IMG/VR virus record: IMGVR_UViG_3300037189_023236
Origin: a virus
Direction: 5' to 3' (one strand)
DNA length: 64,000 nucleotides
Shown: positions 1 through 64,000 of the stretch, one piece after another
How the letters are laid out: each line of letters starts with the position of its first letter
Position numbering within the stretch: position 1 is the stretch's first letter
Translations under genes and position numbers: made by a program
The notes under the pieces: generated by a model
Told to the model about the DNA's origin: nothing
The model's database searches: none
The model's input: only the letters and a program-made list of their open reading frames with translations

Positions 1-77
1 GTCTTCAGGCAGGTTAGCGTAATAGTCGCGCAACCGTGCAGCTAACAGTTGGTCGTCTTTCGACGTGGCCGCGATCG

Positions 78-500
78 TCATTTATCCTCCTTTGTTGCGG
101 CATTCACTTGTTGAATTTTTTGATTTAGATCCTGTAGCTCTGCTGTTTTAGCGTGCAGCTCTACAACTAGTTCGCCGGCCATTTTGTCGAAAGCCGTTAA
201 TTGCGCTACCATGTCTTTGTGCACGTCTACGCCAAACGCCGTAAGCTGTCCCAGCATTTGCAGCAAACCCGCTAAATACGGCGGTGTTTCATTTCGTAAA
301 CGGATTAACCCAGTCGGCACATTAGCTAGGCTTGGCGCCCACAACGGAATAAACGCAACAGCCTGCAGTTCCGGCACTTCGCGAATGAGGTTTTCAGCAA
401 ACTCGTTCGCTGCTTTGAAGACCTTTATGTCGCAGGGCAGCTCCTCTGTTTCAATCTTCGCTGCCGAGACTGTCGTTTCCGAATTCGACTGGTCTGTCAT
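78..500 (-). CDS. hypothetical protein with C-terminal coiled coil
   Basis: 140-aa ORF with heptad-like C-terminus, overlapping the end of the upstream ORF in the same-strand run. Confidence 0.6.
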   Translation of the reverse strand: MTDQSNSETTVSAAKIETEELPCDIKVFKAANEFAENLIREVPELQAVAFIPLWAPSLANVPTGLIRLRNETPPYLAGLLQMLGQLTAFGVDVHKDMVAQLTAFDKMAGELVVELHAKTAELQDLNQKIQQVNAATKEDK

Positions 501-831
501 AACGCATCCCTATTGGAAGTATGCCGTCAATAATATTTGACAGCCTTGTCGCGGCTAGTCCGTAAACGACTACGCGCGCGATTACAGATACAATACTCCC
601 AAACCAATCAGCCGACAAGAGGATTGCGTATAAGTAAATCGGAACATGGTAGCTTTTGCAAAACGGGCAATTAAGCAGTTCTGTCCACAGCCAGGTAATA
701 GACCCAGCTCGCGCGACATCGTTTTTTGCCTGGGCATACGCGCGCCATACCGCGAATATACTGCCGTTGTGCCAGACGTCAATAATCGCGCCCGTGGCCA
801 GCGTTATTGCGACAAAATCAAATGCGTTCAT
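451..831 (-). CDS. small membrane protein, DUF1360-like
   Basis: Hydrophobic segments flank ELLNCPFCKSYH, which resembles the LLxCPxCxS motif of DUF1360. Coupled to the upstream ORF by a TAATG overlap. Confidence 0.55.
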   Translation of the reverse strand: MNAFDFVAITLATGAIIDVWHNGSIFAVWRAYAQAKNDVARAGSITWLWTELLNCPFCKSYHVPIYLYAILLSADWFGSIVSVIARVVVYGLAATRLSNIIDGILPIGMRYDRPVEFGNDSLGSED

Positions 832-1019
832 TATTTGCGCCTACGTTGCCGGCGTTTTGCGGCTGTTCCCGCGCCATTAGTCAGCACAAGTCCAAAATAG
901 ATCATCCCGAGAACCGCGACAACTCCTCCGAAACCCATTGCAGGAAAGCCGGCGATTGCAGCAATAACGGCTAAACCTGCGTATCCAACAAAAGTCTCAC
1001 CACCCGAGTTAGAACTCAT
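831..1019 (-). CDS. small membrane protein
   Basis: 62 aa, two hydrophobic helices and a basic tail (KRRQRRRK). Confidence 0.55.
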   Translation of the reverse strand: MSSNSGGETFVGYAGLAVIAAIAGFPAMGFGGVVAVLGMIYFGLVLTNGAGTAAKRRQRRRK

Positions 1020-1156
1020 CGAACGACCCCGCTTTGGTTGCAGCCAAAAAAGTTTGGCTAAACTGGCTTTAGCGTGGGCACTGGGCTATCTTCAAACTAG
1101 GGACAACGGCCGTGGTGAGTTCAATTTAAAAGCTCACCACGACCTGATCCCGAGAA

Positions 1157-1339
1157 TTAACTCGTTTTATCAGAGGTGATGAGCTTGAACAGCACTACAC
1201 AAATTTGCGCTACTCCGAATAAAAATGAGAGCATGCCGTGAACAAATAAGGCAACTACCAGATTTGCTCCGTCCTCGAGCCATTGAAGATCTGCGTCGTT
1301 TTTACCGCGATAATAATTTTTTCCGCTGTAGTGACCCAT
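1157..1339 (-). CDS. small membrane protein (60 aa from ATG 1339)
   Basis: Hydrophobic C-terminal half. Its ATG abuts the terminase ATG in CATATG (1337-1342). Confidence 0.45.
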   Translation of the reverse strand: MGHYSGKNYYRGKNDADLQWLEDGANLVVALFVHGMLSFLFGVAQICVVLFKLITSDKTS

Positions 1340-3262
1340 ATGCCGTCCAATACTTTGCAGAGTGACGTTCTGCTGCGTGAACAAGCGTTAGAAATACCCG
1401 ACAAGGGCATTAACGATCTTGTTCAGGAATTGCTCAATATTGACCAGGCAGATGCGCAAGCATTCGGTGCCCGGTCAGCTGTTTTGACGGAACTCGCTAA
1501 TAAAAAGTTCTTCCCGTCGCTCGAACCGCTGCTGCCGTTGGTGCTTAATTTAAACGGCAAGCCATACACTTTAACGCAGCACTACCCGTTTGCTCCTTTA
1601 TTCCGTTTACTGATGCCCAAAAACATGGTGCTCAAAACCGGGCGCCAGGTTAGTAAATCGACATCGCTTGCGGCGCACGGTGTAGTGCTAGCGAATTGTT
1701 TGCCGTTTTTCAAAACTCTCTACGTAACGCCACTGTACGAGCAGATTCGCCGTTTCAGTAACAACTACGTGCGATCGTTCATCGACCAATCTCCGATTAA
1801 GGATCAATGGTGCGGAACAGATACAGAGAACAATGTGCTTCAACGTTCGTTCAAGAACAAAAGCATTATGTTGTTCAGTTTCGCGCTATTAGACGCTGAC
1901 CGAGTCCGCGGTATCAGTACAGACCGCGTGGTCATGGACGAGATTCAGGACATGGATCCGGATCACATTCCAATTATTCAGGAAACGATGTCCTATAGTC
2001 GTTACGCCATTTTGCACATGGCCGGGACGCCAAAAAGTCTAGACAACCCGCTCGAGGGCGCGTACAAGCGCTCGAGTGGTGCTGAGTGGTTTATTCCTTG
2101 CGAGTCGTGTCGTCACTGGAACATACCAACGCTCGATCACGATCTAGACGCTATGATCGGCGACTTCAATATTCACATTAGCGAGAAGTATCCGGGCACA
2201 GTTTGCGCGAAATGCCGAAAACCAATTAATCCGCGGCATGGGCGTTGGGTTCATCGCAAGCCGGATTTGCGCTGGCAGTTTTCCGGCTATCATGTGCCGC
2301 AAATTATCTTGCCGCTCCACTTTGCCGACCCCGAAAAGTGGAGCACGCTGCTGATGAAACGCGAGGGCTTCGGCAACATGACGCAAGCGCAGTTCTACAA
2401 CGAAGTCATGGGCGAATCCATTGACTCCGGCCAGAAATTAATCACAGAAACCGAATTACGCGACGCAGCTATTTTGCCGTGGGAGAACAAAAAAGAACCC
2501 GATCCTGAAGTAACCAATCGATTAAAACACTACAAACATCGCGTAATGGCCATCGACTGGGGCGGCGGCGGTGAAGAAGGAATTTCATTTACCGTTATTA
2601 CTATTCTTGGATTCGGCAATGACGGCACAATTGATGTTCTGTGGGGCAAACGTATTTTGCTTGGCGCGGAACATCTTGCCGAAGCTGTCGAGTGCATGAA
2701 GTGGGCGGACTATTTCAAAGTTGATTACGTCGCTCACGACTACACTGGCGCCGGTACTGTGCGCGAAACAGTTATGGTTCAAGCCGGGTTTAACCTCGAC
2801 CGCGTTATGGCCGTTAGGCTTGTACGCGCGGCTAGTCAGGACATTATGGTGTTCAAACCGGCGACTGCCCTTAATCATCGACAACATTATTCGTTGGATA
2901 AGACGCGATCGCTGCTCTACACGTGCCAAGCGATTAAACTCAAGCAGATCAAGTTCTTTAAATACGACTGGGTGTCGCAAGACAGTCCCGGCCTAATATC
3001 TGATTTTCTGGCGCTTGTAGAAAACAAAGCCGAATCGCGACTAGGCGGCGACATCTACACGATTACAAGAAACACACTCCTTAGCGATGACTTTGCGCAA
3101 GCTGTGAATTTAGGATGTGCCGCCATTTGGCACATCAATCAAGCCTGGCCCAACTTTGCCGAAATAGCCGGCCTCGGGCGCATCAGCGGACAGCAGGCTG
3201 TCGCTGAGAACCCGGAAGATTGGGCAGACGACGACATGGGCAACCGATTTTTCGGTTACTGA
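1340..3262 (+). CDS. terL: terminase large subunit (lambda GpA-like)
   Basis: Walker A-like KTGRQVSKST, Walker B VVMDEIQD, GTPK coupling motif, CxxC...CxxC Zn site, and nuclease-domain AIDWGGG. ATG 1340 is preferred over TTG 1283. Confidence 0.9.
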   Translation: MPSNTLQSDVLLREQALEIPDKGINDLVQELLNIDQADAQAFGARSAVLTELANKKFFPSLEPLLPLVLNLNGKPYTLTQHYPFAPLFRLLMPKNMVLKTGRQVSKSTSLAAHGVVLANCLPFFKTLYVTPLYEQIRRFSNNYVRSFIDQSPIKDQWCGTDTENNVLQRSFKNKSIMLFSFALLDADRVRGISTDRVVMDEIQDMDPDHIPIIQETMSYSRYAILHMAGTPKSLDNPLEGAYKRSSGAEWFIPCESCRHWNIPTLDHDLDAMIGDFNIHISEKYPGTVCAKCRKPINPRHGRWVHRKPDLRWQFSGYHVPQIILPLHFADPEKWSTLLMKREGFGNMTQAQFYNEVMGESIDSGQKLITETELRDAAILPWENKKEPDPEVTNRLKHYKHRVMAIDWGGGGEEGISFTVITILGFGNDGTIDVLWGKRILLGAEHLAEAVECMKWADYFKVDYVAHDYTGAGTVRETVMVQAGFNLDRVMAVRLVRAASQDIMVFKPATALNHRQHYSLDKTRSLLYTCQAIKLKQIKFFKYDWVSQDSPGLISDFLALVENKAESRLGGDIYTITRNTLLSDDFAQAVNLGCAAIWHINQAWPNFAEIAGLGRISGQQAVAENPEDWADDDMGNRFFGY

Positions 3263-3654
3263 TTGTTTTCGTACAGTTTTACGACGTCGTCGAACGACGC
3301 GTCGGATAGGTCTATCGGCCTTGGGCGTTTTGCAGCTTGCGGCAGTTGCACTGCTTGCGTCAGAACACGCGGCGGCGACTTATTTGGATAGAGCGTTCCG
3401 GCAGCATCTGTATACCGCGCGCGCAATATTAGCAGCGCGTCTTGGCAGTCAAAACAGAGGTTTTGGCTCAATTGTTTTGGGCGCCCGCAGCGACATTTAC
3501 GCATGGCGGCGTGCGCGTCATCTGGCTGGTCGGCGTTGCACTTTCTGCATAAGTTTTGTTTTTGCAGCTCGGCAAATAAACGCACCGCTCTTCTAAAGCG
3601 AGCCTCTTGCGACATTTTTGGTTTGTCGCTTTTTTGCTGATCGTCCATGAACAT
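3256..3654 (-). CDS. Cys-rich (Zn-finger-like) hypothetical protein
   Basis: CRKC, CRC and CFDC motifs. AGGGAGG RBS lies before ATG 3654. Confidence 0.55.
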   Translation of the reverse strand: MFMDDQQKSDKPKMSQEARFRRAVRLFAELQKQNLCRKCNADQPDDAHAAMRKCRCGRPKQLSQNLCFDCQDALLILRARYTDAAGTLYPNKSPPRVLTQAVQLPQAAKRPRPIDLSDASFDDVVKLYENNQ

Positions 3655-3685
3655 GAGAAACCTCCCTGGCGCAAACCTGCTAAAG

Positions 3686-4087
3686 TTAGTCAAGTTCTTC
3701 TCGTAGCGCATTTTCTTTAATAACACACGCGATCATACGAACATACGCTTCCGCTGCTTCTTGATTGATAAACTCAGCGCGAAATTCTGTGCCGTCGCTT
3801 TTTGGCAGCATAACTGGTTTACCTCCGCGCGTTACGTAATAAATACCAGCTTCTTCCGCAATCTGGTATTCGTCCGTAACGATTTCCAGTTCGTCAGGCG
3901 GGCAAATGCAGCTAAGCGATCGGCCGTTGTCCCAGGCAATAAGAAACTGCACTTGCTGAGCCTCGCGAAAGTGCAAATCTGTAATAAGCCGCACAGTCCC
4001 GACAGATCCCACCGGAATCGGATCGGGGTCGTCGGGCATGCGCAACAATTTCACGCGGTCGCCCACAGAAATGTCGAGACAATTCAT
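3686..4087 (-). CDS. DUF4314-domain protein
   Basis: GDRVKLLRMPDDPDPIPVGSVGTV...WDNGRSL matches the DUF4314 pattern. Confidence 0.75.
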   Translation of the reverse strand: MNCLDISVGDRVKLLRMPDDPDPIPVGSVGTVRLITDLHFREAQQVQFLIAWDNGRSLSCICPPDELEIVTDEYQIAEEAGIYYVTRGGKPVMLPKSDGTEFRAEFINQEAAEAYVRMIACVIKENALREELD

Positions 4088-4401
4088 TTCTGATTTGCCG
4101 TCAATTGTGCGGCGGCAAGAGCAGCTTCATATGTACCACGCGCTAGGATACGCGTCTTGGTAGCCTCGCGGATCTTACCGAGGTAATCCGAATACTCTGC
4201 GTCAGTATTCACGAGAGCTTCCGCGCTCGAAAAGCTGTGTGGCTTTCCGGTAAGCGGATTGTCGCCCGCCGTCATAATCCGACTAACCGCGGCCATTTTT
4301 ACGCCTATTCGATTGTCTTCGAGCGTCATTTCATTTTCCACAGCTGTTGCGTACGCGGCTGTGGCAGCGGCGATATTGGTCAGAAACTTTTCTGCAGACA
4401 C
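4084..4401 (-). CDS. hypothetical helical protein
   Basis: 105-aa ORF, GTG start with AAAGGG RBS, ATGA overlap with the next gene. Confidence 0.6.
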   Translation of the reverse strand: MSAEKFLTNIAAATAAYATAVENEMTLEDNRIGVKMAAVSRIMTAGDNPLTGKPHSFSSAEALVNTDAEYSDYLGKIREATKTRILARGTYEAALAAAQLTANQK

Positions 4402-4413
4402 GTGTAACCCTTT

Positions 4414-4689
4414 CTAGTTGACAGATGGTTTTAATCTGTCGGTGGGGAGATTGTCTTCGTCAGATTTTTCAGAAAAGCCAAGGCGCCTAAACACCTTGGC
4501 TATACGCCGGTTTGTTTCTTCTTCCGGCTCGCCGACAAGCAATTTAAACGTTTTGTTCGGCTTGTCGAGCTCAAATATGCTCATGGTCCCAGGAACAGCC
4601 CATGTTCCTTTGTTTTTCAATATGCGGACCATCTCTGTCTGCCACGTGATATCCGTCGGCGTGGGTTCCCATCGCGTGTCGGGAATCAT
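4414..4689 (-). CDS. hypothetical protein
   Basis: 91-aa ORF tightly packed in the operon. Confidence 0.6.
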   Translation of the reverse strand: MIPDTRWEPTPTDITWQTEMVRILKNKGTWAVPGTMSIFELDKPNKTFKLLVGEPEEETNRRIAKVFRRLGFSEKSDEDNLPTDRLKPSVN

Positions 4690-4692
4690 TTG

Positions 4693-4926
4693 TCAGTCCG
4701 GCAACAGCGTAAATCCGCGCGCCTCAAGCTTTTCGCGGATTTCGTTGATTGTCGTGTGGCCGCAATTCTTCAGCTTTTTGAACGCGCTGGCGGTGCAGTT
4801 TGACAGCTCGCCGATCGTTGCGCACCCGAGAGCCTCTGCAGCCTTTTTAGCCCGCGTGCCAAGATTGAGCTCAGCAATACTGGCGTTAAAGTCCGAATCG
4901 CTCGTGTTCTCTGGCGTCAAGTTCAT
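4693..4926 (-). CDS. stand-alone RNA polymerase alpha subunit C-terminal domain protein
   Basis: SIAELNLGTRA...GCATIGEL...LKNCGHTTINEIREKLEARG follows the alpha-CTD consensus (I.eL.LsvRa..cL...gI.tigdL.....knfG.ksl.EI...L). Confidence 0.85.
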   Translation of the reverse strand: MNLTPENTSDSDFNASIAELNLGTRAKKAAEALGCATIGELSNCTASAFKKLKNCGHTTINEIREKLEARGFTLLPD

Positions 4927-5128
4927 TGAGGCGTTCCTTTCTTGTTAGTTTCCGTCTTGGATATTTGTAAGCGTGGCATAGTTGGCATTTAGCTTGCCCG
5001 CAATCAGCAACGCGGCGTCCTTTTCTAAAATGCCCTTGTTCGGGCGCCCAACCAGCGGCGTCAAACAGATGAACAAACAAATTGCGCCGCTTTTTTGCTA
5101 GATTTTTTTCAGTCTGACAGCGTTTCAT
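4886..5128 (-). CDS. small basic Cys-containing phage protein
   Basis: DCGQAKCQLCH motif. ATG 5128 has GAGGCGGA upstream. Confidence 0.5.
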   Translation of the reverse strand: MKRCQTEKNLAKKRRNLFVHLFDAAGWAPEQGHFRKGRRVADCGQAKCQLCHAYKYPRRKLTRKERLNELDAREHERFGL

Positions 5129-5597
5129 CTTCCGCCTCTTCTGCCTCGTCTCTCGAGTCGCATAGGATAACGCATGTGCACCCACAACGTTCTGCAATAG
5201 TTACTACAGCTTTGTGATACACAGACACTGGCTTGCGCCGGTCAAGATATCCGGCGCTTATCAGCGCATACAAACCAAGCTGCGCCAGCCCTCGATTACG
5301 TAATTCTCCATCGGTAAAGCACTCGATGGTTTGAACTGGAATCAGGTTTCCTTTGAATTTTTCAAAGAACGGGCGTGTAGCTACCCATGAGGCAAAATAA
5401 CCGTTGTGATAAACCAGGGCCATCGTCATTGGCGGATGCGGCCCGGGTTCTTTGTTAACATGGCGCCGCAACACTTCTGGCTGCATGCTATCGTGGAGCG
5501 CCTCTTCCAGCGGCCACGATAGCCTGTTACAGATCTCGCGAACTTCTGTCGGTTTTAGATCTGAAATGTCGCGGATATAGATAGCAAAATCGCTCAT
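5109..5597 (-). CDS. GNAT-family acetyltransferase
   Basis: Motif A-like ECFTDGELRNRGLA and an AGGAG RBS. Confidence 0.6.
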   Translation of the reverse strand: MSDFAIYIRDISDLKPTEVREICNRLSWPLEEALHDSMQPEVLRRHVNKEPGPHPPMTMALVYHNGYFASWVATRPFFEKFKGNLIPVQTIECFTDGELRNRGLAQLGLYALISAGYLDRRKPVSVYHKAVVTIAERCGCTCVILCDSRDEAEEAEDETLSD

Positions 5598-5633
5598 GTT
5601 ATATGCTCCTAGGCATATCGCGATTTTACCAAA

Positions 5634-5706
5634 AGCCGAAGGTCGGACTCGAACCGACGACCTACTGATTACAAATCAGTAGCTCTACCAACTGAGCTAC
5701 TTCGGC
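5634..5706 (-). tRNA. tRNA-Thr(UGU)
   Basis: Reverse complement GCCGAAGTAGCTCAGTTGGTAGAGC-ACTGA TTTGTAA TCAGT-GGTTCGAGTCC...CTTCGGC gives a full cloverleaf with anticodon TGT. CCA is not encoded. Confidence 0.96.
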
Positions 5707-5711
5707 GAAAA

Positions 5712-6011
5712 TCAGTCATCAACTAAATCGTCTTCATCGTCGTATTCGTCGAAATACTCGGGATCGTCGTCTTCATCTTCATCTTCTTCGCTGTCTGCTT
5801 CCCAATCAAAATCGTCGGCATCTTCGTCGTCATCATCTTCGTCAACATACCAGTCCACGTTGGGGCGATACTGCGTCTCGTCATCGTCGTCAATATCGTC
5901 GTCATCGTCGGGTATTTCGTCGTCGTCGACAAACTGCCAATCTTCGTCGATAAAGTCGTCGTCGAAGTTATCGTCTTTTTTGGCCAACTTTTGTACGACA
6001 GGCTTACCCAT
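5712..6011 (-). CDS. highly acidic small protein
   Basis: 99 aa, more than half Asp/Glu with spaced aromatics, and an AAGGAG RBS. Confidence 0.7.
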   Translation of the reverse strand: MGKPVVQKLAKKDDNFDDDFIDEDWQFVDDDEIPDDDDDIDDDDETQYRPNVDWYVDEDDDDEDADDFDWEADSEEDEDEDDDPEYFDEYDDEDDLVDD

Positions 6012-6021
6012 TTACTGCTCC

Positions 6022-8652
6022 TTAGCCGGCGTGTTTTGCGGCGTTGTTGTTGTAGTCGCCCCAAAAAGCGTCACACCAATCTCTGGTTATTAACAAACCT
6101 GGCATATTGTGCACAGAATATTCGCCGCAAAATACGCCCTGTTTCGTAAAACAGTCTATCAAAGCGCTCCAGTTAGGAACAATGCCGGCGCTGAGTAAGT
6201 ATTTGTTTATCGCCTTTTTACTTAGCCACCAATGCTGTTTGTTTCTAATTAGATAATTTGGCCGCTGCCCTGCATAGCGCGGTTGCGGCAGCACGTCAAT
6301 TTTTTCGAGCGCGATAGCGTCGTTAAGCATCCGCATAAACGCTATGTGCGCTGTTTCCGGTTGCAGTATCATCTGCTGCGCGGCTGCCAAATTGAACGAA
6401 CCGCCATAGCTCATTTCAAGCCATTTATGGATATCATGCAAAACGGCGACAACCAGCGATCCGCGCGTGTTTAGCCCTAGCCGTTGCCGCAAAACACGCT
6501 GAACATACGCCGGAACAATAAACCGAATAGGGTCGCAGTTTTTTATTTCAGACAACGGGCAAACTGGCGCTACCGCAGCCCAGCCATAACTAAGCGCGCC
6601 AGGAATGCTTGCAGGCAACATGCCGACTACGGCCGCAGTATTCGGGCATTTGACGACGGCGCGCTCGAGCAATTTTCCACTTCCGCAAGCAACCGAAATA
6701 GCTGTTGGCGAGACGGCAGCTTGTAGTTCTTTGATTAGCGCGGACATGGTTTGCTGTGCCATGCCGATCTGTTTTGCCGCGCACCCCATGGTCACGCAAT
6801 ATTGCGCGGCTGCTGCGAAGTTATTCTCTGGAACGGCTACACTTACGCAATTTGCTTCCGTGATAGGCGCCAGCATGTTAGCCAGCACAGCAGCCGTAGT
6901 CGCCCACAAAAACGCATCTTCATGCGACTGCGTTAGTATGGTTGAAATTGCTGGCGGCGCTGACACCCCTGGTTCTGGAAAATCAAACGTGTTTGTATGC
7001 GGAAGCTCGGGGCAGGCCAGCGGCACAATTGTGCCGTCATTAGCCAGCGTGTAATTGCCGAAATTAAATTCGCGCGTTTTTGCGTTCCAGCCAAATGTTG
7101 TGCAGACGTGTACTATTTGCGGCGGATTTATTTTTAACGCCGTGGCTAACGCCCGCAGGCGATACCGAGAACTGTTTATGACCAGTTCGTTGTGTTCGGC
7201 CATTAGTTGCGTAACAAAATCTAAAAAACCGCCGCGGTCTATTTTCGGTGCTGGCTCGAAAAACGTTATCCGTTTGTCGTTTTTTAGCACATAGCCGGCG
7301 TAGTATTTCTTGCCAGTATCGGTATACACAATTTTGTCTATTACCGGCCGACAGTTAATAATCGGTAAGCCGCGAGCCGTGTACCAGCCGTCGTCTCGCA
7401 CAATTACATCATGCTCTTGTGAGTACGCGCTTGCCGTTTCTCTGCGCGGTACTATCCTGTTTAGCACGCGCGAGGCATCATCGGCCGCCATCGTCGTTCT
7501 CGTTTTCAAGAACTGACCTAACTTATCTCGCGCGATTGTTAGCCGCGCTGCGAACGCCTGGGCCGCTATTGGGTTCAAATTGTTGAATACTTCGGCAAGA
7601 GCGCTTTGCCACGTCGTCGCGTATTTGCAAATTTTAGCTAGCCGTTTTAGCGTGCGCGCCGGCATTGCTGCCTGCACGATGTATTCAGGCGGCGCGGGAC
7701 AAACATAGCCGCGGCAACCGGCGGCCTGCGAAATAAGCTCGGCAGTTATGTTTTCAGCGTAAAAAAATCGCTTGCTGTTCGGCAGGCTATTCCACGTAGC
7801 GCCGAGACTCGCCGCTTCTAATCCGGCGTAGCTGGCTGAAATTGGAAGTAACGGCAATCCGTGCCTTATTTGCGTCGTTTGCGCTTTTAATGCCCAGATT
7901 GGATCGTCTACAACAAAATGCGCGTTTTTGATCGTTGGGTGCGGCGGCAATAACGCGGTTTTGAGTAAATAATATCCGGCATCGGGCCGTACGCATCCCG
8001 CCGGGCTTAGCGGTAGGAACGTACGCTTAGCGTCGAACTCAAGGCTGTATTTCGCTAATAGAAACCCGGATAACCGCCCGGGCAGGTCGTAATACGGAAA
8101 TACCAGCACAGGCTCGCCGTCGCGCATATGGCGCGGGTACGCCCGGCTAACCGACGAATACACCGCGGCTAGCTGCACCTCTTCGGCTGCGCCTACAAGC
8201 CCGGTACACGGAATATCGCGCGATATTCCAAAATCGCGCAATTTATGGCCGATAGCCTCCGAACCCACCGACCAAAGCTGGTTTTCAGCCTCCGCCCAAA
8301 GTTCGTTGGCGCGCTGTAGTCGTAGTGCCTGTTTGACGCTATTGGTAACATAATCCTCGGCGCCAATGTTCCTAGCGCATAGCTTTTCTGCTACAAATCG
8401 GTCAAGCGCCGCCGCCGGGTCGATCTTCCAGATTTGCGCCGCGAATGTTATGATATTTCCGTAGGCCGAGCAGCCGTCGCAATTAAACCAGACGTCTTCT
8501 CGCGCCATGTCGTCGTAGGCGTAAAGCGCTGTTTCACCACAAAACGGACAATTTAATACTGTCGGAAAGACAAGATTGTCCGGCGCAAAACCCATAACGG
8601 ATAATGCGCTGCCGTGATTGTGGCGTCGGATAATGGAGCTAAATAACGTCAT
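6022..8652 (-). CDS. primase-like protein (CHC2-type Zn finger, DnaG-like core, DUF927-like region), probably degenerate
   Basis: CPFC...FNCDGC...GNIITF Zn finger, LVFPYYDLPGRLSGF, and FGWNAKTREF. No canonical TOPRIM EGxxD/DxD or intact Walker A was seen. Confidence 0.6.
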   Translation of the reverse strand: MTLFSSIIRRHNHGSALSVMGFAPDNLVFPTVLNCPFCGETALYAYDDMAREDVWFNCDGCSAYGNIITFAAQIWKIDPAAALDRFVAEKLCARNIGAEDYVTNSVKQALRLQRANELWAEAENQLWSVGSEAIGHKLRDFGISRDIPCTGLVGAAEEVQLAAVYSSVSRAYPRHMRDGEPVLVFPYYDLPGRLSGFLLAKYSLEFDAKRTFLPLSPAGCVRPDAGYYLLKTALLPPHPTIKNAHFVVDDPIWALKAQTTQIRHGLPLLPISASYAGLEAASLGATWNSLPNSKRFFYAENITAELISQAAGCRGYVCPAPPEYIVQAAMPARTLKRLAKICKYATTWQSALAEVFNNLNPIAAQAFAARLTIARDKLGQFLKTRTTMAADDASRVLNRIVPRRETASAYSQEHDVIVRDDGWYTARGLPIINCRPVIDKIVYTDTGKKYYAGYVLKNDKRITFFEPAPKIDRGGFLDFVTQLMAEHNELVINSSRYRLRALATALKINPPQIVHVCTTFGWNAKTREFNFGNYTLANDGTIVPLACPELPHTNTFDFPEPGVSAPPAISTILTQSHEDAFLWATTAAVLANMLAPITEANCVSVAVPENNFAAAAQYCVTMGCAAKQIGMAQQTMSALIKELQAAVSPTAISVACGSGKLLERAVVKCPNTAAVVGMLPASIPGALSYGWAAVAPVCPLSEIKNCDPIRFIVPAYVQRVLRQRLGLNTRGSLVVAVLHDIHKWLEMSYGGSFNLAAAQQMILQPETAHIAFMRMLNDAIALEKIDVLPQPRYAGQRPNYLIRNKQHWWLSKKAINKYLLSAGIVPNWSALIDCFTKQGVFCGEYSVHNMPGLLITRDWCDAFWGDYNNNAAKHAG

Positions 8653-9838
8653 GAATATGCTAGATCACACGCAAGACATCAGCGGCCGCGAAACCCATCG
8701 GTTATTGTCTTTGTATACGCCGCCGGATTTTGTTAAATCTGCGTCCGCTGACCGGCTCAACGGCGATCCCGAAAAGCTTGCTAGGCATCTTTACGCCGAT
8801 CCGAGCAAGAAACTTTATCCATGCCATACAGCTCCTGCTACTTGGATGTCTGCATTATGGTTTACCGAAAAACGAGCAGAATTTGACGCCGCGATGGCCT
8901 CGACCATCGAAACGCGCATTAAAACGGCTGCAAACTATTTTGGCATCGCGGGGGCCGTAGAGCAATTAATGGAGAAAGTGGCCCGCGACAACAGCAACGA
9001 ATTGGCCAAGCTACCCGACACGGCATTTGCCATCGTTTGGAAAGACGAAGCCGGCAACACTGAACGCCACTGGCCCATGCGCAATGCGACCGAGGTTAAG
9101 TTTGCCTGCGCGCATTTCCGCAAGTATCGCGACGAGTTCATTTTTGCCGATCGGCATAAAATCGCTAATAAAATTCTCGACAAGGCGCTCGAGTTTGGGG
9201 CCGACACATCGGCGGCGGAGGGCATTTTGGAGTCGACGGCCGGGCGTGGCTTGTGCGCCACAAAAGTCGCGGCCGAGCTTCTCAGGGACCGCGCTGCACG
9301 TACGGCTAGGACGCACGCAGCGCTTAGCGAAGAAATGACCAAGCTTGCCGAGTTAGTAGAAGCAAACCCGGCAGAAACGCAGCACGAAGAGTGCCGGCTA
9401 AAGCTGGCCGCCGTAATTGATCAATTTGACCGCGAGACGAAGCTCTGCCGGTTGTACGACGATAACGGCCTCTCTCGCGCTGAAGAAGTCCTTTTCGCTA
9501 TCACCGAGAAGGTTGCCCGCGATTTTATGAGTGAAAACGTGGAAACAACCACCGGTAATGTGTACGCCCTGGAAGATATCGAAAAACTGGCTGTTGAAGA
9601 TATTCGCAGCTGGATGGGCGACGACTTTGCGGACGCTGTCTCAACCGGCGGCGTCTACACGGATCGCGACAAGCTGGCGGCAATTGTTCCCACGCTTGAT
9701 CGTGGAATGGCCGCCACTTTCGACCGGCTTATGCAAGAAAAGCGCGCCTATCCGATTGTGACAAAGGCGGCCGCGGCGTCGCTAATGCCCGAAGACAGGC
9801 TTTATGATTTAGCCGCAGAGTTTAAGTTTGACGGCTGA
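8651..9838 (+). CDS. putative head-associated protein with two DUF6582-like repeats
   Basis: LPDTAFA...RHWPMRNATEVKFA and the related LARHLYA...KLYPCHTAPATWMS. Many K-x-A motifs. Start is ATG 8651 or 8633. Confidence 0.55.
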   Translation: MNMLDHTQDISGRETHRLLSLYTPPDFVKSASADRLNGDPEKLARHLYADPSKKLYPCHTAPATWMSALWFTEKRAEFDAAMASTIETRIKTAANYFGIAGAVEQLMEKVARDNSNELAKLPDTAFAIVWKDEAGNTERHWPMRNATEVKFACAHFRKYRDEFIFADRHKIANKILDKALEFGADTSAAEGILESTAGRGLCATKVAAELLRDRAARTARTHAALSEEMTKLAELVEANPAETQHEECRLKLAAVIDQFDRETKLCRLYDDNGLSRAEEVLFAITEKVARDFMSENVETTTGNVYALEDIEKLAVEDIRSWMGDDFADAVSTGGVYTDRDKLAAIVPTLDRGMAATFDRLMQEKRAYPIVTKAAAASLMPEDRLYDLAAEFKFDG

Positions 9839-10035
9839 GTCGCGGCAATTCGCTGTCTTTGTGCGCGCAAGTCAAACTTGATTTTCGGAATTAGTTCCGA
9901 GCGCAATACCGTTACGTTTGGCGGCGCGACAAAACCAAGGCGCACAGAGCCGTTGTCGCGGATCTCAATGACTTTAACCTGAATATCCTCGCCAATTTCG
10001 ATTGTCTCGCCCTCTCGACGCGTTAAAACAAGCAC
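9802..10035 (-). CDS. csrA: carbon storage regulator CsrA/RsmA
   Basis: MLVLTRREGETIEIGEDIQVKVIEI..GSVRLGFVAPPNVTVLRSEL is the CsrA consensus. Confidence 0.93.
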   Translation of the reverse strand: MLVLTRREGETIEIGEDIQVKVIEIRDNGSVRLGFVAPPNVTVLRSELIPKIKFDLRAQRQRIAATQPSNLNSAAKS

Positions 10036-10042
10036 GGCTTCC

Positions 10043-10723
10043 TTACCTTTTGGTGAGTGACTTAGATAGCGTTTGTACTACAGCAGCCGTAGAACCATTA
10101 ACGAGCTGCAGCGCTTGCAACTGCTCAATTAGCATTACCGCTTTTTGGCGCAGCGTATTGTCAATTTCGGCAGACTTGCCGGCCTCGGTGTCATAAATGG
10201 CGTTGAACATCAGCGGATCGTCTGAGAACTGATTCGCCGCGTCAGACACGTTAGCGCGGCGAATAGCGATTTGCAGCACGTCAGGCGCGTTGATAATGCC
10301 TTCGCTGTCCAGCACAGAACCGATGTACCCGCGTATCTCGTCATTGAATGGGCCGTCTTCGTCATCCTCTGGCGGCGCAATCAAAAGCGCCTCTGTTATA
10401 CCCCAAGCAATTTCTGAGCTGTCTGCGGGGTCGAACATATCCGGGCGGTATGTGTCTCCGCTCAGGATATTACAGAATGTGATAAAGTCCGGGAGGTTGT
10501 TGTAAAACGAGTCTGAGGTCAGGATATTGATCGCCACCATAAGCTTGTCGATAGCGTGTTGCGGCAAATCAACGCTGAACTCCTCCTCGATTTCCATCAC
10601 AATTGTGGCCGGATCCCACTGCAGCGCTTCTACGCCAAACCTATCCAGAAACGCTGTCAATAGAACTATCCCGAACGTGTGCGGGCTTTTCCACATCTCC
10701 GTCAGCAGCTTGTCGTTTGGCAT
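10043..10723 (-). CDS. hypothetical acidic helical phage protein
   Basis: Long ORF, likely start MPNDKLL at 10723 with GGAG upstream. Confidence 0.65.
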   Translation of the reverse strand: MPNDKLLTEMWKSPHTFGIVLLTAFLDRFGVEALQWDPATIVMEIEEEFSVDLPQHAIDKLMVAINILTSDSFYNNLPDFITFCNILSGDTYRPDMFDPADSSEIAWGITEALLIAPPEDDEDGPFNDEIRGYIGSVLDSEGIINAPDVLQIAIRRANVSDAANQFSDDPLMFNAIYDTEAGKSAEIDNTLRQKAVMLIEQLQALQLVNGSTAAVVQTLSKSLTKR

Positions 10724-11165
10724 GCAACCCGCTCCGTTTTTCAAGTTTGTATTTTCCGCGCCTATACAGCTCATTCAGATTATACGAAATCGTTTCCATA
10801 GGTACGGCCGGTAGTTGCGACACTGTTTCGCCGGAACTTAGGTCTAAAAACCCAGTATGCCCTGTCCAGGTGCAATGCGCGCCATCGGCAAATGCAACTA
10901 GCGCCATATCGGTAACGGCCTGCATCTGTACGGCCGAAGTCTCATCTAGAATTAATGCGCGCTGTTCCGGCGTTAAAAATACAAGGTTTTCCAGCATAGC
11001 CGCGGTTAGTACCCTGACAAGTAATTCTGGCGTTACCGTGTCGTCCTCCGCAGGCATGTCGAACCCGCCCGATTTGACAATATTGCGCAATTGCAACTTG
11101 CTGAACTTTACAGTCTCGGTTACCATACTCCAAGTAACCGGTTTTTCTTTTTCGGAGGTTTTCAT
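10641..11165 (-). CDS. hypothetical protein
   Basis: Protein-like composition from MKTSEKEK (ATG 11165, or 11174). The upstream part of the computed ORF is a shadow of the plus-strand gene. Confidence 0.55.
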   Translation of the reverse strand: MKTSEKEKPVTWSMVTETVKFSKLQLRNIVKSGGFDMPAEDDTVTPELLVRVLTAAMLENLVFLTPEQRALILDETSAVQMQAVTDMALVAFADGAHCTWTGHTGFLDLSSGETVSQLPAVPMETISYNLNELYRRGKYKLEKRSGLHAKRQAADGDVEKPAHVRDSSIDSVSG

Positions 11166-11439
11166 GGTATCCATTCTTGACGACATGACGCGTGTAACTC
11201 CGGGTCGCGGGGATTTCGTAGTTGCTGGTAAGGATATCGAACAACTGATGTCCGCCGCTACCTCAAATTTGGTTCTACAAAAAGCCGCCGAGGCCGGGCT
11301 GAACCGACCTGGTGTATCCAACGCAAGCGGCCCGTATCCAGTAGACGTAGACGGTAAAACCGACGACGACCTGCTAATGGGCAAACGCGGGCCGGTCGCA
11401 GGTTATCGTCGGGATTTTGTCGTGCTCGCTGGCCTTTGA
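11164..11439 (+). CDS. hypothetical protein (91 aa)
   Basis: GGAGG RBS at 11154-11158 before ATG 11164, and protein-like sequence MVSILDDMTRV... Confidence 0.7.
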   Translation: MVSILDDMTRVTPGRGDFVVAGKDIEQLMSAATSNLVLQKAAEAGLNRPGVSNASGPYPVDVDGKTDDDLLMGKRGPVAGYRRDFVVLAGL

Positions 11440-11805
11440 TTAGCGCGGCAACGGCACCGGGCGATCGCCGTCGTCATTTCTGTCTACAATAATCATTTGG
11501 CCGGGCTGCCCAAACGCAAACGACACAACAGCGAAGCACACCGGAGTGCGGCAGTCGATGTCTAGCCGTTTAGCGCAAGCATTCGCAACGCGAAAACTCA
11601 TTTTTTCTGCCGCCTCGATGGCCGCTTCTTTGGTTTTGAATAAACCAACTGGGACGTCGTCCATAGTGTGCCGCCAAACAACGAGATAGCCGTCGAGCCC
11701 GTTGCTGATTGTAGCCCCAGAATAGTCCCACGCTGGCTCGAATGCTTTCGATAAAATGCGTTCTCGCGTTGCGGTTGTCTTTTTCTTCTTTTGCGATGTT
11801 GCCAT
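11440..11805 (-). CDS. hypothetical protein
   Basis: 121 aa with a GGAG RBS and a YLVVWRHTMDDVPVGLF core. Confidence 0.65.
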   Translation of the reverse strand: MATSQKKKKTTATRERILSKAFEPAWDYSGATISNGLDGYLVVWRHTMDDVPVGLFKTKEAAIEAAEKMSFRVANACAKRLDIDCRTPVCFAVVSFAFGQPGQMIIVDRNDDGDRPVPLPR

Positions 11806-11914
11806 TTGAAAGTTTGCACTCCAAAGTTGTTGATGCGCACCAGTTTGGTGCGGGTTTCTGCCGCAAGTTTGACTACGCCGTCAAACCGATAGTGAATACT
11901 GCCAATTTTTAGTA

Positions 11915-12394
11915 CTATTGTTCGCTGTTAAATTTTTTGATGTGCGCCAGCCTTGCCGCATAGAACTGCGCGATCATCGGCGCCACGCCCTCAAAATTTT
12001 TCTGGATATCCGGCAGCACGACCTCTCGAAACACGCGAATAATCGTAGCCTCTAGCCGGCTTAGCGCTTCTTTCGTGTAGCGGGCGGACGCTGCCTGCAT
12101 AGCCGCTTCGCGCACTTCTGGAGACGTGTCAAGCAAAATCTGCAGATACGTCGGGCAGATAAACCGCGCCTCGTGACCAAGTGCGCGCATTGTTTTTAGC
12201 GTTTCTTGCGGCGCGCTAAAAATTGGCTTTCCAGGATCCGGGTCTTTTTTGTCCAAGCTCTTCGGATCTGGGTGCCGAATATTTTTCAGCAGCCAGCCGT
12301 ATTCTGCGATATCAGAATTCGGATCTGACATCGTGTATGCCGCTTTTGGCCGCGTCGGTGCATTCGGGTCGTGGAGTGTGTGTCTCTTTGCCAT
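11915..12394 (-). CDS. hypothetical protein
   Basis: 159-aa ORF, the first gene downstream of the structured non-coding region. Confidence 0.6.
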   Translation of the reverse strand: MAKRHTLHDPNAPTRPKAAYTMSDPNSDIAEYGWLLKNIRHPDPKSLDKKDPDPGKPIFSAPQETLKTMRALGHEARFICPTYLQILLDTSPEVREAAMQAASARYTKEALSRLEATIIRVFREVVLPDIQKNFEGVAPMIAQFYAARLAHIKKFNSEQ

Positions 12395-12442
12395 GCTCGC
12401 TAATAGCTAAGGAAAATCGTGATAGGTAAGACATAACGCTGG

Positions 12443-12493
12443 TGTACCAAGACTTTGCAACCTGTAAAAACAATGTTGCAAAGTCTTGGTACA
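12443..12493. repeat. perfect 19-bp inverted repeat (13-nt loop)
   Basis: TGTACCAAGACTTTGCAAC (12443-12461) and GTTGCAAAGTCTTGGTACA (12475-12493). Confidence 0.9.
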
Positions 12494-12510
12494 AACCAGA
12501 CTTGACTGCA

Positions 12511-12913
12511 TGAACTTCAGATGGCGATACCCGCGGAGAAAGTGCTACCACTTTCCTTGACCCTGTGATCCGCTTATTAGGCTACGCATACCATTCGGCG
12601 CAACTTGTTAACGCTGATCAGGCGTTAACTTATTGGGCTAGTGATATGCCGCAGGATTTTCACCTGCACCCCCCGCTCTCCTAAGTCGTGGTTAGTCGAG
12701 GATAGACCATTGGCGTCTGTGTACCCTAGCACTAAGCGTGGCCGGGCGCGTGGTCGCTACTCCACACACAGACTCAAGTGCCTTAGCACCTACCCTCACA
12801 GAATTCAACCACCAAGGTTGCTCCCGACCCCTTGCGGAATCGGCCTCAGTGTGCGTGCACCTAGAGATAGGGTCATCTCACACGCTTCTGCGGATACCGC
12901 CATCTGAAGTTCA
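12511..12913 (-). ncRNA. candidate large structured ncRNA (~400 nt), class unknown
   Basis: 16-bp perfect terminal stem that extends with G-U pairs only on the minus strand, about 8 internal hairpins including a GCAA tetraloop and a UGAAAAU T-loop-like loop, and a 7-nt potential pseudoknot. Confidence 0.7.
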
Positions 12914-12950
12914 ACTCAAAAGTCGCTGACGACAATCGATAGGAACAACT

Positions 12951-12988
12951 AATATGCCAGCATTTTGGCAAAAATTTAGCAGTCAGAA
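12951..12988 (-). promoter_or_regulatory. putative phage promoter, copy 1 (CTAAA-N16-GGCATATT)
   Basis: 24 of 38 positions are identical to 61321-61358. It lies about 40 nt upstream of the candidate ncRNA. Confidence 0.55.
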
Positions 12989-13285
12989 AGTGACCTGGCT
13001 AATCTGCCCAGTCGCCGACGCCTGTACGATTGTGATCGACTTTGTGTCGAGTAGTCGTTTGAGTTCTTCTTTTTTTTCTGCGCTCAGTGACACTAGGCAG
13101 TTTTTAATGTTGGCCAGCGCGGTACGTTGCGCATCAGCACGCCGGCGGGCGCACGCGCCGCAGCCTGTTTTCGCTGGAGCTATTGCTGTTTTCTGATTGA
13201 ACAGGCACGGAATCGCCGCCGTAAATTTTTCGTCGTTTACCATGGCTGCGATCGTACTGTCTTCAATTACAACTATTTCACGCAT
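12983..13285 (-). CDS. small Cys-containing protein
   Basis: 100 aa with GCGAC, last gene of the structural operon. Confidence 0.65.
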   Translation of the reverse strand: MREIVVIEDSTIAAMVNDEKFTAAIPCLFNQKTAIAPAKTGCGACARRRADAQRTALANIKNCLVSLSAEKKEELKRLLDTKSITIVQASATGQISQVTF

Positions 13286-13297
13286 GGGCTTCTCGCA

Positions 13298-13903
13298 TTA
13301 GCCTGAGCTAGAAGAACTAGAGCTTGAACTTGCAATCGCGCTAGAACTCGAGCTGCTGGAGCTGGCGCTAGAACTAGAGCTAGAGCTTGTTGTCGTCGCT
13401 CCGAACGTAATTTCGCCAGCCGGGAAAATACGATCTGTAGCGTCAAGCGTTCGTTTTAGATAGTAGACGTCTTCCGCCACTTCGCGGATAAATATGTGCG
13501 CCTCTGTCCGAGAGCGCAGCACTATGTCTACATAATTCAGTCTAAACCACGCCGGCTGCGCGCCCACGATTGGTGTTGTTTCTGGAAATTCTTCTAAATC
13601 CGACGGCGAGCATACGTGATTGAACGTCGCGACGCGCGACTCCGCGCCAGGCACGAGCGGCTGCAGTAGATACGCAAATATTGTCGTCGGCATGTTTTCG
13701 CCGTCAAGCGCCTCGATTCTTACGCGTACGCCGTCAGTTTGATTCAACTGATACGCACTAGCCAGCCACGTTAATTTAATACTGCGCGCTGTGATTCCAT
13801 CGCTAATCTGCAACGGCATAGGGACGTTTTTTGCAAAATCGTCGCCTAGAGTATTGTCTAGATTAACAAGATCGTTATCTGCCGGTAGATTATTGCAAGA
13901 CAT
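13298..13903 (-). CDS. putative virion protein with C-terminal poly-Ser tail
   Basis: 201 aa, about 30-residue Ser-rich C-terminus. Confidence 0.65.
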   Translation of the reverse strand: MSCNNLPADNDLVNLDNTLGDDFAKNVPMPLQISDGITARSIKLTWLASAYQLNQTDGVRVRIEALDGENMPTTIFAYLLQPLVPGAESRVATFNHVCSPSDLEEFPETTPIVGAQPAWFRLNYVDIVLRSRTEAHIFIREVAEDVYYLKRTLDATDRIFPAGEITFGATTTSSSSSSSASSSSSSSSAIASSSSSSSSSG

Positions 13904-13929
13904 ATGGCGGGCTCACTGTGTCGCGACGG

Positions 13930-14451
13930 TTATTGCGCTTCTTTCGCCTTTTTCGCTGACTTGATGGCTTTTTGTATCAGCAATTTTGCAGGCCATTCAA
14001 AAAACGGCAGATTGCGGCGCTCAGCTTCTTCTTTTAACCACCCTATGATTGTAGTCAAATTTGCTTCGCACCACTCTACGCCCATTTCATCCATGTGCCG
14101 AGCTTTTGCGTTGCATGAGCACGTTGGTGTGGAAGTTATGCCAATTCTGCTTAGATACTTTTTGAGATACGTGCCTGGCCCTGGTGGCGGCGCGGGAGCA
14201 GCAAATGGGTCCGGTAGTCCGGCTGTCGGGTCGTTAACTGCGTCCGCGCTAGTCGTTTGCCCTGTAGCCGCGGCCTGATTGTCGGGATTGTGCGGGCAAT
14301 TTGCCTTAATGTGCTCAATTGCAACAAGTAAGCCGCTTTCCGGTACGGCTGCCGGCACTGTGATTGCGTGTCCGCATGTTTGACAACGGCGGCACGTGTA
14401 CTGCCCAACCAAGTTCTCGGGGCACGGATCCGGTTCAAATCGGCAAGACAT
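13930..14451 (-). CDS. Cys-rich phage protein
   Basis: GPGTYLKKYL...TCSCNAKARHMD..GVEWC...IIGWLKEEA domain and a GAGGAG RBS. Confidence 0.7.
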   Translation of the reverse strand: MSCRFEPDPCPENLVGQYTCRRCQTCGHAITVPAAVPESGLLVAIEHIKANCPHNPDNQAAATGQTTSADAVNDPTAGLPDPFAAPAPPPGPGTYLKKYLSRIGITSTPTCSCNAKARHMDEMGVEWCEANLTTIIGWLKEEAERRNLPFFEWPAKLLIQKAIKSAKKAKEAQ

Positions 14452-14527
14452 ATCGCGCTCCTCTTACGAAACTGCCATACCCGCCGAATTGTATCAAATA
14501 GCGCGATTTTGCAAAGGGCGATTGCGG

Positions 14528-16867
14528 TTATGGACGGCAAGCCCAATACCACGTTTGATTTTGGTATCCGGGCCCGTAGCAGCCCATCGACCCGGCAGTG
14601 CATTGACAGCCGGGCGGGCAGCCGCTGTCAAAAAACGGATTTGTACCGCCAAATTGCCCATAACCGTTTCCGTCGCAGCGGTATGAGCATAGATTTCCGC
14701 CTTCGCAGTGCCCGGGCGGTGTAGGCGTCGGAGTTGGGGTGGGCGCGGCGACACAAACAGCGCGGCAATCGGCAAGCGTGTAGAAATATGTGACGTAATC
14801 CGGCAGCGGCGAGGTCAGGTAGCTACTGCACGCGCCGTTGATGCAGCGGTAATATGTGCAATTTGGCAATCCGGCGTTCGGATAACCGCTCGTACTGCAC
14901 GCGATCCGGTAGCTGGTTGCCCCGCTGCAGACAACAGTAGATATATTTGACGAGTACTTGCCGTATTGCTGGCTTGGCGTGCCGTTTACGTATCTAACAG
15001 AGCAATACCAGCATGTTGCGGTCGGTACGGGAGGATACGCAGGATATGAGCCTGTCTGGCAAACTACGTTAACGTCGCATTCGCTGAATGTTGCGTTGTA
15101 ACCGCGCGTATACTGCGTTTTAACGCCCGTTTTAGTTGTTTGGCTGCAGTACCAAATTGGAGTTGGCGTTGGCGTAGGCGTCCTAGTTGGCGTGGGTGTA
15201 GGTGTGCGCGTTGGTGTTGGGGTTGGGGTTGGGGTTGGCGGCCTGGGGGTGGGTGTTCTTGTCGGGGTTGGAGTTGGCGTGGGCGTGCGCGTCGGAGTAG
15301 GCGTAGGAGTCGGGCATGCTGATACGATAACTGTATTTGATAGCGCGCTATTCGCAGTGGCGCTGCACGTTCCGGGTGCCGTTAAAACTACACCGTAATA
15401 TCTCCACGATCCGGCGGGCGGAAAATCTGCAATTGTAAATTCTCCGGCGTCATGGTCGGCGTATCCAACAAACGTACCGCCGATCGCCGTTAGTGTTGTA
15501 CCCGTCACTCTGTATATGGCAATTTTTCTTGCAGCTGCGTTGCCGTTTCTATTTAACGTGGTATCGAGCGCGACGAACTGACAACCCGCTACAAACGGTA
15601 AAACCTGGGCACTCATTCTTTGCGCTGGAATTGTGATAGGCCAAACATTACTATACGCAGACGCGCCGCGAATTGCGTCTTGAACGTACATCCTAAAAAA
15701 CACAGACTTGCCCACGTAAAAATCAAGAGCCGTTCCGGATAAATTCGCCGGGCTGGTAGGCGCGCCAGTCCAAACACGCGTCCAACTGACGTTGTTTTCT
15801 GATATCTCAAAATGAACAAGAGACGGCGACGTCGAATTGCCAATAATAAATGATGCGGTTATGCGTAAGCTTTCTTCGCACGACGGCGCCGACATTCCTG
15901 TAATAGTCGGCGGAGAAAGCGTAGGCGTAGGTGTCGGCGTTGGAGTTCGCGTCGGAGTTGGCGTAGGCGTACTAGTCGGAACGGGTGTTGGCGTCCTCGT
16001 CGGTGTTGGCGTTGGCGTGCGCGTAGGTGTCGGGGTCGGCGTGGGCGTTGGCGTAGGTGGAATAGGTGTAGGCGTAGGTGTTCTAGTTGGCGTCGGCGTG
16101 GGCGTCGGTGTTGGTGTCCTAGTTGGTGTAGGTGTAGGTGTTGGTGTTGGTGTGGGCGGTACCGGGGTATTAGTTGGAGTCGGTGTTGGTGTTCTAGTCG
16201 GAGTCGGCGTGGGCGTCGGCGTTGGAGTTCGCGTCGGAGTTGGCGTAGGCGTACTAGTCGGAACGGGTGTTGGCGTATTAGTTGGCGTTGGTGTTGGTGT
16301 GAGTGTTGGCGTGGGTGTTGGCGTATTAGTTGGCGTTGGTGTCGGCGTGGGTGTTAGCGTCGGGGTTGGTGTCGGGGTGCATGAGACGCATGTGAAATTT
16401 TCATACGTAAGCCCACCGTTGCTGCACCGGACAGTAACGCCGCCGTTACAGCAATTTGGCTCGCAATTGCCAGCGACGTATGTTTCTTTTTTGTGATTTA
16501 GCGCCGGGATGTTGTAGCTGCAATCTCCATGATACGCGGTTGTTTCTGCGCAATTTTTTATGCAATTATCTTCGCAGTCTTCTAATGTTGTGTAGCTGCC
16601 AGTTAAGTCATCTCTGTGTACGCATTCCGCGTTTTCACATTCGTAGCTATGCGGCGGTGGCGAGCAGTCAGCGCACGACTCAACTGGGTTGCCGTTTTTC
16701 TCTGTTACGCACTCGCCGGCGGAGTTGCAATAAATGAGCGTTACAGGCTCGGACGGCGGCGGTGGGCACACATTTGGATTTAAAACCGGATTAGGGCTGG
16801 CCGCGGTGCCAGCGTCTAAGCTCGCTATGCGCATGATTCGGCGCTGTTTTATGTTGCGCTGTGACAT
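14528..16867 (-). CDS. Cys-rich adhesin-like/fibre protein with Pro-Thr linkers and FN3/Ig-like domains
   Basis: 779 aa, three PT tracts, SYxCxNxxC..Y.TLxDC motifs, and two beta-sandwich-like segments ending in SAYSNV and SALSNTV. Confidence 0.7.
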
Positions 16868-16873
16868 AGCTGA

Positions 16874-19800
16874 TTAAGGTAGTGTAATTACAGGGAGCGC
16901 GGCTGTGTTTGGGCCGCATAAATCGCGAAAACCGACGCTATTTGAATTACTCGGTGTAATAGCGGTAACTAGATCTAGCGTCGTGATTGTATTGGTGGTT
17001 ATGTCGTGCGTATACCATTGACCCGCGATTATGTTGTGCAGATACACAAGGTTGTACGCTGCGTTAAACGATACTTGCATGCCGGCCATACCGCTTTTTA
17101 ACAACGTAAAAGACGCGTTTGGCGTATTCACGTTTAATGTGTACATGTACCCGGTGTTTGTACTGGCGTATAGTAGGCCAGTGTTTGGGTTGATAGCAAA
17201 GTCGCCAAATCGGTTGTCGATACTGGTTTGCACATTTGTTTGAATTATTTGCGGCTGCCCGGCAGTTACGCTTGCGCCGTAGGTCAGCGGTATTTTTATC
17301 AGCTCACGCGAGTTTCTTACGCCAGTGTAACTAGTGGCTTTCGGGTAAAAAAACCACACAGCGTTATTGTAATATGCCGCGCCAGCCGGTACTTCTGTTA
17401 AGTCAATGACGGCGGCGTTTATCGTTATTTTTGTGAACGTATTGGCTGGGATATTCCATAAATACATATCGCCGGGGACAGCGCCGTCAAATACGAATAA
17501 ATGCTGGCGCGCTGGGTCAAAAGCCAATGCGTTTGGCGACGTCGTTAGCATTGTTTTACGGACGGGCGAGCTCGTTTTTGCCGCTGGATTTATCTGCCAA
17601 ATTACGCCGTTGTTGTCGACGCCGTATACGTACGTATTGACTGAAAGCTCTTCGGCCACGCGAAAACCTAAAAATCGCGTAGAGTGCGTTGCGGCTCTGT
17701 ATGTTGGCGGGCTGGCTGCGTTAAACGTCTCGCCAAGTGCCGTAAAACCTCCCGACATTATCGGCACCTGCCCGTCGACAATAGTATCTGTCCACTCAGC
17801 TAAATTGCCTACCATGTCTAATCCGCCATAGTACGATTGCGATCCGGCGCCAAACGTGCCGACGGGTGTTGAGTCGCCGATACCGCCTTCAATATTTGCG
17901 GTGTTTGTTTGCGCAGTTGGACTTGTGGCTACAGTCGGTTTTGTATCGGTGCCGGTGCCCCACGTGTAATAGCCGCCTATGCCGTTATTTAATAGCGGAC
18001 TGTAGAATGCGGCTTTGTACCACTCGTCACGGCTGGGCAGAAACGCTTTTGCCCCTATATTTCGCGGCACCGGGGTTGTCGTTGTTTTTGTCAGAGTATA
18101 AGCGCCGTATTCCGTGCTCGCCGGGTCGTTTGTCATGCCGTTATGCAACCAGTTAGCAAAACGCGCTGCCGACGGCCACGAGACATGGCACACAGGGCGC
18201 GATGCAAGCAACGGATCGCTTATGTACGAATAATTGCCAACCGTACCGAGTTGCGTGATACCAACAACGCCTTGCGCTAGCGTGTAGATGTTGTTGTCAT
18301 TTACCCGACCAACCGCATTTAAAAATTCTACGTACTGCGCTGTAGATATTTCAGTTGCAGATATTTTGTAGCCATACGCAACCGAACCTACCCCGACGTT
18401 GTTTGTTTTTGTCGACGGTGGGTTGCTCAGGTCATACACATTCTTAAACGTTATTGCGTTTTGCAGTGGTTTCGCTATCGGAGTTGGCGTGGGTGTCGGT
18501 GTAATTGTTGGCGTGGGTGTAATTGTCGGCGTCGGAGTAGGCGTCGGCGTTGCGTTAACGTTCCAAATCAACGCCGCTGTGCCGTGATCCGCCGATATTT
18601 GCATGACGTTGTTAAGCAGCAATTTACTAGTATTCGGAATTTGCGGTGTTGTCGTATTACGGCCTAGATCGGCGCGATCGCAACCCCACGTAAATACGCC
18701 GTCGCGCTCGGCCGCAACACCGACGACAAAGCCGCTGCCTATTTTGATGTCCGCCCATAAATTTGTGTTTAGCTGTGTCAATACTGGCAGAACTAGTGCG
18801 GCACTACTTGTTTGAAATGTCGTGTAACCAAAAATATTGCACTCGGTGTTCAAACCACAACCCCAAAGTGTTCCATTTCGTTTTATTGCTAGTGTAGTAA
18901 CCGGCCCGACGCTGACCGTTGCCCAATCACTATCAGGGCTTAACTGCCTAATATCTCCAACGGAGGTAGCGCGACCGGGAGTGAACACGCCGAGTTGTCT
19001 GTACGTATTTTGGCCCCAGCCCCACAGCGTTCCGTCAGATCTAATAGCTACTACATGCGGGCCGGCGGCTATTTTGGTGTACGTATGCGTACCGATGCGC
19101 GCGGGATCGCTGTAAAGAGCGCCGCCGTCAAGCGAACTTACTCCCCAGTGCCACAGTGAGCCGTCTGTTTTAAGCGCAAACACCTCAGCGTCGGCGCAAA
19201 CAATTTCGGCCCAGTCTGTAGCTTCGCTGATTTTTGTAGGTACAAAAACTGATTGATTTTCGGCAATACCGCTTCCGGCTGTTAGTTGCCAATTACGATT
19301 TGAGCCCCAGCCCCAAAGCGTACCATTCTGTTTTATGGCGAAAGAGCACGTATATCCGGCAGCTACTGCTGCCCAATCGTTGTTTGCGCCCACGCTACTC
19401 GGTATTTCAACATTTTCACCTCGGCCGTATCGTGTAAATAACAGATCGCTACCCAAACCGAGCTGACCGTCCGGCCCGCTACCAAATACAAAAATTGTGC
19501 CGTTAGCGCGTAATCCAATTGTGTGATGATAATTAGCGCTAATTTTTGCCAAATTTAAACTGAATGCCGCGTCGGGTAGGTTCGGCATGTATACAACAGG
19601 TATAACTCCGGAAGAAATATCACGATAACCTAATGCGTTATTTGTATTTCGACCCCAGACGCGTGCCTGTAAACCGGGTGGTGGTGTGGGTGTAGGTGTC
19701 GGCGTCGGCGTATTAGTCGGCGTTGGTGTAGGTGTGGGTGTTCTTGTCGCGGTTGGTGTCGGTGTGGAGGTTCTAGTCGGTGTAGGTGTGGGTGTAGGCG

Positions 19801-21184
19801 TAGGTGGTACAGGGGTGTTAGTCGGCGTGGGCGTCGGTGTAGGTGTGGGCGTTCTAGTCGGTGTTGGAGTAGGCGTTGGCGTAGGCGGAATAGGCGTCGG
19901 AGTTGGCGTCCTAGTTGGCGTAGGTGTGGGCGTTGGTGTAGGCGGTACGGGCGTCGGAGTGGGCGTCCTAGTTGGTGTCGGTGTGGGGGTTCTAGTCGGT
20001 GTTGGAGTGGGCGTGGGTGTTCTTGTCGGTGTAGGTGTGGGCGTAGGCGTCGGTGTAAGCCCGCTAGCGAAAATACCCAAAGAGAAATCAGTAGAGTGAC
20101 TAATGCTGACGGCTAAGCACGTATTTGTGCCAACCATTGCCGGCACTGTAATCGTGGAGCCTGCGAAAGAGCCGAGGCCGAGCTGGCCGAAGGCATTATT
20201 GCCCCACATAAATAACCGACCGTCTGACCGAATAGCTGCGGAAGAATAACGACCAGCGGCTACTCTAGTAAAAACAGTCGGCGAACCAATTGTGACAGGT
20301 ACAGCAACTTGAGTTGGCGTAGAGACGTCAAAGGATGTATAACCCAAACCCAATTCGCCGGAAGTGTTTGAACCCCACGCAAATAACACACCGTCTTGTC
20401 TAACGGCTATGGCGTAAGTATTTCCTTTGACTGACACATCTGCGCAAAAAAGTAATGGACCAACCGGCGACGGAAAATAATTCGGCGCGGTGGCCGTGCT
20501 TCTACCAAGCGGAACGCGGTTGTTGGCGCCCCACGTATACAATTGCCCGTTTTGATCTATAGCCGCTACGGTTGCCTCCGTGCCTGTACTGCACGACACG
20601 GCCACAAATCTGTTTAAGCCAACAATAGAATTTTGTCCGGCTACTTGAACTGGGTAAACCGCGTAATTGTCTTGGCTTGACGCGAATCCAAGGTTGCCCG
20701 TCCCCCATCCGAACAACCTACCGTCAGCGCGAATTGCAAATGTGTTTTGATATCCGCAAGACACTGCAATCCAGTTGTCATTGCCTATTTGTATAGGTGT
20801 TAATCGCGAAGTGAGCGTACCGTCGCCGAGCTGTCCGAACGAGTTGGCACCCCACGTGAATAACTTACCGTCGCTGCGAATTGCAGCCATGTGCATATAA
20901 CCAGCGTCAACAGCGCGCCAGTTGTCGTTGCCTAATTGTCTAGGTGTTCTTTCAACCCCCGAGGCATCGCTGAACCCTAAAAGATTGTTGCCGGCATTGC
21001 CCCATGTAAATAGTTTGCCAGTGCTGCTTATACCTGCGCCGACCCAAGACCCGGCAGAAATCGCGGACCACGTAGTACCAATTACTTGCGCCGGCGTCGT
21101 GCGCGAACCGCCATCGGCGTGCCCGAGCTGGTACAGCGTATTGGCGCCCCAGGAGTATAAAAAGCCTGGCGTGGTTGTAATCAT
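16874..21184 (-). CDS. multidomain protein: two RCC1/BLIP-II propellers, FGE-sulfatase (C-type lectin-like) domain, C-terminal propeller, PT linkers
   Basis: Repeated DGxLFxWGxNxxGQLG. FGE motifs [37 protein letters not shown] and LGFRV. Confidence 0.85.
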
Positions 21185-21205
21185 TTTTAGACCTGCGTCA
21201 TGCTA

Positions 21206-24200
21206 TTACGGGCAGCTCAAAGTCAAACCTGGGCCGGCCATATTCGGGTATGAAAGCGCTGTTACTCGATACGTCCCGCTTACGATCGCCGTATTGATAT
21301 TTGGAAAACCGCTGATAGTAACCAACTCGTTTAGCATAAACGGTATGCTGTTGCTCGGCGCGGGCTGATTCACGCCGTAATAAGTGTAAAACCAGACGCC
21401 CTGCGGCGTAGGCGAATACCCGCTCAGCGCCCAGAACGATCTGTGAATGCCCACAGAATCAAGCCCAGCGACGCGTTTGGCGCCAGATGTTAAACCTATA
21501 ATTTGATAACCGCCTCCGCCGCCGCTCGACCCGAACCACCATGTATTTAAAGTGCATGGCGCAAACGTCGGTGTTGGCGTAGGCGTTCTAGTCGGCGTTG
21601 GCGTGGGTGTACGCGTTGGAGTGGGCGTTGGTGTAGGCGGTACGGGCGTCGGGGTTGGCGTCCTAGTTGGTGTAGGCGTGGGTGTAGGTGTTGGTGTTCT
21701 CGTTGGTGTAGGTGTGGGTGTAGGCGTAGGCGGAATAGGCGTATTAGTCGGTGTTGGCGTGGGTGTTCTTGTCGGTGTAGGTGTAGGCGTCCTGGTTGCT
21801 GTAGGCGTAGGCGTGGGCGTCGGAGTGGGCGTGGGCGGTACAGGCGTGTTAGTCGGCGTTGGTGTCGGTGTTCTAGTCGGCGTCGGAGTGGGTGACGGTG
21901 TTGGCGTTGGTGTAGCTGTAGGCGGAATTGGCGTTGCCGTAGGCGTCGGAGTTGGTGTACGGGTTGGAGTAGGCGTAGGTGTGGGCGTCCTAGTCGGCGT
22001 AGGTGTTGGTGTAGGCGGCACCGGAGTATTAGTTGGAGTCGGTGTCGGTGTTGGCGTAGGTGTAAACGTTGGCGTGGGCGTCGGTGTCGCGCAAGACGGC
22101 GTTACTACCGTTACGGTATTTGACGGCGCGCTGGGTATGCCGCTGCAATTTACGACAGTTATATTAAACACAGCGGTTGTTTCGCACGGCAATGCTATCG
22201 TGTACTGCTGCCCGTCTGTTACGTCAATCGATACCCATCGCGAATTGATGAATTGATTAATCTTGTAATATTCCACAGGGCAGCTTGGACTTACAGCTTG
22301 CGTCCAGCTCAACGTGGCTAAACCGGTGACAGCGTTATAAATCGCGGTTAGTGTTACGGTGCCGGGCGGTACGGGCGTGGCTGTCGGCGTCGGCGTGGCC
22401 GTAGGCGTAGGCGTGGGCGTTCTCGTTGGCGTTGGCGTCGGGGTGGGTGTGGGCGTAGGCGTGTTCGTCGGCGCCGCTGAGCTACTGCTGCTGCTACTGC
22501 TGCTGCGGCTACTACTGCTGCGGCTACTACTACTGCTGCTGCTGCTACTGCTGCTAGAGCTATTTCCAGGTACGACGACAGTCACGCTTCCGCCGCATTC
22601 TGTGTCTGTTAAACCAGCACAATTGGTGGCTGTAGCGCAAAACGGGAAAAAATATCTACCGGCCGGCGCCGTGTCGAAGTCTAAACCGAGCGCTTCAAGT
22701 AACTGCGTCGCCGTAACGATAAATGTCCGCGGATTATCTGCTGCAAGTATTTCGCCATTTGCTACGGTTATTGCGTTGGCACCTGTTGTGTATATTCTGT
22801 ATGTTGTTTTTTGCCGTTCCGCGTAAAACGGATCTGCGGCTGCAATTTGAATCATGAAAGAATCATTGCGGCCGAGCTGACTAAGAAACTGCCCCGTCGA
22901 CCGCACGCGAATGCCGATAGTCGTCGGCACTGTCGCAGTGCAGTTGCCAGACGAGCTGCTAGAGCTGCTACTGCTGCTAGATCTACTTGAACTGCTACTG
23001 CTAGATTTGCTCGAGCTGCTGCTACTTGATTTGCTAGAGCTACTTCCAGACGATGCGCTGCTTTGCGCGCTAGAACTGGTAGAGCTGAAATCTTCCGGGC
23101 ACGGAAGCGTGGCCGACGGCCGCCCATAACGTGGTTCAAATAAATCGTTGTTAGTCGGAAGGCCTACCCACTGGCACGTATCCCGATCAACTATGTAGGT
23201 GTAAACGCGTTTTAATACAGGCGTGCCAAATTTTGGATGTGGTTTTTCGCAATACTCAAATTTGGCGCGCGTCTTTGCGCAAGAAAATCCGCCAACGCCG
23301 CCGACGTCGCCGTATGAAACTTCCGTAAATACGTTGTAACCGAACAAATTTTGCATTTTTGACGGAGGAAGTTCGATTGCCGCGCAATCGCATCCGCCGC
23401 CACCGCCACCGCCTCCACCACCGCCGCCGCCGTCACTGCTCCCGGGATCGCAACTGGGCTTGAACATGAACGTAAATGGCGCCCATTCGCATTTTGCCGG
23501 GTTAAACGTGTACATCGTTAACCCGAGTTGCGTGCCGTCTTCGCAAAGAATCATTCCGCCAACCGGGGGCGGCAAAATCGGGTAACAGTTGCCGCCATCA
23601 GGCGGTGTTGCTGTCGCGCATTGCTTATTGCACTCAGCTTCTGTCGCATACTGACCGGCGTTGCCCTCGACGACAACGCAGCCGTTATTGCCGCAAGAAT
23701 AAGATACGTCTACGCATTGTCCGTTGATTATTGTTTTCCCGGGCGGGCAGCCGCAGCTGCAATCTTGTAGCCGTACAGAACCCGGCGGACACTTATCTAC
23801 GCAAACGCCGTTTGGAAAAAGCGGGTTAGATGTGCACAGCTCGGTGTCGGCGTCTGGGCCATTTGGACACGGTTCGCATTTGCGCACGCCCTCGACAAAA
23901 GAACTTTTAAATTCTGGCTTGCACACGCACTGACAACCAGGAACGCCCAAAGTGCCCGCGGTGATGAATACTTGATTTTCTGGGCAAACGGTGCTGACGC
24001 ATTTGCCGTTGCATTTTTTAAATGTCGGCGCTTCGCATTTCACGCATACGGGCGAATTTTTGTCGTCTCCGGGCTTTTCGGTGCCAAGATTGTCTGGGCA
24101 AACGCATATCCCGTCGGCGTTGCGTACGGAACCGTTTTTACATTTTGGTACGCATTTGCTGGCGCCGGCTATTGTGACGACTTCGTGCGTGGCTTCGTCG

Positions 24201-27200
24201 CAAGGGCCGCACTTGCCGTTTTGAATTGGCGCATCCGGCGGGCAGACGCAGAAACCGTTGTCGTCGCGTACTCTGTTTTCGCCTGGATACTCTTTATCGC
24301 ATTTTTCAAGGCACACGCCGTTTACAAGTTCATGCGTATTTTCCGGACAGCCGCATTCGCAGGTCTCGTTGTTAGCAATTACTTGCGCTGGGTTTTCACA
24401 CTTTGGACAAATTTTGCACGGATCTGTCGCTGTAGCCGCGCGCACATGCGTCTGGCTGTTGTATTTGTCGCAGCAATATCCGTTGACTTCTTCTTGCGTT
24501 CCGTTAACGTCGCACGACCGGCACTCGCCCGTTACAGGGTCAATTGATTTAACTATTCCGTCAGTCAAATCAGCATCTGTTTTTTCGCACGGAGGCCGGC
24601 AAACAATTTCGCCAGACGTTAACCTATACGGAACGTAATCCGAATTTTCGCACACGCAGTCGCAGTCTGCGCCGCGCGGAACTAACGGCGATTCGCACGT
24701 AACGTCATCACAAGCCGTGCCGCCATCAACGGGATCTCCATCGCAATTTGGATTGTCTGGATTGTTGTTGCAGCACCAATCGCGACACTCTTGCGATTGA
24801 TTACACAAATCTTCGCAATTGCAATTTTCTGGTGGGCAGCCGGCTTTATCGGGATAGTCGGCGCAGCAATCCGTCCGGCAGTCGTCGGATAAAAGCGCAT
24901 AGTCAATATCGCAATCGCACTGAGGCGGGGCGGTTGATGTCGTCGACGATGTCGAAGATACCGAGCTGCTCGACGCCGCTGGCGGTGGATATGTCGGCGG
25001 CACCCACGGCGGGCAGCCAGGACCGGTAATGGGACTGCATGTGTAAGTAATACAACCGTCGACGCGTCCCGCCGGCACGGCTTGCCAACATTCGCCGCAA
25101 TCTGGCGGACCCGGGCAATTCTCGCCGTCTGTCAACGACGATGCGCTGCCGTCAGACGCGCCAGAGCCGTCAGATTCTGTAGATTGTGTACTAGATTGCG
25201 TGCTGGACTGCGTACTAGACGCCGTGCTCGACTGGGCGCTGCTTGATTGCGTGCTGCTTGATTGCGTGCTGCTTGATTGCGTGCTGCTTGATTGACTAGA
25301 GCTTTGAGCAGAGCTGCTGTCGCTGGAATCTGAGCTACTAGATTGCCGGCTTGACGAACTCTGACTAGAGCTCTGGCTTGAACTGCTTGAACTCTGGCTA
25401 GAGCTTGAACTGCTAGAGCTGGGGCTTGAACTGCTTGAACTCTGGCTAGAGCTTGAACTGCTGGAGCTTGAACTGCTAGAGCTTGAACTGCTGGAGCTAG
25501 AGCTAGAACTGCTAGAGCTAGAACTGCTGGAGCTAGAACTGCTAGAGCTAGAGCTAGAGCTTGAACTGCTAGAGCTTGAACTGCTGGAGCTTGAACTGCT
25601 GGAGCTTGAACTGCTGGAGCTTGAACTGCTGGAGCTAGAGCTAGAACTGCTGGAGCTAGAACTGCTAGAGCTAGAGCTAGAACTGCTAGAGCTAGAGCTA
25701 GAGCTTGAACTGCTGGAGCTTGAACTGCTGGAGCTAGAGCTAGAACTGCTGGAGCTAGAGCTAGAACTGCTAGAGCTAGAGCTAGAACTGCTGGAGCTTG
25801 AACTGCTGGAGCTGGAGCTAGAGCTTGAACTGCTGGAGCTTGAACTGCTGGAGCTAGAGCTAGAACTGCTGGAGCTAGAGCTAGAACTGCTAGAGCTAGA
25901 ACTGCTAGAGCTAGAACTGCTGGAGCTTGAACTGCTGGAGCTAGAGCTAGAACTGCTGGAGCTAGAACTGCTGGAGCTAGAGCTGGAGCAGCCATTATTT
26001 ATGTTGGCGGCTACAGTTTTTGGCGTGAACTGTTTTACAACCTTGCGCCCGGCAAAATTAACAACAGTTGTGTAATATGTCGTGCCGACTGTTGGCTCAA
26101 CAATTTTGTTTAAGTGCAGTTTGCACGCTCTATCGCTTGCGGAAATGACATAATCAAACACTAAGCGCGACACAAAAATATCGGTTGGCGTAGAAAGCGT
26201 TGCTTGGCGTGTTTGGCGCCCAGCTGAATCTTCTAGTTCAAACTCCAGCAGAATTGTGCCGTCTGTTGCCTTAACTTGCGATTGAAACACAACGCTTAGT
26301 TTTAACGTGGCGCCGGTGTTAAATTCCGGCGCTGATACAGCAGCAACAGGGAATACACCAGGCGTTTTGATGTCGTACAACATCGGCATGCGCATCGCAG
26401 ACGACCCGCTGCCTAATTCTACGTCGGAGTCAACCGGGCAGCATTCACTACAGTCTGGCACATAACCGCTAACGTCTACGCGATATACGACCTCGTTGTT
26501 TTCTCCTGTCTCCTTTACGATGTCGACGGTTATGGACGGTTCGCCGCCGCAAGTAGTTGGTGTTAATGTTTGCGTGCCTTTTGTAAACGTAATGTCGCTA
26601 TTTGATTTTGGTACGTCAATCTTGCCCTGTATTTCATAAATACAGTTTGCTGTAACGTCATCTGTCCATGAATCTCGTTTAATAAATTTGAGTTCAGCAT
26701 AAGTTGGCGTATCTGGAGGCGTGTCTACCTGATTTACGACAATCCCGTACGGCGACTGCACGAATACGCAGCTGTTTGCTGCGCTTATTGGTATCTGTAT
26801 GTCAACATCGTATTTACACGGCTCTCCCGGCACAGTCGGCGGATTTGGTGTAAATGTCGCCGTACCTTCTTTACTGTCAGATTCATATGTGTAGACTTTT
26901 GCCGTGAACGTTGGGCACGGCGGCGGGGGAACTTTGACTACGCCAGAAACTTCGTATACGCAATCTTTTTCGCCGTACCCTGGCCAGCCTGGCGCTGCTT
27001 TTATGTCTAGCTTGGCGTAGTCAAAACCAGTGCCGTCACCGGCGCCGTATTGAACTTGAATACCATACGGCGACTGCACAAACGCGCATTTATTCGCGTT
27101 AGCCGGTACTGGTATTTGTATTTCAACGTCAAACGTACACGGGTCGTTCCAGTCTCCGGAATAAACAGGCGTAAATACAACTGTCCCGGTGTTCGAATCA

Positions 27201-28444
27201 CTTTCGTATGTCGTGACTGTGCCGGTAAATTCCGGACACGGCGGCGACGGGATTACCAGGTTAAGTCCAAATTCAAAGTCGCAGCAGCGCTCGCCATTTG
27301 GATCTTCTGGCGTCGGCGGGCACTGTGACGAGTCTTTACGAATGAAAATCTCAGCTTTCGATTCAGTGCCATAAGGCGCAAGCTCCATGCTGGCGCAGTC
27401 TGGATTGATAAGCTGATAGCATTTGAATTTTGGGCAGGGAATTTGTATTTCTGGAATTGCCAGAGTTACTGTGAAATCAAAATCGCAGATTTCAGGGTCA
27501 TCGCAGTCGCCAGGCGTGACCGTTTTATTGATATCTAGATCAAGTTGCGGTTGCGTAATACTTCCGTCGTAATAAGCCTTTGATTTGCCAGACGTGTAGA
27601 TATTTGGGCACGGCGGTTGCGGGATTGGAATAACTAGATCCAGGCTGATATCAAACTCGCACTGGTCGGGATTCTCTCCGCAGGGATCTGTAGAAACTTT
27701 TTTCTCTACAGTTAGCTTGTTTGCTTCTACAACGCAGCCTTCGTATACAGTTTTGACTGTTACGGGGCCGGCCTTAATGTCGGGGCAGGGCGGCAACGGA
27801 ATCGGGATAACGAGATCAAGACTGATGTCAAACTCGCACTGCTCTGCGCCGCACGGATCAGTCGATACTTTTTTTGCTACATTAATCGCCCCGCCACCCG
27901 CAACGCAGCCGAGATAGCCGGCTATGGCGCTTACTTTGCCGCCAGTGATAGTTGGACACGGCGGCGTAGGAATGGGGATATTGAGCTCGAGATTAATTTC
28001 GAACTCGCACCCTGCGTCGGGGTCGTCGCAGTCTTTTGGCGTCTGCGTTACCGTAAAACTGTTTTCTTCTTCCGGAATGCAACCTTCGTAGCCGGTATTT
28101 ACAGCAAACTTGCCTATCTTAATAGACGGGCAAGGTGGTTGCGGAATTGGAATATCGAGATCTAGACTGATCTCAAATTGACAGTTTTCACTCTTTTCAA
28201 CGGATAGCGTTCCGGTCGCTTCGCGGCTTTCTGTGGAACAGCTAGTTAGCGCCTTTGTCGAAATTTTTACCGGGCCGGCCGATATATCCGGGCAGAACGG
28301 CGGCGGCTCAAACGGCGGACAGATCGGCGGCGGGCAGTCGTAAATAGGGTCCGGCGGCGACGGTATAACGCAGTCTTCAATAAAATTGAAGTCTACGACC
28401 GGAACAAACGGCACATCGCAGTTTTTGAAAAGCGGTTCGGCCAT
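21206..28444 (-). CDS. giant (2412 aa) Cys-rich fibre-like protein with ~55-aa repeats, poly-Ser tract, EGF-like Cys repeats, FN3-like domain and PT linkers
   Basis: About 10 PPCP...C.F.I.L.IP repeats, about 181 consecutive Ser, and CxCP..G.C repeats. Confidence 0.8.
25445..25987 (-). repeat. poly-serine coding repeat (~181 codons)
   Basis: Mosaic of TCTAGC, TCCAGC, TCAAGC and AGT units, 543 nt between the TGC and first CAG codons. Confidence 0.9.
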
Positions 28445-28459
28445 AATGCTGCGATGTTG

Positions 28460-29404
28460 TTAGCACGTTTGTGATAGCAGATTTTCGACGCGTTTGATGA
28501 GCAAAGTATGCTGCTGCGTCAAATCTGGTACCACCTGGATACCGGCGCCACCCACAATTTTAACGTCTGGCGCGGGTAATCCGTTAATGGCCGTGATAAC
28601 TTCATCGCACGCCGGACCACCGCTTAAAAACTTACTTCCAACAGGCGGAATCTCGCCGGGATACAGTTTAATTTCGCTGCCGTTTTCGCAGAATTCGGCC
28701 GCGTCGAGACCGGTTGTGTTTGCGTCTTTACTTACTGCAATTCGTAACTCGTTTAAATCACTATCCTGCGTTATCTCGCAATTAAATCCTGCGCGTAGTT
28801 GAATGTTCCCCTTTACGCACGCCGCATTTACGATTACAGGCCGTGTCGCGCCGGAGCTAGAACTGCTGCCACACGGCTGGATGACCGTCCTGGCGTAATT
28901 ACCGACGTTTACAGACCGCAAATACGCCTTAACGAGGCTTTGAATCCGGCTGGGCTCGACCGCCCGCTCTTGGTTGAACGTGTATGTTGTGTTATTTGGC
29001 GCACTTGCGGCGAATTCTGCTATACGGCCAGTAACTAAAAACCCGCTCCAAACAGGCTCTGTAGCGCAAAAAATAGCGTCAGTCAGGCCGGTATTGGACG
29101 CTGGGGCAGAGTCCGCGTGCTCGTACGCCCACTCATCTGGCGTCAAATCGCGCTCGAATACGATCGGCTTATTTACCGCACCAGCAGCCGTGGTCTTAAA
29201 CGTAAATTGCAGTTTGGCTGCCGTTTTAGTTATCGAATGTAAGTAGACGATATCTGTTGTTGGATTAAATTCGCTGTCCAGCCCCATTATGAATCCGCAA
29301 TCGACAATAAGCTCTGTCGGCAAGTCGGCGGCAGAATACGCCGATCTAAACACGAAAGGGTACTGGCGGTATTCGTTATCGTTGTAAAAACCAGCGCGCG
29401 GCAT
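28460..29404 (-). CDS. tail/baseplate-associated protein, paralogue family member
   Basis: N-terminal FYNDNEYRQYPF and C-terminal ITAINGL. Confidence 0.65.
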   Translation of the reverse strand: MPRAGFYNDNEYRQYPFVFRSAYSAADLPTELIVDCGFIMGLDSEFNPTTDIVYLHSITKTAAKLQFTFKTTAAGAVNKPIVFERDLTPDEWAYEHADSAPASNTGLTDAIFCATEPVWSGFLVTGRIAEFAASAPNNTTYTFNQERAVEPSRIQSLVKAYLRSVNVGNYARTVIQPCGSSSSSGATRPVIVNAACVKGNIQLRAGFNCEITQDSDLNELRIAVSKDANTTGLDAAEFCENGSEIKLYPGEIPPVGSKFLSGGPACDEVITAINGLPAPDVKIVGGAGIQVVPDLTQQHTLLIKRVENLLSQTC

Positions 29405-30198
29405 TACAGCACCCTCGATCCGACAGCTTCGATTCTTAGTACGTCATTTTCGGGATATACGCGCAATACAGAATCAGGCCCGCTTTTAGTAGCTACAGTG
29501 ATATTGAAATTACCAAATTCATCTGGCCCGCAACCATTTATTGTGCGCAGAAAGTCTTTGGGTGAAAACGCTGATTTTGGTGTGCCGTCGTCAGCAAGGC
29601 ATTGCAGCCGGCGGAACAGCGGCTCTCCAACGACATCGACGCGAATCACCCCCGGGCTTGTTTGTCTTAAAACGACGCCCTGGTCGCCGATAAGCCACAC
29701 GTCGCCGGTCAGCAATTCTCCGCCCGGAAGCAACAACCCGCGAACGCCAGGCTCTTGCGCCGGAATTACAACAGACGCCACAAATTCTGTTGCCTCTTGG
29801 TCGAATACGTGCGGCCCGACGTCCCACCCGCCAAAAAGCGCAAGATCTGTTTGCGTAGATAACAACAAACCGGCTGGTCTGCCGTAGGTATCACTAAGCT
29901 GCAACACGCCGTCTTCCGGGGCAGTAAGCGGGTTGTACTGTCCGGAACACAACGAGGTGCCGGCAGAATCGCTGATGCTGATTACAACAATGTCCGCATC
30001 TACGACAATCTCTGAGATGTATACGCCAGATTGCGCGTTTATTGGATATAGGCTGGCATCAATAAACGTTGTGCGATTGATCGCAAAGCCGGTGTTCGCG
30101 GTTAATGTAGCTGTATCCGCGAACGGATACCGCGAGTCCGATTGCTCGTCGCGAAATTCGGGAAAAAGAATTCGTGCGCCGCTCATATCATTGCTCAA
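29404..30198 (-). CDS. tail/baseplate-associated protein, paralogue family member
   Basis: FRDEQSDSRYPF and LRTINGCGPDEFGNFNI. Alternative start at 30186. Confidence 0.65.
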   Translation of the reverse strand: MSNDMSGARILFPEFRDEQSDSRYPFADTATLTANTGFAINRTTFIDASLYPINAQSGVYISEIVVDADIVVISISDSAGTSLCSGQYNPLTAPEDGVLQLSDTYGRPAGLLLSTQTDLALFGGWDVGPHVFDQEATEFVASVVIPAQEPGVRGLLLPGGELLTGDVWLIGDQGVVLRQTSPGVIRVDVVGEPLFRRLQCLADDGTPKSAFSPKDFLRTINGCGPDEFGNFNITVATKSGPDSVLRVYPENDVLRIEAVGSRVL

Positions 30199-30778
30199 TT
30201 CTTAGCTTGTTGAAGTGCGCATAGGTTCTATCAGCAAACAAGCCGGCCGAGCCCGCTAGCATTCCATAATTCGCTAGCGATGTGGAGAACGACAAAATCT
30301 TTGTTCCGGCCACGTCTGTTAATTTGCCCGCAAGTGTTACTGTATTGTTTGTTGTGTTTACGCTTGGCGTCACAGCTATTTTATGCCACCTATTCGTGTC
30401 AAATACAAAACTGAAATCGGCAAACGCTATCGCGAATTCTGTAACAAAACTAGTTCCGTTGTATCTGATAATTTTTAGCGCGCCATTGTTGATATCGACA
30501 ATTACAGCGACGTACGCACCAGCCGGTAAGTAATTCAAAACCAAACCAGCAATTTGTTGCCCGCCAGGCACGAGTTTAAACTCAACTGAAATTTCATGAC
30601 CAGCTGACCAGTCGCTTGGCAGATTTTTTAACGTAGCGACATTGACATCAAAAAGACTCGCGCTTGCGCATACTAGCTCTGGCGGCGGCGGTGTAGGTGT
30701 AGGTGTAGGTGTAGGTGTAGCCGTCCTAGTCGGCGTGGGCGTTGGTGTACTCGTCGGTGTGGGCGTAGGCGTACTCAT
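30188..30778 (-). CDS. PT-linker-initiated beta-sandwich (concanavalin/lectin-like) protein
   Basis: Begins MSTPTPTPT. Beta-rich domain with WHKIAV and GSAGLFA...HFNKLRI. Confidence 0.55.
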   Translation of the reverse strand: MSTPTPTPTSTPTPTPTRTATPTPTPTPTPPPPELVCASASLFDVNVATLKNLPSDWSAGHEISVEFKLVPGGQQIAGLVLNYLPAGAYVAVIVDINNGALKIIRYNGTSFVTEFAIAFADFSFVFDTNRWHKIAVTPSVNTTNNTVTLAGKLTDVAGTKILSFSTSLANYGMLAGSAGLFADRTYAHFNKLRIEQ

Positions 30779-30803
30779 TGGCGGCTCTGTCGCGGCTTAT
30801 AGC

Positions 30804-33353
30804 TTATTGTTGCCTGTATTGGTTGATATTTGGCGGCAAATACGAGAGCCCTTGCCAACCAGCGCCCACAGCCACGCAGCGTCCGTCGTAGCACGCAATG
30901 TCGCGCCAGTATTTTCGCACGCCTGTGTTTAATTGTTCTGCGCTCCAGTTTATACCGTCTGTACTTGTAAGCACGGGATTAGTACCGCCGCTGTCAGACA
31001 GGACGTAAAACTTGTTATTGTCAAGGTTCGAATTTATTACACGCCAACGGGCGCTAATCGGTACTTCACGCATTGTCCAGTTAATAGCGTCGGTGCTGGT
31101 GGCTATTGTATTGCTAAAATTATTGCCGTAACTGTTGTACGATATAGCTACATACGTGTTGGTTATTGAATTAAACCCAATCGCACCCCATGTAATATCG
31201 GCGGTTGATATTCTTGTGCTCGACCATGTGACGCCGTCTAATGACCGCGCAACATGACCCTCATTAGCTATTGCCACAAATTGCGATGTACTCGTATTAG
31301 AGCTCGCGTATATGACTTTTTGCCACCGCGCCGATACCGGCAACGTTATTTGCGTCCAAGTTCCAGTACCAGATTGGCTAGCCAACGCTAAGGTATGCAC
31401 GCTGCTAGATCGCCGCAGTATCACCCACCTATTTGTGTTGTAGTAACCCCACGCAACGCTACCCCACTGCGAACTTACTGGCAGTGTGCGGCCTATCCAG
31501 TTCGTACCGTCGGTGCTTGTTGCATAATAATTTGTTGTATTGCTGCCGGTAGGCTCCGCAATTGCCACAAAAAGCGGCGTGCCGCTTCCTGTCCCGCCGC
31601 CTTGCACGTCGGACCACGATAATACTGCCGGAGCATTTGTAGCTGTCCAATTTATTCCGTTAGAACTTACTGCAAATTTTGCGTCTGTGCTATTGGACAC
31701 GGCTACATACAGTAAATTTGAAAACGTAACGCCCGTCCAACCTTGCCCCGGGCCGCTTGGATAAGCAGCTTCCGGCATTGTCACAGCACTCCAGTAAACA
31801 ACCGGAGTGGGTGTTGGCGTAGCTGTCGGCGTTGGAGTCGGCGTTGGTGTTCTCGTTGGCGTAGGTGTAGGTGTCGGGGTTGGTGTTCTAGTCGGCGTAG
31901 GTGTAGGCGGTACCGGAGTATTAGTCGGAGTCGCTGTTGGCGTAGGTGTAATCGTAGGTGTAGGTGTAAATGTGGGCGTGGGTGTGGGTGTCGGAGGAAT
32001 AGGCGTATTCGTCGGAGTCGGCGTAGGCGTGTTTGTGGGGGTAGGTGTCGCGGTCGGTGTCGGGCTTGGTGTTGGTGTATTAGTTGGCGCTGGTGTCGGC
32101 GTAGGCGGTACCGGAGTATTAGTCGGAGTCGGCGTAGGCGTGTTTGCGGACGTTGGTGTGGGTGTGGGCGTTCTCGTTGGCGTGGGTGTTGGAGTTGGTG
32201 TTCTAGTTGGCGTAGGTGTCGGGGTTGGTGTTGGAGTAGGCGTCGGTCGCGGTGTACATTTTTCTAGTAAATCTTCGCCGGTAAATACGGACTTTAGAAC
32301 AAAACTACCGCCGCGCACGTCGAGCACATTTGTTAACGCATCAGTAAACGGCTCGCAAAACGGTAGCGTTTTTGCAACGATAGATGACGCACTACTGCTG
32401 CTTATTTGACTTCCGGCAGAAGAACTAGAGCTTGTCGGCGGTTGCGTTGAGCTGCTGCTGCTGCTTATAGGCGTTGCGGCGCTGCTGGAGCTGCTTGCGC
32501 TAGGTTCGCAATTGTCGACTGGCTCACGCGGCGGGCCGTATGGTTGTTTTTTACACGCGTCTTCTAGGCCAAGACCGATATCAATTCCAAATCCCCCGCA
32601 ATTTTCGAACGGATAAATATCAACACTGTCGCCAATTATGTTGATGTTGCCGGCGCAATCTGGCGTTACGCCGTTTATAGTTTCAATAGGTTGCGCTGGA
32701 CATGTTCCGCTTTCAGGCCGTACGCCGCATGGGCCCAGAAAATACGACAGCGGATTGTAATTAAAGTCGCCGATTGTAGTGGCTAATTTAAACACAATTG
32801 CGGTTGCTGGTTTGTTCAAAACTGTTACTGTCGTTTTTTCCGCTACGATCGGCGCCTCGACAGTCAGCGTAACAACGTCGACAAGCGGCGTTGCTAATCC
32901 TTGCTTTTTTATTGACTGCACCGGCAGCGCGTCGTATTTATTGGCATTTCGTGGAGCAATTTTTGTTTGTGCTGCCGCGGCATAACGACCCGAGAATGCG
33001 TCTAAAACGCCGGGCCCGAAAACGATCCAGCCGGCGACACCTGCGGACAGCGGCACTATTGCGTAATTGGCGTTAAGCTCGATAGGCTTTGGCAGGCTAA
33101 CTGCCGCAATTGATGTGACTGCTCCGGTGTCGTTTTTTTCAGCGCCAATAATAACGGTAACAATGTTTGCCGTTACCGTTATTGCCTGCACAAACGCACT
33201 GTCGCCTAGATTGCCAGGAAAACGAATGTGGCAATCTACAACAATGTCGTTGCGTAAAAGATTGTCGGCGTCATCTAAGCACGTACTGGTATCGTCAAGC
33301 GGATATTTCCGCCCGGCTTGCAAGTCATACCAGTTTTGATTGCGTACAGGCAT
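30804..33353 (-). CDS. paralogue-family protein with Ser and PT linkers and a C-terminal BNR-like beta-propeller
   Basis: [29 protein letters not shown], and repeated S.DG.NWT blades. Confidence 0.75.
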
Positions 33354-33356
33354 TGA

Positions 33357-34874
33357 TTAACTACACAACGCGATTGTTTGTCCGCTATCGTCGCAATACA
33401 GTGCTTTAGCTTCTGTAACAGACGCCGTAGCCGATGTATTGTCGCAACCAAGGCGTACTGGGCCGGCGTCTGTGGTTGCTGTAATAGTGGCGCTGACAAT
33501 TGTTGGTTTAGCATTAGCAAATACCAACCGAAAACTTACAGTTGCCGAATTCCCGACGTCTACGCTACCAAGGTCTGCTGTAAATACGGGCCAGCTACCG
33601 TCTAACTCGTATAGATCTTGTGTTGAGCGCGCGGTTGTTATTTTTGTGTAACCGCAAACAAGTTCAGCGGAGTTATTAGGGTAAGTCGCAAACTCAATTC
33701 GCATAACGGCGTTGTCGGCGCAGTCGGCGCAGTTGTTGCAGTATTGCGCGACAATGTCTAAATACGGACAACGTTGAGCGGACAAACACGTTTTTAGCGG
33801 TTTTCGGAGACGGCATAGCCGCTGATTTTCCCAACGCGCAATATTGTCAGAATGCATTAACAGCACGTTATTTGCATCAACGCCAATCGTTTTGTACCGA
33901 TCTCTTGTGCCGTTCATGTACGTAGCGATGTCGACATAGTCGTCGCACGTGCAGCATGCGGGACAATTGCTGCCTATTTGTTGCGTGGCTGTATTGTTTG
34001 CCCATTGCGGTATGAGTTTATTGTTGGCTGGGCTATACGCTGTTGGTAAATAAGCCCACAAACAATCTTTTGCTGTGATAAGCACGCTTGGTCCGGATAA
34101 GCCGTTCAGATTACGAATTACGGGTTGCGTTTCTGCGCAATCAACATATTTACCCAAACCTTCGCCCGGGATGGCCGATATTGTTACTTGGCGCGTTGAT
34201 CGCAGGCCCCGTAACTGCGGATCGGACACGACTAGCGTGTTATTTAAACCCGCGCCGATGTCTACTGCGGTGTTTGTTAATTTTACGTCAAGGTTGTTTG
34301 CGTACGATGGTAGCACTAAAGAGCGCAGCCGGCGCGGTACGCGATATACAGCGCGTTCATCAATTACCGCGGACTCAGGCGTAATATGCGTAGCGAATTG
34401 CCGCGTAGTTGTTTCGTCGTCTCCCGCGGATGAGGGCGGCCATGTTTGATAGACCACAATACGACAAACGACAGTCGCCGTTGTCCACTCATAAATTTTG
34501 TAGTCATGCGTACCGGGGCAAGACTCTGTCTTTTTTAGGCCCCAGCACCACGACGTAAACGCAACGCCAGCAGTTGTCGAATCAAACACAACAACATTCT
34601 GCGCGTCAACAATTAAAACGTCTGCAGCATGCGTCGGCGTTGGCGTATCTTCTGGTGCGGGAACCGTAGCGCACCCGACACCGTAAAGCCATTTGATGTG
34701 CAACGGATGGCGTACGGCATCGTGTTCGCGGTCGTACGCTAGGTATAAATCCGCTAGCAGATACTCAATGTCTGGCGACGGATTAATTAGCGGATAATCC
34801 AGCCCGCTCTGTGGCTGGATTACGCCAATACCTTGCCGCCCGCGGGGGGAATATTGATACGATTCGCATGTCAT
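33357..34874 (-). CDS. tail/baseplate-associated Cys-rich protein, divergent paralogue
   Basis: GLDYPL, IRNLNGL, and CPACCTCDDY. Confidence 0.6.
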   Translation of the reverse strand: MTCESYQYSPRGRQGIGVIQPQSGLDYPLINPSPDIEYLLADLYLAYDREHDAVRHPLHIKWLYGVGCATVPAPEDTPTPTHAADVLIVDAQNVVVFDSTTAGVAFTSWCWGLKKTESCPGTHDYKIYEWTTATVVCRIVVYQTWPPSSAGDDETTTRQFATHITPESAVIDERAVYRVPRRLRSLVLPSYANNLDVKLTNTAVDIGAGLNNTLVVSDPQLRGLRSTRQVTISAIPGEGLGKYVDCAETQPVIRNLNGLSGPSVLITAKDCLWAYLPTAYSPANNKLIPQWANNTATQQIGSNCPACCTCDDYVDIATYMNGTRDRYKTIGVDANNVLLMHSDNIARWENQRLCRLRKPLKTCLSAQRCPYLDIVAQYCNNCADCADNAVMRIEFATYPNNSAELVCGYTKITTARSTQDLYELDGSWPVFTADLGSVDVGNSATVSFRLVFANAKPTIVSATITATTDAGPVRLGCDNTSATASVTEAKALYCDDSGQTIALCS

Positions 34875-34877
34875 CGC

Positions 34878-35834
34878 TCACCCGCATGTATTGCATCCGG
34901 CGTCTCCCAGCCGGCTACCGAGCACGACAAGGCTCATTTGTGTTACTTCTGAACTTAACCTTGTCACGAAATTTTGCATAGTCGATACGCCGTCGCTAAA
35001 GCGATCTATCTGCGTTTTAATCGCATCAAGTTCTGCGCAACCGCAACACGGCACGGCACAAACATCGGCAAGTTGAATGCCGTTTCCGCTCGCGCTTACG
35101 TTAATGCACTCGTTTCCGGCTATTGTAAAATTACCGTCATCGGAGCAGACGCCGTTTATGCAGCGAATGCACTCGCCGGTATTGTTTATATCGCAATCGC
35201 AAGTGGCGTTGAGGTTCAAACCCGAAATTGCGTTTAGTGTTATTCTGGGCCGGCCGCTTGTCAGGTTAACGGCGTAATCTATCCGCATGTTCGTCCCGGC
35301 TACTAGCTCTACGTCGCCGTATATGTCTGGGCTTATTTCTTGCCCGTTTATAACTCGAATTGCAGACACGCCGCGAATAAGCGGTCGAATTGTGTCCGTT
35401 TCAAGTTCGCCGGCAGCCTTTGTAAACGTATACAAGCCGGCAGGTAGCGTGTCGATCTCGTCAAGACGCCCAATAACGATTTGACCGATTGTGTCAGCAA
35501 AATCGTTAATACCGCCAAGTGCGTACGTATTATTTGCTGTATGCGTCGCTTTGGCGATATTGGCGCTGGCTACAAGTATTGTTTCTTCAGTCGTCGGGTC
35601 AAAGTAACCGATACCGACTGCGTAGCCGGTTGGCGAAATTAGCAGCGTGTTTACAAAAAATTGGTCAGTTTGTACGTTTAGCCCGGCGTGTATCGGCAGG
35701 TATAGCGCGACAATGAAACTGTCTGGAATACGGACAGTTTCCGTAGTGTCAACCTTGCTCGAGCGTTCTGTAAGCGGGTAAGAGCGCTGCGAGTTGTGGT
35801 TGAGCCATTGTAAATTCCAGTTTCCAATTGGCAT
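34878..35834 (-). CDS. tail/baseplate-associated protein, paralogue family member
   Basis: WLNHNSQRSYPL, IRCINGVCSDDGNFTI, and CAVPCCGC followed by a coiled coil. Confidence 0.65.
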   Translation of the reverse strand: MPIGNWNLQWLNHNSQRSYPLTERSSKVDTTETVRIPDSFIVALYLPIHAGLNVQTDQFFVNTLLISPTGYAVGIGYFDPTTEETILVASANIAKATHTANNTYALGGINDFADTIGQIVIGRLDEIDTLPAGLYTFTKAAGELETDTIRPLIRGVSAIRVINGQEISPDIYGDVELVAGTNMRIDYAVNLTSGRPRITLNAISGLNLNATCDCDINNTGECIRCINGVCSDDGNFTIAGNECINVSASGNGIQLADVCAVPCCGCAELDAIKTQIDRFSDGVSTMQNFVTRLSSEVTQMSLVVLGSRLGDAGCNTCG

Positions 35835-35846
35835 GGCAGCTCAACA

Positions 35847-37724
35847 TTATGTAGACGTTGTTACAATTCCTGCCAGCCGTAATAGCCCGATTTCTGCGGT
35901 GTATGCGTCAGCTACGCCGCCGATTAGTGGGCGGCGAAGTGTCACGAGCACCGTGTCGCCTTCAGCCACTGCGAAAGACGCGCTTTCAATTTCAATAGCT
36001 ACGTCTTGCGTGGCGCTTACGGCAGAATTAAATGTCAGCGCCGGCGTTACGTCAGACACTACGAGCGCTACTCCGCCGGTGCCTGGTCGCGGCAATCGTC
36101 GATAGGTGAGCTCCATCGCGGGAAGCGTTGCAGTTTTTCGCCCGAACAGCTGCGCGCGAATTTTCATAACAAGTCCCGTACCAAGTCCTGCGGCGGGCAC
36201 ATTAAGCCGCACGCGCACAGACGAGTCTTGACCTTGCGGAAACCCAAGATAGGGTATGTCGTTATACAGCCGCTCAACCACGTCGCTCAGCCGAATAATT
36301 TGCGGCGCTATGTCGCGTTCGACAAGCGCGTCGTTGAAAGAAATTTTGACAAGACCTTGTTTTGCCGTTACGACGGCTGTCGGACTAAACCCAAGCGCTG
36401 TTTTTTCTGCTGTCGTTAACGTTCTTGTGTACGTCGACGTTGGCGTGTTTACGCTGCTAACTACAATAGCCGGCGAACCGCTAACAATACCCTCAGTAAC
36501 CCAACCCTCTCGCAGCTTGTAGCCGTCTTCTACGGCTTTAAACACTTTTCCGCCGTCGAGCAGCGGCGGTTTGATCGCCAGGTTTAAATTGAGATCTATT
36601 TCAAGATCGCCTGTTTTTGCTGGCAAGCCGTCGCAGTTCGTAATTACAATCGGGCTTCCTGGGGCGGCTTCTAGGCTTGTAACAACACTTCGATCATTGC
36701 CGAATACCATACGCAAAAATACGACAATGACCCGCATGCGTTCGTCGCGCGGGCATTCTGGCGCCGCGCTACTACTACTAGACGAACTTGACGTAACCGA
36801 TGCAGGCCACGGCACGTCGCCTACGCAGTCGCTCATCCACCAAATGCCGTTAGCGTCGCATACCGCCAAACCGTCGCTGCCGAGCGGGATTTCAGTTGCG
36901 CCGACGCGGCTGGCTCCTTTGTCCCAAAGCATAGCTACGGCAGACACCGGTATTGGCGGCCACACACGCGAGACGGCCTCGTGCGCCGCGAGGTTGTATC
37001 CAAATACGGCGCCAGCCGGGGCTTTTCCGTTAAAGCTAGCGTGATTCGCCGGCAGCCAACCTTGCTTTGTTACGTCAGGACTGGTTATTGCGTATCGGTT
37101 GTTACTAACCGTCGCGGTGCCAGCGGGTTGTGATACAAGCTCAAACCGATAATGGATGTGATCCTCTAGGAAGTCGCGCACTTGCGGCATAACGACAACC
37201 CACGGATCCGCCGCGCAATTATCCTTCGGCCCCTGTATGTAACAAACCGATACAGTTGCCGGCGGCCGCTGTTTTGTTAATTTACCAGCAGCCTCAGACG
37301 ATAAATAATAACGGCCCGCAGTTATGGTGCCGTCAACAGCGTTGGTAAGGCCGGGTAGCTTTACAATTCCGCGCAATACAATGTCGCCGAGCGTGCTGCT
37401 TTTCTTTTTGTACAGCAACCCTAGGCAATCAGACGACGCCTGAACGGTTAGCGTTTGTGTTACGGTGTCGTGCTCTACTGCGGCTAATGCCTGCTCGTAT
37501 CGCTGTGTTTGGTAATTCCAAAACACAGGTTGCCCTTCTAATACGTCAGGGGCAATTGTTGCGTCTACATCAAATAGCGCGCGGCCCAGAGCGGCGGCGT
37601 CAAGCCGATCTTTGAGGTAGTTTGTTCTTTCAGCCAGCGCGGCGTCTGGGCGGTTAACTACGCCCGACTGTACCGGTTCGCCCGGCGCCACATGGCGAAT
37701 GTTGTATAGCCAATTGTTGGACAT
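35847..37724 (-). CDS. putative proximal tail fibre/baseplate protein
   Basis: N-terminal GEPVQSGVVNRPDAALAERTNYLK resembles myovirus fibre attachment motifs. Lies directly after the baseplate wedge genes. Confidence 0.6.
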   Translation of the reverse strand: MSNNWLYNIRHVAPGEPVQSGVVNRPDAALAERTNYLKDRLDAAALGRALFDVDATIAPDVLEGQPVFWNYQTQRYEQALAAVEHDTVTQTLTVQASSDCLGLLYKKKSSTLGDIVLRGIVKLPGLTNAVDGTITAGRYYLSSEAAGKLTKQRPPATVSVCYIQGPKDNCAADPWVVVMPQVRDFLEDHIHYRFELVSQPAGTATVSNNRYAITSPDVTKQGWLPANHASFNGKAPAGAVFGYNLAAHEAVSRVWPPIPVSAVAMLWDKGASRVGATEIPLGSDGLAVCDANGIWWMSDCVGDVPWPASVTSSSSSSSSAAPECPRDERMRVIVVFLRMVFGNDRSVVTSLEAAPGSPIVITNCDGLPAKTGDLEIDLNLNLAIKPPLLDGGKVFKAVEDGYKLREGWVTEGIVSGSPAIVVSSVNTPTSTYTRTLTTAEKTALGFSPTAVVTAKQGLVKISFNDALVERDIAPQIIRLSDVVERLYNDIPYLGFPQGQDSSVRVRLNVPAAGLGTGLVMKIRAQLFGRKTATLPAMELTYRRLPRPGTGGVALVVSDVTPALTFNSAVSATQDVAIEIESASFAVAEGDTVLVTLRRPLIGGVADAYTAEIGLLRLAGIVTTST

Positions 37725-37747
37725 CCTTGTCCTCCAAGCGTTAAAGC

Positions 37748-38383
37748 TTATTCAAATGCGATGTCCCACGTAATGCCGATCTGCGACGAGGCCTCTTTGC
37801 TTGTTTGATCACCGGCGTCTAGGTTTATCTTGGCGAATATAAGATCGCGTGTTCTGTCTGCAAAACGCGGCATAGCGACTAACGCAGCCGAAAAGATCTT
37901 GCTGTTGACTAAATGACTGAAATTTTTACCGTGAACGCCTTGCGTACCAGCAGTCTGCGCAAAAAACGTAAGCTGATTGCTCAAGCCGGCGGTGTTTAAA
38001 ACTGTTTCGCCGGTGCTGCCTGGCATAACACTTAGTGTCGGTTCCAGCCGTAACGGCACGCGCAGGAAGTCGCGTTTCGGATCGGAGGCCAGCGCGTTGT
38101 AATAGCCAAGCCCGACGGTACGATCAAAAGTGCTTGTAGTTACTGCAACCGCTGGGTCGGTTTGGTTTTCGTACTCAAAGTACATGCCCGAAATGAAATA
38201 ATCGTCTCGATCTGGCTGGCGCCTAAAGCCGAGCTGCTTTGCCGCGATATGGCCCCACCAAACTTGAATCTGATTTGATTTAGCCGCAATGGGCGTACGA
38301 GTGCCCGTGTTTTCATCTATGCGCCATACGGTTACATGCCCGCGAACGCTGAAATTACCAGGAATTAGTGAATCGGCCGGCAT
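37748..38383 (-). CDS. putative baseplate/fibre-attachment protein
   Basis: VRGHVTV N-terminus, IGITWDIAF C-terminus, and synteny. Confidence 0.5.
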   Translation of the reverse strand: MPADSLIPGNFSVRGHVTVWRIDENTGTRTPIAAKSNQIQVWWGHIAAKQLGFRRQPDRDDYFISGMYFEYENQTDPAVAVTTSTFDRTVGLGYYNALASDPKRDFLRVPLRLEPTLSVMPGSTGETVLNTAGLSNQLTFFAQTAGTQGVHGKNFSHLVNSKIFSAALVAMPRFADRTRDLIFAKINLDAGDQTSKEASSQIGITWDIAFE

Positions 38384-38392
38384 GGCGTATCC

Positions 38393-39982
38393 TTATTGGC
38401 AGGTTCCCGACACGGTTCTAACGATAACACCCCTGTCCGTCACCAATGAATTGGCGACGGAATCAGTTAATGGCTCTGCCGCTTTGAAAAAATCGATGGT
38501 TTCAAACAGTGAGTTATTGGCCGTAATTTGGTGCTTTTTACTGCTTAACGCGTATACCAGAAACAGCGCTGAGCCTGGCGGCAATAATTGCCGCACATGA
38601 CGAATATTGTACAGTCCGAGATGATTTTTCCCCAATCGGGAAACCTGTACTTTGGCTATTATCGCGTTATTGCGGAATACGTTTTTTACGAGAAATTCAA
38701 GCGGATTTATCGTCGTCGGCAGGTCGGACGCTGCCGGTTCCCCTATCGGAGTTTTACGACGATCGAGGATGTGCGCCAGCGTGCCTAACCGGCGATTAAG
38801 CCCAGTCGGGTCACATTCTGGCGGCGTTTGCGGAATTTGCTCAATTCCGCGCGCGTGCATCTCGTCAAAAAAGCGCTGTACATCGCTGGGCAAACCGCTG
38901 AGCGGAAAACTGATATAAGTAAAGCCGCTGGGGTGCTCGGCATCAACGTCGAGCGGAACCGATTTGTTTTCGAAAATTAAGTCGCCGTAAAAACAGGCGG
39001 CCGTAAAACCAGAGTCAACAGCGAGCGCGGTTATTGCTGCGGGAACTTCGCCGCGATTTAACTCAAAAATATCAAACACGTCGACTAGCCTGTCGCCGCG
39101 TTTTAACGCGTCGCCAACCGCAACAACTGGATTTGCCTCAGCAGCAAACCTGTAGACATTTTTGTCGGTGGCTATTACGAGGCCCGCATTGTCGACGGTC
39201 ATTAGCTCGACGACCTCGTTATCTGTTTTAACAACGGGCACGTCAAAAATTGCTGCAAACACCTCCGACAAAACCGCAGAGCTAGCACCTCCGGCGACTA
39301 ACCCGTCAATTACAGCGTTAACAAGGTTTTTTGCGTTTTCTGAACTAGGTAGATTGATATTGACGGCGTATGCAAACTGTTGAAATACGTACTGATAGTC
39401 AAATTGCGCTTTAAACGCCCACAGGGTTATCTCTTCGTCGACAAGTTTGTCGCCATCGTATATGGGGCGCCGCGTTACTGTCGTGCTGGCAAATGGATCG
39501 GATACGAACAAAATTGTGCTGGTACGGGTGTCGATAACAAAATCAACGCCGCCAGCTAGCGAAAACGTCGGGAACAGCAGCCGATCGAAAAGCTGCGCCG
39601 GCGTCCTTACGTCGCGCGATACCGGAAACGCAAAAAAATCCTTTCCAGTAAACGCATCAAATGCCAGCTGCGGCGCTCCGTCAAATTCAAACGCGCCTTC
39701 GTCAAATCGGTACTGGTTTGCGGCTGTTACATTTGTGTCGCTTTTACGCAATACAATCGGGTACCAGTTCTCAGTATGAAAAACTGGAATTTCAAAGCGG
39801 CTTAGCGCGGCAACAGTCTCGAGCAGATTTAGCTGCGTTTGAGCTACGGCGGCAGCTGTAGCGCGCGTATACGAATGTAGCTGGTCAACACCCTCATACG
39901 TGCGCGCCCAAAAACTGCCTAGCACCGCCAGCAGCGACTCGCGCCTATCAATATCGGATGATGGGTATGTGAATGTCTGCAT
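38393..39982 (-). CDS. putative baseplate wedge protein
   Basis: 529 aa, follows the baseplate J gene, LGSFW N-terminus. Confidence 0.5.
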   Translation of the reverse strand: MQTFTYPSSDIDRRESLLAVLGSFWARTYEGVDQLHSYTRATAAAVAQTQLNLLETVAALSRFEIPVFHTENWYPIVLRKSDTNVTAANQYRFDEGAFEFDGAPQLAFDAFTGKDFFAFPVSRDVRTPAQLFDRLLFPTFSLAGGVDFVIDTRTSTILFVSDPFASTTVTRRPIYDGDKLVDEEITLWAFKAQFDYQYVFQQFAYAVNINLPSSENAKNLVNAVIDGLVAGGASSAVLSEVFAAIFDVPVVKTDNEVVELMTVDNAGLVIATDKNVYRFAAEANPVVAVGDALKRGDRLVDVFDIFELNRGEVPAAITALAVDSGFTAACFYGDLIFENKSVPLDVDAEHPSGFTYISFPLSGLPSDVQRFFDEMHARGIEQIPQTPPECDPTGLNRRLGTLAHILDRRKTPIGEPAASDLPTTINPLEFLVKNVFRNNAIIAKVQVSRLGKNHLGLYNIRHVRQLLPPGSALFLVYALSSKKHQITANNSLFETIDFFKAAEPLTDSVANSLVTDRGVIVRTVSGTCQ

Positions 39983-39987
39983 TGATC

Positions 39988-41649
39988 TCAGTCACCAAAT
40001 CCGGCGATTACGTCAATGTCCACTTCGATGTCGCTTTCGGCCGTTAAAAACACTACGGTTTTAGCGCTGACTAAATTATCCGGGTCGTCAGGCACTTCAA
40101 TGCGCGCCGGATCGCGTAAGTAGACAACCTGCCCGTCCGGCCTAAGAATCTTTCCAAATATGTCCATGGCGCTAATTGATTGCTGTCCGGTCAGGTATTT
40201 GTGCGCAGCGCTGGTTATGACGGACGCAGACAGCTGCCCAGAAAACCCGATCTTCGACACGGCCGACACGATAGCCGATTTGATGGCGGCAATATCGGGG
40301 TCTACTTCATTAGCCGCACGTTGAATTTTAAATCCAATTGTTGTTACGCATGGCACAGCTGCTTTTACTAGAACGTCAGCTGTCCGGCAGCGCACATCGC
40401 GGCCATTCAAGAAGTCTTGCAGCTGTCCGATTAACGGCATACCCAGCGTGGTTATTGAGTAGACAGCCGTACTTTGCCGCGAGACTAAATTTGTTGGCGG
40501 CGTGTCGGCGTCGATAAACTGCAGCGTAAGCGTTCGATACCGCGTAAACGCGCTTTCTTGAAGCGTCTGTATGTCGGGCGCGTAGTCAGAGCCGGCTAAG
40601 TTATATCCGTGAGTGCGTGTTGTGATTTCGTAGCCGGCGTTTTGGTCGTCGCCAATTTTTGCAATACGCAATATGTCGTAAAAACCCGGGGCGGTGTCTT
40701 TGTCTAAAGTCACTTGCCAAATTGTCCCGGCGGTTAAATCACCTGGAATAGCCGGGCTGATATAAAGCGCTGTTAACAGCTGCTCGATTTTTTGCGCTGT
40801 TGCGTTAGTCTGCGCGTAGATGTCGACCCGCCCGCCGCCCGACACTGGAAATAACCCATGTTGGTCGCGTTTTTGTTCTGCGTCGCCGAAGCCGACGATA
40901 GACATATGCGCGATGTTTTGAAAATCAGGCTGGGCGCGAATTAAGGCAGTAAACGCTTTTCTACCGCCAATAGTTTTGGCAGTTAAACCGTCAGCCAGCC
41001 GCCCGATGTATTCGGAATTTGTCGCCGCGTCGGCGCCGCCGGTAAAGTCAGTCGCGGCAATAATCGAAGCTACGTTTGTCGGGGCAACAGCTGGTGTGAA
41101 CTTCGTACCGCGCGTTATGTTGCCGTTACTGCCGGCCGACGTTGCGACGACTGTAATTTTAAACGCGTATGTGCCGTCGCCTACCGGTACCATGGCGCGG
41201 GCGCCGTCAAAATTAACAGGGGCGCCGGGCGGAACACCGACAAACGCACGCGCTGGTAAGAAAGATACGCCATTTGCCGTCAAATTCACGCCGGCAATCA
41301 CAGGCGTATTTGTCGGCTTGTTTACAATTACTAACGCCTCGCCTGTGGCAACGGCGCCGGCGTTGCGCGTCAAATTAAAGTTCGACAATACCCGGTCGAC
41401 GATATCCGCATCAGCAAGCTCGGGATTTTGTGTAATAGCCAGCAAGCTGTTACTTTGGCGTACACGGGTAACGTTTTCCTGTACCGCGGCGTTAATAGCG
41501 CTGTTAAAGTACAGCACAAGATCGTGGAAAACACCGCGCGAGAGCTCAACTTCTGGATGTCGCTCCTTTACCCACTGCGAAAAAAGCGCGAGCAATTCCT
41601 GCACGCGGGTCGCGTCCAGTTCAGACAGGCTGTTTATTTGTAGGGCCAT
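39988..41649 (-). CDS. baseplate J/gp6-like wedge protein
   Basis: NFNLTRNAGAVATG, AGSNGNI, and FTGGADAATNSEY are typical Baseplate_J motifs. Confidence 0.8.
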   Translation of the reverse strand: MALQINSLSELDATRVQELLALFSQWVKERHPEVELSRGVFHDLVLYFNSAINAAVQENVTRVRQSNSLLAITQNPELADADIVDRVLSNFNLTRNAGAVATGEALVIVNKPTNTPVIAGVNLTANGVSFLPARAFVGVPPGAPVNFDGARAMVPVGDGTYAFKITVVATSAGSNGNITRGTKFTPAVAPTNVASIIAATDFTGGADAATNSEYIGRLADGLTAKTIGGRKAFTALIRAQPDFQNIAHMSIVGFGDAEQKRDQHGLFPVSGGGRVDIYAQTNATAQKIEQLLTALYISPAIPGDLTAGTIWQVTLDKDTAPGFYDILRIAKIGDDQNAGYEITTRTHGYNLAGSDYAPDIQTLQESAFTRYRTLTLQFIDADTPPTNLVSRQSTAVYSITTLGMPLIGQLQDFLNGRDVRCRTADVLVKAAVPCVTTIGFKIQRAANEVDPDIAAIKSAIVSAVSKIGFSGQLSASVITSAAHKYLTGQQSISAMDIFGKILRPDGQVVYLRDPARIEVPDDPDNLVSAKTVVFLTAESDIEVDIDVIAGFGD

Positions 41650-41655
41650 GTTGCA

Positions 41656-42132
41656 CTAAATTTTTTGAGGTAATGTGGCTATCGGCATAACAACTGTTCG
41701 GTTGTTCCCGGCACGACTGTATATTGCCACTTTAATGTTCGCATATCCCGGTAAAAAACTGATATCTAACAACTCGGCGTCGGCAAGGCGCTCGTCGTCG
41801 GGCCACGTGTTGTCTTCTTCTTTGTTGAGATTTACACGCGCAGTGTACGCCGCAAAATTAAACGCCACGATAACTGCGCCAGAAGTGCGAAGCCGGCCGG
41901 TACGCACTAGCGTCATGAAATCTGTGCCGCGATCTGGCAAGCCCGGCATAGAGCCCGTCTCTGTTAAAAATTCCAGCAGCCAACGCTGCGCTAGTTTTTG
42001 CACACCTACGCATATTTGGCTTGTGCCGTCATTTGCAAATAGCAACAAACCCAGTTGGTTGTCGCCAACTGATTTGACGTTTTGTAATGCCAAAAAATCG
42101 TATTTTCGGTTTGCGTAGTCAGCGATAGCCAT
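41656..42132 (-). CDS. gp25-like baseplate wedge protein
   Basis: GVQKLAQRWLLEFLTETGSMPGLPDRGTDF, directly upstream of baseplate J. Confidence 0.7.
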   Translation of the reverse strand: MAIADYANRKYDFLALQNVKSVGDNQLGLLLFANDGTSQICVGVQKLAQRWLLEFLTETGSMPGLPDRGTDFMTLVRTGRLRTSGAVIVAFNFAAYTARVNLNKEEDNTWPDDERLADAELLDISFLPGYANIKVAIYSRAGNNRTVVMPIATLPQKI

Positions 42133-42138
42133 ATAGCA

Positions 42139-42612
42139 CTATTCGTTTTCACCAGTGAATCCGCCGAGCACTAAAAGCGTGTCCGCAGTTTTTGACACGA
42201 TCGAGAATACGCCGTGCTCGCTCATGCCGTGGCCGTGCAGCCGGCCGTGCGCTACTGCGGCGCAGCGTACTGGCGTAGCGTGTCGAACCCGAAAGGCGCG
42301 TTCTTCTGCCGCCATAAAGTCAATTTGCGTTTTTAGCGCCATGATATCGCCGTACGTGCCGCGGTTATCACTGGAAGCTGCCGCTACGTCCAGCGCATAC
42401 GTTTCGTTTAATTTGTCCCTATTCCATGCTGGTTCGTGTAAATTAGGCACGTCTAGCAGGTCCGCTTCCGCCATACTTTCTGGTGTATGCCAAGCGCGCA
42501 CTGAGTCTTGCCGGCGAAACTGCGCGCTTTGCGCTCTCGCGACGCGTTCAAGATCGTCGACGCGTTCTAAAAATTTAGAATCCAGGTTGCCTTTTTTGAT
42601 GCCGTGCGCCAT
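42139..42612 (-). CDS. hypothetical protein
   Basis: 157 aa, TAATG-coupled to the sigma gene. Confidence 0.6.
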   Translation of the reverse strand: MAHGIKKGNLDSKFLERVDDLERVARAQSAQFRRQDSVRAWHTPESMAEADLLDVPNLHEPAWNRDKLNETYALDVAAASSDNRGTYGDIMALKTQIDFMAAEERAFRVRHATPVRCAAVAHGRLHGHGMSEHGVFSIVSKTADTLLVLGGFTGENE

Positions 42613-43430
42613 TAGAAACCCCTATTGTTGAGCATTTTTTGGATCTTAGCCGCGCGCTGACTTACAGCGCCGGGCGTAATGTTCAGCTTGCGCGCAATCT
42701 CTTGCACGCTAACTTTTTTTCTACCGTTTCGCCCAAGCGCCATGTCCATTATCAATTTATTTATCGGGTCGAGGTCTCCGTAAACAAAATCCATCCACGC
42801 ATCTTGTTCGCTCATCTGGCCCGGGATTTTACTGGCAACTGCGCCGCTATCGGCATAATCGTCCGCGGTTTCAATAACAGTAGAGCCCTCTGCGATCGGT
42901 TTATGGAACGCGCGAATTTTACCGATACGCCGTGTAGATAGGCCTGTCGCATCGGCTAGCTCGTCATCGTTGGGATCTCTGCTTAATTTGTCTCTAAGCG
43001 CGTTCTCCGCTTCTGTCAGTTTTTGAAAGTCTAAACCGACTTGTTCTGGAATCGCTATGATATTTTGTTCTTGTGCTGACAACCGGCGTAGACTCTGCAG
43101 CTGCGACAGTAAATGCGTTTTGATGTTACCGCGCGCTGGATCAAAATTTTGCATGGCGCTCAGTGCCATAAGCTTTGCTCGAGTGCGCATTGCCGAAGAC
43201 GGCGTTGGGCCCACGTAGCTAGATAACGCCGTATCAATTGTTGGCTGTACTTTTTGCAACAACTGGCTGTTCAGCGTTGGTGTTTGGTTTTTCAACCACT
43301 GCGAATGCAACGCCGCAAAATCGTCGCCGGGTTTTGGGTCGGCTTTTGAAAACGGCGGGGTAGTGTCGCCTAAAATAGACGGCATGCCGCGACTAGGCTG
43401 TGGTTGAAGTTTCGCCATTTTAACCGCCAT
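42612..43430 (-). CDS. RNA polymerase sigma factor (sigma70 family, FliA/WhiG-like)
   Basis: Region 2 AMQNFDPARG, region 3 LSRDPNDDELADATGLS, and region 4 HTH SVQEIARKLNITPGAVSQR. Confidence 0.85.
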   Translation of the reverse strand: MAVKMAKLQPQPSRGMPSILGDTTPPFSKADPKPGDDFAALHSQWLKNQTPTLNSQLLQKVQPTIDTALSSYVGPTPSSAMRTRAKLMALSAMQNFDPARGNIKTHLLSQLQSLRRLSAQEQNIIAIPEQVGLDFQKLTEAENALRDKLSRDPNDDELADATGLSTRRIGKIRAFHKPIAEGSTVIETADDYADSGAVASKIPGQMSEQDAWMDFVYGDLDPINKLIMDMALGRNGRKKVSVQEIARKLNITPGAVSQRAAKIQKMLNNRGF

Positions 43431-45102
43431 TCGGAACAGCTAACGGGCCAGACGACCATTTGTTTGCGTACATTGGCGGCGTATCAGTTGCGTACTGCGA
43501 CGCCGACGACATTTCTTCTTCTGTTTTTGTGTGCGCAATTGCGAAAGATGTGCCAGCGTTTCCGCGCTCAGCGTTTATCGCAAAAGAAACAGACATGACT
43601 GACGCGTATAAGAAATCAGTCGGGTTTGCTTCCTGCCGCCGATCTCGGATCGGCATCTCTATTTTAACAATACTGCCGGGCGCGATATCAAAACGAAGCG
43701 GGCCGGACAATTCGCCGTATCGCTGTTTCAGAATTTCCGACATATACCAGTGTTTAGCGAATCTTTGCATTATCGGCCGCACGCCGAGCACGGCCGACGC
43801 GGTGTCTCTAAGCCCGGGGGCCAACGCTGTGCCGCCGCCGTCCGGCGCGACAGTGAGGCGCGCGTTACCGCTGGAATTGCCAGCATTAAGGCCGCTGCTG
43901 CCTATTTCTGTTCCCCACCGCGGCGGTTCTTTGAAAAGTTTTAGGCCGCGTTTGTTTTGCGCGTTTTTATCGGGCCACTCGGCGCAAGGGCGATAGTAGC
44001 TTATCTTTCTATTCGGCGGGCCGGAGCCGTTTGCTAAATTTGTCTCGGAAACTAGCGGGTAGTAAACGTTTACAGATTCAATTATCTGACTCATGTTCGC
44101 ATTGAAACTGGCGTAAGAATACTCAGACGCGCGAATCACTTTATCGCCGGCAGTCCAGCGTAAGCCGCCGCAAAAAGGTATTGGAACAGCCCACGACACC
44201 GCGGGTGAAATCGCAAATAAAAAGTCGGCCGCGTATTCGCCAACTAGCTTTGCCCAAATACTGTTTTGCACAAACGATTCGCCAATTGTTTTGTCAAAGT
44301 AGGACGCTATCGAGCTGGCTATGTTTTGATTATCAGCTGAATCAAGCGCCAAGCTCAATGGCACATAGTTAGGAGAAGCCCCCGGTATTTTTTCGAAAGC
44401 CGCTTCTGCGGCATCATTTCTATCGCGCGGATCGGCACCTGGTGGTAAACGACTTTGCGTGGCGCCGCCGCCGAATTTTCCAAGTTCTTCGAAGATAGGT
44501 TTAATCACGTCGCCCCATAAGTCTCTCGTCAAATTAGCTACATTAGCGCGTCGGACGCCGATTGCTGGCGCCGGGCCGAACGCGTTTACACGGTCATTCA
44601 CGCTTCCGTCGTATAGCGCCTGCTGTGCGTAATCGAACGGGGCGCCGGGGAACCAATTGCCATTGATTGCCGATGAGTTGTTTAAATCATCTAGCCAATG
44701 TACAAGATTTAATACATAGTTCGCGTTATTGTGTGACCGCTGATAGCCGATGCCCGCGTAATAACCTTCAAACACTGTATAGCTGCCAGATTGAAGCTTA
44801 GACGTGTCGCCAGCCCCAGGAATTATGTCTAGCGTTACTTTAACCTTGTCGCGCATCTGCAGTTTACTTTTTGCGTCGTGTATCGTGGCTTTCGTAATGC
44901 CGCCCGTGCCGTTCACGCGATTGCCAACTGCAACAATTAGCGAAGCTGTAGGAATAGTGTTTAACGCAAACGACGCCGACATCGACACAATGTCGTCAAA
45001 CTGCGCAACAAAGGTATCGCCACCGCTACCGCCAGGGTCGGGCGATCGGGTAAACGTGGCACTAAGCTTGAACTTTGCGGATACGTACGGTTCATTAGCC
45101 AT
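43420..45102 (-). CDS. baseplate hub protein (gp27/GpD-like)
   Basis: C-terminal GELSGPLRFDIAPGSIVKI...YASVMSVSFAI, and position after the tape measure. Confidence 0.6.
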   Translation of the reverse strand: MANEPYVSAKFKLSATFTRSPDPGGSGGDTFVAQFDDIVSMSASFALNTIPTASLIVAVGNRVNGTGGITKATIHDAKSKLQMRDKVKVTLDIIPGAGDTSKLQSGSYTVFEGYYAGIGYQRSHNNANYVLNLVHWLDDLNNSSAINGNWFPGAPFDYAQQALYDGSVNDRVNAFGPAPAIGVRRANVANLTRDLWGDVIKPIFEELGKFGGGATQSRLPPGADPRDRNDAAEAAFEKIPGASPNYVPLSLALDSADNQNIASSIASYFDKTIGESFVQNSIWAKLVGEYAADFLFAISPAVSWAVPIPFCGGLRWTAGDKVIRASEYSYASFNANMSQIIESVNVYYPLVSETNLANGSGPPNRKISYYRPCAEWPDKNAQNKRGLKLFKEPPRWGTEIGSSGLNAGNSSGNARLTVAPDGGGTALAPGLRDTASAVLGVRPIMQRFAKHWYMSEILKQRYGELSGPLRFDIAPGSIVKIEMPIRDRRQEANPTDFLYASVMSVSFAINAERGNAGTSFAIAHTKTEEEMSSASQYATDTPPMYANKWSSGPLAVPNGG

Positions 45103-46093
45103 TGCTGCGCGACCTCAACTCATCTGTGCGATAGATCATAGCCATTAAAAACGCCGCAAATCTGTACACAGAATTCGGGTGGTCTTCCCATATGTTTTTA
45201 AATGTGGCGTACGGCTCGACATCGCTGCGCACACCGAACAGCTGAATGTAAACCGGTTCGCCAAGAAACTCTAATTGCGGCAAGCATGTCACGATTGCGC
45301 TAGCCGGCCGCGCGTATGCGCTAAACCGCCACAGCGCCAGCAGCGGAAGCGAGTCTGTAATCGCTAATCGCCTTAATTCCGCGATTTCTAGATCTGTACC
45401 GGATTCCAGTGCAAACGGCAGTTCCTCGTAATTTTCGCCAAGAATTCGACGCTTTGTCTCTAAAAGCAATTTAGGCGGCAACGACCCGAGATCGGCAAAC
45501 TGCACGTCTAACAGACCGTCTTGCAGCGTAATCGGTTCTGATAAACCGCGCGCACCCACTACGCCGTCTGTTTGTAGCCGCATAATCGGTAGTTGGTTGT
45601 TCTGCAGCCACGTAAGCGGCACCTCAACAGCGCCAATCGAAGAATCTTCGGTAATGGTCACAAGTTCTTCGTTTGGATATCCGCTTACCCTTGCTGTGTA
45701 CTGACTGTAGCACCGCCCAACTTTGTTATCGGCCTTCGGTTTGCCGATTATGTTTAACCTCGTCTCGTATAGCCCGAATATTTTTTGCGCTGTGATTTGC
45801 GTTTCAGGTCGGAAAAATTCTGTTGTCGGCTGCGGCCAGTACGTTACACGATTATCTAGTGCGTAAATAAATTCAGCGAGTTCAGTCTGGTGCAATAAAC
45901 GCATGAGCTCGGCTGCGCGGTAATTCAAAAACACGCGGTCGGGATCAGTGCCGAAAATAATTCGATGCGGCACATGCAAAAACGTTGGTAGCTTTAACGG
46001 CGTGTATGTAGGAATGTATTCCTCACCAAGCGTACCGGGCTTGTAGGATTCCGACGACACGTTTAACAGTAATGTGCGCGCGTGATTGATCAT
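45095..46093 (-). CDS. putative tail/baseplate protein
   Basis: 332 aa within the tail operon, no recognised motif. Confidence 0.5.
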   Translation of the reverse strand: MINHARTLLLNVSSESYKPGTLGEEYIPTYTPLKLPTFLHVPHRIIFGTDPDRVFLNYRAAELMRLLHQTELAEFIYALDNRVTYWPQPTTEFFRPETQITAQKIFGLYETRLNIIGKPKADNKVGRCYSQYTARVSGYPNEELVTITEDSSIGAVEVPLTWLQNNQLPIMRLQTDGVVGARGLSEPITLQDGLLDVQFADLGSLPPKLLLETKRRILGENYEELPFALESGTDLEIAELRRLAITDSLPLLALWRFSAYARPASAIVTCLPQLEFLGEPVYIQLFGVRSDVEPYATFKNIWEDHPNSVYRFAAFLMAMIYRTDELRSRSNG

Positions 46094-46121
46094 TCGCCGA
46101 TAATTTCTATTGTGTTAGAGC

Positions 46122-46598
46122 TCAGCCCGCAGACGCATTAAGTATGACTGTAAAACGTAATACCCACTGCACAATTGGGTTTGCTGGATTTGGCACTTCA
46201 AGTCGCATACCAGTCAGAAACCCGAGCAACTGCGCCGAGCCGGTCGTGCCGCCTATCGTTATTTGTGTCGGGGCCATTTTGGCCGCTAAACGATTGTTTC
46301 TGTAATAGTCGAAAACACTGCTGGCGTCAGCCGCGCCGCCAGCCCCGCCGACGCACCCAATAAACGTTATGCCGCTTAGCGTTAATTCGCCAATACGGTC
46401 GCCAAACGCGAACACGTAAATAAATTCGTCAAGGGAATGTAGAAATTGATGATTTGTGCTTAATTCTAACGCATAGCCTGTGACCGGAACTGTCGTTAAA
46501 AATCCGTCAACTTTAATGACAACGATGTTAGAACTTGTGCATTCTTCGCCGGGTGTATACCGGTAGACGCCGCCTTCGCATGTAGCAAATACAGACAT
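46122..46598 (-). CDS. tube-like baseplate (tail tube initiator) protein
   Basis: QFLHSLDEFIYVFAFGDRIGELTLSG resembles a tube fold. Directly follows the tape measure. ATG 46598 has GAGGG upstream. Confidence 0.55.
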   Translation of the reverse strand: MSVFATCEGGVYRYTPGEECTSSNIVVIKVDGFLTTVPVTGYALELSTNHQFLHSLDEFIYVFAFGDRIGELTLSGITFIGCVGGAGGAADASSVFDYYRNNRLAAKMAPTQITIGGTTGSAQLLGFLTGMRLEVPNPANPIVQWVLRFTVILNASAG

Positions 46599-46608
46599 AA
46601 TTACACCC

Positions 46609-49600
46609 TCACGCTTGTTCGCGGACAGGCGGCCCGGCCGGTGTGCGCTCTGTGTTGTCTTTTGGCAGTGCGGACAGTACCGCCCGGTCAACGCCGACCA
46701 TTTTCAGCACGCCTGTAATAGCCATACCGCTTTTTCCATCGCCAGATGTGGCGGTACTGGCGACAGAACTAATTGCTTTAACTATGTCGTCTCCAAGCGA
46801 CGGCATAGTTACATTGTTAATGGTAGCCGTCTCGATTTTGAAATCTTTGTCAAACGCGCTCTTTATTGCGTCGCCAATGGCAGGACCAACCGTACTAGCA
46901 ATAGCGCTGCCGATACCCGTCGGGTCTGCTGCTCCAGAAGCGCCGGCCATTTTTGCCGCGTCGCCCTCTATCGTTTCCATAATTTCTTTTGTGCTTTTAC
47001 CGCCCGCTTCGGTTCTTTTTGCTTCCTCTTCTTGGAGTGTTTTTTCAAGCTTTTCTGGCTCTTTCACTAATTTTCGTTTTTCTTCTTCCGTGCCCTCTCG
47101 CATGACGCGCGCAACTTCGCTGTCCGCGGGTATAGCGCCCGCAGTTATTTGATCCTGAATTGCTGCAACTTTTGAAAGCGTGGCGGTGTCGCTCATGTCT
47201 GTCAACCCGCCAAGAACTTTGTGCGCCCGCGCCATTTTTGTGGCGTCGAGTAGTACCTGTTGCCGCTCTGCAGATAACCCAGAACCTTTAAGCTGTTTCT
47301 CTAAGTCGGTTATTTTGTCTTTGTCTGTGTTGTCAGTTATTGCCTTTTCAATAGATGTTTCAACGCCTTTGCGCGCCGTGGCGTTCATACCATCGCCAAA
47401 CAGGTCGACGATGCCGCTTGCAGTGACTACGCCGGTTTCAAGTTGTTTGCCAAACCGCGCGTACGCCTCTATTTTGCTTTTCTTTGACGTATCCTTCATG
47501 ACGTCAACATGCTCTAACTGCCGACGCGCTTCGGCTTCCGTCATTGTGTCTGACGTTAGTCCTAACTCAGTTGCGGCTTTTGCATCGGTTACGTATTCGC
47601 GAATACCGCCAAGTTCGGCGAGCGCTGTGTATGCAGAGCCGTCGGCGATCGCGGCGGCTATCTTCTTGTCGTTGCCGCCGTAGATTGATTCCAGCGCCGC
47701 AGACATTGCGTCTTTAGCTGCGCCGCCTTTGCCGTATGCTTTCTTTATGTTGTCGGCCAACTGCGCCGTTGTTAGCAGCTTTGTTTTGCCGTCAAACGCG
47801 GTTTTATTCGCGCCGCCAACTAATCGTTCTTGTAGTTGGTCAAATGTTAATCCACCACTAGCGAGTTTTTTGATTACGTCCTCGTCTGCATCTACGGCTG
47901 ACCGATACTCCGAATCCATAGCCGCATACACGTTTTTCATACTAGCTCTGCCGGCGTCTTTCGACGCGTCGTCGATGCCGCCACCAACGGCTGAATAAAA
48001 TTGCTTACGGACATCGACGTCGGAAATAATGCCGAGCATCGCTTCTGGATTTCCGCCGGAATCAACAAATCGTTGTATAACGTTGCTGCCGTCACCCAGA
48101 CGATCCGCATCAAAAATTGCCGCGCGAGACAAATTACGCTGTTGGCGGACGCGTGCTTCGGCCAGACCTCGCAGATTAAACATCTGCTGCATCTGGCCCA
48201 TTTTCATGTTGTAATTACCTTCAACGAATACACCAGCTTCACCCTGTTGTGTCGCCAGAAAATCACGAAGATCAGCGTCATTTTTAAACATACCGCCCGC
48301 GCCAATCATCAAATCTTTCGATCGGCGCATTACCTGGTCTTCGCTTAACCCCGGATTTGTTTCGCGAACGTGCGCTTGCACTGCACGCTGCATCGATGAT
48401 TGCAGCACATTGATACGCTCATCTGCCGTCATTGTCGTGTTGATAGTATCGACAAGAGACGTGGCAAGACTTTGACTTATGCGAGATTGCAAGGCGCCTC
48501 TCTCGGCGTCGGGTACTGTGTTACCAATGCGATCAGTAATTCCGGAGTTGCCTGCAAAATTTGCCGCCAAGTTTTGTTTGAGCTCAGCTGCCTGCGCGTG
48601 CAGCGCGCGATTAGCGATCATGAACTCCTGCGTATTAGAGTCTCTGTAATACGCGTTTGCCTGCGAGCGCGAAATCTCCGCACGATCAAAATGCTCATTG
48701 AAGAATGTGCCGGGATTGTTGCCCATTTGTTCGTATATGTTTACTTCTTTATTTAGCCCCTCGTCAAAGTACGTCGAGTCGCCGCGTTTCAACGCTTCAA
48801 CCATTTTTATGAGATTTTTACCGCGATTTTGCGTAAAATCTTTGTCGTTCTTGTTTTCTTCGACTATGCGATTGGCCACGCCGATAAGCCGGCCGACGCC
48901 GGAGGCATCAGCGCGCATCCCCTGATCTAGCGCGAACATGGCGGCTTTTGTGGGATCCATGCGACCGAAACCTGGCGTGAAACCGCCTGTATCCCTTAAA
49001 GCTCTGCTGCGCTCCATTGCGCCGATAACGTTTTCTGACGCAATGCTTCTGGAAAGGCCGTACTGGTCAGCTAAAGCGCCAGATCTCGCTGTCAAACCCA
49101 TCAGCGATTCCAGACTGACGCCAGAGTCGCGCGACGCCATCTGCATACGCCGCATGATGTTTTCAACTTTACCCGGCGACATACTATTCATCGAGTTTTG
49201 AGTTAATGCTTCCATGGCCGCCATCAATTGACCCATGGGAGCATTACCCATACCGTTATCGCCAAATATCTCTCGAACGGATGCTATGGCATCGGTGTAG
49301 CCTTTCAGTGTGTTTGTCACACGGTTGGCGTCTATTTTGCGCACAGCATCTGCGCCGCCCTCTAGTTTTGTTAACTCGTCAACAGTGTCCCCGCGATCAA
49401 GCGCGTCATTAATTTCACTTGAAAAGCTAGGGTCGCGCAGTGATTTGTCGCGAAACGCTTTGCGCCTGTCGTACGAATTGAGGGCCGCAGTGCTTTCCGG
49501 CAGCAATCCACGCTGCGACAATTCGTTCATAATGTCGCCAACGCGGCCGGCCGAGAACCCGGAAATGTCATTAATGTTTGTGCCGGGGCCGTACAGGTTG

Positions 49601-50157
49601 TTGTAGATCTGGTCCGAAAATGCCTGCATCGTCTCGCCCGACATTGAGTCTCCGCCCAAGCTGTCGGCGCGCGAAAAGCCCATCCGACCGATACCGCGAG
49701 CTAGCCGAGCCTTGCTGCCTTTTCGCCCAAAGAAAATGTCTTCCGACATTTGCGGACCAAGTAGCATTTCCGACAGCATCTGCACAGGCATGCTGTTTAA
49801 TAACCCGGCACCTTGCTGCAACTGGGCTGCCTGTACGCCTGTTAGCGGGTCGGTTGTATAGTTGCTGCGGACCTTGAGCATCGTGCCATAAATGGCCTCT
49901 TTGTCCGCCGCACGCGCCTGCATTTCGACGCCGCGGCTCGCCTGCATGTATTTACTAGAGGCGTACTGATCTAAAATGCCCTGCGCCGGAAACTGTTGGG
50001 GCAAAAACTTCCCCTGGCCGAGCATTTGCGGCACAATAAGCGCAAAAAGCATGTCTAGGTTCGGATTGCCCGAGCCTAGCGGGTTGTAATTCGGCTGCGG
50101 CGGTTTAAACAGCCCGTTTGGCTGCGGGACAGCACTGTAATCGTTTGGATCTGCCAT
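46609..50157 (-). CDS. tape measure protein
   Basis: 1182 aa, helical and Ala/Gly/Gln-rich, follows the chaperone pair. Confidence 0.7.
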   Translation of the reverse strand: MADPNDYSAVPQPNGLFKPPQPNYNPLGSGNPNLDMLFALIVPQMLGQGKFLPQQFPAQGILDQYASSKYMQASRGVEMQARAADKEAIYGTMLKVRSNYTTDPLTGVQAAQLQQGAGLLNSMPVQMLSEMLLGPQMSEDIFFGRKGSKARLARGIGRMGFSRADSLGGDSMSGETMQAFSDQIYNNLYGPGTNINDISGFSAGRVGDIMNELSQRGLLPESTAALNSYDRRKAFRDKSLRDPSFSSEINDALDRGDTVDELTKLEGGADAVRKIDANRVTNTLKGYTDAIASVREIFGDNGMGNAPMGQLMAAMEALTQNSMNSMSPGKVENIMRRMQMASRDSGVSLESLMGLTARSGALADQYGLSRSIASENVIGAMERSRALRDTGGFTPGFGRMDPTKAAMFALDQGMRADASGVGRLIGVANRIVEENKNDKDFTQNRGKNLIKMVEALKRGDSTYFDEGLNKEVNIYEQMGNNPGTFFNEHFDRAEISRSQANAYYRDSNTQEFMIANRALHAQAAELKQNLAANFAGNSGITDRIGNTVPDAERGALQSRISQSLATSLVDTINTTMTADERINVLQSSMQRAVQAHVRETNPGLSEDQVMRRSKDLMIGAGGMFKNDADLRDFLATQQGEAGVFVEGNYNMKMGQMQQMFNLRGLAEARVRQQRNLSRAAIFDADRLGDGSNVIQRFVDSGGNPEAMLGIISDVDVRKQFYSAVGGGIDDASKDAGRASMKNVYAAMDSEYRSAVDADEDVIKKLASGGLTFDQLQERLVGGANKTAFDGKTKLLTTAQLADNIKKAYGKGGAAKDAMSAALESIYGGNDKKIAAAIADGSAYTALAELGGIREYVTDAKAATELGLTSDTMTEAEARRQLEHVDVMKDTSKKSKIEAYARFGKQLETGVVTASGIVDLFGDGMNATARKGVETSIEKAITDNTDKDKITDLEKQLKGSGLSAERQQVLLDATKMARAHKVLGGLTDMSDTATLSKVAAIQDQITAGAIPADSEVARVMREGTEEEKRKLVKEPEKLEKTLQEEEAKRTEAGGKSTKEIMETIEGDAAKMAGASGAADPTGIGSAIASTVGPAIGDAIKSAFDKDFKIETATINNVTMPSLGDDIVKAISSVASTATSGDGKSGMAITGVLKMVGVDRAVLSALPKDNTERTPAGPPVREQA

Positions 50158-50564
50158 TATTGCTGTCCTTTAGCCGGCGGCGGTTTATTGTCTTTTCCCG
50201 ATACCAGCTCTCGATATTGCGCGATTAAATCGCCGTATTTGCTGTCTATTGTATCTTTTTCGTCCTTTGGTTTCTCTGACCCCTCCCACGGAAAAACGCT
50301 TTCCCGCAACCGTGTCAGTATGCTAGACGCCTGTTTTTTCGCATTTGACCAGCTATCGTCGTCCAGTCGGCTATGCGATACATACGCCAACCAGTGATCG
50401 TGCAAAGCGGCTAACAGCCGCTCGTCGGCCTGCCGCGCCACGTCGCGCAGGATCAAGACATGCCGTAAACGCCACTGAGGGTTGTAGGGATCGGCTTTGG
50501 CGTAATTAAACGCGCCGGTGCTAGCGGCGCGCACCATGTACGCCGCTACGCGATCCCTTGCCAA
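50157..50564 (-). CDS. tail assembly chaperone, frameshift extension (gpT-like)
   Basis: In the -1 frame relative to 50546..51562 and starts at the slippery heptamer. Confidence 0.65.
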   Translation of the reverse strand: MARDRVAAYMVRAASTGAFNYAKADPYNPQWRLRHVLILRDVARQADERLLAALHDHWLAYVSHSRLDDDSWSNAKKQASSILTRLRESVFPWEGSEKPKDEKDTIDSKYGDLIAQYRELVSGKDNKPPPAKGQQ

Positions 50565-51562
50565 AAATTTGGCTCTAACGCCATCGCCTCCAATGTTTCA
50601 TAAAGTCTTTGGAATTGCCTAAATTGTGTGCCAACAATGCGGCGGGTGACTTCGTTTTTAAGCGTGCTGGCTAGCACGTATTTGCGTAATCGGACTAAAT
50701 CCGACGCAGAGCTAATGTCCGATTCGTTAGGAAGCTCTCTGCCCGCCACGTCGTCGAGTTCGGGAACAATTATTTCGGGCTTGTCGTTGATTACGATTTT
50801 TTCAATAGAGCACGCCAGACGATACTCGAAAAACCGTAAAAACCACTCTGTGTCGTTTAAGAAGTCTCCGGCTTTCTGGTCGAGCAGAAGCTGATGGTGT
50901 ATTTCTGTGTTTTCTTCAGCCATCAAGCTGCGGAAATGCACGCGGTACCGGCCGCCAAGCAACTCGTATGCTTTTTTAAACCGTTCGCCGCCAAGCGTTA
51001 TGGCGATGAACACTTCCTTATCTTCCTGCGTAACGTCGTTATCAAACTTGAGCCGCATGTCCCAGTTGCAGCGCGGGCAAAACGGCTCAATTGCGGGCGA
51101 CGCCGGCAGTGGTTCTGGAATTTCGCTGGTTACGCTGTCCGCAGCTTCTTCGGGCTGCGCAGCTGGCGTTTCTTTTGCGGCTTCTGCGGCCACGGCTTCG
51201 CGATCATCTACAATCTGCACAACTGTATCTGTTTGGTCATTTTTCGCGGCTATTTGCGCAAGTAATTGCCTCGCGGACTCATCCATAGCTATTCCGCCCG
51301 TATCAATCGTCTTTTTAGCGCCGGCTTGGACCGCGTTTTTAGCCGCTTGCAGCGCCGCCTTTACAAGCGCCACATCGGCCGGCGTCATCAGCTCGGCGTC
51401 GACGTAAATGCCGGGCTTTTTGCTTTCAGGCGTTCTGCCGTGAATGTCGGCTAGGATGTCGCCCATGTTTTCTGGAATAGGCTCGCCTTTCGTCCAGTCA
51501 AATTGCTGGAGCGTTTTTTGCGTGAATTCCGAAACATACTGCGCTGAATCGATAACGCCCAT
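50546..51562 (-). CDS. tail assembly chaperone (gpG-like)
   Basis: Acidic 338-aa protein with CPRC. Ends EPNFW over A-AAT-TTT and lies upstream of the tape measure. Confidence 0.65.
   Translation of the reverse strand: MGVIDSAQYVSEFTQKTLQQFDWTKGEPIPENMGDILADIHGRTPESKKPGIYVDAELMTPADVALVKAALQAAKNAVQAGAKKTIDTGGIAMDESARQLLAQIAAKNDQTDTVVQIVDDREAVAAEAAKETPAAQPEEAADSVTSEIPEPLPASPAIEPFCPRCNWDMRLKFDNDVTQEDKEVFIAITLGGERFKKAYELLGGRYRVHFRSLMAEENTEIHHQLLLDQKAGDFLNDTEWFLRFFEYRLACSIEKIVINDKPEIIVPELDDVAGRELPNESDISSASDLVRLRKYVLASTLKNEVTRRIVGTQFRQFQRLYETLEAMALEPNFWQGIA
50564..50570 (-). other. programmed -1 ribosomal frameshift site A AAT TTT
   Basis: X XXY YYZ heptamer in the correct phase, joining the two ORFs. 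Confidence 0.7.
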
Positions 51563-51571
51563 ACCGCGCTC

Positions 51572-54508
51572 CTATTTCTTGATGATGTAATACCCGTCTT
51601 TTAACGACTTACCGCCAACCACGCTGCTGAACTGCGGGTTTTTATACGGACCGGCCAAGTCGCCAGAGCCGGATCCGCGGTCTTTGTCCCGAAACGCCTT
51701 GCCGACAACCTCTACAATCGAGAAGTCTTGTTGTTTAAACACATCCTTATCCGTCATTTTTGCTTTACCCGGAAACGGCCACGTCTCTACGCCGCCGCCA
51801 GTCTTCACAGGCTTTTCTTCCCACAGCCCTGTATTCTGTCCGCCAATTCGCGCGTACTGCTGCCACCTATCTTCAAAGATTACGAAGTCGTTGTCGACGC
51901 GATAATCTTCGTCGCGGCGAAAACTGAATTCAAGTTTTTTGATAGTGTCAGCGTTACCGGGGCGGTCGTCGTTGTACCAGAGAACCGCCCACACTTCTGT
52001 GTCTAGCTGACTAAGTGTTTTCGGGAGCTCGACCGTGGCAAACGTTTTGATTGTTTCAACTGCCGCGTTAACTTGTCCGCTGCAATCCCCTTGACATGGT
52101 CCGACTAATCCGCCCTTTTGCGTTAATATGTGCCCGGTATTCGTAACGATATTCCCGCGGCCAAGGAACGAGTAACCGTTACCGCGCCCATCTGCGGCTA
52201 CCGGCCCATTTACATACAGTTTGCTGCCCAACAATGTCTGTCGGCGCTTAAATACGTTAGCGACACCACGAGCTGCGCCGGGCGTGGCAAAATTACGGAA
52301 ATACTGGTAAAACCCGCCGTCTAAATCAGCATACTGAAATAAGTTGCGCGACTTTGTGACTATGTTGCCATCGCCGAGACTTGCGTCGAGCGTAATGCAT
52401 CCGGCTTGCGCTCCTGTTCCTCCGTATCCGCCAGTTGTGCGCATGTAGATGTTTTTACCGAGGCCGATTACCTCGGATTCTTTAGCGCGCAGTACAACGC
52501 CGCCGAATATCACTGCATCGCCGGGTTCGTCAAAGTTGTACGTCGGGGCTGTGGCGCGGCTTTCGATTAGTACGCCGCCCTGTTTCTTTGACGTGTCATT
52601 ACCGGCCAGAATCATGACATTCTGCTCGGCTTTAATCCGTACACTTTCTTCCGTTGTGGATATGTCTACGCCGCTGTTGGCCCGCATAATAATGTCGCGG
52701 CCGGCCCACATTTGCGCGTTTTTACCGGGCTTCAACCAGACGTCGCCGGGAGCTGAAATTGTAATACTGCCCGCGCACATGCGAATTTCAGCGCCATAGC
52801 CGTCGCCAATAACCACCGCGCCGTCTTCAAGCAGCGATATGTACGACTCAGACTCATAAAATTTCTGACCTACATAGCGATGATCAATATTAAGCGTTTT
52901 AGGCGACGGCTGCGGCAAGTACATCGAGCCCTTCAACGTTGTGTAGTCAGGGATGTTGCTGTTGTACTGCGCGTGAGTAAGCTCGCTTTGCTCGTATGTT
53001 CTGTAATCTTTTGCATGCCAGTGAAACGGATGCAAACCAACATAATTAAACAAATAGCCGTGCAGATCTAGAATTCCGGCGGCTCTTTGTAAGTGCGGAT
53101 GTTTTTCGTCTGTTGTGGCTACGTCGCCAGTAATCGTGTGATCTTTGCCGCTGCCGTTGCCGTATTTACCGGCTGCTTTGTAGTTCTTGTCCGCGTCATC
53201 TCCGTTCCCGTCTTCTGGTCGGCGCATTCTGGCCGGCACCGGAAGCAGCATACGTTTAGCGAGCGTAATGCCTTTGGCTGACGCAATAAATCTACGGCCG
53301 TCAATACTGGTATTGTCTTCCGATAAACCAATTGGCGCATTCGCCGGATCTTCGATGTTAACCGGCGCTGTTTCTTTTGCCGGTCCTTTGTTTGCTTGTA
53401 GCGCGTCGGTTGTCCATTCGTTCTGTACTTTTGTTTCAAACGGCGCGCTGGGATCGCCTTTACCTGTAAATTTGTAAGCCCACCACGCCGGCGAAGAAGC
53501 TGGCGCGCATACAACGGTACGCTCTCCTTGGCCGTAATAACCGTAAAACTTCTGTGTGCGATGGAATGGCTGCTGGCTTTCGTACTTATTTTCCCAATTC
53601 GAGTAATAAGGCCGGCCGGCGAGGGTGGCAAACTGATCGGGCGTGTATTCCTGCACCATATCGCGGCCGGGCTTTAACATGCCCATTGCTTCCCACGGAT
53701 AAGGCGAATAGCCCTGCGTGTCGTTGTACTCGGCCTGATCCATGTATGCGTCGCGCTCATGGCCGGCCGTCCACGTCTGCATGTTGTAACCGCCAACGCG
53801 CAGAAGCTGATCGTGATAGAAGCCGAATATTCCAGTAAACTCGTTTACCGCCATCTGCACCATGAAGTCATCCAGCGTGACCTTGAGCCCGGTAACACTG
53901 GTAGCGCCCCACTCGCTGGCATGCGTGCTGTCGAACGGCTTCCACGAGCTGAAATTCGTCATTCCGCCGTTGTCGGTCAGTTGCAAGTAGCGCCGATGCG
54001 CTTCGTCAGCCCGGGACCGCGATAAGCCAGAAATATTGTCGTGAATTGATTCGCGGCCTAATACGGACGGATCAGGTATTACGCCGAGAATAAATGCGTA
54101 TTTCAGCTGCGAGTGAAGGTACAGCAGCACAGATGTACCAGGTGCGTACGTATTTATCTCTGTGGCGCCAATTACCGCCTGGCTCGTCGACATAAGCGGT
54201 ACGGCCAGCTTTGGCGCGGTAGCCCGCTCGATGCTTACGCGATAACAATTGGTCAGGGCAGAGCCGTCGACGATCCGGCCGTAGCAGATGTGCCCGTCGT
54301 TATTGAAACTGGTGGTAAACGCAGTCGTCTTTCCGAGTGGGTCGGAAATAGGCGATAGATTAGCGCTATGCGCGCTTGTCGCGGTTTGACTAGCGTGTGC
54401 CGTCCTGTTTTCGAGCAGCCGTACGTCTTCAGTTAAATCTGGCTTGAGCGGAGCTGGCGTAGGACGTAACGGCGCACCATCGCCGATGATTGCACCCATG
54501 AATACCAC
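51572..54508 (-). CDS. gp5/VgrG-like central spike protein
   Basis: N-terminal OB-like segment (GRIVDG...YRV) and beta-helix-type repeats ISLLEDGAVVIGDGYGAEIRM..GSITISAPGDVWLKPG. Confidence 0.6.
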   Translation of the reverse strand: MVFMGAIIGDGAPLRPTPAPLKPDLTEDVRLLENRTAHASQTATSAHSANLSPISDPLGKTTAFTTSFNNDGHICYGRIVDGSALTNCYRVSIERATAPKLAVPLMSTSQAVIGATEINTYAPGTSVLLYLHSQLKYAFILGVIPDPSVLGRESIHDNISGLSRSRADEAHRRYLQLTDNGGMTNFSSWKPFDSTHASEWGATSVTGLKVTLDDFMVQMAVNEFTGIFGFYHDQLLRVGGYNMQTWTAGHERDAYMDQAEYNDTQGYSPYPWEAMGMLKPGRDMVQEYTPDQFATLAGRPYYSNWENKYESQQPFHRTQKFYGYYGQGERTVVCAPASSPAWWAYKFTGKGDPSAPFETKVQNEWTTDALQANKGPAKETAPVNIEDPANAPIGLSEDNTSIDGRRFIASAKGITLAKRMLLPVPARMRRPEDGNGDDADKNYKAAGKYGNGSGKDHTITGDVATTDEKHPHLQRAAGILDLHGYLFNYVGLHPFHWHAKDYRTYEQSELTHAQYNSNIPDYTTLKGSMYLPQPSPKTLNIDHRYVGQKFYESESYISLLEDGAVVIGDGYGAEIRMCAGSITISAPGDVWLKPGKNAQMWAGRDIIMRANSGVDISTTEESVRIKAEQNVMILAGNDTSKKQGGVLIESRATAPTYNFDEPGDAVIFGGVVLRAKESEVIGLGKNIYMRTTGGYGGTGAQAGCITLDASLGDGNIVTKSRNLFQYADLDGGFYQYFRNFATPGAARGVANVFKRRQTLLGSKLYVNGPVAADGRGNGYSFLGRGNIVTNTGHILTQKGGLVGPCQGDCSGQVNAAVETIKTFATVELPKTLSQLDTEVWAVLWYNDDRPGNADTIKKLEFSFRRDEDYRVDNDFVIFEDRWQQYARIGGQNTGLWEEKPVKTGGGVETWPFPGKAKMTDKDVFKQQDFSIVEVVGKAFRDKDRGSGSGDLAGPYKNPQFSSVVGGKSLKDGYYIIKK

Positions 54509-54560
54509 TATGTGAGGTTATGGGCCGAAGCCCCGAGCGTTTCCGCCCAATACCGTAAAC

Positions 54561-54598
54561 AATAAACAGCTGCTGCGTTTTACGCAACAGCTGTTTAA
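54561..54598 (-). terminator. terminator-like hairpin after the tail tube gene
   Basis: AAACAGCTGTTGCGT-AAA-ACGCAGCAGCTGTTT followed by ATTGTTT. Confidence 0.55.
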
Positions 54599-54627
54599 TT
54601 AGGTTTGATTTTTCAGCTACTGTTGCG

Positions 54628-55107
54628 CTACGCGGCCTTGTAATCGAGATCGAGGAACACCATACCAACGGTTTCCATGATCACGATGTCCTGTGCCGAT
54701 ACGCTCGCGCCTACGGTGGTTAACCGCGGGGTGATAAGCGTATACGTAACGGTTTGCGAAAGAGCGCCGCCGCCGAGCGAGCAACCGCCTTTTGCCGTCA
54801 ACACGATGTCCGCACCTTTGTTTTCGCAGAGGGGCCCGTAGTTGTTTACGAGCGCCGCGAACGAATTAGAACCGCCTACTACGCGCTCAAACTGCGCCTG
54901 GCCCTGACGCCGGCCACCAACGTAGTAAACGTTCTGCTTACCGGCGCCGCTACCGATTTCGTAGATGAAATTGATAGGGCGAGTAATGCTGAAATTTACA
55001 CGTTGAACAACCGCGCCATCGCCAAGACCCGAGCCGGTTAACGAGCAATTTTCTGCTGTAAACGCGCCGCCTGGGGTCTGCGGTGTAGTTTCAAAAATGG
55101 GGGGCAT
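54628..55107 (-). CDS. tail tube protein
   Basis: 159 aa directly after the sheath, with VQRVNFSITRPINFIYEIGS...YYVGG. Confidence 0.75.
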   Translation of the reverse strand: MPPIFETTPQTPGGAFTAENCSLTGSGLGDGAVVQRVNFSITRPINFIYEIGSGAGKQNVYYVGGRRQGQAQFERVVGGSNSFAALVNNYGPLCENKGADIVLTAKGGCSLGGGALSQTVTYTLITPRLTTVGASVSAQDIVIMETVGMVFLDLDYKAA

Positions 55108-55140
55108 AGCTTAACACTCCGTTTGCTTGTTAACGCGTAA

Positions 55141-58041
55141 TTAGATCACCAAGTGCAGCTCGATGTTGTTCAGCGGCGCGGGCACCACCAGATCGAGCAC
55201 AATTTCGATGCGATCCTTCAGCAGCGGATGAATCCGCAGAATACGAATCGACCCGTCAATAAGCTGCGAACCGAGCTCCTCGGTGTAGCCGTTTGACTGG
55301 AAAAAGCGAATGAGCTGATTGACTTCGCGTGTCAGCTTATCAACCATCGACTGCGTAGCGTTGGTGCGGCCGATATACGGACGCAGCCGACGCAGGAACA
55401 GATAAGAAATCGAGTCAACGTTGCGGCGAATCATCTCTTCGCGGCGGTTGAGGTCGAGATTATCTGTGGTCAGCGCATGCCGCGAGTGCGGCGTGCCGTC
55501 GCGATCTTCTGTCACAATCCACACGCCAGCTTCCGCAAGCCGGTTAAGCTGCGTTTCATTAAACAGCTTGTAAGACCGCGAGAAGTCGTCAAATCCGGCA
55601 ACTTCAACATTTGTCAGCCCCTGATGCGGTACGACGCCCGACGCCAGACCAGCGACCGCGGCGGCCAGGTGGTACCCGGCCTGCATACGACCGCCAGAAC
55701 CGACTTGATCCGGCCAGACAGCGCAAATACGCCGGCTGCCGAAGCTGCCAGCTGTTGTTGCTACGTCATCGGCTAGCTCGTTGCGGTCAAAGCTGTGCCA
55801 GATTTCAACACGCTCGGCCGATGTAACAGCGGCGGTTGTGCCGGAATACAGCAGCAACGAGCTCTCCGACAGCACGCTGTCTACCACGTACTCCGAGTAA
55901 GTCTCGACGCCAAAACCGTCCACAGAAAAGTTGTACCGTACGATGTCGCCGGGCCGAACGTTGTTGGTGATGAAGTAGCCCGAACCGGCCGGAACTTGCA
56001 GCAATGTATACTGGTTGCCGACCGCGTTGTTATTGTCCGACACCGTAGCTAGTACAGGGTTAGCAATTGTGTTGCCGGACACGCCAGCGATTGGCGCACC
56101 TTGGCCGACAACCATAACATTCGTGCGAGACGGCAGCGCGAAAAACCCGGCTTTCCAGTTATTCGCGATTTCGTTCGACTCGCCGACAACTTGCGCAGCG
56201 TACAGGTCTTGCACATCCTTGCGGAAAGTCAGCGGGACGAGATTGTAAAAATCGTCCCGACCCTTGAGCCGCTCCAGCACGTTTACCCAGCTGTCAAGAT
56301 CTTCGGGATCCTGCACGGCCGTGTACTTAACGACAGTGCCGTTCGAGTTGGAAAGCGCCTTGTATACGCCCCACTTGAGCGGATTGTCGGGATCGAGCGG
56401 ACCGCGAATGTCATCGATGTCTGCGACGGTGCTGATTCCGTTTACCTCGTCGGTAAGCTCGGACAGCCACTCGCGGTACTCGACGTACAGATCGCCCTGT
56501 TTGACGTACAGCGGCTGTTCTACGCCGTTTAGTGTCCATTCCGGATGGTAAGCTACAACGTCAGCTTTAACGCAAATTTGCGTAGCTTCCGTCTCGTAGT
56601 TAACGAGCGGCGCGAAGCCGGTACGGTTGCGCGAGACCTCAATGTCGTCTTTAATGTAGAGCCGCAGGTCTAGCGACGTAGCGTCAGCCATTTCGCCCGG
56701 CAGGTCGTGCTTTAGAATAAGCCTGTTAACCTCGCCGGCCATGCTCGACGTCACGCCGATGTACCATTTGTCGCCCTTGCGCATTTTGGTAACAGCGCCG
56801 TTTGAATTGTTAACAAACGCGACAGCAACGCCATGCGAGCCAATTGTTACAAAACCACCAGCAAGAGCGCTGGAAGTTGTAACCTCTGTCGGGCCCGAAA
56901 AGTCGTAGCCGTTAGCGGTACGCACAGAAATCTCAGGGAAGTCTGTGGCGTTTACGCCAAGCTCGCCGCCCTTCGTGCATTCGACGATGTACGTGTCGTT
57001 TTTGTCGCCGGTATACGTGCTCGGAGCAGCGCTGCTGCCGTTACTCGAAATAGCTTTAACTTGCGTGTAAGCTTCGGTAACGACAACCTGCCACTTCTGA
57101 CCAACAACAAATTCTTCTGTAGCAACGCCGGCTGTAACCGCGGCGGCGCCGCAGTTTTCAGCTTCAGACAGTTCAAACGTGACAGTTAAACCGCGAGAAC
57201 CGATCGCCACGTCGCTGCCGAGCGTGCCGGGGTTTAATTCCGCCACGTCGTCAAGCTTGCTGGCGGACCGTACGCGCAGTTTTGTGGCGTTTGTGCAACC
57301 AGCGACAGAGCTCTTGATTACCTCGATGGTGTACGTTTCGTTGATTACGCCATCAGCGAGGCCGCTATACCCGGTAGCGTCAACAGCGGTCAGCTTAACG
57401 CAATTCGAAACGCCACCGACTTGGAGGTAGTTATTACCGGACGTAGGTGTCGAGTTTGACGCGGCAACCGTCGCCTGATTCGCAGCATCGGCAGACGCAT
57501 TCGAAATAACGGCGGCAACCGACTTACTCGCAAAGCCAGTTACGGTTGTCCACAGTTCGGTCTCTGTGCACTCTTCGCCAGTTACCGAGCGCAGATATAC
57601 TACGTCGCCAACTTTGACGTCGCGGTCCTTAAAAGCGCCGCTGCGATTATAGCCGCCGTTCTTTTTAAAGCTAACGCCGGCGTTAGCGCTGACGTCGCCA
57701 TCAACCGACTCAATCCAGTTCGGGCGACTAGATACCGGCTGAACAACTGTCGCGGTATCAGAAATAACTTTTTCGTAGTACAGCATGAGCGCGTCGTCGA
57801 TGAACAGCTTGGTATAGCTGTCGTCAACAAGCGAGCCAGGTACGCGACCCGGCCATGTGTAGCATGTGTCGTTTTCGTAGTCATACGCGCCCAGCCGGCT
57901 AAGCGCCTTTTCAGTCGCGTCAGAGTACCGGTGCAGCATCGCATTCGGGCCGGAGATGTGCGCGCGCAGCGGTTCGGTGATTTCGGTCGGAACGATGCTG
58001 AATTCTTGGAAGACAAGAACCTGCGGTTTTACGTATGCCAT
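55141..58041 (-). CDS. tail sheath protein
   Basis: 966 aa with a sheath-like C-terminus (HQGLTN, QLNRLAEAGVWIV, RHALTT, VPAPLNNIELHL) and biased codon usage. Confidence 0.85.
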   Translation of the reverse strand: MAYVKPQVLVFQEFSIVPTEITEPLRAHISGPNAMLHRYSDATEKALSRLGAYDYENDTCYTWPGRVPGSLVDDSYTKLFIDDALMLYYEKVISDTATVVQPVSSRPNWIESVDGDVSANAGVSFKKNGGYNRSGAFKDRDVKVGDVVYLRSVTGEECTETELWTTVTGFASKSVAAVISNASADAANQATVAASNSTPTSGNNYLQVGGVSNCVKLTAVDATGYSGLADGVINETYTIEVIKSSVAGCTNATKLRVRSASKLDDVAELNPGTLGSDVAIGSRGLTVTFELSEAENCGAAAVTAGVATEEFVVGQKWQVVVTEAYTQVKAISSNGSSAAPSTYTGDKNDTYIVECTKGGELGVNATDFPEISVRTANGYDFSGPTEVTTSSALAGGFVTIGSHGVAVAFVNNSNGAVTKMRKGDKWYIGVTSSMAGEVNRLILKHDLPGEMADATSLDLRLYIKDDIEVSRNRTGFAPLVNYETEATQICVKADVVAYHPEWTLNGVEQPLYVKQGDLYVEYREWLSELTDEVNGISTVADIDDIRGPLDPDNPLKWGVYKALSNSNGTVVKYTAVQDPEDLDSWVNVLERLKGRDDFYNLVPLTFRKDVQDLYAAQVVGESNEIANNWKAGFFALPSRTNVMVVGQGAPIAGVSGNTIANPVLATVSDNNNAVGNQYTLLQVPAGSGYFITNNVRPGDIVRYNFSVDGFGVETYSEYVVDSVLSESSLLLYSGTTAAVTSAERVEIWHSFDRNELADDVATTAGSFGSRRICAVWPDQVGSGGRMQAGYHLAAAVAGLASGVVPHQGLTNVEVAGFDDFSRSYKLFNETQLNRLAEAGVWIVTEDRDGTPHSRHALTTDNLDLNRREEMIRRNVDSISYLFLRRLRPYIGRTNATQSMVDKLTREVNQLIRFFQSNGYTEELGSQLIDGSIRILRIHPLLKDRIEIVLDLVVPAPLNNIELHLVI

Positions 58042-58148
58042 ATTGAAACTCTCCGTGCCGTAATGCTGTGTTCGGTGATCTGGCTCTCAGTATAAAAAAC
58101 AAACTGAGGCAAAAAAAGCACCTACACAAAGTGTATTAAATCAAACCG

Positions 58149-58835
58149 TTAACACGCAAACAAATCCGACGCCTTGAGGACAATCCGCTTTAAACGCGGC
58201 GCGACAGGCTGGAGTGCCCAAGACTCCTCGGCCACGTACGCGACAGTGACAGGTACGGCAAAGCCCTGCACCACCTCTTGCACTTCACCAATTCCGCCTA
58301 CCTCCGTAACGCCAAATTTTTTGAACGACAGTTGGTCGCGGATCCACGGACTAAAGTGCAGTAAAAATCGAACAGTTTCAGTAGCCAAAAGCTCGGTTTC
58401 TAGGCCCCAAGCTGCAATACAGTATAACGAATGACTACCTTGCCACAAACCAGTGTAACTAGTCGAACCTTCATGCTCGTTTATACCTGAACGGTCGCCA
58501 ATTCCGATGCGCGCCCATTGCCAGCTATTCCGTTTTATCAGAATAGCCGGACGTTTGTTGGCGCTATTGGGCGTCCAGCGCGTAATGCTTTCAATCATAA
58601 TTCCGCTGTCGCTGAGGCCGTTTTCGTCAATTTTCCACGGGCCTGACTCTTTAAACTTAGCCCGCAACTGCGCGTCAACGATATTATCGGCGTCAGAAAA
58701 GTGGTTGATTAGTAGCTGGCGCAATAATCCTGTAACCAAGTGCGGGCGCATGCCAAACTCGCATAGCTCGCTTACTTTGGCTATGCGGTTTTCAGGATTG
58801 CCGGCCGGCGGACATGTTTGATTAACGTCTGTCAT
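58149..58835 (-). CDS. putative tail terminator/neck protein
   Basis: KRPAILIKR motif, directly upstream of the sheath. Confidence 0.55.
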   Translation of the reverse strand: MTDVNQTCPPAGNPENRIAKVSELCEFGMRPHLVTGLLRQLLINHFSDADNIVDAQLRAKFKESGPWKIDENGLSDSGIMIESITRWTPNSANKRPAILIKRNSWQWARIGIGDRSGINEHEGSTSYTGLWQGSHSLYCIAAWGLETELLATETVRFLLHFSPWIRDQLSFKKFGVTEVGGIGEVQEVVQGFAVPVTVAYVAEESWALQPVAPRLKRIVLKASDLFAC

Positions 58836-58980
58836 TTTTGCCGAATTCTTTTACGTATTTAAGTAGCGGATCGTTCTTTGGCAAGCTTGGCGCGAGCTTG
58901 TATTTTGGCAGTGGCTGTATTGGTTTGCCGGCTAGCTTTATTTTTGGCAGCACTGGCTCGTTTTTATTCGCGCGCGCCAT
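58822..58980 (-). CDS. small Lys/Pro-rich protein (52 aa, not in the ORF track)
   Basis: MARANKNEPVLPKIKLAGKPIQPLPKYKLAPSLPKNDPLL..., TGATG-coupled to the upstream gene and filling the gap exactly. Confidence 0.6.
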   Translation of the reverse strand: MARANKNEPVLPKIKLAGKPIQPLPKYKLAPSLPKNDPLLKYVKEFGKNDRR

Positions 58981-60239
58981 CAGATATCCCAGAAATTGTT
59001 AACAACGCGGGCATTGCTGGGCGGGGTTGGGCAAATAACGTCTGGCTCTGCCGCGCTACTGCTAGACGAACTACACGAACTACATGGAGTATCAACAACC
59101 GCGCATGGATTTTCAACTGTTATTTCAAAATTGTTTGGGCCGTACGCGTCGGGTTTCTCGTACACTAGCACGTATTTTCCCGGATCTAAGTTCAATGCGT
59201 TAACCCACGTACCGTCTGCCAGTGTTTTTGTACTGGCTACCGCGTCTGTTTTTAAAGGATAAACCGGGTATGTACGGTCAAAATTTGCTTTCTCAAATGC
59301 GTGTACATACGCATTAACAATAAACGCGCCGTTCGCGTCTTTGTATTTCAACGCGTTAGCCGAAACGCCAGCCCAGTCCGAATTTACTGTCACGCAGCCA
59401 GTTCCGGGGACCAATGGCCACGTGGGTTGCGGCTGCTCGAGCTCTATGCTGTAAATACCGTTGTGAAACGGCACGAGGCCCAGCTTAACCTGATAAATGA
59501 GCGGCACACCACGCAAAGCCGCAGCGATTGCAATTTCACTAACAACCCAGCGCTCGTCTGTTGTAGCGTTAACCCAGATATCGTAGTTGTTTAAAGCCGG
59601 ATACCCGATAACGCGCGCCTGAATGTACGGATTTTCTCGCGACGTACCTTTCAGCTGCAAATCTTGCGTTTCGCTGATTACTTGGTTAGACAAATCCCAA
59701 CACTGCAGCGGAACAGCCGGATGAAAACCGATTTCAAACCCCGTGCCGTTACACAGCGGACAGTTATTATCTGATGGTTCTTGCGTCAAAGGATCGCGGC
59801 AGCGGCTGCACGGTTTACCGTAACGCAGCGCTTTAATTAGGTATCCATCTACGGCTACCTTGTTTAACCGCAAACGCTCTTTACGTACGATCTCTCTAGC
59901 GAGCAGCCAATCATGCTCAGAAAGCATTCCCGAGCACGGCGCCGGCTCTGACACATAAACCGACGTAGGCGTGGTAAGCGTAACGCGGTAATGCGTGGTA
60001 ATTATGCTGCCGCTATTTCGCCAAACTGTGTCAACGGCCACAAACCCATTAACAACAGGATTGCCGACGTTTTGCCAATCGATAGCTTCCGATACGCCTG
60101 CGCTGCCCGCTTGTAACTGAAAAACATACGGGCCGGCTTCATGAAAATCGCGCTCGAGCTGCCACCAAACACGCGTTTCGCCGCGTGTCATGTGATCTAC
60201 AGAGATACGGCGAAACGGATAGTTTTTTTGTAGCGACAT
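58980..60239 (-). CDS. putative neck/head-closure protein with Zn-finger
   Basis: CSRC...CPLCNGTGFEIGF, a Ser tract near the C-terminus, and synteny. Confidence 0.55.
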   Translation of the reverse strand: MSLQKNYPFRRISVDHMTRGETRVWWQLERDFHEAGPYVFQLQAGSAGVSEAIDWQNVGNPVVNGFVAVDTVWRNSGSIITTHYRVTLTTPTSVYVSEPAPCSGMLSEHDWLLAREIVRKERLRLNKVAVDGYLIKALRYGKPCSRCRDPLTQEPSDNNCPLCNGTGFEIGFHPAVPLQCWDLSNQVISETQDLQLKGTSRENPYIQARVIGYPALNNYDIWVNATTDERWVVSEIAIAAALRGVPLIYQVKLGLVPFHNGIYSIELEQPQPTWPLVPGTGCVTVNSDWAGVSANALKYKDANGAFIVNAYVHAFEKANFDRTYPVYPLKTDAVASTKTLADGTWVNALNLDPGKYVLVYEKPDAYGPNNFEITVENPCAVVDTPCSSCSSSSSSAAEPDVICPTPPSNARVVNNFWDI

Positions 60240-60294
60240 CGCGCGTCTCTATTCCGATTAAAGCGACATATTCATTATGCCCGCGCTGATAGCT

Positions 60295-60334
60295 AAAAAA
60301 AAGCGGGGCGGCGGCGGTCAAACCGCTGCCTCGC
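60295..60334 (-). terminator. rho-independent terminator
   Basis: GC-rich imperfect hairpin followed by T8 on the minus strand. Confidence 0.6.
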
Positions 60335-60414
60335 AAACTTAGCGCTGGACCACAGTCCGCGCCAGGTTTAAGCGGCCGAGTTCGAAAACACGGCCGCTTC
60401 ACAACAGGAGACGT

Positions 60415-60771
60415 TTAGCGCCCGACGAGGACCATCTTGCCGCGCTTGAAGCGCGTGCCGATTTTACGGCCTCGTGGGCTTGGCGGCTCGTACTTCACCC
60501 CCAAGCGCACCAACTTCGCCGCGCGATTGGCGGCGAAGACGTACGCCGACCCGACCACCCGGGTAGCGATGTACGGGTTACGCTCTAACCCGTAATTGCC
60601 GTCGGGGTAGGCGTCAAGAAACGCCTCAGCCGCATCGGAACGAATACGATATAGCGTCGCCGATGATATTGGGCGCTTGCCCATATGTACCCGGAACTTG
60701 TTTACCTGCGTCAAAATCTGCTTAAAACTGACCGCACAACTACAAGCCCAACGACCTTTCTTCTTTGCCAT
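60415..60771 (-). CDS. small basic protein, possibly nucleic-acid binding
   Basis: 118 aa, Lys/Arg-rich, AGGAG RBS. Confidence 0.6.
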   Translation of the reverse strand: MAKKKGRWACSCAVSFKQILTQVNKFRVHMGKRPISSATLYRIRSDAAEAFLDAYPDGNYGLERNPYIATRVVGSAYVFAANRAAKLVRLGVKYEPPSPRGRKIGTRFKRGKMVLVGR

Positions 60772-60825
60772 TATTATGGCTCCTGTTGCGTTCTTTCCTC
60801 CATGAAACGGCCGACGCTACGCACG

Positions 60826-61278
60826 TCAACCACCGTCCGAGCTAGTCTCGCCAGTTGCACGCTTGTGCCCGGCTTCAATTACGCGCTCGGCGACGTAAGT
60901 CCAATCCACCATCGTTAACGACGCTTTGACTACACACACAACGTGCATAAGTCCAGCAGCGCTCCGCGTGGCGTTGTCCTTTAATTTTTTGATTTGTTTT
61001 TCAGTTACCGCGTCACCAAGCGCGTCGACCTGCATTAGCGTCTTTGTGACCATCAAGATCGACTCTTTTGTCAGTCGATCGATTAGGTGCTCGGCAAACG
61101 CTGCGGTGGCTGAGTACGCCTCTTCCGGGAACGGGCTGCCGTCCCCCGGGGGAAATTGGTATTCGGCTTGCGTTTTCAGTAACGCGCCGTAAATAGTGCC
61201 GCTTTCATCATCATCGTTTTTTTCTTTGTTGATGATGAGTTCGGCAATGTAAGAAGACAACTCATCGACTGCGAGCAT
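60826..61278 (-). CDS. hypothetical protein
   Basis: 150 aa with a GGAGG RBS. Confidence 0.6.
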   Translation of the reverse strand: MLAVDELSSYIAELIINKEKNDDDESGTIYGALLKTQAEYQFPPGDGSPFPEEAYSATAAFAEHLIDRLTKESILMVTKTLMQVDALGDAVTEKQIKKLKDNATRSAAGLMHVVCVVKASLTMVDWTYVAERVIEAGHKRATGETSSDGG

Positions 61279-61320
61279 GAACCCTCCACGGCACCCGGAG
61301 TGAAAAGCCGGGCTCTATTA

Positions 61321-61358
61321 AATATGCCGTGTTTTTGCTCGTTTTTTAGGGCTCAGAA
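61321..61358 (-). promoter_or_regulatory. putative phage promoter, copy 2 (CTAAA-N16-GGCATATT)
   Basis: Matches 12951-12988 and lies about 40 nt upstream of ATG 61278. Confidence 0.55.
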
Positions 61359-62354
61359 GCGCGACCGAATTCCAGAAGAATACGTGCCATACTGATACGT
61401 CGAGCCGACTTCGCCGTATGCGCCTTCCAGATTAATCTCAGCCTTCTTAACACGCACCCATTCTCTGTAGGCTTGCCAGCGCATTTGGCCAGCGCGTTCG
61501 TAATTAGCTTCTTTGTTTTGATCGTCTAGCGCTACCCCTGCGGCAGAATAATTCAGCTGATTTCGCCGGTATTGCTCTGCCGCCATCATAAACAGGTTAG
61601 CGCAAATACCCTCTAACCAGTGGTACCTAAACGGAAAAGTTTGCGTTGTAAAAACACCAATTGGTGGCGGGATCTCGTTCCAGTATTGAACGGGCCGCGT
61701 AATCGCAAGCGCAATTTCTGCGTCGTCGAACATTAGGTGGTCGAGCAAAAAGCTTTCAGACGGGCTGCTGTCGCGCAGATGCAGCCGGATTTCAGCTATA
61801 GATGGCGGACCACCTGCGGCCATATCCCCGAACGTGCTTCGCGTAATAATTAGCGAAAACAGATTCGAAAAAATAACGCAGGATTTCGTTTCTGGAGCAG
61901 GTACGGTTACAAGAGCAATTTCAGCGTAAAAAATGCCTGGGTATGCCACCGCGCTGCTGTCCAGCGTTGCCGAGACTTTCCCGGTTTCGGCGTCGACGAT
62001 AGTCGCGGTTAGTTCTTTAGGCGCCGCGTTTTCGCCGAGCAATATCTGTTCTTTTAACCGCAATACAACTTCGTACTCCGGTTCTGCTGGCGCTGGTGTC
62101 GGAAAACACGAACTTAAATCAACCGGATTATTGTCTTTGTCGTGCATCTGCCATTCGATCGTTGCGCATTGCCCCTGCGAAACCGTCACAGCGCGCATAC
62201 GGCTTAGCACAGGTTGCGCGTTAATAGTCGAAACAGCAGCGCTAACAACGTTCTGCCCGATCGCGGATACGGGCGGGTTTGGCGTCGGAGGCGGCTCTGC
62301 GATGTTGCAGCAGGGCGTAGCGGGAGGTGTGTTGGGCGTGCCGATGACAACCAT
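61353..62354 (-). CDS. putative head-tail adaptor with N-terminal Ig-like (BppU-like) domain
   Basis: QGQCATIEW...PVDLS...GKVSATL N-terminal domain and IRLHLRD...WNEIPP...GVALDD C-terminal domain, located near the capsid gene. Confidence 0.55.
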   Translation of the reverse strand: MVVIGTPNTPPATPCCNIAEPPPTPNPPVSAIGQNVVSAAVSTINAQPVLSRMRAVTVSQGQCATIEWQMHDKDNNPVDLSSCFPTPAPAEPEYEVVLRLKEQILLGENAAPKELTATIVDAETGKVSATLDSSAVAYPGIFYAEIALVTVPAPETKSCVIFSNLFSLIITRSTFGDMAAGGPPSIAEIRLHLRDSSPSESFLLDHLMFDDAEIALAITRPVQYWNEIPPPIGVFTTQTFPFRYHWLEGICANLFMMAAEQYRRNQLNYSAAGVALDDQNKEANYERAGQMRWQAYREWVRVKKAEINLEGAYGEVGSTYQYGTYSSGIRSRF

Positions 62355-62370
62355 AAAAACCTCGCGAGTA

Positions 62371-62406
62371 AAAACAAAAAGGCCGGCCCGGTTGGGCCAG
62401 CCTTTT
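62371..62406 (-). terminator. rho-independent terminator of the capsid operon
   Basis: AAAAGGCTGGCCC-AACC-GGGCCGGCCTTTTTGTTTT. Confidence 0.8.
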
Positions 62407-62438
62407 CATCTTATCACTAATGACTGTGACAATTAAAC

Positions 62439-62753
62439 TCAGTCCCAACCGTCGGGCGAAATTGTTTCGACCGCTCCATCGTTCACCGTCACCTGATCGA
62501 TGCTGTTGTCATCGGTGTCGGTGATGTATACGGCCGGGGAGTTGACGATAACAAGATCGCCGTCTTCAAGGGCCTTTTCAAGAGCCTTGAACTGGCGCTG
62601 ACTGCGCTGATTACCGAGCTTGGCGACGAGATCGCCAGGAACGGTAAACGTGGCGTTGTTAGCCAGTCGCTTGCCGTGCAGGCCGAGGAAACCGAATACG
62701 GCCTCCGCGCCCGACACATTCTTTACTGTGGTGTATAAGCCTGGTACTGCCAT
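62439..62753 (-). CDS. small head-associated protein
   Basis: 104 aa in the capsid operon, AGGAG RBS, high-expression codon bias. Confidence 0.6.
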   Translation of the reverse strand: MAVPGLYTTVKNVSGAEAVFGFLGLHGKRLANNATFTVPGDLVAKLGNQRSQRQFKALEKALEDGDLVIVNSPAVYITDTDDNSIDQVTVNDGAVETISPDGWD

Positions 62754-62770
62754 GTTACGCTCCTAGTTAG

Positions 62771-63160
62771 TTAACCTGCGTTATGCGCAGCGATTTCGGC
62801 CGCGGCACGCAGCTTTAAGACCGCGTCAGCGATCGCCGGCTGCTGCGCCGCAACTTCCGCCGCCTGATTGAACGCCGCAACTTTCTCCGAACCGGCCAAG
62901 CCGGCAGCGACAAGGGCAGCGTCTAGCTGCTCATTGGCGCTGGCGAGCTTGGAGGTTTGGACGGCCGCAGCTTTCTGCTGCTCAGCCGTATAGAGCACGT
63001 GCAGCTTATGGGCCGCGGCCCACATTTCCCCCGCCTCTTCTTCGGTGCGCGGCACGATGCCGTGCGCCGAGAGCTTCTCGAAGAAATAGGGAGCCGCAAG
63101 TTCCGTTACGAGCGTAGCGAAACCTTGCTCAGCGGCTTGCTTTACCTGATCCATAGCCAT
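62771..63160 (-). CDS. Ala-rich head-associated protein
   Basis: 129 aa directly after the capsid gene, with KQA, KAA, KLA and KVA motifs. Confidence 0.6.
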   Translation of the reverse strand: MAMDQVKQAAEQGFATLVTELAAPYFFEKLSAHGIVPRTEEEAGEMWAAAHKLHVLYTAEQQKAAAVQTSKLASANEQLDAALVAAGLAGSEKVAAFNQAAEVAAQQPAIADAVLKLRAAAEIAAHNAG

Positions 63161-63192
63161 GTCATGTGCTCCTAGATGTTAAGGCTTTGTTA

Positions 63193-64000
63193 TCACTTGA
63201 AGTCCACGCGGGCCAGACCGTTCGTGTGACCGAACGAGCCGCCTTGCGTGTTGTAGGCGAAGTACTCAAGCATGTAAGCCTCACGACGGATGTACATCGT
63301 GGTGGGCTCAAGCTCGTAGTTCTTGCCGATGAACTTCGGCGAGGCGAACATGAACAGGCTGTCCGTCGGGATGAGACCAGTCTTGATGGTCACGATCCAG
63401 CGGCAGTTGAGGAAGTTCGTCTCGGCCCAGCCGTTCTTGATGATGTCCTGCGAGAAGTCGCCGCCCATCTCGTCGCGACCGAACTTGAGGAGTTCCTTGA
63501 TCGTGATGTTATTCACGAGGCAAGTCTCAACCTCAAAGTGCGACGAGGTGCGGGGCATAACCTTCAGCGCGTCCACCAGCGTTTCACGGGTGATACCGCC
63601 GTAGATCTCTTCGTACTGCACATAACCAGACGCAACGTTCGCCACACCCGGGGTCGGGAGGACGGCGTTGAACGCCGCGATAAACTTGGAGTCTTCTTCG
63701 GCGAGCATGTCCTTGATCATGTTGTCCGACAGAACCTGGCGGATGTCCATGACGTAGGTGCGCAGCTCGTCAACGTCCTTCACAGCGCGAGGCGACACGA
63801 TCCGGTCAAACATGACGCGGTAGCGCGGGCCACGGATGTAGAAGTTGATCGGAAGTGTCGCAAACGGGAGCGACACAGCCGCCGGGGAATCGGGCTCCTT
63901 GTCCACAACCTTAACGGGCTTGTCAGTGTCAACCTGACGGTCAAGCTCGTCGTTGGTGATGGTCAGCGGCGGCATAATCCGCCGGTAGAACCCGTCTTCA
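63193..64000 (-). CDS. major capsid protein (N-terminus outside the window)
   Basis: The frame is open to the window edge (EDGFYRRIMPP...). HK97-like segments (KDMLAEEDSKFI; C-terminal GLARVDF), strongly biased codons, and position at the head of the structural region. Confidence 0.7.
   Translation of the reverse strand, partial: EDGFYRRIMPPLTITNDELDRQVDTDKPVKVVDKEPDSPAAVSLPFATLPINFYIRGPRYRVMFDRIVSPRAVKDVDELRTYVMDIRQVLSDNMIKDMLAEEDSKFIAAFNAVLPTPGVANVASGYVQYEEIYGGITRETLVDALKVMPRTSSHFEVETCLVNNITIKELLKFGRDEMGGDFSQDIIKNGWAETNFLNCRWIVTIKTGLIPTDSLFMFASPKFIGKNYELEPTTMYIRREAYMLEYFAYNTQGGSFGHTNGLARVDFK

What the first reader, a model, noticed from the sequence alone, without database searches (positions are those of the whole stretch)
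12511..12913. Candidate novel ~400-nt structured phage ncRNA with a closing stem, GNRA and T-loop-like hairpins and a pseudoknot
Seen: this is the longest gene-free gap in the window. TGAACTTCAGATGGCG (12511-12526) is the exact reverse complement of 12898-12913. The stem extends about 8 more pairs using G-U wobbles on the minus strand, which would be A-C mismatches on plus, so the minus strand is the likely RNA. Inside, on the minus strand: GCGUG/CACGC enclosing GAGAU-GACCCU-AUCUC; CCGAUUCC-GCAA-GGGGUCGG; CAACC/GGUUG; GUGC-UAAG-GCAC; a GUCUGUGU/ACACAGAC multiloop; GCAGG-UGAAAAU-CCUGC; GUUAACGC-CUGAUCA-GCGUUAAC; and GAAAGUG-GUAG-CACUUUC. UGACCCU (12869-12875, spanning the first hairpin loop) is complementary to AGGGUCA (12558-12564), a possible long-range pseudoknot. 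A promoter-like motif lies upstream and a 19-bp hairpin downstream. Established: phages carry large ncRNAs of unknown function such as GOLLD and ROOL. I could not match this one to RNase P, tmRNA, 6S or group I/II consensus by eye. Inference: an independently transcribed, complexly folded RNA, possibly a new class.
Basis: partly seen in the sequence, partly recalled or inferred. Interest (0 to 1): 0.9.

Follow-up and report, generated by a model that had tools for sequence, protein, structure and literature searches.

The report
New ornate RNA of jumbo phages
The gap holds a real gene for a roughly 400-base, intricately folded non-coding RNA. It matches no catalogued RNA family, occurs in related uncultured jumbo phages at two different genome positions, and may pair with itself as the large phage RNAs GOLLD, ROOL and OLE do.

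Summary
The structured RNA is real. Window 12511-12913, minus strand, encodes a 403-nt RNA closed by a 24-26-bp stem.

I found 14 distinct full-length homologues in three subfamilies that are only 55-61% identical.
- On 13 hand-mapped helices (104 base pairs), 98.8% of cells are standard pairs and 72 pairs show double compensatory changes.
- With the partners slid, 33-44% of cells pair and 2-6 pairs covary.
- There are 175 G-U cells against 9 A-C cells, which fixes the minus strand.
- Rfam 15 has no match for any subfamily, even at E<=10.

Close relatives carry the RNA in the same slot, or have the slot empty. More distant ~200-kb jumbo phages carry it elsewhere, 3-5 kb downstream of their tRNA cluster (plus a tmRNA where ARAGORN finds one).

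The 19-bp "downstream hairpin" belongs to the next gene's leader and is not a terminator.

The 7-nt loop L12 switches between the palindromes GUAC and GAUC. That is the signature used for intermolecular kissing loops in OLE and GOLLD, here resting on one evolutionary event.

Function is unknown. My best reading is a trans-acting, excised, self-associating RNA. This scan had already flagged this family, or a close look-alike, in another genome.

The parts
12511..12913 (-). Whole structured RNA, 403 nt from the first to the last base of P1
   Evidence: MFE z = -6.7. nhmmer hits to homologues at E of 1e-31 to 1e-121. 13 helices with covariation.
12888..12913 (-). P1, 5' strand of the closing stem
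   Evidence: 24 bp plus a mismatch plus 1 bp. All 26 aligned pair positions covary across subfamilies, and length is kept at about 24 bp while the sequence turns over completely.
12511..12536 (-). P1, 3' strand of the closing stem
12853..12885 (-). P2 (GCGUGU/GCACGC) enclosing hairpin P2a (GAGAU-GACCCU-AUCUC) and the near-invariant UAGGU
   Evidence: P2 covaries at 2 of 6 pairs. The core CCUAUCUCUAGGUGCA is nearly invariant, with L088 differing. In subfamily B the inner hairpin is replaced by ACCUA-UCUC-UAGGU.
12810..12851 (-). P3 (CACUGAGG/CCUUGGUG) with inserted hairpin P3a (GCAA loop) and the conserved GAGCA loop segment
   Evidence: 7 of 8 P3 pairs covary. P3a is present only in subfamilies W and M, with loops GCAA, UUCG or AACG.
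12796..12808 (-). P4, 5' strand (long-range helix)
   Evidence: Pairs with 12557-12568. 6 of 11 aligned positions covary.
12557..12568 (-). P4, 3' strand.
12780..12788 (-). P5 and P6, 5' strands (UGCU, bulged A, AGGC)
Evidence: They pair with 12571-12582 (GCCU, AAUA, AGCG). P6 covaries at 3 of 4 pairs and P5 at 1 of 5.
12571..12582 (-). P6 and P5, 3' strands
12715..12773 (-). P7 (GUCUGUGU/ACACAGAC) and its variable interior
   Evidence: 8 of 8 pairs covary. The interior differs between subfamilies.
12670..12702 (-). P9 domain (UCCUCG/CGGGGG, CU/AG, with conserved GACUA and AGGAGAGC)
   Evidence: 3 of 8 aligned pairs covary, and the junction motifs are conserved in sequence.
12651..12667 (-). 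P10 hairpin (GCAGG-UGAAAAU-CCUGC)
   Evidence: 3 of 5 pairs covary.
12586..12649 (-). P11 (GCAUAUCA/UGGUAUGC) enclosing P12
   Evidence: 5 of 5 aligned P11 pairs covary.
12607..12629 (-). P12 hairpin (GUUAACGC-CUGAUCA-GCGUUAAC). Loop L12 lies at 12615-12621, with the palindrome GAUC (UGAUCA).
   Evidence: 7 of 8 pairs covary. The loop is CUGAUCA in W and L088 and CCGUACA in M and B, palindromic in both. In six of the eight B sequences GUAC occurs nowhere else in the RNA.
12537..12556 (-). P13 hairpin (GGAAAGUG-GUAG-CACUUUCU)
   Evidence: 3 of 8 pairs covary. The loop is GUAG or GUGA.
12952..12980 (-). Phage promoter-like motif GCTAAATTT-N-AAAA-N-GGCATAT, about 40 nt upstream of P1
   Evidence: It is the only instance in the window: 1 match found against 0.01 expected by chance. 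The same motif stands at the same place in relatives with a filled or an empty slot, and before other genes.
12443..12493 (-). 19-bp hairpin. It is a conserved element of the 5' leader of the 159-aa gene and not part of the RNA.
   Evidence: Perfect 19-bp inverted repeat. It is kept with compensatory changes in relatives, including those that lack the RNA. No U-run follows it, and the scan finds no terminator there.
11915..12394 (-). Downstream 159-aa gene (weak HEAT-repeat match). This is the gene whose leader hosts the RNA.
12983..13285 (-). Upstream 100-aa gene. Its stop abuts the promoter motif.

Best explanation
Window 12913-12511 (minus strand) is the gene of a stable, trans-acting, highly structured non-coding RNA of a family that is not catalogued.

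Shown:
- The RNA folds into 13 conserved helices. A roughly 24-bp closing stem (P1) is followed by two 5' hairpin domains (P2, P3). A coaxial long-range stack (P4-P5-P6) then opens into a five-way junction carrying P7, P9, P10 and P11/P12. A 3' hairpin (P13) sits next to P1.
- The family is carried by a clade of uncultured ~200-kb jumbo phages at two different loci.
- The version in this phage is closer (75%) to that of a distant phage than to that of its close relatives (about 60%). The RNA therefore behaves as a self-contained, exchangeable cassette.

Inferred:
- Here it is transcribed from the phage promoter motif at 12980-12952 as the first part of the 159-aa gene's transcript.
- P1 insulates the fold from its context and probably serves as a double-strand-specific (RNase III-type) processing stem that releases a discrete ~400-nt RNA. 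The stem keeps its length of about two helical turns while its sequence turns over completely.
- The palindromic loop L12 (GAUC here, GUAC in the other subfamilies) pairs with the same loop of a second molecule. The active form would then be a homodimer or larger homo-oligomer, as in OLE, GOLLD and ROOL.

The cellular role is unknown. The position of most members just downstream of the phage tRNA cluster (with a tmRNA in four of six genomes) hints at a translation- or RNA-metabolism-related accessory role during infection.

My odds for the separate claims: real structured RNA family not in Rfam, about 0.95; acts in trans rather than as a leader, about 0.75; RNase III-type excision at P1, about 0.4; self-association through L12, about 0.3.
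For: - **Structure.** 104 pairs, 98.8% standard cells, 72 pairs with double compensatory changes. Slid controls give 33-44% and 2-6. The tool's own consensus on three lineages gave 32 of 105 compensatory pairs.
- **Strand.** 175 G-U cells against 9 A-C cells.
- **Non-coding.** No conserved frame; the longest open frames are 58-92 aa and vary between members.
- **No known family.** Nothing for this RNA at the gathering score (the window's only match is a tRNA at 5634-5706), and nothing over it at E<=10 for W, M or B. ARAGORN finds no tmRNA or tRNA here.
- **Two loci.** The same slot holds it in L052-58, L062-63, L083-87. Another locus holds it in G001, G003, G004, G005, G013, G016 and in shorter IMG/VR contigs (L096, L097, L101, L104).
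- **tRNA neighbourhood.** In six genomes it lies 3-5 kb downstream of the tRNA cluster. ARAGORN finds a tmRNA there in G001, G003, G013 and G016, and none in G004 or G005.
- **Accessory.** The slot is empty in six close lineages. Three complete genomes lack it.
- **Cassette exchange.** The RNA is 75.5% identical to G005's but 59-61% to the M type, whose flanking 100-aa protein is 86% identical.
- **P1.** 26 of 26 positions covary at constant length.
- **L12.** It switches between two palindromes. In six of eight B sequences GUAC occurs only in L12. The same kind of switch supported intermolecular kissing loops in OLE L9.3 and GOLLD L21a (bioRxiv 10.1101/2024.12.08.627333, read).
Against: - Expression, ends and processing are therefore inferred.
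- The L12 palindrome switch rests on a single evolutionary event, W plus L088 against M plus B. In W and L088 a second GAUC lies at the P5/P4 junction and could be an intramolecular partner.
- RNase III processing is inferred only from helix length and perfection.
- In the window the nearest tRNA is 6.8 kb away, so the tRNA link does not hold for this copy.
- Only 14 distinct full-length sequences from one phage clade exist. All pattern scans of larger collections gave only this clade or chance hits.
Confidence: 0.6

Rival explanations
1. It is a cis-acting leader element (a riboswitch-like or protein-binding regulator) controlling the downstream 159-aa gene.
For: In the window and in the M-type phages it lies between the promoter motif and the conserved leader hairpin, ribosome-binding site and start of the 159/161-aa gene. 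No terminator lies in between.
Against: - The same RNA sits at the 3' end of an unrelated operon, after a 95-aa gene and before an intrinsic terminator, in the eight other-locus phage contigs checked.
- Six close lineages express the 161-aa gene from the same promoter and leader without it.
- A closing stem joins its two ends, which suits a self-contained module.
- At 350-410 nt it is far larger than known leaders.
Confidence: 0.08
2. It is the RNA subunit of a ribonucleoprotein or a ribozyme. A phage or host protein binds the invariant loops, for example the 95-aa WNNQWW-motif protein encoded immediately upstream of most members.
For: - Many invariant unpaired nucleotides, such as CCUAUCUCUAGGUGCA, GAGCA, GACUA and AGGxGAGC.
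- The 95-aa gene ends about 25 nt before the RNA in all B-type loci and lies about 400 nt upstream in G005.
- tblastn finds it in none of the three complete genomes that lack the RNA.
Against: - The 95-aa protein has no Pfam or PHROG family.
- Its model has only moderate confidence, and no structural match reached E<=0.001; the best was about 1, so the search was uninformative.
- It has no homologue in this 64-kb window. No homologue cluster sits on a contig with the length of this phage's contigs, which is weak evidence.
- No catalogued ribozyme model in Rfam matches.
Confidence: 0.2
3. It is a DNA-level element: a miniature inverted-repeat transposable element, or a recombination or packaging site whose terminal inverted repeats are what matters.
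For: It has 27-nt terminal inverted repeats. It shows presence/absence polymorphism and two genomic locations.
Against: - The arm sequences differ completely between subfamilies yet stay complementary, with G-U wobbles that would be A-C mismatches in DNA.
- Twelve further internal helices covary.
- There is no second copy in the window.
- I saw no target-site duplication at the ends.
Confidence: 0.02
4. It is a decayed protein gene, or chance structure in a spacer.
For: More distant relatives hold a 124-aa gene or other ORFs in the same slot.
Against: tblastn of that 124-aa protein finds nothing here. Covariation is overwhelming. Homologues exist at another locus.
Confidence: 0.01

Closest known systems
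GOLLD and ROOL RNAs (large ornate RNAs of phages and prophages; Rfam families; cryo-EM in bioRxiv 10.1101/2024.12.08.627333)
   Same: - It is phage-borne, large, multi-junction and of unknown function.
- It has no tightly linked protein gene across all members.
- Most members lie near the phage tRNA island.
- It carries a conserved hairpin loop with a palindromic core that could make a symmetric intermolecular kissing contact.
   Different: - There is no sequence or structure match to either covariance model at E<=10.
- It is shorter, at 350-410 nt against about 580 and more than 800.
- A long, perfect closing stem joins its ends.
- Oligomerisation is only inferred here.
OLE RNA (dimer held by, among others, a palindromic kissing loop, L9.3)
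   Same: A loop tetranucleotide switches between palindromes (GUAC and GAUC here; GGCC, GAUC and AGCU in OLE L9.3, per the paper read).
   Different: OLE is a bacterial (Firmicutes) RNA of about 610 nt with known protein partners. There is no Rfam match here. Only one switch event is seen in this family.
Phage T4 stable RNAs species 1 and 2 (rnaC, rnaD), encoded with the T4 tRNA cluster (from my own knowledge, not tested here)
   Same: They are phage-encoded stable RNAs of unknown function that sit beside the phage tRNA genes and are processed from longer transcripts.
   Different: The T4 RNAs are about 120-140 nt and much simpler. I made no homology test beyond the negative Rfam scans and do not know whether Rfam holds them.
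rRNA and phage T7 early-transcript processing stems cut by RNase III (textbook knowledge)
   Same: A long, near-perfect duplex formed by the sequences flanking a functional RNA, able to release it from a longer transcript. P1 keeps about two helical turns in every member.
   Different: Cleavage was not shown. P1 may serve only to insulate and stabilise the fold.

Membership tests
GOLLD RNA (Rfam) | Match to the family covariance model | tested here: not met
   No match at the gathering score or at E<=10 for the window copy or for the M- and B-type homologues.
ROOL RNA (Rfam) | Match to the family covariance model | tested here: not met
GOLLD/ROOL-like ornate phage RNAs (loose functional kind) | Phage-borne and often next to tRNA islands | tested here: inconclusive
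   Met for the other-locus members in G001, G003, G004, G005, G013 and G016, which lie 3-5 kb from the tRNA cluster. Not met for the window copy, whose nearest tRNA is at 5634-5706.
GOLLD/ROOL/OLE-like ornate RNAs | RNA-only homo-oligomer held by kissing loops and A-minor contacts | not testable with these tools
   There is only the sequence signature: L12 switches between the palindromes GUAC and GAUC.
tmRNA | tRNA-like domain formed by the ends, plus a tag reading frame | tested here: not met
   ARAGORN finds no tmRNA at the locus. It does find separate genuine tmRNAs in related phages. No Rfam match.
RNase P RNA, 6S RNA, SRP RNA | Match to the Rfam covariance models | tested here: not met
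Group I / group II introns | Match to the catalytic-core models, and insertion within a gene with exons to be joined | tested here: not met
   No Rfam match. All copies are intergenic: in a leader here, and after a stop codon in the other locus.
Riboswitch / cis-regulatory leader | Constant position upstream of the same regulated gene family | tested here: not met
   It stands upstream of the 159-aa gene in W and M, but at the 3' end of a different operon in B and G005.
MITE / TIR transposable element | Sequence-conserved terminal inverted repeats, target-site duplication, multiple copies | tested here: not met
   The arms covary at 26 of 26 positions with G-U wobbles. The window holds a single copy. 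No duplication is seen at the ends.
DGR template repeat / retron msr-msd | Adjacent reverse transcriptase; template/variable repeat pair or a1/a2 plus msd | tested here: not met
   Neighbouring ORFs show no RT domain. The region has no repeat elsewhere in the window.

The most novel reading that the evidence does not exclude
This is a new class of self-assembling, ornate phage RNA. Two or more copies would join through the palindromic L12 kissing loop into an RNA-only dimer or larger assembly. The module would be exchanged horizontally between jumbo phages and dropped into whatever transcription unit is at hand, with P1 as a built-in excision and insulation stem.
Probability: 0.3. Interest if true: 0.85.

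Novelty: categorically new. Interest (0 to 1): 0.78.

Why it matters
Only a handful of natural non-coding RNA classes above 300 nt have unknown function (GOLLD, ROOL, OLE, raiA, HEARO). Each has led to unexpected biology, most recently RNA-only nanocages.

This family is a compact, exceptionally well-supported addition, with 72 covarying pairs from only 14 sequences. Four features make it experimentally tractable:
- a size suitable for cryo-EM;
- a clear candidate intermolecular contact that can be tested by swapping GAUC and GUAC;
- natural presence/absence variants among near-identical phages;
- evidence that it moves as a cassette between phage genomes and loci.

It also fits the recurring, unexplained link between large phage RNAs and phage tRNA islands (a tmRNA sits there too in four of the six genomes).

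Tried and rejected
- **Rfam.** Nothing over the RNA at the gathering score, and nothing at E<=10 on W, M or B. Only microRNA-like chance hits fall on the neighbouring leader hairpin.
- **Phage GenBank collection.** blastn found no match.
- **Pattern scans.**
  - The 16-mer of P1 gave 25 chance hits.
  - Exact core 21- and 22-mers gave 0 hits in the viral and metagenome collections.
  - A degenerate two-block pattern gave 0 viral, 2 genome and 7 metagenome hits, all chance by nhmmer and by eye.
  - One mis-specified pattern wasted a scan.
  - The corrected one recovered only the same phage clade plus two chance hits.
- **DGR template/variable repeat idea**, prompted by an FGE-sulfatase-domain protein nearby: the region has no repeat elsewhere in the window.
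- **CsrA-sponge idea**, prompted by a phage CsrA gene 2.5 kb away: by eye I counted 4 GGA motifs in about 400 nt, no more than chance and not placed in hairpin loops. Dropped.
- **tmRNA or RNase P relationship**, prompted by the tRNA/tmRNA neighbourhood: ARAGORN and Rfam are negative, and four of the six phages checked carry a separate genuine tmRNA.
- **Base-pairing of conserved loops with the neighbouring phage tmRNA and tRNAs.** No duplex was clearly better than shuffled controls. The best were 5/200 and 6/200 among 48 comparisons.
- **95-aa upstream protein as partner.** No family. The model has pLDDT 70, and no PDB match reached E<=0.001.
- **Palindrome avoidance.** GATC and GTAC are not depleted in these genomes, so this adds nothing to the L12 argument.
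- **Could not be run.**
  - The contigs behind L053, L058, L063, L068 and L069 are not held, so I could not ask whether phages with a filled or empty slot also carry a copy at the other locus.
  - MAFFT's structural modes are not installed. I therefore mapped the helices between subfamilies by hand from three subfamily RNAalifold consensus folds.

Full report
**Observation**

The stretch 12511-12913 lies between a 100-aa gene (12983-13285, minus) and a 159-aa gene (11915-12394, minus) of a phage-like contig. The contig carries a terminase gpA domain at 1283-3262 and very large ORFs.
- The 16-mer at 12511-12526 is the exact reverse complement of 12898-12913, and the arms extend to 27 nt.
- The minus strand folds to -184.9 kcal/mol (z = -6.7) and the plus strand to -159.8 (z = -6.6). 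Energy alone does not pick the strand.
- Rfam 15 gives nothing for this stretch at the gathering score. At E<=10 only chance microRNA-like hits appear, on the neighbouring 19-bp hairpin.

**Homologues in the same slot**

I used the flanking 100-aa protein to reach closer relatives and fetched their contigs.
- The RNA is present, 98-100% identical, in L052-L056 and L087.
- It is present as a strongly diverged version, about 60% identical, in L057/L058 and L083-L086, and in L062/L063.
- The 100-aa protein of these diverged lineages is still 78-86% identical to the window's.
- Six other close lineages, with 70-81% protein identity, have only about 195 nt in the slot and no RNA.
- More distant IMG/VR relatives (~200-kb jumbo phages) hold a 124-aa gene or other ORFs in the slot. 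tblastn with that protein finds nothing in the window.

**Homologues at another locus**

This prompted a search of the relatives' whole contigs.
- G005 carries a copy 78% identical by BLAST (75.5% in my alignment) at 137 kb, about 95 kb from the slot.
- G001, G003, G004, G013 and G016, and four shorter IMG/VR contigs (L096, L097, L101, L104), carry a third subfamily.
- There the RNA starts about 25 nt after the stop of a conserved 95-aa gene and has no promoter motif of its own. It is followed by extra hairpins and a canonical intrinsic terminator.
- In all six genomes checked it lies 3-5 kb downstream, on the same strand, of a Lys-Leu-Val-Glu-Leu tRNA cluster. ARAGORN also finds a tmRNA there in four of them (G001, G003, G013, G016) and none in G004 or G005.
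- Three complete genomes (G002, G010, G018) lack it by BLAST and by nhmmer with all filters off. tblastn also finds no homologue in them of the 95-aa gene or of the 161-aa gene just upstream of it.
- The family is therefore widespread in this phage clade but accessory.

**Structure**

RNAalifold on each subfamily gave the same architecture three times: W is the window, L087 and L088; M is L057, L084 and L062; B is eight sequences. I mapped 13 helices between the subfamilies pair by pair.
- Of 104 base pairs, 98.8% of cells are standard pairs, and 72 pairs carry double compensatory changes.
- With the 3' partners slid by 1-3 columns, 33-44% of cells pair and 2-6 pairs 'covary'.
- There are 175 G-U cells against 9 A-C cells, so the RNA strand is the window's minus strand.
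- The tool's own consensus on three lineages had already given 32 compensatory pairs of 105.
- No open frame is conserved.
- The M- and B-type copies also have no Rfam match at E<=10.

- Confirmed: the closing stem P1, P2 with its inner hairpin, P3a (the GCAA hairpin), P7, P10, P12 and P13.
- Not supported: CAACC/GGUUG, because CCUUGGUG is the 3' strand of P3.
- Not supported: GUGC-UAAG-GCAC, because in every subfamily UGCU.AGGC pairs at long range with GCCU-AAUA-AGCG as P5 and P6.
- Not supported: the pseudoknot UGACCCU/AGGGUCA. AGGGUCA is the 3' strand of P4 and changes freely while the loop is invariant.
- The GCAA tetraloop is UUCG or AACG in M and the whole hairpin is missing in B. It is therefore not a conserved tertiary contact.

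**Transcription context**
- The motif GCTAAATTT...GGCATAT at 12980-12952 is the only instance in the window, against 0.01 expected by chance.
- It stands at the same place in all relatives, whether the slot is filled or empty. Another note of this scan lists it as a recurrent promoter box elsewhere in this genome; I did not check that.
- In slot-empty relatives the order is promoter, conserved long hairpin, TTTTCCTTAGCTATT, ribosome-binding site and the 161-aa gene.
- The hairpin 12443-12493 covaries among relatives and has no U-run. The simple scan sees no terminator between the RNA and the 159-aa gene.
- I therefore read the hairpin as part of the 159-aa gene's leader, with the RNA inserted into that leader. 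A discrete RNA then needs processing.

**Mechanistic inferences**
1. P1 keeps about 24 bp, two helical turns, and is nearly perfect in every member, while all 26 aligned positions change. That fits a stem that insulates the fold in any transcript context and is cut by a double-strand-specific nuclease of the RNase III type, as rRNA precursors are. Cleavage is not shown.
2. The RNA behaves as a portable cassette. It occupies two loci. The window's version is 75.5% identical to that of the distant phage G005 but only 59-61% to that of the close M-type relatives, which sits in the very same slot.
3. The 7-nt loop of P12 is CCGUACA in M and B and CUGAUCA in W and L088, while its closing pairs covary.
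   - Both cores are palindromes, GUAC and GAUC.
   - Adjacent nucleotides cannot pair within one loop. The cryo-EM study of OLE, ROOL and GOLLD used exactly this kind of palindrome-to-palindrome switch as evidence for intermolecular kissing loops.
   - In six of the eight B sequences GUAC occurs nowhere else in the RNA.
   - The evidence is thin. There is one evolutionary event, and W and L088 have a second GAUC at the P5/P4 junction.
4. Most members sit just downstream of the phage tRNA cluster. The same habit is reported for ROOL and GOLLD near tRNA islands.

**Leads that failed**

These were the DGR, CsrA-sponge, tmRNA/RNase P, antisense-to-tRNA/tmRNA, 95-aa partner protein and palindrome-avoidance ideas. 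Expression could not be tested.

**Verdict**

This is a genuine new family of large structured phage RNA. The same scan had already noted this family, or a close look-alike, in another genome (notes e1-5409693 and e1-5409705). The new points here are:
- the second locus and the empty-slot variants;
- the cassette exchange;
- a 13-helix model with controls;
- the palindromic-loop signature.

Function remains unknown.

Noticed in passing
window 9802-10035 (-): A 77-aa ORF with a typical CsrA N-terminus (MLVLTRREGETIEIG...). Relatives have a gene with a Pfam CsrA match at the same position. So this is a phage-encoded CsrA homologue 2.5 kb from the RNA.
   Followed up: partly
window 12443-12493 and 12395-12442 (-): A conserved 19-bp leader hairpin followed by the motif TTTTCCTTAGCTATT just before the ribosome-binding site of the 159-aa gene. 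Both are kept, the hairpin with compensatory changes, in relatives with or without the RNA. AGCTAT also follows the U-run of canonical terminators in related phages.
   Followed up: partly
L031, L034, L036, L037, L038, L046, L049, L030: first ~115 nt after the 100-aa gene: A conserved, long, GC-rich branched hairpin element sits between the 100-aa gene and the promoter motif in more distant relatives. The window lacks it.
   Followed up: no
L103 7338-7682, L102 4613-4957, L124 2987-3335, L109 3502-3861, L129 9922-10269, L142 7759-8103, L143 9468-9808: The related jumbo phages encode their own tmRNA next to a five- to six-gene tRNA cluster. The tags are GAYAPALAA, GAHAPALAA, GAPLALAA or GTFNSVPALAA, or an odd long tag as called by ARAGORN. 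G004 and G005 show the tRNAs but no tmRNA call.
   Followed up: partly
L103 3554-3841 (-) and homologues (alignment A4): A 95-aa protein family with an invariant WNNQWW...GxRYKT motif lies directly upstream of every B-type RNA and about 400 nt upstream in G005. It is confined to this phage clade (31 clusters), has no Pfam or PHROG family and no structural match.
   Followed up: yes
window 16874-21184 (-): A 1436-aa protein with RCC1-like repeats and an FGE-sulfatase (C-type-lectin-like) domain. It sits next to a 2412-aa ORF that has no Pfam match.
   Followed up: no
window 60240-60825: A second gene-free gap of almost the same length (586 nt), between ORFs at 58980-60239 and 60826-61278. Not examined.
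   Followed up: no
window 5634-5706 (-): The only tRNA in the window is tRNA-Thr (TGT), found by both Rfam and ARAGORN.
   Followed up: no
L084 against L057, helix P5: Both partners of one P5 pair changed, U-A to C·U, giving a mismatch rather than a compensatory pair. This may be a register shift, a tolerated mismatch or an assembly error.
   Followed up: no
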